Positions 1 through 64,000 of a stretch of 64,000 nucleotides of DNA are shown here, one piece after another; positions within the stretch are counted from its first letter, which is position 1; every line of letters begins with the position of its first letter. The translations under genes and the position numbers were made by a program. The notes beneath the pieces are model-generated. The model was given only the letters and a program-made list of their open reading frames with translations, made no database searches and had not been told where the DNA came from. Location of the stretch: assembly GCF_902459465.1 (NCBI RefSeq), contig NC_047070.1, forward strand, positions 16,306,001 to 16,370,000, in the 5' to 3' direction. This DNA comes from Asterias rubens. Lineage: Eukaryota.

Positions 1-11855: not shown

Positions 11856-14800
11856 GACTTGTAATGCGCACATATCCACCCTGCTGGGTGTTCAAGGCGC
11901 AGTTTCCCTACACTGTTAGAGTTCAAGTGTCTTAATACTTAAAGGTGTCCGTGTAGCTTCGAACTGGTTCAACTCCCTCGCTTAAAGACCCTGAACAAGT
12001 CCAGCCTGGCCAAGCAGCTGTCATGCTTAGGGCCATTATCACAGTACCGACTGGTCATGAATAATGACAAGTGGACCTCTGGGGGCCATTAAACAGTGTC
12101 AGGGGCAATAGCTGTCCATCTGTGGACACAGTGACCTGATCATTGAATTAGATTGCGTCAACTTGGTCACCTTGATAGTAGAGGTGTTTTGGGGATCTAG
12201 TCTAGTAGGGTAATGTATGGGTCTATTCCTTGATGAATACTTATTAAGGACAGACAATCCTCCCAACAAACAAACCCTCTGGAAGCATGGGGGTAGGCAT
12301 GTCTGAAGAGGAATTATACTTTGAAGACTGCATAACTAGCCATTCATGGGCAAACATGTATGTGGACTCTTTGGTTAAGGGGGCAGAGGTGTGTAAATTT
12401 GCCAAAAATTTAACACAGATAAGTACAAATTTCTAATATCGCATGATAAGTCTTCTTTTTATTTTGCTTTTCCCTGGATGTTTGTTAATTTCCATGACTG
12501 TTTTGACTAAATTTGTGTGGAGGCAGTTACCTGCCCCCCCCCCCCCTTGAGTCTTGATGTTGTGGTATATTAACCTGCTAATTACAATGCCAATAACTAC
12601 TCTCTGCATTTGACAAACTATTCAGACAATAAGAAAGTGAGTTTCTTACAAGTAGAGTGAAGAAGGCGGTTTCCTTGGGTTTCTCAGCGTATCGTTCGTA
12701 CTGGTCCAGACTGTCCTGTAGTTTCAGCGTTAGGGTGTCGTAGTTTGTTCGAACAACCTCCAGTACCTTTAAAGGATGAAGCATTGACAAAAATCTACTT
12801 GAAATTTTGCTACTAATTATTTGCCTGATTTACGGTAACGATGGGGGAAAATGGCACAAGCCCACTGGAATTATGATGACAGTCCCCGTCCACCCCTTTG
12901 GATGAATGGAATAGTCTCCATCAACACACAGTTAATGCCAGGACAGTGTCTAAATTAAAGAGAGAGAGCTTGATGCCTACTTAAAGAAAAACCTAATAGG
13001 ATAATGGGTCTCAAAGGCAGAAGCTTAAATAATTTCTTTGTATGTATTTCAAGTGCAAGTGCTTTTCTCAGAAACAGAAGCAATGTGTTTTGTTTTGCAA
13101 TATTTCTTTACACCTTGACTGATGGGATGACTCTTACATCCTACATCAACAGATGATCCCTATCAATCCACTTTCCACGAAAAGAATAATTGCTTTACCC
13201 ACTATAAAGATAAGTGCTTATACAACTATCCCATAATAGAAGGATTGCTTGATTCACTATCCACTATTCAGTATCTATCCCATTGGGAGAACTATCCATT
13301 AATAGAAAAGTGGCTATAACGACCATCCAATGGTTGCTTGATCCACTATTCACTAATCAATATCATATAATAATAATAATTTGGGGGCTAATCAGCTTAC
13401 TCGCAGCTAAGAGCTGAATTGCGAAGGACGTGGCTACAACGTGTTCGAGAAGCAGACATGCAAGGGCGCCTTTTGCTGCCAGCCACATCAACCCATTAAA
13501 ACCACGGAGCACAGCCAAGATCAAAGTGTTTGATTTTTCCCAAGGGAGGAAAACCGGACGGTCTGGAAAACCCTCGTGGCACAGCAGAGAACCAAAGCAC
13601 AACTCAACTCACATATGGCCCCGGTCGGGAATTGAACCGGGGTCACCTTGGTGAGAGGCGAGCACTTTACGCAAATGCCAACCACGCCACCCTTATCCAT
13701 CTCTCTGAGAGAAAAAAACTTCAAACTAACCTGTTCCTCTGTGAGAGCTGCTTGTTTGTTGGCTGCTGACTTAGAGTCGATTTTGGGTGAAAAATGATTG
13801 ATGATTGCTCTGCAGAATAATAACATCACAAGATGAGAAAAATTATATGAAATATTGCAGTTGACTTACATTACAGTTAATGATTTTTCTTCTTCTAAGG
13901 CATTGATAGTTATTGCGTCATTTGTATTTACTTATGGTAGTAATCATTCAAAAGCTTAAAGGAAAGATGTACGTTTGGTAATCAAACTTAAAAATATTGG
14001 AAATAAAAGCTTTCGGTAACAAGTCTACAGCAGCTTTCAAACAAATGTTGAGGAACATTTCACTTTGAAGTAATGTGGTTAAAAGATATAGTTTTTATAC
14101 AGTTCACCAAAATTTGAATCACATATCTGCTTGTTCATTATTGATGTTTACCTGATATTTACTAGACTGCTTGTTAATCTGTTTGCTGTAATCTTGTATT
14201 CTCCATTGTTGGTTGAGTGACGCAGAGCTTCAAGAAGACGGGAAGAGAGAAAGAAATTGGAAAATTTAATTTTTAAGACATAATCAAATACCATATGTGT
14301 ATCTACTTGCTGGGTAGATTATTATCTTTTTTGAACTTGTCTTGCCATTTGTTCTACTGTCGTGGAGTAGGTTTTTTAGAATTCGGGAGACTTCTCAGTT
14401 CTGAAAAGATCTGTCATGCCTCTAAACTACTGGGCGGAAGGTAGGAAAAGCAGTGAAGACTACTTGTGCTTAATAGTGGAGGGGACTTCTTGACATTAAG
14501 TTCACTGCTGCAGTTTCAAGCTGTACAGTAACTAAAGGGTTGATAAAGATGGGGTACCAGCTTTTATTGGTATGTTAAATAATAGAGATGGTTAGATCAA
14601 CCTGATACTAGCTAAGTTCTTGCTCAAAAACAAACTCAATTTGTTTACTTTTTGATATTTCTTGTACTCGTCAAAGCAGTGACAAATTACATAGGAATTG
14701 GTTAAACACTTTACAAAATAAACTGTCATAATAATTGTGAGATACAATAAAAAAAAAAGAAGAAATGTAACAAACCCAGGAAAAGGAAAGAAAATTTAAA

Positions 14801-17800
14801 GAAATAACACAAATCGTTTAGACTTACCCATGGAGTAAAGATTATCAAAGACTTGATGCATGCGGATGAGTTCATAGTACAACTCGTCATAACTGCCAGG
14901 GGTTGGGAGGAAGGTATCGCCGTATGTGATGAAGAGGTTGAATAAATTCACCACCTGTGTAGATCCAGAGGACATTCATTTTATTTAATTTTATTGAATT
15001 GAATTTAATTTTAATTCATTTAACTTAATTTAACTTTATTTAAATTATTCAAATTTAATTTAACTTTTAATTCATTTTATTTAATTTTATTTAACTTGAT
15101 TTCATTTTTTTATATTTGATTTTATTTCAAATTTGTTTCATTTTAGTTCATATCTTTTGTATATCAAGCAATTAGCCACAAGGAAAACTGACTGAGTATT
15201 GTGGTTTGAGCAAACAAACTTTTACTGGGGCGGGACTTGAACCAACATTCTGGATTACATGCCGGTGCTCTACCAACTGAGCTATCTAGCCAAATGTTGG
15301 GGGTTTCCCTATTTTGTAAATATATTAGTTCATGAGTGCCAGTCAGAAAAGCCATTTAAAGGTTAACTGCTGTAAGGCCAGGGATCGCACCCAAGTTTAC
15401 GATACAACCTAGGAAGCAGCAGCCAGGGGCTCACCTTAAGGTGATGGGACATTCAAAGGGGGTATACAGAGGAGGGATTCTTACCTGACATGAGAGTTCA
15501 AATATGTTGCATTTACCGACCAGCGAAGATTCATTGGAAAGGAGAAACTTCAACAAGCTAATCAGAGCTGTGTAAAATAATCAGAAAAATATTATTACTA
15601 TAGAGCAATGTGGATACATATCACTGGTTAAACCGCTGTGGTCTTGATGAAATGGCGGTATATAAAACATTTTTGTATGTATGTATGTATGTATATGCCA
15701 AGTTTCCTTTTCATAGTGCTGCCAACTGTAAGCACACTATAAGGCATACTAACCTTCCATTGCGTACTTTGTGGAAATGAATGACATTTTGTTTAGTTTA
15801 TTTTTCTCACCTGTCCAAACCTCTTTCCATGGATAGTGTAACCGTACTCTGCATTTCTTCTGATAGCATAGGATTCTATGGATCACTCCGGTACATCTCC
15901 TGTGCAAATCAACACCAAAATAGTACAACAGTTTCACTCATCAAATAGTATACAAAATTTTACCAAGCGATAATATTCCTTCCGTCCACGAATTAAAGCC
16001 ACTCAATATTTGTTTTATATAACTGACATATAGATCCTTGTCACTTGATGTATTTTAAAAGTATAACATTATGAAAAATCACACAAATTACTGGTTCGGA
16101 ACAAATTGTATAGCGCCGCGTAGCGGCAACAATGCACAAAGTTAATAGCAATTGGATCACAACCTTTTGCACAGGTGCTCCTTTGTTTTAGCACCGGCGC
16201 GGTGGCGCTGTACTGCTCAAAAACATTGGGAACAAGGATGATCCTAACTGTTGAATGGGAAATGCTATTCCCCATAAGCGAATAGGTCTTTTTGATCGCC
16301 GGTGCGGATGGGATTAATAGTGAATGTTACATTAAGTAAGTTTAACCAATCAAATGACAAGGATCTGTATGTAAGCTTGGGCGGTTCCTTCGGTTACCCG
16401 GTTCTAACCGGTTCCAAATTGAAAACCAGACCGGCGGTTCCACTCTTCTGTGGAACCGGGTACCCGCTTTTGTCGGTTCCGATTTCAAAAGACCGAGTCC
16501 CAATTATAAAAGACTCTGTGGAGCCGATCCTGGGACGAACCGGCTCCAGAAATTGAGGCTTGATGTTGAAAACGGTGACCGCAGATACACTGTGCAAAGG
16601 CTTCAAGCCGACATGAGCATCAACTATCACATGTGGCTGCATTATTATACAACACACAGTGCACAGATGATGCATAGGCATATGCTGAGATATACAGAGT
16701 CCAAAGTCCAACCAGACAGCACGTTGTGATTGGCTGCCGATATATCCATATTCATAAAAGCTTGTCCCATACACAAAACACAAAGTACTATATGCATGTA
16801 CAGGCATGTACACTTCTATGTACAGAGACGGCACACTGCATGCACTACGGACGTACTGCACTACGGACGTACTGCACACTTAAGACGTACTGCATTGCAT
16901 TACGGACGTACTGCTGCCGGCCAAATCAAAGACTTGTATAAATGCATGGAGAATAGGTGCTCGGTGGCACGATGTCTGATTGACTTGGTGGGTATTCTGG
17001 TATTAATTTTTTCGTTAAAAATAGATCAGCTCCAATTGTGTGTATGTGTGTGTGAGCTCCGAACCGATGTCTGATTAACTTGGTTATTTTCAGTTAAAAT
17101 AGATCGGCTCAACGGTGTGTGTGTGAGCTCGGGACGGGCGGCTTATGTTTTATATTGAATTGGAACCGGGTATGTCTCAGAACCGAGCTTTTTTTTGGAA
17201 CCGGAACCGAGCCCCAAATTTCTGGAACCGCCCAAGCTTATCTGTATGTCAGTTATATAATAACAAATATCAACATGGAAATAATCTAGGAAATCCAATT
17301 CACACCAATCCAATATCATAAAGTTGGTAGATAGAATACAAGCTGAGCAAAGAATAATAATTTGTTGATTTATATCGAGCCCATTCCATAAAATGTACAC
17401 AAGCGTATACACAAATAATTAGACAACAATTCAAAAGCTAACAACTGGTTAAAGCAAGGAAATACCACAACCACCCCCCACCCACCCTTACAAATGAAAA
17501 CACAAGACCCTTTACAGGACTTCCCCCAACAGTAAAAAAAACCCATTAACATAAAGACAAGTAGGGTTTAAACTTTGCATGGTGGAAATACTCAAGTTGA
17601 AACCAATACCCCAACTCAATTAGAGATTATCGTTACATGGTGTTACCGCAAACCTTTCCATCACATAAAGACAGTAGATATAAAAATGCATTGACAAAAA
17701 GACAGACTGCTTTGAAAGGCAAACAAACTAGCAGGGCACAAGGGCCGAGGACCTTTTCCCAAATAAAAAAGGTTCAAGAAAGCCAATTAATACTTACAGG

Positions 17801-20800
17801 TAAAGATCCAGTGGAAGACACTTCATCATATGACTCATTATAAACTCAACCATTAAATCTGATTGGAAAGAGACAAAGAAAGATAAATATGTTTTGTTCC
17901 TTGTTAAGTGTGGCCTATCATGGCTAAGAGGTTGGGCCTACTGGATTTGAGCTCTGGTGTTCAGCAGAGTGTGGGTTCGAGTCCTGGTTGTGACATTTTG
18001 TGTCATTACGTAAAACACTTAACAAACATTGCTTCGTCCTTCAGATAGGACGTAAAGCTGTTGGTGTTGTAATCACTATCAGGGGTTCACTGTTTGGTAT
18101 GTTTCAATCATGTGTGTATAACTCATAATACAATTGATTCACATCAGTTGACTTGTGCTCAACTCCTGCGAAAAACTCAAACCGGAACAAGGACTTCGCA
18201 GGAAGTATGAACTTTGCAGGAAGTATGAACCGAGCTTCAGGGGTTAAAATATTAAACAAACATCAGCAATCAGAATGAAAAAGGAGGAATATCATGCCTG
18301 CCCATTGGTGATTGATGGAATTATTTATGGTAAATAATAATAATAACACCATTTATATAGTGCCTTTTCCTAAGGTTGCAAAGCGCTCAGAGAATGATAG
18401 GAAAATAAACAGCAATGGGAATGTATGTAACCTACCTAAGACTGCACAAGCCAGCGGTCTGGATGCCCATACCATCTCTGTTGATGCTTTCCTATGCCTC
18501 ATTGGCTGTGAATACAATAATATATAGAAAGATATTACTAAACATTGACACTAAACTTGTTAAGTTTGGCCTTGTCTGTACAAATCAGCGCCACTTGGAG
18601 CAAGTTCAAGCAGCGATCATTTGTCAACCTCTAATCAATGTTCCATGGTTACCTACGCACGCAATATATCCTGGGTACCAGGCAAAATAGCCTTCAGAAC
18701 CTTAAGAAATTTAAACTGTATGAAAATGCCTGGAGTGGCTTTTGAAACATAAAGTTTGTCATTTGGTCAGATTCCCTAGGTCAATGGCATCAAATCTGGA
18801 TTTGAAGTACTTAAAGTCGGGTTAAGTCCCTAACTCGCACTTAACCAAGCTACAAATGTGCAGACCCTCATGCATGTAAGCTCCTACAATTTTTTGTTTT
18901 TTTGTTTTTTTGTTTTTTTGTCAAGGAATACATGGAGAAGATACTACAAAAGTTATCTTGCAATACTGAAACAAAAGCGACTACTTACAGCTCTGAATAG
19001 TGGAACACGGAAGGACAGATTGGCGTCATGTAGGAATGAGTTGGCGTACTGGTCCTGTACAAATAGGATCCAAAGTTTGTTGGTTGTAAAAAATCCTCTG
19101 AGATCAGGCCTGGAATTTCATCTTTGAAAGGGCAAGGCCATTTTCATTTTGTAAAGGGCACATCCATTGGGAAATCTTAAAGTCCAGGGAAATGTTTTGA
19201 AGGAGCACCAGGGAGAATACCACAGGCAAAAGAGGCTATGGCCTCCATTTACCTCTTTCACATGTCGACCAGTTGCTAGTAATTGGTTTAAATCCCTCCA
19301 GAAAAATAGTTGTAAAACAAAAAATAAAGACGACATACATAGTTTTAAATAGAAGAGAAAATACAAAATGGTCACATACAGTGAACAAAAAAAACGGTTT
19401 TCTGCTTAAAATTCAATATTTCACTGGTCTAAATATTTTGATAATAGTTTGATGTGGTAGTCTTTTTGTCACTTACCTCAGCAATGCATGTGAGAATTAT
19501 AATACACAGTTTGGTGTTGTTCTGTCTCCGCTCCTCTGTTATGAAAATCAAACACAGGCAAAATCAAAAGACAAAACTAAGCAAACATAAAGAAAAGTCT
19601 GGTAGTGTAGTCTCAAACAAAAAGTCACAAAATTTCCATTGGAAAATCTTAAGGTCTACTGGAATCTTCTGAAGGGGCACCAAGGCAACGATCAGGGACA
19701 ATTTCCTTACAGGGTGCCCTTTAACAAGAACAAAATGCCCTGGTGCCCGTGCCCTTTCATAAATATATGGCCTGCATGTAATAAATTCCATTCCTGTTAC
19801 GTAATAATTTTTACATAAGAATCAAAACCATAAGACGTACCTTTTAGGTCTTGCATGACCATAGAGCAGTATGTGAGAAATGTGACCAGGATATTGGTGG
19901 GTGTTTCAGTGGCAGCTGGTAATGACCCCTCTGGATGGAGACCTAAGAAACAGCAGCAGAAAATACAGTCTTGGAATGTGGAAGTATGAGACCTATTTCC
20001 TTTATCAATCAATCAATCAATCGTTAATCCACCAATCGTTGCTCATAGGGTCGTACAGTAGAGTTTTGAAAAAAGATGAGATGAGCAACATTTTGAAATT
20101 TGCTAATGAAGTAGATTGCCTGATGTTCTGAGGAAGATGATTCTACATCCTTGGTGCTGCGATAGAAAAGGCTGGATCCCCCCAACTGTGTTCTTTGAAT
20201 GTGAAAAAGTGAAGTGTCGGAACAGGAACGCAGATTTCTGACAGGTTCTTTGATTGACAATAAGTCAATGAGATATGAAGGGGCTGAGGCATTGAGGCAG
20301 CGAAAAACAGCACTATGTAATGGTTTATAAGGTGCTGTGGTGCAATATACAGCTGATCAAACCAGGAACTGAACTGACTATTTCTTCTGATTCATGTGTT
20401 ACCAAACTTGCTGTTTTCATTTTGTTTTTGCCAGACCATTGCCATTGACGACCTTCTGGCACTCTTCCATCTGAGCTATCTAGACCTAATATTTAAAAAA
20501 ATTCAATTTATTTGCATCCACAGGAAAATATACAAAGTATGGTTTGAAAAAAACAATCAAAAAATTGTCAAAGCGCTTACAATACAGGAACGCATTCTAC
20601 TATCAAAACACTACTTAAACCCAAATTGAGGCAAGCATTAGAGAAAAGGAAAGAGCCAAAAAACGACATAGACAACTTGAACGATTAATGACACAACAAC
20701 CCACCAAAATGTCAACAATAAGGGACTACAATGCAGAAGTCAGAAATAGTCTGCTGAGAAGGATAATGTTGGGAATATCCCTACTTTGTCAATATGGGGA

Positions 20801-23800
20801 GGAGGTTGATAACTGGAACTTACTCTGTGCAGCACTTGGCACTGCCGGGGGTGATGGTGGGCAAGAGGTTGAGGGAACTGGCTGCATTGGCTGGGCATGA
20901 TTCTGCAGAAAAAGAAAAGAAAATAGTCAACCGCAGTTCTAGCACACAAGGGCTGACCTACATGTACACATGGTGTAGGCAGTAATAGATTTTTAAGGCC
21001 ATTTCAAAATCATGATATTCTGATTTTTCCACTGGCAACAAAATAAATCGGAAAACAAAATAGGAAGAATATATCGCGCTCAATAATATAACCTTGATGT
21101 AATTTTGGCTGGTAACCTGTTTCTGTTGAGCAATACTTTTCTATGCTAAGTTTTTGTGCTAGCAGGCTTTATGAAATTGGGCCCTGCTCATTTCTGCATA
21201 GGATGGGATTACCAATGGGTTTCAACAAGATAAAACACGGGGAAAGAAACCTCTATGTCACTCCAATTACTTACATGTGACAGTACTGTCAAGAAATTTC
21301 TGTTGAGATGTACGGCTTCATACAAAGCAAGCAGGATGCAATTGTCAGGATCGATTCTGAATTGAAAAAGAGATAAAAAATTACTTATCAATCTCCAATG
21401 CAACAATTATATGAAAGCAAAGACCCTAACTAACTAACTGGTAAATGTCCTGGAGGAGTTTTTGCTCTTAGACGAGCCGTTGTGGTCGCATGTTTCAAAC
21501 AGTATACGCTGTTTTTAAACAAGATTTACACATTGGTGTACCTCATACCCCACCTTGTCCTCAAAAATTTACAAAAAACAAGCTTCAATACTTTGGTCAC
21601 ATATCCAGTAGAGAGGGGGACAACCTTGAGAAGATGGTTGTGCAAGGATATGTGTTGAAGGTAGTCGTGCACGTGGCCGTCAAAAACTTTGTTGGACAGA
21701 CGGAATCAAAGAACTCAATGGCCTATCAATAACCGATGCATATCGGTCTGCATTGGACAGGCAGAAGTGGAACTCCATCATAACCAGGGTCACAAAGGGT
21801 CAGCACTGACTCATAGGACGACAACGACGACGTACCTCATTCTTCCCACCCTCACCATGCAAAGTTTCAACATATAAAAGTTTTGTTAACGGCACTGGAC
21901 ACGTAAGGTAATTACTAAAAAAATATATATTAGCATAGGCATGTGAAAGCACACACATTTTGTGCAACAAGGGTATTTTTTCTTTCATTATTCTCTCGCA
22001 ACTTTGTTCACCAATTGAGTCAAAATTTTCACAGTTTTTTTAATGCATTTGTTGATATACTTAGTGAGAATACTAGTTTTTTACAATTACCAAAGGTGTC
22101 CAGTGCCTTTAATGAAAAACATGAATGGAACTGACATAGTTGATTAATGTATGATGGGAAAAAAAATGGCTGACCTTGTTTGCGTGTGACCATTTGTATC
22201 AGCAACAAACATGCTGCCCACCTAGATCAATTAACAATAAAACAATGGATCAATTAGCAAGGCTTAATTAGTACAGGTAGAAAATTTGTAGGGGAAAGTG
22301 GTCAATATAAATTTCACTGTAACCACTACATCAAAAACAAGGTGCAAGAGTAATAAATAGATTCGTGCAGCACACTGTAGCATAGCATATATCATATTTA
22401 AATGAGCTAATGAATATTCATAAAACTACACTTTTAGCCCAATGTACATATCCAAAATATTTTCTGAGCATTTCAACATTTTAAAAGATGTGCAAATATA
22501 CAACAAATGTGTAGTGAAACTTGAAAGCGAACTGTAAAAAATACCTCATGGCTTTTTTAAGGATGTTTGAAAAACAAATTATGCAAATGTGCAACCACCA
22601 TGAGTAGAAGTGCACAGCATTAACCACTAGTAGTTTTCTCACAATTTTGAAAGTTAGATCCTTCTAAGGTCAACGGGAGATGATGATTGGTTATTCATGC
22701 TCTATACATGAGACATGTCACCATTTATCCTTGTTACATTCTGACATGAAACCATCTGATCCCCTTCACTAAAACAAAAGGATCTTTTCTTTACAAAAAT
22801 AACAAAAAACAAATATTCGCAAGTCTAATGTTTACATGCGATATATTTCTAAAATAAATTTGAAAACGTTGAGAGATTTCTTGGTATCGCTTAATGGTAA
22901 GAAAATTCTAGCAGAGAAATGTCTTCAAGCGCGACTGTATTTTTAAGGTAATAAATGAAGTTGGGCAGCCATCTTGTGCCTTCACTATGGATTTACATTG
23001 TAATTGATTTTCATACAGTAAGGAGGGGGGGTAGCATGCCTTTTTGCTTTTTGGAATGTGAAATATCCATGGGTGTCATTCCAGCAAGCAAATATTTTGT
23101 TATATCATTGATAGCAATTGTCATTGTCTGCACTGATCTATTGTTTCATCAGAAGAGTTGCTTCCTGCAGTGGCATCCAGTGAAAATTTCACATTTCAGC
23201 CCAAGTTCCATTTCTTCACCTTTGGTGCTCTATTATCTTTGGTTTAAAGGTCAAATATACCTTTGGTTTTGGATCTGCTTGGTTGTAATCCTATATGAAT
23301 GTAGATATATACAGGGTGCGTTCAATTAGCTTCCATGTGTCAACCCCGGGGTGCTCATTCAGGTGAGCCCCTGACAAGAGCTAATCGAACGATCACTCAC
23401 CCTCTCGTAGTGACGTCATACACCTCGGGCCAGCCCCAAGTGACCCGTTCCACAAGCAGGGCACTTGGGGCTGACCCGGGTGAGCCCCTGGAATGATGTC
23501 AAAGCTATTCCAACGTACCGGGGGCAGATTGGGGCTAATCGAACGCACCCACAATAAAACAAGAGTGTTGACATTACATCACACAATGAAAATAAAGGAA
23601 ACTTGACACAAACACTTACCATGTTCGTAATGGCTGAAAACCAACCAGTGTATGCAGTATCATCTTGCTCTAGTTTGAACTGACTGCAATAAAACCAACA
23701 TAGAAGAATTTAATAACTGTGGCTTCTCTGTGTAAAAAAACCTAAAGCACTTTAGAATTTGCGAGTCTAACTCGACTGCCGCAGCAGATCAAAGGAGGCA

Positions 23801-26800
23801 AGCATGGAAAGCCTGAGCCAGCAATCCTCAAGAAGACGTCGCATCCATCATTCCCTTGGAACTGCCAATGTACCTCAGGTTTATGGACTGGCCTCATCAT
23901 TACATGAGCAACCACAAACAAACCAAGGCCCATGGCTCTGCTTGCTGCTGAATTCCAGGCTAGCGATCATCGTTCTCCGCTAACGGGGCAAGCGCCAAAT
24001 TCCTGCTTCGTGTAAGCAGAGAATGTCTAGTAATGTCACAAAAGTCACACAAGCAAACATTCCCTGCTAACCAGTGAAATATGCTTGATGTACATGTAAG
24101 TGCATAACTCCTAGCTTACATATGCGCCGATTCTTTACTAATTCTGTATAGCAACTTCTAGGATGGGTGCTCACGTGTTCGCAGTCTCTTAGACAACCAC
24201 GCAAAAGCTTGCCCTGAATCATTAGACATAGCAACTGTCTCTTAAGTCTGAGGAACTCAAATTTAAGAGGTAACCTGGACTAAAAAAAGCAAGAAATTGT
24301 ACCAGACATTATTCAAATCTAACTAGCAAATGGCGTATTGTGAATGCCTTGAGACATGCAAGAACACTTACCTGTTGTAACTTGCTAGTGTTAGAGAAAT
24401 AACAGCACCAAGTCCCTGTCGAAAAAGGAGAAAAAAAGGATTTGAGGCATTGCATGGTGAGGTAGCAATATATATTTGGTTTGCGATAACACCATGTGTG
24501 TTTCTACTTGCCAGGTAAATTTGTTCTTAGAGAACTGTCTAGTTTTATTCTACTACCGCGGAGTAGATTGATCGGGTGTTCGGGAGATGTTTAGATATGA
24601 AATGCAATCTGGGGAAATCTGACCTGGGCAGCACTGTGTATTTTGCTCAGAGTGCAGGCTCGCCCGTCAACGCCCACTGTAGGTACATCACTGTTTACAT
24701 CTTCTCTTTTATTCATCCTATCTTAAATCCCTTTTTTTGTAGTTTGTTTGTTTGCCAAGGGATTTTTTAGTGCTAGGAAGCAGTGTTTTGTAACAAGTGT
24801 GCAATGTTTTCCCTGTAGCCTTTTATTCTTATAAAGTTCAGTGCATTTTTGTAGTTTGTATGTTTAGAGCTGGGATCCATGGGAGATCAGTGAGTCTTAT
24901 CAAAAAGCCAAATCTATTGTACTTACTGTGAGTGCCAGTTCATCATCCATAATAGATAGCTTGACAATGTAAGGATTGGCCGACTGCAAAGAAAACATCA
25001 GAAAGAATGTCATCTTCAAAATATAGAGCCTGGAATATTACAAATTTAGCATATGGATACCTATTTAAAAAAAAAATAATAATAATAGACATCTCTTAAA
25101 GAGCCCATATCACCAGAAGGTCCCTATGCGTTTTGAAGAGAGAAAGAAATATGTTAAAAAAGGCAGAAAAGAATTAAAATTTGTGACAACATTGATTGAA
25201 CAAATGTATTTATTTCCATACCTCATACTTTCTGTAGTTGACGAGAAGAGTGAGAAGTAATACTGCTTCGTACCCATGCTCCTGCCTTGATGAAGGGTTT
25301 CCCAATATCTGCAATATTGAAGAAAGAGTATAATAATAGTCAAACCTTTATCATGGTACAACTGGAGAAGACTAGTTCTTTTCGTTTAGGTCGTGACAAG
25401 TATCATGCCGGTTATGGGCACAACAACCACAACTGTGCAGGGAAAAGTATGTAATTATCATTATTTTTGTTTACATTACTATTTTGGTTAACAGGAAGGG
25501 AACAAAATTAACTGTATTGAGTTGCCCAGATCAGAAATTAATAAATATTCTTTGATAACAAGTACCAACAGCACAACAAGCCACAACTGTGCAGCGAAAA
25601 GTATGTCCATTTTTTGTTACATAAATATTTTTATAAACAGGAAGGGAAAAAAATGAATTGTATTGAGTGGCCCAGATCAGAAATGATAAATATTCTTTTT
25701 TTGAACAAGAACCTACCTGTAGAATAGATTCAAACACGCTGTTTATCATCAGATATTCCAGAATGGTGTTTTGACTCACGTTATCTGTCACCTTTATTTC
25801 GGGGGAGAACAAACAAGCAAAGTACATAATTATAATATGGTTTTCACCAATACATTGATGTTTGTAAAGAATTTTAATTTTTCTAAATACTTTCCAGACT
25901 CCTGTGAACTGACCGTGGCTAAGACGAGGAGAAGTCTGAGAGCCAGATTCTTGAGACTGACAGAGTAGACGCCGGTAAGAATGGAATTTAACCTCTCCAC
26001 CAAATTCTGCAAAACAAAGTAAACAAATACAAACATGTTTTTATTAAATATATATTGACCCAATTTCAAGGAGCTGCTTGACCGGAAAATCCTGCAAAAC
26101 AATTCTGCTTAGCAAAAGTTGCAGGATGCCAGTCACAGATAGAACATATTAAATGCTATTTTGGTTGGTTATATTTATATTCTGGTAAGCATAATTGCAA
26201 TATTCTTAAGATAGTTTTTGTACTTTCAGCAGCTTGATGAAATTGGAAAAGCATGTATTCTGTGACATCATGTTTAACAAAAAAGAAGCTGAGCCTGGTG
26301 CCGATTTCACAGAGAGCTAAGACTGATCATAAAGGGGAGGTTTACATTCGGTGACCACTCTTAAAATCAATCGTAATAAAACTTTCTTGGCTAGAAGTAC
26401 AGCAGCTTCAATAGTATAAAGCAATTTGAGAATCACTTCACTTTGAAATCTATAATCAATAATTACCCATCCTGTAATTTGAAAACGCCATTTACTGAAG
26501 TAAAATGTAAACCTTCCTTACCGTCATGAGACTTTCAGCTGCATCAAAACCAATCAGGATGTTGATGACGTCGAAGCCATGGTCCGATAAAGTCTTTTTA
26601 TGAACCCCTCTCACTAAAGCACACAGTGTCTACAGCAAAAGACAACAACACAAGGTTACCACATGGGTAGGAAAAGACATGCATGTAATGCTTGATAATG
26701 GTAATTTGAAAGTAAAGATGTTCATTTAGCAAACTCATAAATTTTGCCACTACTCTAGTGGCTTCATCAGACTGGCAGCGCATCAAAGCTGGTTTTCTCC

Positions 26801-29619
26801 TTTTATACTTATCAGATACAACTATAGAGGGTTATTTACTATGGCAATCCTGTTGGTAAGTCCATGTCTCACACAGAAAGGTTTCACTACTTCCGATGTG
26901 GCAGGAGATTCTGTCCCCGCCCACCCCCCACCCACATACGGGAACTGTGTACAAACTACTTTTGAACCATCCTCCTTCAACCTACATTATGTTTAATGTG
27001 GTGGGGGGGGGGGTATGGGGCACAACTCACAGATTTTCCTAGGTCACCAGCTCCAATTGCACACATTTGTGTGTAGTTTTCTGAAAACAAACACCCACTT
27101 AATTCTTATGAAACTTTTAGTTCTGAGAAGACCTTAGACTTTGGATGGGCACTTCAAGGCAAGGGTTTATACTTAACTGATTTGGACTATCAACCCAAAT
27201 TAACCGCCACCTGGAGCACATTGCCTTAAACTCCTGGGGCTAAAACTGGGGCTGAAACAGGGTTACCCCCTTCACAGTCTATAAGGGTGTAGGCATGGGT
27301 ATCAACCACTAGGAGACCCGCTGGTAGAGCAGAATGCAATACTTTCCCAACTTTTGACCAAGCAATTATGGTTTAGTGCCTTGCTCAAGGGTATGTGTGT
27401 CATGTCCGGGAATCAAACCCACACTCTGCTGCTGACAATGTCAGAGCTTGGGTTCGGCGACACGCCACACAGTGTGGAAAGAAAAGTCCTTATTTTACAG
27501 CCCATTATCTCACCTGTAATGCATTGACTAATCTGATGGGGTGATCCTCCCTCAATGCAACTACACTGTGATAAAACAACATGTTGATATTCTCCTGGTG
27601 GTTAAACGTATCAAAAAAAAACAGTGCTCAAAAATCATTCAACATTCTTCAGAAATAATGACAACAGTGGCTTCTAATATAGTGCTCATATCTATCACTC
27701 AGTGATGCTCAAGGCACTTCAACATTCAGTATTTTCCTGCACTTGAGGTAATCTGGAGCTATTTTTTGAAAGATGATACATTTTTCCCTTTACATAACAC
27801 CATGTAATGGTTTACACGGTGCTGTGTGATCAGACCAGGAACACCTGGGCGAACCCCCTTATCTTTTCGATTAAAGTGCACTTGTTTTTTTTAATGTGCG
27901 TTTCACAACACACAGGACCAGCGGCTTTATGCCAAATCCAAAGGATGCAACAATAATGGTCAAGTGTCTTGCTCAAGGATACGACAGGACTTGAAACCAC
28001 ACTCTGCTGAACAGAAACACCAGAGCTTGCAATACCTTAAATGAAAGCTTGTAACATTCTTGAATATACAAAAAAAAGTTTTTAGATTGTTAGATCTAAA
28101 TTTTTTAAACTGAAACTGAGACCTCACATCTTTAGGAATGGTTGATGTCTACTTCTCTTTAATTTAGGAAACCTATCCGTTTCATTTCTGTGGTGAATTT
28201 AATGAAAGGACCCCTCCCTCTTATGACCTGATCTTACCTTGAGCTTAAGTAACCTCTGAGGATCCATGGCTCCAAGTTCACTCTCAATATACTTCACATT
28301 TGCCTGGATTGAGAAGAAGAATTCGTGCACAAATGAAACACTGTTCATCATTTACCATATTCTAAGAATTTGTTTAAAGAAATAAAGATTAAACAAAATA
28401 GGTTTTTATTGACTCGCCTACAAGAAGGATGGAAAAAAAAATTTACAGAAAGATGCAAACATCTTGGAAAAATTATTACCTTGAGGAGGAACAATTCATC
28501 CCAGAAATTTGCATTGCCTCTGGACGGATCCTGATCCTGTGGAATTATAAAACAAGTGATAAGATTTAAGGGGGTGGGTGGATTTGTTGTCGGGGGCGGT
28601 GCACATAACTCAAGTTTCGGATGCACCAACATTTGGGTTTCAGCATTAAAGGCAGTGGACACTATTGGTAATTACTCAAAGAAATTATTAGTATAAAACC
28701 TTACTTGGTAACATGCAATGGGGAGAGGTTGATAGTATATAACATTGTGAGAAACAGCTCCCTCTGAACTGACGTAGTTTTCAAGAATGAAGGAATTTTC
28801 CACAAATTTGATTTTGAGAATTGGTCTCGAAATCAAGCATCTGAAAGCACCCAACTTCGTTTGACAAAGGAGTTTTTTCTCTCATAGTTATCTCGCAACT
28901 TGGATGACCAATTGAGCTCAAATTTTCACAGGTTTATTATTTGATGCATATGTTGAGATACAGCAAGTGAGAAACTGGTCTTTGACAATTACAATAGTGT
29001 CTAGTGTCTATAACACTTGGGTATTGGAGCTAGTGAAAAAGTATGGGACACTAAGCAGAGGGACACCTAACTCTTTGAGGAAGAGTAGGGTAGTGTACTT
29101 TCATGTTGTTGGACCAAAATGAGTAATGCTAAATGATTGCAGTGGTGTCAATACATTGCACCAGCTAAATGTGTATACAATGCAGGAATAAATATTTGGA
29201 TCTTGGAAGTAGGAACATTTTATCAAGTACAACGGCTGACCTGTATACCCCTGGAGTGGGCTGCTATACTTCTGAATGCATTATTATCTTTCTTCTGATT
29301 TTTCCAAGAGCAAAACAATTAGACATCAGACTAAAGAAGGAAGAATAGCATGCCGGACAATACACATCCTCTGAAAATTGTAGCTAACATAATCTGGAGG
29401 AAAACATTAATTTTTTTACAGTATGTGTAACTTTTCTTCCTTAGCAATGTGTAAGAATGGGGGAAAAACACATAAAAACTCTAAACCAAAAATCAATGAG
29501 AACTTAAGACAGGGGTTCACCTTAAAAAATGCATCATAAATGTCTAAGATCTTCTCCTTCAATGCCATCTTCCGGTCCGATCCTTGTCGTAAGAGTGTTG
29601 TTCCTTTAAACCGCGGCAT
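10860..29619 (-). CDS. ARMH3: Armadillo-like helical domain-containing protein 3 (C10orf76/UPF0668), 26 coding exons, 686 aa
   Basis: Manually spliced GT-AG exons (minus): 29619-29521, 28536-28480, 28303-28238, 27594-27514, 26629-26522, 26006-25914, 25791-25717, 25308-25222, 24983-24927, 24415-24372, 23683-23620, 22221-22175, 21356-21275, 20902-20824, 19942-19841, 19535-19477, 19054-18989, 18505-18436, 17858-17798, 15899-15811, 15567-15485, 14954-14828, 14227-14152, 13809-13731, 12766-12650, 10952-10860; phases all consistent, total 2061 nt. Peptides match my recollection of human ARMH3 throughout ([77 protein letters not shown], ending QEFSTIQ*). Confidence 0.95.
11796..11910 (-). repeat. 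(TAA)n microsatellite (about 20 units) forming the tail of an L2-tailed retroposon
   Basis: TAA run 11796-11855 abutting AAGACTTGTAATGCGCACATATCCACC...CAAGGCGCAG. Confidence 0.75.
13366..13692 (-). mobile_element. tRNA-derived SINE with V/Meta-type central domain and (ATT)n tail
   Basis: tRNA-like head with B box GGTTCAATTCC, central TGTGAGTTGAGTTG...GAGGGTTTTCC...CCGGTTTTCCTCCC motif, (TTA)n tail. Confidence 0.75.
14975..15150. repeat. AT-only low-complexity (AATTT-like) tract
   Basis: Direct reading. Confidence 0.8.
15160..15445 (-). mobile_element. Repeat containing a degenerate tRNA-like segment (15291-15221)
   Basis: A box TAGCTCAGTTGG and B box GGTTCAAGTCC but unpaired anticodon and acceptor stems; flank 15370-15425 recurs at 10590-10650. 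Confidence 0.6.
16372..17240. mobile_element. Complete non-autonomous hAT-type DNA transposon in ARMH3 intron 19
   Basis: Perfect 17-bp TIRs TAAGCTTGGGCGGTTCC / GGAACCGCCCAAGCTTA, perfect 8-bp TSD TCTGTATG (16364-16371, 17241-17248), many subterminal GGTTCC/GGAACC repeats, no transposase ORF. Confidence 0.9.
20004..20302 (-). mobile_element. Degenerate L2 LINE 3' end in ARMH3 intron 14
   Basis: [14 protein letters not shown]...PVRNLRS then (frameshift) [26 protein letters not shown], (TGAT)n tail. Confidence 0.8.
21886..22112. mobile_element. Kolobok-like MITE, internally deleted
   Basis: TTAACGGCACTGGACAC ... GTGTCCAGTGCCTTTAA with family body. Confidence 0.7.
23314..23550. mobile_element. 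PIF/Harbinger-like MITE
   Basis: TIR GGGTGCGTTCAATTAGC / GCTAATCGAACGCACCC (1 mismatch), 3-bp TSD ACA. Confidence 0.75.
27654..28029 (-). mobile_element. tRNA-derived SINE, same family as 34077
   Basis: Reverse complement of head, body and tail of 34077-34414. Confidence 0.75.
28646..29011. mobile_element. Kolobok-like MITE, same family, opposite orientation
   Basis: TTAAAGGCAGTGGACACTATTGGTAATT left end, GTGTCTAGTGTCTATAA degenerate right end; internal sequence is the reverse complement of 48084-48474. Confidence 0.75.
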
Positions 29620-30808
29620 TGTAGAAGCCGATCCAGTCTGTGATGTACAGACACAATAGTACAGACAGCTAGTTATACCCTGATGTTTATGGTCTTGGAT
29701 TTTTACAAAATCTTTTCTCCTTCTTCAGTTGAAGTAGGGCGTCAGGACTCGGGTGGGTTTGGCTAAAAAATGAGAAGGAAAGTCTTAAATTCATCTGATT
29801 TTCACTTCTTGTAATCTCAGGCCGAGGCCTACATTTTCTGTTAATCAAATTCAAAATAATACAATCTTTTTTACTAAATAGGCCTATACATATATATGTA
29901 CTTACGTCTAATCACTGAATCACAATTTTTTGTTTTATTTGTTCAATTTGTATAATTGATATGACCATGGAGGTAGAATTCAATACTGTTTTGGTGAGCA
30001 TGATCGAGATTGGCTCTCTTTGCCAGCTTGGCGTTTATACATAATACAAGTTAACCCTTCTACATCTATCGTATATGCATACTCGGCCTAAAATGGTAAA
30101 GTACAATACAAGCAATTGAAACAGTTGTTGAAACAAGCTTGTAAGTTGTCGTTGATTTATTGGAGTAAAAAGTCCTTTAAAAGCCTGCAACCTGTTGATG
30201 TTACACTATTTATTATTATAATTATTATGGTTTATTAAAAAAACTGCTCATTGCAGCCTACTGGCTGAACTACATAATACATTTTAAGTAACTTACAAAA
30301 GTTGATATGAATCACATTTCTATTTTTATGTAAACACCACAAGCCTAGGAAGGCTTGATTTTGTCTTCACTCCACCCCCCCCCCTGAAAAAACACAGAAA
30401 ACGCCCCCAAGATAGTCCTTCACATATCTTATTTATTCCCCTGGACCTCACAGGGGCTTTGCCCCTAGCCTACTGTACTAGGTAGCCCTCTGGACCACAT
30501 TGCTAATGATACGCCTGTTAGTGTCATGTCAACTTCACATGAATGACACAGAGTATGTCATAATAATCAACACTGTTCACTGCAGAGCTGTACAAAACAA
30601 TTAACTTTTTTAACACGACCGGACCGTTAATGTCGTGATGATGATGAAACACAACAAACAATATTGAACGCAAGCAGGCCTACCGTGATCGTGGAATGGA
30701 ATGAGACCAAAATGAAACAAAGAAGGAATACATCACCCACTCATGGTGTGAAAAACTAACAACACATGTAACTAGAAAATACATTAAAATGAATGAAATA
30801 AAACTTAC

Positions 30809-31029
30809 ACATTCGCAGAAAACACACGGGAAAATCTGTGATGTTGGAACTTGTTCAGTCTGCTGCCATTTGTCATAATTATTAAAGTGACCACAAGGCA
30901 ACTGAACAGGGTACAAGACCCATGTGATGAGAGATGACGTTTTCGGTTTTTCAACTACGGAGGGCGCTATGTAAGATTAATGGTTCAGCTACCTGTCGCA
31001 TCTCTGTGCATCATCACATCATCCAAAAT
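30809..31029. promoter_or_regulatory. Compact bidirectional promoter with both non-coding first exons of ARMH3 (minus) and ZFYVE27 (plus)
   Basis: Opposed GTAAGT donors at 30808 (minus) and 31030 (plus); matching acceptors at 29638 (minus, 18 nt before ARMH3 ATG) and 31854 (plus); CpG-richer core with TGACGT and GGAGGGCGCTA motifs around 30930-30970. Other possible ARMH3 donors at 30683 and 29905. Confidence 0.55.
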
Positions 31030-31517
31030 GTAAGTAAATAAAGATTTGCTGTGAGAAAAAACAACATTGTTGAGTGCTGATTCAATAACAACCACGCTCC
31101 AACGTTTGGTACATTGGGTAGGTACACACGGATGGGCAAATCTTCGGACTTTAGGGCTCCATTTCAGATTTTGACAATCTGGCCAAATCTGTTCACTCTC
31201 TTTCGCTGTCTCCCTACTGTCATTAGTCGCTAGATCATCCGATTATCCGATCAACCTGTTCTGCACAAACACATTGTTTTGTATTGTGCTACTTGTTGGG
31301 CAGTGACAGTGTAGGCAGGTGGTAGGAAGGTCATATGAAGGCTGTTGCACTGGCAATGCAATTAAAATGGCATGGGCGTTCCATGTAATAATTATGAGAC
31401 TGGGACTACATTATCTGCAACAATTGGGGATCACTTTTTCCCCATTATGGCCCCTGTGGTGTTATATTAATAAACAAATTTAATTGCAGAGCTTGTCAAT
31501 GTTTCTATAATGGTTTA

Positions 31518-31777
31518 CACACTGAAAAAGAACCAGTTCAGTTTGAGCCAAAAATGCCGGCTCCTCTGTTCAGAAATGGCTCAATTGATTGGATCATTGA
31601 GCCAAGACTGGATCAGTCTAAACTGAGCCAGTGGCTCTGGACTGAACTTGACTGAGCCAGTTTTTGCTCAATCTGAGCCATTCATCGGATCATGGCTCAT
31701 ACTGAGCCAATCTTGTGAGCCTGTGTAAACAGAAGAGCCAACTTTTTGGCACAAACTGGGCCGTTTTTCCGCTAGTG
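31518..31777. mobile_element. CACTA/EnSpm-like MITE in ZFYVE27 intron 1
   Basis: CAC...GTG termini, 2-bp TA TSD, numerous GAGCCA/TGGCTC subterminal repeats. Confidence 0.6.
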
Positions 31778-31903
31778 ATATATACATGTTGATATCTTAT
31801 GTTATTGTAAGTCTTATGTATAGTTAGTGTTACTAATTTTTTCTTCCATTCCAGATCTTGCCAAACTCATTTATAGTAACCATGACTATATGAGGAAGAC
31901 AGA

Positions 31904-34900
31904 ATGAAGACGACAATGGGCAATTGTCACAGCAGTGTGAGAAATACGGACGGGGTAGACACGGGTGTACAAGGACGTCCAGTCGCGTCCGATACAGGGA
32001 AGCAACTCGTACAGTATAGCATTAATAACTTGGTTGATCAGGTGCACAGACTACAGAGACTATGTTGGCACATGGTGCTACTGTGGAAAGTCATTGTTGT
32101 TCTCATCAGGTACAAACCAAATCTGTGTCCTTAGATTGAATGTTATGGATCATTCTATTGTACCCAGTAACTGTAACCCTTTTTGGGAATATTGACATCT
32201 GCAGTTTGTACGAGCTAGTAGGAACCAAACATGTCAACATTGTGAACAAGGAATACAGCGCCCAGTAACTGGATCTACATTGTAGTATTTTACCCACTTT
32301 TATGAATCATTCCATGTTACCCACTTTTATGGATTACTAAATTGTTCCACTTTTATTGATTATTGTACCCACTTTTATGGATCATGCCATTATACCCACT
32401 TTTATCATTCTATTGTACCCACTGGTTCCATGTTAAAGCAAAGTGGTGGTACCAAGGTCGCCCCAAACTGTTTGAATCAGTATTGCACTGTGTATGACCA
32501 TCATAATGAGAGTTTTTATCTTTATCTAGGTGGGAGGTACCATTTGTCACTCTTTCATTCTGGATTGTTTCACTTCTCATCTGCTACTTCATGGAGTCTG
32601 GTAAGTTGTTAAGGTAGACAGACTATATTTCTGTCATTCTGGTAGCGTTTTAGTTGTTCAAGGGTGTCTATTGGTTTCTATTGACCCCTCACCTAATGTG
32701 GAATCAAGGCGTGTCTACCATTTTCTATAATTTTGAGAGTCAAATCTTTTGTGCATATTTGTGCACGATTTTAAATCTTAAAATGGCGACAGGATAGGTG
32801 CGTATGAGCGCACTGTGCGTTATGCAATCAGGCCTGTATGCTTCATTTTTGAATGGGCAAGGGCACCAAGGCAATTTCCCTATGAGGAAATTGCAATCGC
32901 CTTTGATGCATCTGTGAAGTATCAGGCCTGTTGATTGAAACATGTTATCTCTCTGACTCTACTGAAAGTGTGCTTTACTGATATTCTTTTATCTCCTATT
33001 GATTGACAGGTCAGTTGCTGGTAAGCTGCCTCTCCTTCCTCTTTCTCCTGGGCGGGGTCGGGGGCGTGGCCAAATTAAATTCTCAAAAACCCAAAACAGC
33101 CAAAGAGCCAAGCTCAACAGCAACCTCGCCAGGGACCGCTGCCAGCTCAGTGACTACCCCTCAGGAGAAGGAACAGAGCAGTACACAAGATGCTGAGCAT
33201 CACCAGAGGAAAGGGCGGGAAGTCCTGGTCGAGTATCGACAGTTGATGTTGACGGCTCAAGATTATTTGAAGGCATGCTGTGAAGCAGTGCAGAGAGTAA
33301 ATGAAGTGCTGGGGTGGCAGAATACAAAATTGTCTTCAGTGTGAGTTAATTTCAAAATCAGTTTGTTTTTGTTATCATAAGTATAAGTTTATTATATTGT
33401 ATATTTACTTTATTTATTGAACTAGGGGGGATGAACTTCAGATGCTTTACTATAACTGCTTCTCTTCACCCAGGGGTAAAATGAAATTATCGCCCAGTGA
33501 ACAGGGGTAATAAGGTCAGAAGCGCTTTGAAGTGCTATATAAAAATTGATTATTATAATTATTATAATAGATGGGTACCTGCAAGGATAGAGGACCAGAG
33601 CGCCACAGCAGCTCGGGCTGTATGCTCTCCAGGGAGCTGAGAAAGATTAAAGGAATGTTATAAGAACTTATTATTGCTGTTATTATTATTAAAAACTACA
33701 CATATTGTGACAGCAAAGAGAGAAATTTATTAGTCTTTAAATGTTTTATCAATGTGTTCCAAATCCCACCAGATGCTATGGCGGGGCTTCTTTGACCCTC
33801 CTACTCTTGTACCTTCTCCCGTTGAGATGGTGTGTCATGGCGGCCATCAGCAGTGTCCTCTGTATCAATCAACACTTTATAAAGGTCATCAAAGAACTTG
33901 GGGACTCATCTCATCGTGATCCTCCGTTGGTCACAAACAACAACAAACCTAGCAAGAAGAAACTGAAGGAATTCAAGGATATGGTGGTAATGATAAGACT
34001 TAGGGCAAGGCCATTTATATTGTGCAAAGGGCAATTCCATTGGAAAATCTTAAAGTCAATGGGTAACTTTTAAAGGGCACCGGATTCAAACTCTGGTGTT
34101 TCTGATCAGCAGAGTGTGGGTTTGAGTCCCAGTCACTCGCCTGTGTCCTTAAGCAAGACACTTGGGATGGGCGTAAAAACGTTGATCCTGTGTCTTGTGT
34201 ACTGCACACAAAAGAACCCAGTGCGCTTCATCGTTAAGAGAAGGGGTTCACCTAGCACTTTGTGTAAACCATTACATGGTGCTATGTAAAAGGAGTAGGT
34301 CTCATAAACGTAGTCTCACATACCTTGCAGGAAAATAGTGTATGTTAAAGCACCTTGAGCGTCACTGAGTGACGGATATGCACGCTATAACAAGCCACTT
34401 TTTAAGTTATTATTTTATGTTTAAAGGGTCTGGCTACTTTTTGTGGGACACAAACACAATGTCCACAGATTAAACTAATCGTACACAGTTTGAAGATAAT
34501 TAAAAAATTACTTGCTGAGGTGCTGTAGTTTTTAAGAAATGAGTAAAACAAATCATGAAAATATGAAGATTGTAACATGGACAATCTCCAGCAATCACTG
34601 ATCACGCTTTCTATTTCATTCCATCCATCTTCCAGCCTGAGGAGGAATCCAAGGACCAGGTTCCCACTGACGTCAAATCATCCATCCATCCACTCATTGA
34701 ACACCGCCCTCTACATCTCTGCGTAGGTTTAACGCTTATGTCTGTTTCACGTTCTAAAAGGGTTTGGGTGCTTTTTGTACGACACAAAACACCATATCCA
34801 CAGATTTAAATTAAACTTACAAGGTTTGAAGATAATGACGGTAGAAAGTTTCCCTTTCTCAGATGGCTCAGATTGGCAGAGTCGGAACTAAAATAAAAAT

Positions 34901-36980
34901 ATGCAAAAAGTAACTAAAAGGAATAGGTTGTATTATTTGTGACAAAGTTAGTTAAACTAGTTTTCAGACATTCAATCATTCTTTCACCTTAATACATTTT
35001 ATCAAAAGCAAGTAGAGGTAGTTAAATCATCATGCACATTCAAAATAAACAATCTTTGAAGAAACCTGTTACCTTAGGCTCGAACATTCTATTTTCAAAG
35101 CTACACTAACTCCTCCATTCTCCTTAACGTAGTGTGTCCACCTTACTCAAATGGCTTATGGTAAAGGTTTGGATGTAATTATAAGCAGTGAATTTATTAA
35201 CTCCTCAGCAAAAGAGCAAATCCCTGGACGAGGCGGGCCCCAATTACGCCAAGCTAGCTTTAGCTGCTGCCACCAGAAACCGTTCTTCTACTGCCCCAGA
35301 ACTACCCACGCTGAGGCTCAACTCAGCTGGTACACCGGTGGAGGTGTGTTATCTATGTGGGACTATGTTTTCAGCTGTGTTAAAGCGCAGGGTAAGTAAT
35401 GCTTCATTTTGCATTCATGAACTCGTGGGGTGGCGTGGCCAGACCCAAGCTCTGTTGTTGCCAGCAGCAGGGTGTGGGCTCGAATCCCGGCCATGACGCT
35501 TGAGCAGGGCACTTAACCATAAATGCTTTGTAAAAAGTTGAGAAGGGGCACTTAACCATAAATGCTTTGTGAAAAGTTGAGAAGGAAGCCTTGTTTACTG
35601 GACCCAAGCTCTAGTGCTGTCAGCAGCTAAGCGTGGGTTCGAATCCTGGTCATGACACTTGTTCTCTTGAGCAAGACACTTAATCATAGATGCTTTGTTC
35701 AAAGGTGGGAATGAAGTGTTGTTCGCCTGACCCAAGCTCTGGTGTTGCCAGCAGCAGAGTGTGGGTTTGAATCCCGGTCATGACATTTGTACCCTTGCGC
35801 AAGGCACTTAACCATAGTTGCTTTGTACAAAGATGGCAAGGTATTGCATTCTGCTCTACTAGCCAGGCTTCTTAAGTGGATAATGCCCATTTGCCTTCAT
35901 CCTTTATGGACTGGGAATGGGGGTAAACCTGTTTCAGCCCTAGGAGTAGGTGGCAACTCACCTACGTAAATTGAGTTGGTTGATTGCCCTCGCCCTGAAG
36001 TGCTGGCCTTGGGATGATAGGCAACCTATGATCTCTTTTTAAACACACAATTATGAGTGTCCCAACTAGTGTTTTTGTACATGCTTTGTACTTCCATGTA
36101 GTGAAAGAAAAAATATATTTGGTAAACAGTTCACATTGTATTAACATTGTTCAACGCAATACAATTATTTGTGTCTCTTTAATCAGCGTTACTGCCGGTC
36201 ATGTGGAAACCAGTTCTGCCAACGTTGCTGCTCAAGGAAGCTGCCTCGGTCTACATTTGGGGCGACATGTAAGTCAAATTCAAATCCAAAATAATAATGG
36301 TGATAATTATAGGAGGCTTATGGGATGCTTGGTGGCAGCAGACTTACCAGATAAAGTGCACATGCTCAGAACTATGTAAACAATGGTAATTCTGGTAAGT
36401 CTGCTGCCACCTAGCGTTCCAAAGTCTCCCATTACAAATTCTTTTATAGCGCATTTCACAATAACCGTATCTACATGCTTTACATTAGTGCCCTGATCAT
36501 TGGGCTAATTACATTCCATTAATTTTTCTCAGCTCCCTGGGGAGTATACAACCTGGGCAACTGTAGTGCCTTAAGTCTTTTGCACACACGATATCAACCT
36601 CTACCCTCGCAGGTACCCATTTTATAACCCTGGGTGAAGAGAATCAATTATAGTAAACTATCTTACTCAAGGACACAAGTTACACAATCGGGATTCGAAC
36701 CCAACCTCTGATGACTTAGCACCCGGAACGAAATTGATGCTCTTAACAGCTCAGCCACAACACCCTACCAATGCGCTTGACCACGATAAAACACACCACA
36801 ACACACCACGACACACCACGACACACCACGACACACCCAAACCTACCATATCTATATTTTTCACACACAGCTCCAGCAGCCCAGACGGAGAAGGAACTTG
36901 TGTGTAATGCGTGCTTCTGTAATATGACATCAGATGAGGTCACATCGTTAAGTAGCGGTCCTACTATTGAAGAATGCTGA
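31904..36980 (+). CDS. ZFYVE27: Protrudin (ER membrane hairpin/TM region, FFAT-like motif, C-terminal variant FYVE finger), 8 coding exons, about 427 aa
   Basis: Exons 31904-32109, 32530-32600, 33010-33340, 33773-33986, 34636-34722, 35209-35391, 36187-36268, 36871-36980 (1284 nt, phases consistent; exon 5/6 boundary least certain). Peptides LIRWEVPFVTL, CCEAVQRVNEVLGWQN, LLYLLPLRW, EFKDM and CYLCGTMFSAVLKRRRYCRSCGNQFCQRCC...VCNAC align by eye with human protrudin (LLRWQMP, CEAAYRVLHWEN, LYLLPLCW, EFKDA, CSATFSVLKKRRSCSNCGNSFCSRCC...VCASC). Confidence 0.9.
32290..32425. repeat. Imperfect tandem repeat with core TACCCACTTTTAT (about 6 copies)
   Basis: Direct reading. Confidence 0.75.
34077..34414 (+). 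mobile_element. tRNA-derived SINE (major family), near full-length
   Basis: Head CTCTGGTGTTTCTGATCAGCAGAGTGTGGGTTTGAGTCCC, body AAACCATTACATGGTGC, L2-like tail CTTGAGCGTCACTGAGTGACGGATATGCACGCTATA...TTATTATT; other copies 27654-28029 (-), 17908-18066 (+), 9308-9425 (+), 27360-27470 (-), 20305-20370 (-), 61680-61910. Confidence 0.75.
35425..35830 (+). repeat. Three tandem SINE 5' heads in a ZFYVE27 intron
   Basis: Three copies of CCCAAGCTCT...GTGGG(C/T)T(C/T)GAATCC...CATGAC...CACTTAA(C/T)CATA, plus an internal 36-bp duplication at about 35507-35585. Confidence 0.75.
36440..36765 (-). mobile_element. CORE-type (MIR-like) tRNA SINE
   Basis: B box GGGTTCGAATCCC then CTTGTGTCCTTGAGTAAG...CTCTTCACCCAGGGTTATAAAATGGGTACC; interrupted copy at 33450-33690 (+). 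Confidence 0.6.
36790..36838. repeat. (ACACACCACG)n decamer repeat just upstream of the last ZFYVE27 acceptor
   Basis: Direct reading, about 4.5 units. Confidence 0.85.
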
Positions 36981-37665
36981 TGAGAAGGCTGAGTAATGTA
37001 CACTAAATCAAGATCTTTTATCCCGTATTCAAACATTTTATGGATTCTTAGGTACCGCATACACGCAGGCCACTGAGGTAATGGCCTCCGTTGCCCCTGG
37101 TCTTAGCCTTGGTGCCCTTCACAACCGATGCCTTTCTTGTGGAGAAAATGCTGTCGTTGTTTTATACAATTTTGTCAATTAAAATAAAACGCTAATTTTT
37201 CTAGTAATATATATAATGATGTAAACTTTACTGTTTTGAATTCCTGTAATTAAAATGTTCCAACATATTGTTAAACCCTAACTCCCCAAATTCAACAAAA
37301 TCCACAGCCAGGTTCTGCATAGTTTGATTGACACAAGCAATACCTTGCCATTGTGTTTTTGTCATGCTAGGCAGGCTTGAAATGAAAATAGTCAGGTACT
37401 TCTTTGGTGTGATGAGAATCTGTATCTAAGTTGGGAACTTATCTACCCATAGACCGGTGCGTGTTAGGTGCTGTGTACTAAGTTGCTACATCCTTTAGTC
37501 TTGTGAACAAATAATCCACATGCATAAACATTGTAACTTGGGTAGGATTTTAACCCACAACCTTTGCCTTTCTAGAGCAGATCGTCCACAGGCAATTAAC
37601 TTGGGTTGGATTCGAACCCACCTTCGCAATTCTAAATCAGACGTCACCATTAGGCCACCGAGCTT

Positions 37666-37937
37666 CCCAGGTCAAAATTCCAGTTGAACCTAGTTAAACT
37701 TTGTTTAACTGGAACTAGTTGAAAACCAGTTGATAAACTAGTTAAACACAGTTAAAATCAGTTGGTTTAATATGGAAAATGGACAGAAACCTACTGATTT
37801 ATAATTTCAACCTAGTTGAACACAGTTAAACCTAGTCCAAACCAGTTGGTTCATATGGAAAATGGACGAGTTTGGTCACTATCCAGTTGAACCAGTTGAC
37901 CCCAGTTAACTAGGTTCAACTGGAATTTTGACCTGGG
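37666..37937. mobile_element. EnSpm/CMC-like MITE with 32-bp perfect TIRs
   Basis: CCCAGGTCAAAATTCCAGTTGAACCTAGTTAA at both ends in inverted orientation, 2-bp TT flanks, internal CAGTT/AACTG/ACTAGT repeats. Confidence 0.75.
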
Positions 37938-40900
37938 TTGCCCAAAAGCCAGAGGCAGTTCAACACTCATACTTTAGCAGCAGGTACTGCACGATGTTAA
38001 TAGATGTTAAATTTGCACCAGAGTTAGCAAATATTACATGTATAGGGTTTTACCCTTGCGCCAATGTGTTAGGCACTGTATACAAAGTACTTTCCTCGAG
38101 GCCTGTGAAAAAAGAACACACCTTGTCATAGATGGTTGCAGTGTTATCAGATAATTTTTGGTGCTAGCCAAACTTCTGTTGGATTTTGATGGATTTGAGA
38201 CGGCCCTTTGTGTGATTACCTTAGGAGATAGGGTTAATACTTATTGCTTCTTGAAGCATATTTTTGGTGCTTATTAAGTGCCAGCAGTATATTATTGGTA
38301 ACTATGAGGACCTATGGATTGCTTTGTCTAGTCCCATTGTTGTGTGTATAGTGTGTCTCGTATATAAGCGCAACCTGGACCCAATTTCATAAAGCAAGTA
38401 AGTGTAAAAACTTGCTAAGCACAAGTATATTGCTTAGGAGAAATATGTTACCAACCAAGGTACCATATAGTTTAAATATGGTAACTTGCTTAGCAAGATA
38501 TTAGCAGAATTATAATTCATAGAGCTGCTTAACGGCCAATTTTGTGCTTACTGTACGATTTCCATGTCATACCGTATGTGACGGCTATGAAAATGAGTGA
38601 TATAACAATGCAGCCACATGATGAACGCTAAAGCTGGCCCCCTAGTTGACTTCAGCACTGCAGCAATTTTTCTACTAAACATGTAAATAGCACCAATACT
38701 CGCTTACTGTTGAGCAACGCTATGAAATTGGTTCCTGGGGTTTGAAAATGCTTTCAAGTTTGGAAGTTATGAAACTTTGATGTTAAATGTTGCACTTTGT
38801 TCTTGTCACATATATTTTTATGTCAGTGTCTATATTTCAAACATTTGTGAAACTTATAACACTGGTATTGCATATACAGGTATATTTACATGTACATGTA
38901 CTTGTGTTTACGTGGAGGTAGACATTTCCACCTCCATTGTTATTAACAACTCAGACAGATTCTGGTGGCTGTTGAGTTCCGATTGATCACAATTTCCACT
39001 TATCAGGTTTTATGAAAGGGTTCAAGGGCACCATTTGTGATGGAATGGCTAAACAGATATTATTGTTTGCATTGGTGACAAAGAACCAATGTGTATTCAG
39101 CACTGTATACTCAGTACTTTCCAGAGTTTTGTGAAAACCAATGTAATGGTTGTTTTGAATGGTATGTACATTCCTGTAGATACACACGCTAATCATTCCT
39201 TGAACTTTTGCATGCACAATTTGTGTTCAAGGCTTGCCACCCATGCACCCAATCCAATCTTTTAAAAACTTACATTGTAAATGTACTCTTGGTCCTGATT
39301 TGGTTGCCATTGCAATTATTAAACAAACCAGAATATAAATTGCTCAGGTCAATAGGACCCCAAGCCCGGGTTAATTCTGACCCAGGTTTTCTTTAGAGCG
39401 TAACCAAACAGAATGAATTAATCGATAGTTAGAAGAAACCAATCCTTGCCTGGGCAATTGCTCGACACTAACACTTAGTTCTTTGACACTTAAAGGCTGA
39501 AGTAAAGAACACTAAAAGTTTATCAATGAAGTGAAAGTGTTAATGAATTTCAGCTGCTGCGTCAAAAAACATACTCTGCCTTAACAACTTACACTGCCCC
39601 ATGCATCTCAAGGCCTATGTATGCCTTATTTTAGATGCTTTAATCTAAAGTAAATAATTGAAAGACCAAATAAACTGCCTGTAGTCTTTGATGATAGGAA
39701 GAAGTAACTTTCCCAGTTGCATATCTTAATTTAAGTATGTAGTGAAACAAATTGTATGTACATTTTCAACTAAATAAGTTAAGGTGCTAAGCAAGTCACA
39801 CTTTTTTAACAGTGATATTCAACTTTGACCTCTGTGTCATGCCTTATTTTAGAAAGCAAATAGAATTTCTAAGCAAAACTACAACAAAAATAAGTCTGCT
39901 TTACCCCAAAAAGGTTGCCAGCAGAAACATGATGTCACATGAAGTGTACTGTTTGTGACCAAGTCTCTGCTTTAAAATAAATTTTACCATAAATATGTTC
40001 TGATTTAAAGTTGCATAGACAACCTGTTCTGCAGAAAATTCTGCTTAGCCGGAATGAGCAGAGAAGCAGAACAAAAATACATTACATGGTATCAGTCCTG
40101 GTAAACTGTTTCTATTAAGTACAATTTTTATCTGCTAAGCAGTTTTGTGTGCTTAATGGCTTTTCTAAACGGAAATGTTGCAGCCGTCATATGATATACA
40201 GGAATGGGATGCCCTTCAATGTCCTATGCCAAAGTTGGACAAAACTGTACATAAACAACATATAAAACAAGATGATTTTGAGTTAAAGAGAATTGTGTGT
40301 TATAAGATCAACAAAAGAAAAATCTATTGTATTTATACATAAATTGTATGTTTATATATGGCCAGTATGGATTGTAAATTTTGATTTTGAAGTACTTAAT
40401 ATTATTAGATTTAATATATCGAAACATGTCATGTGCAGCCAGTTGTTTAACTGCAACGAATTAAATATTGTGAAACAATTTAAACATAACATCTCTGTGC
40501 ATTTTTTTTATTAAAATTGTGTGAACCTAGTATATACAGGGTGATACCATTATATTAGCTATAGAAACTAAGCTTACACGAACGGCAAGTATTTAACTTG
40601 TTTTAAATATTGACCAAACACCATCCTATTTAAAGGCGCTGGACACCGTTGGTAATTGTCAAACACCCAGTCTTCTCACTTGCTGTATCTCAACATATGC
40701 ATTAAATAATAGAAATTTGAACTCAATTGGTCATTTTATTTCTTAAAAACTACGTTACTTCAGAGGGAGCCGTTTCTCACAATGTGGCTGTACTACCAAC
40801 AGCTCCTCATTGCTCGTTATCAATGTTATTTATTTTAATTTCTTAAATATTTATTTTGATAAGCAGCAGAAAAATATTAGTAATACAAAATAACGAATAA

Positions 40901-41741
40901 TAAAATATAAATATAAAATAGACTTCTGTTTGTTTTTTTTTTGTTTTTTTTTACAATGGAATGTAATTTCGTGGGGAGTACAGTTCACATGAAACTGTTT
41001 TGGCGCAAATGCACCCGAATAACTCTTCTTAAATGGCAAAACCAAGTTCTACTGGGCCTAATTTCATGGAGTTGCTTTAGCAGAAATTAACGCTTACCAC
41101 AAGTTCTGTTAAGTGCATTTTAGCAGGAAACCAGTCACCAATTGCGTATGAGAAATTGTACTTCGATTGGCAACCTTATTCTGGTAATCAACAGTTTGTT
41201 GTGCTTAGCTAGTTTTTGTGCTCAAGGCACCCATAACATTGGGCCCTGCTGAAATTTGGAAAATACTGCCAGACTTTGGTAGCAAAAGTTGAGTGGGGCA
41301 CCAGCAGCCACAGCAACGCAAACTTAAAGTTACTTTGGCTGGTAACCATTTTCTGCTAAGCAACACTATTTCATGATTAGCAAGTTTTTGTGCTTACATG
41401 CTTTATGAAATTGAGTCCATGGCACAATTTCAAAAAGCTGCAGCATGCATGCGTCAGAATTCGGCCGACGGTAAGCATAGCCTTCATGAAGCTGCTTAAT
41501 CATAAAAAGAGATAAGCACAACAAATTATGCTTACCAGCCAAACTACCATGTCACATGTACACTTTGTGATTGCTATCTTGCTCATTTCTGCTAAATAGT
41601 CAATTGCTTAGCAATACATTCTGTTTAAGCTCTCGAGTGATATGGTGGCTTGCCAACCACATTAACTTGTTCAATAAGTCAATGACGTTTACGGCCCAGC
41701 TGTTTTTGGTTTTGGTTGGCCGTCAACCTTGTTCAATAAAG

Positions 41742-43946
41742 TCAATGATGTTTTGGGACCAGTTTGTTCGGTTCTTCACACGTTGTCGATTGATCCATGA
41801 ACTCTGCCCACGTTTCCTTCATGAAGTCAGTCCTCTTGAAGCCATGCAGGTTGAAAGCCTTCCGTAGGAAACAGGCATCCCTTCGGCTTCCAGTGGTGAT
41901 GAAATACTTGGACGAGGCTGCGTTCAGGTTGATCTTGGTTTTTGATCGGAACGCCAGGATACCCGCGTAAGCATCGTCAATGGGGATGAGTTTGGTGCTA
42001 CGAGTCATGTCGTACATTCCCTTCACTGCTGCAGAAGACATGATGTAACCACCTCCGGAGAAGTACGGTAGGAAGTACTTAAACGGGTACTGCGACCTGA
42101 GTACCTGGTATTTGGACTTCTCTCTTACAACAGGACTTAGACCCATCATATGACCGAGGAAGAGGTTCTGTGATTGGGTGCGGGGAAGGGATTGAAGATG
42201 GCTCGTGATTCGCTCAAAGTTGACCAGCATGTCGTCGTCTCCCTTGTAGATGAAAGACGCTTGCTTGCAATTGGTGGAGACCCACCTCAACCCAAGGATG
42301 ACTTTGAGAGTGAGGTTGTGAAACGATTCCAGGAAATCGGCTTGGATGATGTCGCTGTTTTGGCGCGCTTCCTCGTCTATAGCATCCTGCATACCAGTGG
42401 TCATACCACGTGATTTCCCAAGGATGAAAAGAGTCTTAGAGTTCGTATTGGTCATGTAGTCTGGTGCCGCCCACGTTTTTCGGATCGCTGCTCTCAGTTC
42501 AAAGTGCTCGGGCATGGAGCTCACGAGAGCGAGAAGGTAGGGTGCCTGTTTTGTCTTTGGATTCTTCCAGCATGTTTTCTTCGGGTGGTGGATCAGCTTG
42601 AGTACCTTACTGAAGTACGCATTGTTGTCCATCTTACCCGTCCAATGCTCAATATCCGTAACGTTAGGTATAGGATTAGAGCAGACCACCTCTAAACTGT
42701 GGTTCCTCCACACTGATCTCATGAGCTCCTCAGTACCGAAACCACCCAGCGTAATGGTGCCTTTAAGATCGCAGTAATCCGCATCGCCACCAAGCTTCAA
42801 AAAGGAATCCTTGTACTTAGGCCACACTTTCAGATTAAGTGCGATCATCCCAAGATACACGTCTCCGATGTTAAATCCCATCGTCTCCACAGCCATTGAC
42901 ATACTCTTTAAGTACGCATCTTGAATAAACTGCGTAGAGACAACAAATCCAGCCCCACCGACGCAGTATTTCGGGTACGCCTCTGGTTTGTAAGTTTTCA
43001 AATCCACGTAATCTTTATATTTGGCATCTCGCTGCGGCTTACCATCCTTCCGAACTCGGCCTAAATAAAGACTTGTCGGATTGTTCAACGCTTTCAAATA
43101 TTTAATCATGTTCTCTTGATCTACAAAGAGATTTTCGGGACCAATGAAGACATATTTCACGAGAGGGCAGTGTGTTAACACATATTTAAACGTAGCTAGA
43201 ATTCTCAACGTTGAGGGGGTTGAGAGTTTCTTAGGCTCGATCACACTAGTTCCAATGACATCGCCCTTATTGTCACATTCTTCGATGACCTTTTTTTCCA
43301 AAGAGTCTTCAATTGCCTTCGACGTGGGATGTCCAACCATGAACAGAGTCTGTACGTTTTTCCCGTCCACGGAGCGCTCTGAACCCCACGTCTCGCGTAT
43401 CGCCTCTCGCTGATTCGCATTCAATGGTTCAGAATTGACCACTGTTAATAAATATAAGCCTTCCCCGCCATTTTGACACATTTTTGCACCAGAAGGCGTC
43501 CAAAACTTTAATTTTTCATGCAACCACTTTCCCTTTAACTTCTTCAGTTTCGTCTCAAACTCTAAAACTTTCCTCGCAGACAGGGACAGCTTTTCTGTTT
43601 TAACTTCGTCTTTTTTAACTTCGTCTTTTTTAACTTCGTCTTTTTTAACTTCGTCTTTTTTAACGTTCAAATCTGCATCTTTCCCGTGAGAGTCTCCGTG
43701 ACCTTTATCCATGAGGTCGTTGAGCGCGTGTTCGCCATCTTTACCCGCGTCATTGACAGAATCCGGCTCTTGTTCTTTGACATTTCGGTGTAGTACTTCA
43801 GACCTACTGATTGGTGGGTCGTAAGGTATCTGTACGTTACCGGCGACAAGTCGTTCGTCCAGATAGACTAAAGAAAGTAATACTCTGCATGCCCCAATAA
43901 GCAAAATGACAGTCAGAACTGCGCCCGGTGCATTAGCGGGCGCCAT
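41742..43946 (-). CDS. Intronless type II membrane GT31-family (B3GALT/B3GNT-like) glycosyltransferase with two tandem Galactosyl_T domains, 734 aa
   Basis: Single ORF; N-terminal hydrophobic anchor (aa 9-28), stem with (KKDEV)4, domain 1 about aa 157-423 (REAIRETWG, YPKYCVGGAGFVVS, GDVYLG), domain 2 about aa 459-723 (RAAIRKTW, DFLESFHNLTLK, KGDDDMLVN, PYFSGGGYIMS, IDDAYAG). Family recognisable, exact orthologue not. Confidence 0.9.
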   Translation of the reverse strand: MAPANAPGAVLTVILLIGACRVLLSLVYLDERLVAGNVQIPYDPPISRSEVLHRNVKEQEPDSVNDAGKDGEHALNDLMDKGHGDSHGKDADLNVKKDEVKKDEVKKDEVKKDEVKTEKLSLSARKVLEFETKLKKLKGKWLHEKLKFWTPSGAKMCQNGGEGLYLLTVVNSEPLNANQREAIRETWGSERSVDGKNVQTLFMVGHPTSKAIEDSLEKKVIEECDNKGDVIGTSVIEPKKLSTPSTLRILATFKYVLTHCPLVKYVFIGPENLFVDQENMIKYLKALNNPTSLYLGRVRKDGKPQRDAKYKDYVDLKTYKPEAYPKYCVGGAGFVVSTQFIQDAYLKSMSMAVETMGFNIGDVYLGMIALNLKVWPKYKDSFLKLGGDADYCDLKGTITLGGFGTEELMRSVWRNHSLEVVCSNPIPNVTDIEHWTGKMDNNAYFSKVLKLIHHPKKTCWKNPKTKQAPYLLALVSSMPEHFELRAAIRKTWAAPDYMTNTNSKTLFILGKSRGMTTGMQDAIDEEARQNSDIIQADFLESFHNLTLKVILGLRWVSTNCKQASFIYKGDDDMLVNFERITSHLQSLPRTQSQNLFLGHMMGLSPVVREKSKYQVLRSQYPFKYFLPYFSGGGYIMSSAAVKGMYDMTRSTKLIPIDDAYAGILAFRSKTKINLNAASSKYFITTGSRRDACFLRKAFNLHGFKRTDFMKETWAEFMDQSTTCEEPNKLVPKHH

Positions 43947-43990
43947 GTTGGTCCTCCCAGGTAAACTTCAATATTGAGTCATTTATATAG
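43947..43990 (-). promoter_or_regulatory. TATA (TATATAAA, 43989-43982) immediately followed by AP-1-like TGACTCA (43981-43975) upstream of the GT31 gene
   Basis: Seen directly on the minus strand about 35 nt upstream of the ATG (context CAACATGGCG); no convincing acceptor between, consistent with a single-exon gene. Confidence 0.45.
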
Positions 43991-44891
43991 TATGGTGAGG
44001 AGCGACTTCTGTTCGTGTCTTGGCCTCACGGTGTTTGTGTATGCATCACCAAACACTGGAGACAGCAGTCTAGAGTTCCTAATCCTAATGCAAGGAGTCG
44101 CGATACTATATCCTAAGGGAGAAATAAGACAATTAAAATAATTTATTTAGAGGTAAAAACAAATCGTTTTTGGGGTAGAGAAAAAAAAGATGCCCTCAGT
44201 ATGCATTATTTTAAGTCTCGAGGACCAAGGCACCAACATTGGTACGGCAGAGCTGTTTCACGGCTGTGCCTCTCTTCTTTTCTTGGATTCGGACGTTTGC
44301 AGTCACTACCTAAAGGGCCGTGTCACTGCTTGTCACACCACACGAGACAGCTTTCTTTATAGAACAATCGTTACCAGGATATTCAACACAAGTACATATT
44401 TAAAAGAACTCGCAACCGATATATAAATACTGTTTATATTTACCAACTGGTGCGAGGATTGCCTGATTTCAATGAAAATATTATAAAAGCCTGTTTTGAT
44501 GACTATTGCATACGTTTTGTTTGGTTCTGTGCAAAACTTGTCAGTGATATGTATTTTTTTCAGTATAGTGAAGGTTGCCTACTTTTGTCAAGGTTGGCAA
44601 AATTGGTGGCTGTCACGAGATATAGAAATGTAGTAAAAACCAATACTGACATTTTTCAAAACCACGACCCGAAACTTACATTTGTAGACAATCAAAGGCA
44701 TATTTCATGACATAATTGCATTTTTTATATGTAGGCTTAAATACAAACAAAAGAGTTAAATAATTACTCGATCATTCCATGCCCCCAAATTTGTTCTGTT
44801 AATGGCAAAGATATGGGAAAATACGGCACGGCCAACCGGGAAACGGTGAAGTTGGCCTTTCCTAACATGTGAATATGAGGACCTAAGTTAA

Positions 44892-44920
44892 TGTTGTTGT
44901 TGTTGTTGTTGTTGTTGTTT
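44892..44920. repeat. (GTT)n microsatellite
   Basis: Direct reading. Confidence 0.9.
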
Positions 44921-46869
44921 TTCAACATTTGGTAGTGAATAATATTACAACACGTTCAGTCTTATGGTCGGCAGAAAGGCCTGGGGGCGGGGGCGGATCC
45001 AACTCATAGTATGGATATAGATGCATTGTAGACTAGCCAAGTTGTCATTCAAGAATTTCTCAAACCCATGGAACCAAAGGAACTGGGGCTCTATTGGTGC
45101 CGAAAAAGGCACCCCAAGTTGGGATATCCTACCATATACTGAAGATCATGATGGCACTACACACTATATAGTCCAATACAATACAACCACCACCACATGG
45201 AAATAAATAAACCATTGAACAAACAACCTTTACATACCTCTGTTGTTAGCTTTTCGAAGGAGGGACTGTTTTACACCAACTCAGTCGACAATTTACCGTT
45301 CTCAACTAACTAGATCTGTAATACTCTTGCGGGTTTGAGTCTACCTCCATGGTTCTTAACTGGAGTTTCAGCCACGTTGGATATCTTTAATCACCATTTG
45401 GACGTATAGAAATAGAATGAATGGGCACAGTTGAGCGAACCCACAATCATAATAACAATGTTTGTATAGGTAACAACACGGCACACCTTGCATTCACAGT
45501 GCGGTAATCCATTGTCCCCCCTCATACATATTCATAAACTTCATACATATTCATGAGAAAGCTAAGGTCACCTTTTCATTGCTCCATGGTTTGATTAATT
45601 TGATTTTTGAATATAGAACCTATGATCACAGAACAAGGCTATGATTAAGACCTTTGACCGGATTGGCCTGGGTGGGAGTGGTGATGTGGGGGGGGGGGGG
45701 GGGGGTGCAAGGTTGGAGTGTGGGGAAGGAGGGGGGGGGGGGGTCTGTAAAAAGTAGATCAAGGACAATTCAATATGGATATACACGTTGTTATTGTGAT
45801 TCTTGCCAAATCTAGTATAGCCCACTACTTTTTAATGATGCTATTTGCAAACAAAGATGGTCTTCACAAAAAAACCAAGTTCATATATACAACGGAGCTA
45901 TAAATTATGATTTGCATAAAAATATAGGCGACAAACTTTAACGATAATTAGCCATGTTATATTTCTGTTGGCGGCTACAAAAATAAGACATATAGTGCCA
46001 GAGAAAAAAAATGAAAAACCTTCGCTGTACATACAAATTTGTTACAGCCACAAATTAATCACAACGAACTCTTTGGCTGTGACTTAAATATCATGGCTTT
46101 AGTATTTCTTATAAAAATCACTTCACAATCTTACAACAGGATTAAGACAAGGTCTTGATTAAGATTTACTCACTTCGTTGTGGCTCCTCACTAGTCCTTG
46201 TTGTTCCCAAGTCCAGTACATACGCTATTTCTACCTCCATGGCTGTATGGTGACCGGGCCTTATCACACATTATAGACCTCTACTCTGGAATAAACTACC
46301 CGATTATGTCTTGAACGGTGCTTCTGGAAACGTTCAAAACAGAACGGAAGACACTACTCTTTAGTAAAGCACGTTGTGTGTATTTTTCAGCAATGTTTTT
46401 TTTTTTTTTGCATCTTTGTAAATCTTTATTTGATTTTGATGTAGTGCCATTAATGTGCGCTTTATAAATCCATTATTATTATAGTCAGGAAATGTTAGGC
46501 CTATTTGACACCGCTTTGAGATGTTGGTTAAAAGGCTTATATCCGTTCGCTTAATAAACTACGCCAACATTTGCACTCTTAACGGTGTCTTCTTAACTCT
46601 CTCCCGCCAAACGTCACGGTGGACATTCATTTGCCTTAGAAGAGTCATGAATTAATGAACATAATAATAACGGCACACACCATGACCCTATTTCGTAAAG
46701 CTGTTTATAAGCAGAAAATATTGCTTAACTGTTTTGTTTTTGCTTAATGAAAATTAACAGAATACCAGTTACAAATTGTACACGCGGCATAGTAGTTTGG
46801 CTGGTAACTTTATTCTGGTAAGCATTATTTTGTTGGGCGATGGTTCATCATCTTGCCGTTCCCCCCCCC

Positions 46870-47066
46870 CCCCGGCCTTGTCGCTCATCAAGCCTTCGCT
46901 CTGCATCCGACACTACTCTACTCCTGGAACCTAACTCTGTCAAACTTCCGAGTCTGCTTCACGTCGCACCCTATCTCATTTTGTGTATCAAAACTTATGT
47001 GTACCCAATCTATGAGCTGCGTTCTTGATGTTGTGGCGCTAAAGAAATGCCTATGTATGTTTGTAT
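46870..47066 (+). mobile_element. L2 LINE 3' fragment
   Basis: PRPCRSSSLRSASDTTLLLEP motif, GGCGCTAAAGAAATG end and (TATG)n tail. Confidence 0.55.
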
Positions 47067-47459
47067 GTATCTATTTTGTGCTATTTTGTGCTATTTTGTG
47101 CTATTTTTTATGCATAATGTTGGGATACACCGGGTGAGAAGATTGGTCTTTGACAGTTACCAATAGTGTCCAGTGCCTTTAACCGATCGTTGGAACAGCT
47201 ATCCAAAGGCCAGAGCTACTTTACATGGGACGCCACCAATCGTCTCATAGCGACGCCATATAAGGTATGGCATGCATGAAGGGAGGAGCGTTCCCGTGGC
47301 AACCTCTGTCCTTGCTGTTGCTGTTGCTCCACTCGTCTAGGTTTTTTTTAATACTATATTATAAGTAGCACATTTTCTTATTTGGTTATGTAGGTTATTT
47401 ATATTTTGTGAAAATGTCAATTTATTTATTTGTATATCATGCAAGTATGTAGGGACCTG

Positions 47460-47653
47460 GGCCCAATTTCATAAAGCTGTTAAGCAGAAAAAAAATTGCT
47501 TGACAAGTCGATTTGCTAAGCAAAAATTGAGTGAGGCATTAGTCAAAACAATGTTAACTTAATTTAATTTGGGTTATTAACTTTGTTTCTGTTAAGCAAC
47601 ACTTTTCTGTGCTTAGCAAGATTTTGTGCTGACAGGCTTTATGAAATTTGGCA
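47460..47653. mobile_element. Harbinger-like MITE family with CTG target duplication
   Basis: CTG|GGCCCAATTTCAT...ATGAAATTTGGCA|CTG; other copies 41055-41245 (CTG TSD), 38378-38734 (CTG TSD), fragments 21100-21183, 41290-41420, 46685-46840, 48820-48980. Confidence 0.7.
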
Positions 47654-48083
47654 CTGTTTACTTGCATAGCAATATCAGATTGGGGTTTGATCGAGGGTGG
47701 GGCAAGGGGAGTTGGTTCGGGTTAGAGGGTACAAGAAATAGCATGATTTCGCCTTAAGCAAGATGGGTGTGGTTACTATGAAGGTTGCACTTTCCAAATT
47801 AGGCTTTTTAAGTGTGAGAAACCGTCTTGTGACCAACATTTGGTTGATGGGTTTTAAACGCAAGGCCTTTATGACATTGTTTTAATGGTGGTAAGCAGGG
47901 GGAGGGGAAAAGATTAAAACATAAAACAAGCCAACAAAAAGTCACAAACACCGAACTACCTTTTACAAAGCTGTTATTATTCATTTGTTTCAGAAATACC
48001 TGATCACTTAAGGGGAGGGAGGGGGGGGGGGGACAAGCCACATCCTCTGGGAAAATAATGGTGTACAATTTTACAAATCTGCT

Positions 48084-48474
48084 TTTAAAGACAGTGTACA
48101 CTATTACATTGGTAATTGTCAAAGAGCAGTCTTCTCACTTGGTGTATCTCAACATATGCATAAAATAACAAACCTGTGAAAATTTGAGCTCGATCGGTCG
48201 TCGGAGTCGCGAGATAATTATGAAAGAAAAACACCCTTGTCACACGAAGTTGTGTGCTATCAGATGCTTGATTTCGAGACCTCAAGTTCTAAACTTGAGG
48301 TCTCGAAATCAAATTCGTGGAAAATTACTTCTTTCTCCAAAACGTGGTCACTTCAGGGGGAGCTGTTTCTCACAATGTTTTATACCATCAACCTCTCCCC
48401 ATTACTCGTTTCCAAGTAAGGTTTTATGTCAACAATTATTTTGAGTAATTACCAATAGTGTCCACTGCCTTTAA
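48084..48474. mobile_element. Kolobok-like (TTAA-target) MITE, near full-length copy
   Basis: TTAA|AGACAGTGTACAC ... GTGTCCACTGCCT|TTAA termini; body shared with copies at 28646 and 63175. Confidence 0.75.
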
Positions 48475-50798
48475 CAGATCGTTGGCACTTCCTCCTATTC
48501 AAATAATAAAAACTAAAGTAAACTAAGCCCATTATGCTCTTATGAAAACATAATAGAAATAAAAATAGTCGGACACCACTTTTGGCGTGGGATATCATGA
48601 CACACTTTTGCGATTGCGCACACAGGGAACACGACAGCAATGAGATAAATCTGATACAAGCGTTTTGCTTTATAAGGCTATTCTACTTGCAGAGCCTCCG
48701 GGCAAACCTTGCCGTGCCTCAGCTTTCAAGGCTGGCAGGGGTTTGAGATGGTGACCCTCTCTGGATTTGGGCATCTCAACTGAATTCCTTTCATCTGTTT
48801 GGTTGTACTTGGTGGTAGGAGAGCTGCTTAGCAGAAAATATTTACATGCTAAGCAAAAATGGACAGGGTACATCTGCAAACGGTATATAACATAATGTTT
48901 TGGGTGACAACCTTTTCGGTAAGCAGGAACTATGCTGTGCTCAGGTACGTTTTGTTTAAGCAGCCTATGAACTTGGGCTTTGCAGCGTGCTAAGCAGTAA
49001 TTTCAGCTAAACAGCTTCTCGAAACTTAGCATTATTTCTTAATTGTGGAAGTCTAGTTCCCGAAAAGAAAAAATACAATTTAGTTACGAAGTTTGTTATT
49101 TGATATAAGATAATAATGCTCAGCTGTAATGACATAACCTATGGCACGCATTTCAGATGAACCAACTAGGTATGTGTCGAATGCTGTTTTCAATGAATAT
49201 GCAAATAGTTTTTGTGAAACTCCGCCCTCTTTTACCTTATAAGGCAACTAATCGGGTTTCAAACTTCCGACCCGTGCTGTGATCGCCGTTGCCAATGAAT
49301 GTGTTCAAATATGGCTGGCTGGTATTAATAGTTTTGGCGTCATCTTGCGTCGAATTCAGCCTATGGATGGTTTCGGTTACCTCGAAAGAGGGATTCTTCC
49401 CCAAGGTCATGTCCGAATTGGCTACGGCTACAGCTTCATCATGCATTGAAGTACTGAACGTCTGGAGCAACAGACGTAGCCGCAGCCGAAGCCACACATG
49501 CAGATACGCAGATTCGTGTTCATATGATTATCTATTTATCAACTCAAAAATATTTCTCTTGTGATATACTTTTTCACGAAACAAACACGTTAATTTCGTG
49601 GAGAAGTTTTGACACAACATTGTTAGAGTTATAATCCCGTTTATTTAAAACGAAAATCTGTATCGATAATTAAGTATGTATTTATAATTTGTTTTACAAA
49701 TGTACAGCATTTTAGGTTAGTTCCGCAAGAAAACGATTGCTCCGAAATAATGACCTGATTCAAGTTACTTACAATTGAGCCTCGGTCATGAATGGAAGCA
49801 AGATTTAAACATGAACCTTGAGGTTGCTATAGTAATACTAATAAATAGAGCTATCTTAATCGAAGCCACAAGAGAAGAAGAAAAAACCCACAAGAAGAGT
49901 AAACTGGTTTGTCGTGCACAAGGTATGATGAGGTGACGATAATATGCAAATAATAATCAAGGCTGGGTATTCTTTCAAAGACCAGTATTCTCACTTTGTG
50001 TATCCCATCATGCATTTATAACGTAACAAACCTGCGGAAATGTGGACTCCATTTGCCATCGAGACATATTAAAATTCAACAGCATTTGAAGATATTTATG
50101 AGTCAAACGGTCAAGAGTTGAATGTTTTATTTTTTTAAATTCAAGATATTTAATAGTAAAGGTATTATAAAGAATATTGTGTGATTTCAGATGCCAAAAA
50201 AAGGCTTCAGGCCCGACGCCCCTCTCAGATTCATATTTTGGAGTGAAAAAATAACCTCTTCTTCTACACTACATTACTTCAAAGGGGATGGATTATAACA
50301 ATGGTTTTTAGGCCTAATATCAACAGCTCTACAGTTCTCTTACCTTGTAATGTTTTATGGACATAATTGTTGTGAGTAGTTACTAAAAGCATACCCCCTG
50401 CCTGTAAGGGCTAATGCTTATTAGTGATTGAAACTAGATATACTTTTCCTGACATAGTTGTGATATTATTACTGTTATTAATAAGCCTAAAGCAGTAATA
50501 TTATTGTACACCTCATGATAGAGCATGAACAAACTTAGAGGATCTAAGTTTAGCCAAAATATGATCTTAAAAAGAAGACAATTTTCGAAACTAAAGTGAT
50601 AAGAGAAATTTAATTACTGGTGTTGTAATGGCATCCATAATAGATTGAATTGAGTTGCATGTTTATTCTGTGAATCTTTGCATTGGGATACTATAAGTGA
50701 TCCTTTTCATAAAATAATAACACAATGGGCGTGTGAAACAAACTCAAAGATGGAACATCGAAATAAGAAACAAACAACTTAAATCATAACGAGTTCAC

Positions 50799-51030
50799 TT
50801 AAAGGTACTGGACACCTTAAGTAGTGGTCAACGACCAGTATCCCAACATTTGCGTAAAATAACAAATTTATGAAAAATAGGACTCCATAGGTCATCGAAG
50901 TTGCAAGAGCATGATGAAAGAAAAAAACATCATTGTTGCACAAATTTGTGAACTTTCAGATGCATAATAAAAGACTTAAGGCGTTAAGCCTGAATATGAA
51001 TTGAGTGACTTAAGTGGCCAGTACCTTTAA
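50799..51030. mobile_element. Kolobok-like MITE about 230 bp upstream of the actin CArG box
   Basis: TTAAAGGTACTGGACAC ... GTGGCCAGTACCTTTAA; further partial copies at 40630-40830, 47112-47182, 49970-50400 and 58015-58277 (actin intron 4). Confidence 0.7.
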
Positions 51031-51257
51031 CAACAGTATAAGATGACATCTTGCGATCTTATCGTAATTATTATGACTGTAAGGTCAAAACGTCAATTTA
51101 GGTCCATCGGCTAAATGTCTTACGAGGTAGGAGTTTCCCCGAGCGGGTAAGGTATACAACATGAGCCGGTGACTGAACGACATTCCACGGCCCACCACTA
51201 CCAGGCCGGCACGCTGCTCATTATCATCAGCCTCCGTCGTGCGATGAGTCCGCAGTG

Positions 51258-51617
51258 CCTTATTTGGCAGGGGTGGCCCTAGCCACTAGACACGCTACCT
51301 AACATAGTGAAGTTCGCTCTCCATCACACCAGTCTCGGTCGGACTTCTCAGGAGGAAAATACAAAAATGGGCGTCAGAGTGCGACTCAATTTGCATATTC
51401 ATAACCTTCTATCCTAACAACCAATCGGAATGACTATACGCAAATTAGTGAATATTATTCTACTGAACACGGTCGGCTTTCTTACCTTATAAAGTTATCC
51501 AGGGTGCTTTCTATAAAATAATATTGGAAGTTCTTGATAGTATAAATAGAGGAGAGGATGAGATGTTGGAATCACTCCTACCACGGATACCCAGTAAAGA
51601 GCTGTCTGCTTCACTTG
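51258..51617 (+). promoter_or_regulatory. Actin promoter and non-coding exon 1: CArG box CCTTATTTGG (51258-51267), CCAAT (51421), CArG-like CCTTATAAAG (51485-51494), TATA box TATAAATAG (51541), exon ending 51617 with GTAAGT donor; acceptor at 54824
   Basis: Perfect CC(A/T)6GG, CCAAT and TATA in the usual order upstream of a strong donor; polypyrimidine-CAG acceptor 40 nt before the actin ATG. SRF/CArG control of actin genes is established knowledge; the use of these sites is inference. Confidence 0.7.
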
Positions 51618-52300
51618 GTAAGTCTGACAAATATTGTTTCATCTTTTTATTCTGAAAGCACTTAGGTTTTGAGTTAAGACCAATCTTTCGTAGATTTAGT
51701 GTAAATGGCTGCTGAGTTTCCAGCTGGTCTGGGAAAACAGCAAGTGCATAGACTACATGTACTCTGTAGTACTATTTTAACCATCCGGTATTTCAATGGC
51801 GAATCTGACGGTAATCATTGATGCGTTTATAGCTGAATATAGTGCGGTGGAAACTTGTACACATTTATTTGTCTTTTCAAGTGTATGTCTTACAAGAATT
51901 CGAATTCAATCAAATTGATTTTATGGTCGTACTTAAAAGAAGCCAGCTTTCAACTCACGATCTAAGATCAACACATAGAAATCGTTCTCATAATATGATG
52001 GTTCAATTTTTAACTGTGTGACTTGTTGTCTATTAATTCTACTGACTGATCAAGAATTGTTCAATTTTGGTTTTTAATGCTGGCTAAAAGAAATACCAAT
52101 TGCTAACTTATGTATTGGGTACTTTAGATAAGCAGTGAATACGTATGCTTAGTGTATAAAGACAGACTTGTTGAACGATTATGTATGCCTGCATGTACAT
52201 CATAATTCATAGCAGTTATGCCTTCTAGTTGTTTTGAAATGGAATCATTGCCAATGAGTTCAATTCATGGCCTGGCATGCTCATCTTAATCAAAAGTTCA

Positions 52301-52490
52301 GATGCATCTCTATATTCACAACGATACATGCGACAGAGTTTGAAGATTCCTATTTTCACAACGGTACATGTGACAGATTGGATGCTCACAACGCTACATG
52401 TGGCAGCGTTAAGACGCATTCCTATTTTCACATCACTACATGATGCGACCGAGTTTGATGCATCTCTACTTTCCCACAATACATGCGGTA
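52301..52490. repeat. Old diverged tandem repeat, about 5 units of 32-44 bp
   Basis: Recurring GATGCAT/ATTCCTATTTTCACAACG.TACATG.GACAG units. Confidence 0.65.
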
Positions 52491-52759
52491 GAGTCATACT
52501 TGTATATTTGTGTTAGCATGCAATCAGCGTAAATGATGAAGTCAAGGTTTTTAGGTTTAGAAATCCTCAATGCGTACAAAGCTCATCGCGAACGAGTCTG
52601 AGCTCGGCTCGGCTAATTGAAAGTGTCAAGGGTGTTGAACTGAATGAGAAACACACCATGGACGATAGCATGCACTCATTAGTAACTATGAATTATTGAA
52701 TCCTGGTAGATTAATCTTCCATCAGTACGAACATTCTAAGATCACCCAAAATAGTCGGT

Positions 52760-53484
52760 GACAAGGAAGTTAAAGATAGCAATGGTAAACGGTGAACTGT
52801 GTACATACTGGTCCATAGATACACACAATTTGACAAGGAAGTTAAAGCTAGCAATGGTAAACGGTGAACTGTGTACATACTGGTCCATAGATACACACAA
52901 TTTGACAAGGAAGTTAAAGCTAGCAATGGTAAACGGTCAACTGTGTACATACTGGTCCATAGATACACACAATTTGACAAGGAAGTTAAAGCTAGCAATG
53001 GTAAACGGTCAACTGTGTACATACTGGTCCATAGATACACACAATTTGACAAGGAAGTTAAAGCTAGCAATGGTAAACGGTGAACTGTGTACATACTGGT
53101 CCATAGATACACACAATTTGACAAGGAAGTTAAAGCTAGCAATGGTAAACGGTGAACTGTGTACATACTGGTCCATAGATACACACAATTTGACAAGGAA
53201 GTTAAAGCTAGCAATGGTAAACGGTGAACTGTGTACATACTGGTCCATAGATACACACAATTTGACAAGGAAGTTAAAGCTAGCAATGGTAAACGGTCAA
53301 CTGTGTACATACTGGTCCATAGATACACACAATTTGACAAGGAAGTTAAAGCTAGCAATGGTAAACGGTCAACTGTGTACATACTGGTCCATAGATACAC
53401 ACAATTTGACAAGGAAGTTAAAGCTAGCAATGGTAAACGGTGAACTGTGTACATACTGGTCCATAGATACACACAATTTGACAA
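52760..53484. repeat. 72-bp minisatellite, 10 copies, in actin intron 1
   Basis: Unit GACAAGGAAGTTAAAGCTAGCAATGGTAAACGGT(G/C)AACTGTGTACATACTGGTCCATAGATACACACAATTT starting 52760, 52832 ... 53408, then GACAA. Confidence 0.97.
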
Positions 53485-54855
53485 CTAAAAAAAAACACGT
53501 CAGAAAACGTGAATGTTTTTGGTTATTTTCTTTTTAAAAACATGATGATGAATTTCTAATCGACGAAGAACAATAGTGAAATAAAAAGAAAATTTGACTG
53601 CTAGCTTTGAAAAGAACTGTCAAACGTTATTTTGATACATGTTTCTTACGCAATAAATTCAACCTGCTTTGAAATTAACAGTTGGATCAGAATAGCAATG
53701 ATAACTTTCCTTGAATAATATAATCATGAGGTCGAAATGTCAATATATCAAACTTATCTTGAAAAGTAAGTGCAGTAATTCCAATGGCATATTTTGCGTT
53801 CCTGTCGTGACCTGAAGGAATGCTTGATTGACGTCTGGAAAAATGAACAAATGGGTTTGAAATTTACCCGCAACTGAACATTTTGGATCATTCTTTGACA
53901 CACTACGGTTGGGAAATCGACGGCTTTCGGTATTTTTCCTACCGGTTTATAAACCTCACCTCATGGTTAAGTTTTCATTTTTTGCTTCAAGTTTTCATTT
54001 TCAGTTACAAACAAATGCATTTTACAATGAGACAAAAGAACGTCATTCCTACTCAGTTGCTTCTGCAGTATTTTAAGACGCCATTTTGAGACGGAGAAAG
54101 GGTGCATCAATCACTGTTTGCATAAACAGCCCATGTTGTAATGAGAATTCCGAACGACGCGTCTTATTAGGAAATCCAGACGCTGAAACCTTCAACCAAT
54201 CACGAGAACCGTTATGTCGTTAAGGCCAACGGACCAATTAGAGAGCTCGATCTTCTGGTATTTTGACCGCATTCGTCTCCACTCCAAACAAGGTCATGGC
54301 GACTATACATGCGCTGAGTGTGGAATGCAACCGACTATGTGGAAGTGTGTGTGACACATTACACTTCTTATTTGTAATGGTTTAGACATGCAAATGTGAT
54401 AAAGGCCAAACATGTTTGGGGAAATAGTGGATCTGGTATAAGTGGGATTTATATTCGGTGGTGCTCATTCAATCTCAGGGGTCGCGACTTGGTGCTGTTA
54501 CGTTTGTTCATTTTCGGCCAATCAGTATAAATACAAAGTTTTTGGATTACGATTACAGTTGGCACAATTTCGCGGTATTTATTTTGTTCGTTTGAGAATT
54601 GGATTTAAACCATTTCCATCAATTTTAGGGAGAATGACAAAGAGTGTGTACATTTTAGAGAAACTTTCAAACTTTCGTGGCGAAAACTTTCTCAACCGAA
54701 GCATTTTCCCTTTAGCTCTATGAAAGTCACAGTGATGCTCATCCCCATGCAGCTTAAACGGACATGAATTTCTCAACAAACTTCTCAATTTGATGTATTT
54801 TGTTTTCTGTCACTCCTTTTGCAGGATTTGTTTGACGTGAACGGAACCAGACTAA

Positions 54856-59276
<4,421 letters not shown>

Positions 59277-60659
59277 ATTATTCGCCGGAAAAAATCAGAC
59301 TGTATTTTTTTTCCTTCAATTATTGCATTTTTTTGTTGGTTTCATCACAAGCGTTGACATCATGGAAGAAGCCGAATGAGTTCGCCATGGATTATTATTA
59401 TTAAGATATTATTTATTTGTTCTCAAATTCTACTACTAAAATATTTCAAAACAGTGCAATTGTGGTCAAACTGAATGAAGTTGTCACAGCAGGCCAACCA
59501 TGTGCAAAAAGGAGAAGAGGAAACAAAAAAACTACGATACTCTCAGCCTTGAGTCATTCAAACTGAAATTATCCCTTTTTTTGGAGACGCCGTTTTTTAT
59601 TTTTAGGTCTTTGTTTTGCAAAAGAAAATTAAGAACGGGCTTCGGTCTAATGAGAGAAGTTAATTCACTGATTGTCTTGAGTGTTTTTGATGGATTGGTC
59701 GTGAAATAAAAAAGCACGACGTAAGATCAAGCGAGCAAACTAAGATGCATACTTTTTTTTTCATTTTGCGAACCCGATAAAACAGCTTCAAAAACAACAA
59801 CAATAAAATCTCGAAAATCCAACTAGAAAAAAAATAAAGATAGAGCTAGATTTATTGATAGAAATAGAGACAATGTAAGAGCGAAAGCTGAATGGGCTGG
59901 AAGATCTATAATTTATTCAAAGCAGATACATTTTGTATTCTGGTCCATGCGACTGACGATAGAGGGCGGGACACAAGTTGCAATATCATGAACTGTAGCG
60001 ATATAGTGATCAAATGTAGCTTTTGTCACAAAACAAAAACGAAGTTTAACATTGAAATGTTTTAATTAAAAAGTGAATTTTGACAATTCGATGACCGCTG
60101 TTTGAATGAACCATTCAGTGCCATCAGATTGGTTACGGTGGAGAAAATAAAACAAGGTATTTTGTAGTTTAAAATTGATGTTTTTGTTGCATTTTCTTTG
60201 TCTTCTTCAAGTTTGAGCGAAGTCGACCATTGGGCAACTTTGCCTGGTAACCATGATGTATTGAATGCATAGGTGTTATCATGGAATATTGACTAGTGGT
60301 TGGCAAATGGTTGCCGCTCAAACTTGCCCCTTGGTTGAACCAGTCTTTTCATTCAAGCGTTGTTAAACGGATAGTATGGTCGGGTTCCTCGTGTTCACAG
60401 TGACATTGGTGGTTCTACTTCACAACATCTTGAAAGGGCCCAACTTGTATAATCTCAACTGTAAACTAGTGAAAATTTCACTCTCTTATTCGAGTGGTGT
60501 AAGTTTCGCTCTTTTGAGAAGGTAAATCAATCTGTGTCACTCTTTTTGAGCGAAATTGGAAAGAGCTTCACTCTTGATCGAGATAAAAGCACCCGCCTTT
60601 CACTCTAAAACCGAGTGGACAAAACGAGTGGTTTTCACTCTTTTGCATTGAGAGAGTAG

Positions 60660-60830
60660 GGGTGAATTTCACAAAGGTAATCCTAACTTAGGACTAGTCC
60701 TAGGCAATGCTAAGAGATAGGACTGGTCCAAAGTTAGGACCAGTAACTCATCCTAACTAAGGACTGGTCCTATCTCTTAGCATTGCCTAGGACTAGTCCT
60801 AAGTTATGACTACCTTTGTGAAATCCACCC
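60660..60830. mobile_element. Fold-back (hairpin) MITE
   Basis: About 70-bp inverted arms (GGGTGAATTTCACAAAGGT...GGACTGGTCC) with 5 mismatches and about 30-bp spacer; related termini at 8968-9125 and 26298. Confidence 0.7.
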
Positions 60831-62390
60831 TTGGTCTTCTACATAGACCCTTCGCGAAACGACCGACTTCGGCATTGGATCCAGTCTTCTTTGCCATTTC
60901 CAAGCACAATACGAAACGCCCGGCTCCGGCTTCGGCTTCCACAGTCGAGTTGTCCCATCCAAACATTTGATTTCTCTCTCTGGCAAGTTGTCCCAGCATC
61001 AACACTCGATTTATCTAAACCGTTGTGATGTGTGATAGTCCAGTTGTCCGATGGACGAGTTGTCTGAACTCGACGGATCGGTTAACTCGACGGTTAAGAC
61101 AACTCGACTTTGAGACAACTAATCTTTGAGACAACTCAACGGATGGCTAAGACTTACATGTGGAGATCAGCAAAAGTTGGAAAGAGACACTTGGCTAGTG
61201 TATAAAACCATAAACAAGTGGGAAAGCTAATTTGTGCAGTACTTCCACCGATTACCGCTGGTGTCCACGATTTTCGCCCAGGTTTGTGTTGAGGGGGGGG
61301 GGGCATGAACCGGGAAAAACCCAAGTTTTACATATAGAGAGATAACGAATACGGCTAAAGCAAAGAAAATTGTCAAGCAGTCATTTCTGCTCAAATTAGC
61401 CCTGGTTTGTGGGGAAGGGAGCAGAAGGGAAAACTAAACCAAAAGATTAATTAGTTATATATAGAGAGATAACAAAGACACCGTTGGTCCATTCATGGAT
61501 GGACACGGATGATTGCCTTGGAAATTACTACAACTCGGGTTCTTTTGTGTCTGAGTCTATACAAAATTCATGCAAGTATGACTCCGTACTAATAGCAAGT
61601 AATTTGTGAAAGAACATTGAACCATGGAGAAAGGAATTGAACCATCGCTCGTTCAAACCTAATGTGTCTACAATATGCAGAACATTCGGCAGTGTCGCTG
61701 GGTACGTTGCACTTTATATCAAAAAGAGAAGGGTTCACATCGGTGTTCCTGGTTTGATTATCAGCATATTGCACCACAGCACTTGTATAAACTGTATAAA
61801 CCATTACATGGTGCTTGAAAGGAAAAGGCCCCATACTTCAAATCGTATAGCTCCACATACATTGAGGGAAAACTACCGTGACTGTGACTCGAACCCACAC
61901 TCTGCTGGAAAAAAACAACCCACCAGAGAGTATGATAAAGCATTATACATGATCCAAGTATTATTATGATTATCATTAAAAACCAACACCGATAATGTGC
62001 AGGAAATGAAGCATCTCTATTGATCGACCATGTATGGTCCTTATTAGTGGGTCCTACTAAAAGCCGACAACACCGACAACAAGTCCAGAGCGCCGCCAAC
62101 AAGTTTTAAATACCTCAAAAATGGCAAATAAACCATAGATATATTAGAACTATGTGTTTTCTGTAATATAAACATAAATTTAATGGAACAAAATTTACGA
62201 AAAGTGTGAATTTTTAACCAGAAAAAACCCTCAACTTTCACGGAAAACGGTCGGACGCCATCTTGGCTTAAAACAGCTCAAATGAGATAATTAGAAAACA
62301 TACTTGATGAACTACAAACAGATACTGCACCGTCCGACTCAGAGGCGCACCCCCGAAGGAGACATACCACGAGTCAACGTTGAATGTGTC

Positions 62391-62710
62391 TTAAAGGCAC
62401 TGGATACTATTGGTAATGACTCACAATGATTATTAGCATAAAACATTACTTGGTAACAAGCAATGGAGAGCTATTGGTAGTATAAAACATAGTGAGAAAA
62501 GGCTCCCTCTGAAGTGACGTAGGTTTTGAGAAAGAAGTAATTTCTCACTAATTCTGAGGTCTCGAAATCAAATTCGTGGAAATACTTCTTTCTCGAAAAC
62601 TACGCCACTTTAAAGGGAGCCGTTTCTCACAATGGTTTATACTATCAACCTGTCCCCCTTACTCGTTACCAAGTAAGGTTTATGTTAACATTTATTTTGT
62701 CCACAGCCTT
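62391..62710. mobile_element. Kolobok-like MITE rearranged into a fold-back of one half
   Basis: Left half of the family (TTAAAGGCACTGG...AGTAATTTCTC) followed by the same half in reverse orientation. Confidence 0.6.
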
Positions 62711-63174
62711 TGAACTAAACATGTGTGCCGCCATCACATGTGCCGCCAATGCTACTGCACTTTGATTCTGCAATGCCCATGCGTTGCTTAGCTACCTGTG
62801 AATTCTTCCGTCTCCATTGTTCATTAATTTATATGGTCACAGGTAAAAGCTTATTCAACCATTCGTAGTTATCAGAAACCTTTTTTGGGATGCCGTAATA
62901 TTCCATAACGGAATTTTATGATGAGATGGGCTCCCTGCTTCAGTTTTGTTTTCCCCTCGGGAAAACTTGGTCTGATATAATTGTCTTCTAAACAAATAGC
63001 TTTGTGGTTTTAACGCAATTTGTGATAACGGAAATGGCATTGCTTGTTTTACATGATTTCTCCGAAATTTGACCCGAAGTATTATTCAATTTTAAACAGC
63101 TATATTTATATTCTAAGAAAAATATCATACAGGTTTGATAAAATTAAGGTATAAAGCATAAAATAAATGTATAT

Positions 63175-63605
63175 AAGGCACTGGATATTATTGGTAATAC
63201 TGCTCAAAATAATGTATAGCATAAATACTGGACACGATACATGTGTATTGGTAATTTTCAAAAGACCAGTCTTCTCACTTGGTGTATCTCAACATGTGCA
63301 CACAATAACAAACCTGTGAAAATTTGAGCTAAATAAATTGGAGATTGGTCGTCGAATGTGCGAGATAATAATGAAAGAAAAAACACCATTGTCACACGAA
63401 GTTGTGTGCTTTATTTCAAGACCTAGAGATCTAATTCTGAGGTCTCGAAATCAAATTCGTGGAAAACTATTTCTTTCTCGAAAACTACTTCAGAGGAAGC
63501 CGTTTCTCACAATGTTTATACTAACAGCTCCTCATTATTCGTTTCCAAGTACGTTTTATGCTAATAATTAGTTTGAGTAACTACCAATAGTGTACACTGC
63601 CTTTA
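63175..63605. mobile_element. Kolobok-like MITE with extra truncated terminus
   Basis: Same body as 48084-48474, ends GTGTACACTGCCTTTAA; a second terminus fragment at 63175-63230. Confidence 0.7.
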
Positions 63606-64000
63606 ATTCACATTTTAGCCCGAATCTCTGATCTCTATTATACTGTCAGGGTTTATGCAGGAGCAACATGGACAAGAGCTGCAAGACATAGACACCTAAG
63701 ACGTCGACATACATGAGGAGGGCTACATCCTACACTGGATGAACACAGCCAACAATGATGAGTTCCCATCCTGTGCCTTTGGTGCTAGTCTTTGATTGTG
63801 ATGTCATTCAATAAAAGAATGGCTCTGCATGGGTGGGTCTCAGGCCATTAACTATTTTAAGCATAGCCCTCTAAACACATGCAAAGTAGGACATTTCATC
63901 GACCTTCTTATTGACTACGATTCAATCAAAATCTATTCAATTCAGTGCATCAATGGTTCACCCAGACCATTGCACAATGGTAGAAGGATAGTGTGGGAAG

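Follow-up and report, generated by a model that had tools for sequence, protein, structure and literature searches.

A starfish GT31 glycosyltransferase gene that joins a degenerate GT-A domain to an intact catalytic domain

A single gene of the starfish Asterias rubens encodes two GT31-type GT-A domains in one chain, an N-terminal domain (domain 1) whose donor and metal site is degenerate and a C-terminal domain (domain 2) whose site is intact. Our reading, to which we attach a probability of roughly 0.6, is that the product is a type II membrane glycosyltransferase, putatively forming β1,3 linkages, in which an N-terminal pseudo-GT31 domain would support or guide the catalytic domain. The gene lies in the window that we analyzed, a stretch of 64,000 nucleotides (assembly GCF_902459465.1, contig NC_047070.1, forward-strand positions 16,306,001 to 16,370,000); coordinates below are those of the window. 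An initial annotation of this DNA had proposed a single-chain version of a GT31 enzyme-partner pair, and every motif and coordinate that it gave was correct when residue and nucleotide positions were checked. The single-chain part of that proposal is borne out by the transcript, which has the following parts.

41742..43946, minus strand: complete coding sequence in a single exon, 734 aa plus stop, with in-frame stops upstream of the ATG
44113..45237, minus strand: 5'-UTR intron of 1125 nt, GT..AG on the minus strand (RNA contig joint 44111->45237; splice-site letters read)
45238..45384, minus strand: non-coding 5' exon, observed part only (spliced RNA contigs reaching 45329-45384 in runs X1, X7, and X10)

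The tandem GT31 gene is transcribed and spliced: the joint 44111->45237 is present in three runs from three studies, contig depth within the intron is zero, and both domains are covered by single RNA contigs. These are Logan contigs, in which presence and splicing can be read and expression level, tissue, and strand cannot. The 734-aa ORF is uninterrupted in the window, the two-domain ORF is unbroken in all seven genome assemblies (the window and L013-L018), and the coding sequence is one uninterrupted exon in each of the eight orthologues for which a gene span was returned.

The encoded protein is probably a type II membrane, Golgi-resident GT31 enzyme. The Golgi location would fit the layout seen in the sequence and in the AF2 model, which consists of a short tail, a helix (aa 6-29), a disordered stem (aa 28-117; pLDDT below 50), and folded domains after it.

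43860..43931, minus strand: hydrophobic helix at the N terminus, aa 6-29, predicted to be a type II signal anchor (AF2 helix and hydrophobic sequence; putative topology)
43594..43664, minus strand: 15-nt tandem repeat within the stem, 4.7 copies with 98% matches (TRF), encoding KKDEV four times
42687..43469, minus strand: domain 1, aa 160-420, a whole GT-A/GT31 fold whose donor and metal site is degenerate (PF01762 at 84 bits; confident AF2 fold; structural matches)
42555..42686, minus strand: linker between the domains, aa 421-464, containing two short helices and the invariant C422 and C459 (alignment and AF2; ML omega of 0.05)
41781..42554, minus strand: domain 2, aa 465-722, intact GT31 catalytic domain (PF01762 at 147 bits; phmmer; Foldseek)

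The linker mirrors the segment preceding domain 1. The KKDEV repeat has three copies in A. amurensis.

The initial annotation had called both domains GT31, and the PF01762 profile indeed matches the protein twice, at aa 178-375 (84 bits, E = 1e-23) and aa 485-669 (147 bits), against a gathering score of 23; the Fringe profile PF02434 scores just 16 to 20 bits. Aligned to each other, the two domains are 25% identical (E = 9e-25), well beyond chance. The AF2 full-chain model has a mean pLDDT of 79 and a pTM of 0.66, the latter reached despite ~100 disordered residues, and pLDDT is mostly 80 to 96 in both domains. In Foldseek searches of the Swiss-Prot AlphaFold models, aa 126-421 (domain 1) match the whole of B3GALT9 and aa 122-417 the whole of B3GNT5, and aa 424-725 (domain 2) likewise match whole single-domain GT31 enzymes; the GT-A fold of domain 1 is complete and includes HV3. 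B3GNT2 and B3GalT5 were found at E values of 1e-21 to 1e-23 and are the top structural matches for domain 2, for which phmmer gave 134 bits to B3GalT5 and 127 bits to B3GNT2. Domain 2 is nearest to vertebrate B3GNT2/B3GNT8-type enzymes. The near-equal scores of B3GalT5 and B3GNT2 give no choice of donor sugar, and because B3GNT2 K149, a GlcNAc-donor contact, corresponds to Ser476 in domain 2, the donor is not transferable by homology.

The residues on which the activity of domain 2 would depend are these.

42231..42239, minus strand: D570-D571-D572, the DxD of domain 2 (B3GNT2 D245-247; alignment to the full-length-numbered chain 8sz3_A)
41973..41975, minus strand: D658, predicted catalytic base of domain 2 (B3GNT2 D333; alignment)
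41844..41846, minus strand: H701, metal-binding C-terminal His of domain 2 (B3GNT2 H376; alignment)

Domain 2 is intact by this alignment and looks fully active. It carries the motifs KGDDD (568-572), IDDAY (656-660), and FNLHG (698-702) and, like B3GNT2, has the DD form of xED (D657-D658, aligned with B3GNT2 D332-D333) together with every donor, metal, and base residue of that enzyme (E540, K548, D570-572, D658, and H701). D570 and D572 are invariant in 25/25 family members, and the position of D571 holds Asp in 23 of them and Glu in the other 2. The roles assigned here are those of the B3GNT2 residues, among which the C-terminal His and the final Asp of DxD bind the metal (PMC7948508). Domain 2 would accordingly be expected to catalyze a metal-dependent inverting transfer from a UDP-sugar.

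The corresponding positions in domain 1 are these.

43131..43139, minus strand: P270-E271-N272, counterpart of DxD (B3GNT2 D245-D246-D247; gap-free alignment to domain 2 and orthologue columns)
42861..42863, minus strand: D362, counterpart of the xED base (B3GNT2 D333), invariant in 25/25 aligned family members
42744..42746, minus strand: G401, counterpart of the metal-binding C-terminal His (B3GNT2 H376), Gly in 13/13 clade A sequences

The alignments upheld the proposal that DxD and the C-terminal His are kept in domain 2 and lost from domain 1. The motifs of domain 1 read FIGPE (267-271), IGDVY (360-364), and ITLGG (398-402); between the domains, GPE (nt 43142-43134) pairs gap-free with DDD, GD with DD, and G401 with H701. 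Both B3GNT2 metal ligands are missing, with Asn (N272) and Gly (G401) in their places and no basic replacement, and the uracil loop has a 3-residue insertion and has lost the NLTLK motif. Other parts of the site are retained, namely the middle acid of DxD (E271), the second Asp alone of xED (G361-D362), the G-loop in YPKYCVGGAGF (324-334; GAG, G331 and G333), and the RxxxRxTW motif in REAIRETWG (180-188; R180/R184). The losses suggest that domain 1 is catalytically inactive; the retained residues speak against it. Four cysteine pairs had been described as being in register between the domains; this is exact for C260/C560 and C392/C692, but C157/C459 come into register only after a 3-residue indel and C422/C723 only after a 1-residue indel.

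The degenerate site is a property of the family. Clade A, to which the gene belongs, comprises 13 sequences, including 12 orthologues, from starfish, sea cucumber, sea urchin, and crinoid, and an intact DxD or C-terminal His in domain 1 was found in 0/12 of these orthologues from four echinoderm classes. Throughout clade A the first Asp of DxD has given way to Pro, Asn, His, or Thr, and 8/13 sequences have an acid (Asp or Glu) at the third position. The GPE of A. rubens is thus not a private mutation of an otherwise intact DxD, which would have told against the initial annotation's proposal, although the GPE sequence itself is limited to Asterias and close relatives. Across clade A, 36 of 261 positions are invariant in domain 1 (G401 among them) versus 88 of 258 in domain 2, and the alignment contains no invariant His anywhere in domain 1. 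Residues that are clade-invariant and specific to domain 1 include R297, P325, C328, Y378, Y391, D393, and G401. Identity between classes is ~35% for domain 1 versus ~55% for domain 2, so that domain 1 evolves faster at the protein level.

Domain 1 is nonetheless under purifying selection about equal to that on domain 2. Its dN/dS, which had been expected not to lie near 1, is 0.12 between the A. rubens-type sequence and A. amurensis and 0.073 between Patiria and Acanthaster, and the values for domain 2 in the same pairs are 0.155 and 0.058. These conclusions rest on the two closer pairs, NG86 dS being undefined for Asterias versus Patiria in three of four partitions. An ML codon model over seven taxa gave omega values of 0.063 (domain 1), 0.062 (domain 2), and 0.21 (stem), which serve as a relative guide only, as tree lengths of 14 to 22 substitutions per codon mean synonymous saturation.

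In the domain tree, the echinoderm domain 1 sequences form one clade (support 96/90), the domain 2 sequences form another (100/96), and the two join together (94/90) beside B3GNT2/8-like enzymes; the internal topologies of the two clades mirror each other. The tree therefore points to a single internal duplication that predates the split of the sampled echinoderm classes and was followed by gene duplications. The family has been kept since before that split and has expanded into local gene clusters. In the A. rubens genome, five two-domain genes lie within ~50 kb: the window gene and, 22 to 50 kb away, four others, in all of which domain 1 is degenerate and domain 2 intact. The window gene belongs to a separate, more degenerate clade, with PEN/G and a remodelled uracil loop, whereas domain 1 in the paralogue clades reads DDH...R and keeps the uracil loop NSTLK intact. 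The decay states of domain 1 are graded (DDH/R, NDE/G, and PEN/G), and the cluster also contains a paralogue ORF with domain 2 only (L006), from which it follows that domain 2 may be able to exist alone. This decay series and the domain-2-only derivative offer a comparative set for what a dead GT-A domain contributes to acceptor selection, stability, or processivity.

Pseudo-enzyme partners recur in GT31 biology, with Cosmc, CHPF, and B3GNT8 as examples. Cosmc is an ER chaperone for C1GALT1 that does not stay with its client, B3GNT2 is reportedly activated by its paralogue B3GNT8, and CHSY and CHPF are described as forming heterodimers. The starfish protein would resemble Cosmc-C1GALT1 and CHPF-CHSY, in which an active GT31 enzyme depends on, or is boosted by, a related protein whose catalysis is lost or reduced, but those partners are separate polypeptides. 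Likewise, B3GNT2 and B3GalT5 are single-domain proteins of 310 to 400 aa that pair in trans, whereas the starfish partner is fused in cis and degenerate.

The closest precedent is human B3GLCT, a β1,3-glucosyltransferase with two GT-A GT31 domains of which the N-terminal one is inactive and essential for substrate binding; its structure, the first for a fused inactive GT-A helper, appeared in 2026, and the helper was there called unusual (PMC13597200). In both proteins an internal duplication produced the two GT31-derived GT-A domains of the single chain, which are ~25% identical to each other, and in both the N-terminal domain is without a working DxD and C-terminal His and the C-terminal domain is the catalyst, or the predicted one in starfish. 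The dead domain of B3GLCT is needed for acceptor binding. The origins are independent: B3GLCT is Fringe-like, whereas the starfish domains are PF01762 and B3GNT2/8-like. The B3GLCT N-terminal domain is truncated after α5 and is without HV3 and the xED base, whereas starfish domain 1 is full-length with HV3 and the invariant D362, and B3GLCT works in the ER, on TSR domains. The features expected of a B3GLCT orthologue are absent, since there is no Fringe-like C-terminal domain and domain 1 is not truncated. Among the best 30 Swiss-Prot AlphaFold matches there was no two-domain match to B3GLCT, all 30 spanning one domain, and no B3GLCT entry was among the best 50 PDB Foldseek matches. The starfish family would be an independent, phylum-wide second case of a fused GT-A helper, in the B3GNT/B3GALT branch. 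Literature searches on tandem or two-domain GT31 proteins, on pseudo-glycosyltransferases with GT31, and on echinoderm or hemichordate GT31 enzymes returned CHSY/CHPF and B3GLCT papers only and not this family. The initial annotation had overlooked B3GLCT.

These results suggest the following course for domain 1. A whole unit of stem helix and GT-A domain would have duplicated internally before the sampled echinoderm classes diverged, after which the metal ligands of domain 1 would have been lost and its uracil loop reshaped, and domain 1 has since stayed under strong purifying selection. Because the ligands are lost and selection has since been strong, domain 1 is most likely a non-catalytic partner that would pack against domain 2. 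Its vestigial acceptor-side surface (the G-loop, the xED Asp, and the HV2/HV3 loops) probably holds or presents the acceptor, a role that would resemble that of the inactive N-terminal GT-A domain of B3GLCT.

The packing of the two domains, the other part of the single-chain proposal, is less firmly placed than the chain itself. The predicted domain 1/domain 2 complex scored 0.51 against 0.22 for the best control, which grades as weak support: the pass mark is reached by 51/78 solved complexes and 2/108 mismatched pairs, and scores of 0.60 or below include 5/78 solved complexes and all 4 passing mismatches (of 180). Prediction runs agree in at least 88% of contacts, with a partner pLDDT of at least 81. 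The prediction may echo the solved B3GNT2 homodimer.

It is possible, if unlikely, that domain 1 is solely a built-in dimer mimic or folding scaffold that replaces the B3GNT2 homodimer or a Cosmc-type chaperone and does not touch the acceptor. B3GNT2 looks like an obligate homodimer (PMC7948508), and both the predicted packing, at its graded strength, and the full-chain pTM would be in keeping with such a role. However, the invariant xED Asp and the G-loop glycines line the acceptor side, where their retention is not obviously needed by a pure scaffold, and a paralogue ORF exists with domain 2 alone. That ORF also counts against a helper role, as does the weakness of the support for the predicted interface.

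Slightly more doubtful is the idea that domain 1 remains a glycosyltransferase, its non-canonical site being either metal-independent or liganded in another way, which would make the protein bifunctional and able to add two sugars in succession, like LARGE or the CHSY-type dual-domain polymerases. Several observations that favor this also speak against a helper role: D362 is invariant, the GAG G-loop and RxxxRxTW with R180/R184 are kept, E271, at a ribose-contacting position, is retained, and the third, metal-ligand position of DxD is acidic in 8/13 clade A sequences. Not all GT-A enzymes need the C-terminal His (PMC13597200). The full fold with HV3 and the selection on domain 1, as strong as on domain 2, are likewise what a second enzyme would show, and the paralogue DDH...R puts basic residues at both metal-ligand positions, recalling the metal-independent Gcnt1 (PMC7948508); with the intact NSTLK, it could be a metal-independent re-wiring. 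In the window gene, however, those positions hold Asn and Gly, neither of them basic, domain 1 has no invariant His, and its uracil loop is interrupted and without NLTLK. The first Asp of DxD, which positions the donor sugar, is replaced throughout clade A, and invariant positions are far sparser in domain 1 than in domain 2. On balance, these losses favor the non-catalytic helper.

As for the relic and fusion explanations, that domain 1 is functionless and decaying, or that two neighboring genes were fused into the ORF by assembly or annotation, the faster divergence of domain 1 between classes is outweighed by a dN/dS of 0.07 to 0.12, an architecture kept in four echinoderm classes, single ORFs in 7/7 assemblies, and single RNA contigs over both domains, which effectively refute both.

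Tandem GT31 arrays extend beyond echinoderms, and none of the results ties the enzyme to the echinoderm-specific glycan that the initial annotation had proposed. The hemichordate Ptychodera flava has one uninterrupted ORF with seven GT31 domains, in which intact and degenerate copies are mixed. Unlike the window gene, the hemichordate arrays have the ED form of xED, and they form their own clade, so that they multiplied independently. A more speculative possibility, and a long shot, is that domain 1 has been re-wired, either into a second active site that is metal-independent or has other ligands or into an allosteric site that senses UDP/uridine, and that the tandem GT31 proteins of ambulacrarians, including the hemichordate ORFs with seven domains, are single-chain assembly lines for repeating or multi-step glycans. 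The family points to unexplored echinoderm and hemichordate glycans; its practical value is moderate, and it bears on enzyme evolution and glycobiology, not on a new kind of system. Elsewhere in the window, long ORFs at 52.7-53.5 kb and 55.6-56.5 kb were rejected as genes, as they correspond to a 72-bp minisatellite and an N run.

The open reading frame at window 41742-43946 (minus strand) is real and encodes 734 aa, and all of the motifs named in the initial annotation were found by script at exactly the residues and nucleotides given there. The predicted tandem architecture was borne out by two matches to Pfam PF01762 (Galactosyl_T, GT31 family; gathering score, 23), one for domain 1 (D1) and one for domain 2 (D2).

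Features of the protein and its coding sequence
aa 6-29: N-terminal helix (AlphaFold2 model)
aa 28-117: disordered stem (AlphaFold2 model)
Window 43594-43664: 15-nt tandem repeat in the coding stem, 4.7 copies, 98% matches, encoding KKDEV x4
aa 178-375: D1, PF01762, 84 bits
aa 180-188, minus strand: REAIRETWG
aa 267-271, minus strand: FIGPE (GPE, nt 43142-43134)
aa 324-334, minus strand: YPKYCVGGAGF
aa 360-364, minus strand: IGDVY
aa 398-402, minus strand: ITLGG
aa 485-669: D2, PF01762, 147 bits
aa 568-572, minus strand: KGDDD (DDD, nt 42239-42231)
aa 656-660, minus strand: IDDAY
aa 698-702, minus strand: FNLHG

Alignment of the protein halves (25% identity, E 9e-25) pairs GPE with DDD gap-free, GD with DD, and G401 with H701. 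Of the four Cys pairs described as being in register, two are exactly so, and the other two align only with small indels. Both domains are members of the GT31/PF01762 family.

An AlphaFold2 model built from a 25-sequence alignment (mean pLDDT, 79; pTM, 0.66) folds two α/β domains with confidence behind the N-terminal helix, likely a type II signal anchor, and the stem. The KKDEV repeat has three copies in the A. amurensis orthologue compared to four here, so the two closely related species differ in the length of the stem; the repeat is also a breakpoint of RNA contigs. Foldseek found human B3GNT2 and B3GalT5 as the best matches in the PDB, and in a search of Swiss-Prot models a whole single-domain β3-glycosyltransferase was matched both by aa 126-421 (D1) and by aa 424-725 (D2). 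D1 thus has the full GT-A fold, with the C-terminal hypervariable region included.

We located the equivalents of the B3GNT2 active-site residues in D2 by alignment to the B3GNT2 chain with full-length numbering and in D1 through the D1 alignments.

B3GNT2 residues, their roles (PMC7948508), and their equivalents
D215, contacts uracil: D2 E540; D1 E237
K223, contacts uracil: D2 K548; D1 R248
D245, faces the donor sugar: D2 D570; D1 P270
D246, binds ribose: D2 D571; D1 E271
D247, binds metal: D2 D572; D1 N272
D333, catalytic base: D2 D658; D1 D362
H376, binds metal: D2 H701; D1 G401

D2 carries every sequence-defined feature of an active GT31 member, and its seven residues hold across the 25 family members, six without exception and D571 as Asp in 23 and as Glu in the other 2. 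The initial description of the D1 motifs was correct: the DxD and the C-terminal His are both gone. D1 has thus lost the two metal ligands as well as the contact to the donor sugar; the base Asp and the G-loop are retained.

A full-length search recovered two-domain orthologues in asteroids, a holothurian, echinoids, and a crinoid, along with further two-domain paralogue clades. In the 13 sequences of clade A (this gene and 12 echinoderm orthologues), the D1 uracil loop has a 3-residue insertion and has lost the NLTLK motif, and the DxD equivalent reads PEN, PDN, PDD, NDE, HDE, or TDS, with the first Asp in 0/13 and an acidic third position in 8/13. The C-terminal His equivalent is Gly, and the xED Asp is present, in all 13. 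D2 is DDD/DD/H throughout clade A and in nearly all paralogues, with DED in two holothurian paralogues. None of the 12 orthologues has an intact DxD in D1, the state that would have counted against a dead D1; the exact GPE string is nevertheless lineage-specific.

Divergence of the two domains
dN/dS, this gene versus A. amurensis: D1 0.12; D2 0.155
dN/dS, Patiria versus Acanthaster: D1 0.073; D2 0.058
ML omega, seven taxa (saturated, relative guide only): D1 0.063; D2 0.062; stem 0.21
Protein identity between classes: D1 ~35%; D2 ~55%
Invariant positions in clade A: D1 36/261; D2 88/258

The D1 dN/dS of 0.073 to 0.12 is not near 1, the value that a neutral D1 would give. In protein sequence, D1 changes more quickly than D2. 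D1 is clearly constrained, if somewhat less so than D2.

The reading we favor, with a probability of roughly 0.6, is that D2 would be a metal-dependent inverting β1,3-transferase and that D1, fused to it in cis, would serve as a conserved noncatalytic partner. Within this reading, D1 would more likely hold the acceptor than act as a pure scaffold, because the conserved parts of its vestigial site lie on the acceptor side (the xED Asp, the G-loop glycines, and KPxRD of HV2). The closest documented model is B3GLCT (PMC13597200), in which the N-terminal GT-A domain is a duplicate of the C-terminal one. That N-terminal domain does not bind UDP or Mn2+, and the acceptor, which sits in the interdomain cleft, cannot bind without it. 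The product of this gene would work like B3GLCT without being its orthologue: its Fringe score is low, its D1 is full length and has both HV3 and the xED Asp, and the tree puts both domains among B3GNT-like sequences. Complex prediction with D1 and D2 as separate chains scored 0.51 (best control, 0.22) and was classed as weak support; the pass mark was reached by 51/78 solved complexes and 2/108 mismatched pairs, and scores of 0.60 or below came from only 5 of the 78 solved complexes and from all 4 passing mismatches (of 180). The runs agreed in at least 88% of contacts, with partner pLDDT of at least 81, and the predicted packing may echo the solved B3GNT2 homodimer.

In an ML tree of 70 GT31 domains (ultrafast bootstrap/SH-aLRT), the echinoderm D1s all fall in a single clade (96/90), and the echinoderm D2s all fall in another (100/96); the two join (94/90), adjoin vertebrate B3GNT2/8-like enzymes (88/81), and have mirror-image internal topologies. 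This pattern fits a single internal duplication that predates the divergence of crinoids, with duplications of the whole gene afterward. A stretch of ~50 kb in this genome holds five two-domain genes as well as a D2-only derivative. The paralogue D1s are less degenerate (DDH, Arg at the C-terminal His position, and an intact NSTLK loop), and this gene belongs to a distinct clade, more degenerate in D1 than the neighboring cluster. The main rival, that D1 retains a noncanonical activity, is more plausible for those DDH/Arg paralogues; in this gene, where the metal-ligand positions are Asn and Gly, we consider it unlikely.

The D2-only ORF (L006:1357-2577, contig G000:C10, ~37 kb beyond the gene) encodes 406 aa with its own N-terminal hydrophobic segment, and its domain differs very little from D2 of the adjacent two-domain gene in L005 (branches, 0.0035 and 0.012); it is a natural and very recent D2-only derivative. 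The adjacent two-domain paralogues L002 and L003 (G000:C10:16392400-16398699) have almost identical D1s and D2s (end branches, 0 to 0.025), which fits recent duplication or gene conversion.

The closest protein is that of Asterias amurensis (97% identical). The CDS is one uninterrupted exon, as it is in A. amurensis, Patiria, Acanthaster, Holothuria, Diadema, and Anneissia, and in-frame stops lie upstream of the ATG. Contigs from three public RNA runs in three studies contain a joint removing 44113-45237 (GT..AG on the minus strand), and contig depth within that interval is nil, so transcripts are spliced, with a 5'-UTR intron. Single RNA contigs cover 41539-43627, spanning both domains. The selection on D1, the phylogenetic depth of the family, and these contigs rule out both a neutral relic and a fusion artefact. 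At window 41695, 47 nt 3' of the stop codon, contigs from runs X1 and X10 carry a C>T change, probably an allele, that those from X2 and X7 lack. In each of the four runs examined, summed contig depth at window positions 40600-40796 and 41191-41584 was very high (thousands to hundreds of thousands), with numerous loose ends and short joints; dispersed repeats within or next to the 3' UTR are the probable cause.

Our search of the literature on tandem GT31 proteins found no paper describing the echinoderm two-domain family, whose members are publicly annotated as "uncharacterized" or under generic β3-transferase names. An exhaustive D1 search found hemichordate proteins with 4 to 7 GT31 domains, which form a separate clade in the ML domain tree. 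In Ptychodera flava, a single uninterrupted 6372-nt ORF (L019:1001-7372; 2123 aa) carries seven: two retain intact motifs (DDD/ED/H), and the rest are degenerate at the DxD and/or the C-terminal His. Its relatives include four-domain proteins of Ptychodera and Glandiceps and a seven-domain protein of Saccoglossus. Tandem GT31 proteins are also predicted outside Ambulacraria.

Predicted tandem GT31 proteins outside Ambulacraria
Argopecten irradians (scallop; P0079/P0196): 2 domains, the first degenerate (NDN) and the second intact
Strigamia maritima (centipede; P0056): 6 domains
Polykrikos kofoidii (dinoflagellate; P0071): 5 domains

Elsewhere in the window, a 72-bp minisatellite (52759-53484; 10.1 copies, 99% identity) creates spurious long ORFs on both strands, whose Pfam hits are meaningless, with zero matched stretches. 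There are N runs at 1133-1295 (163 letters) and 55718-56217 (500 letters), the latter of which accounts for what look like ORFs at 55.6-56.5 kb.
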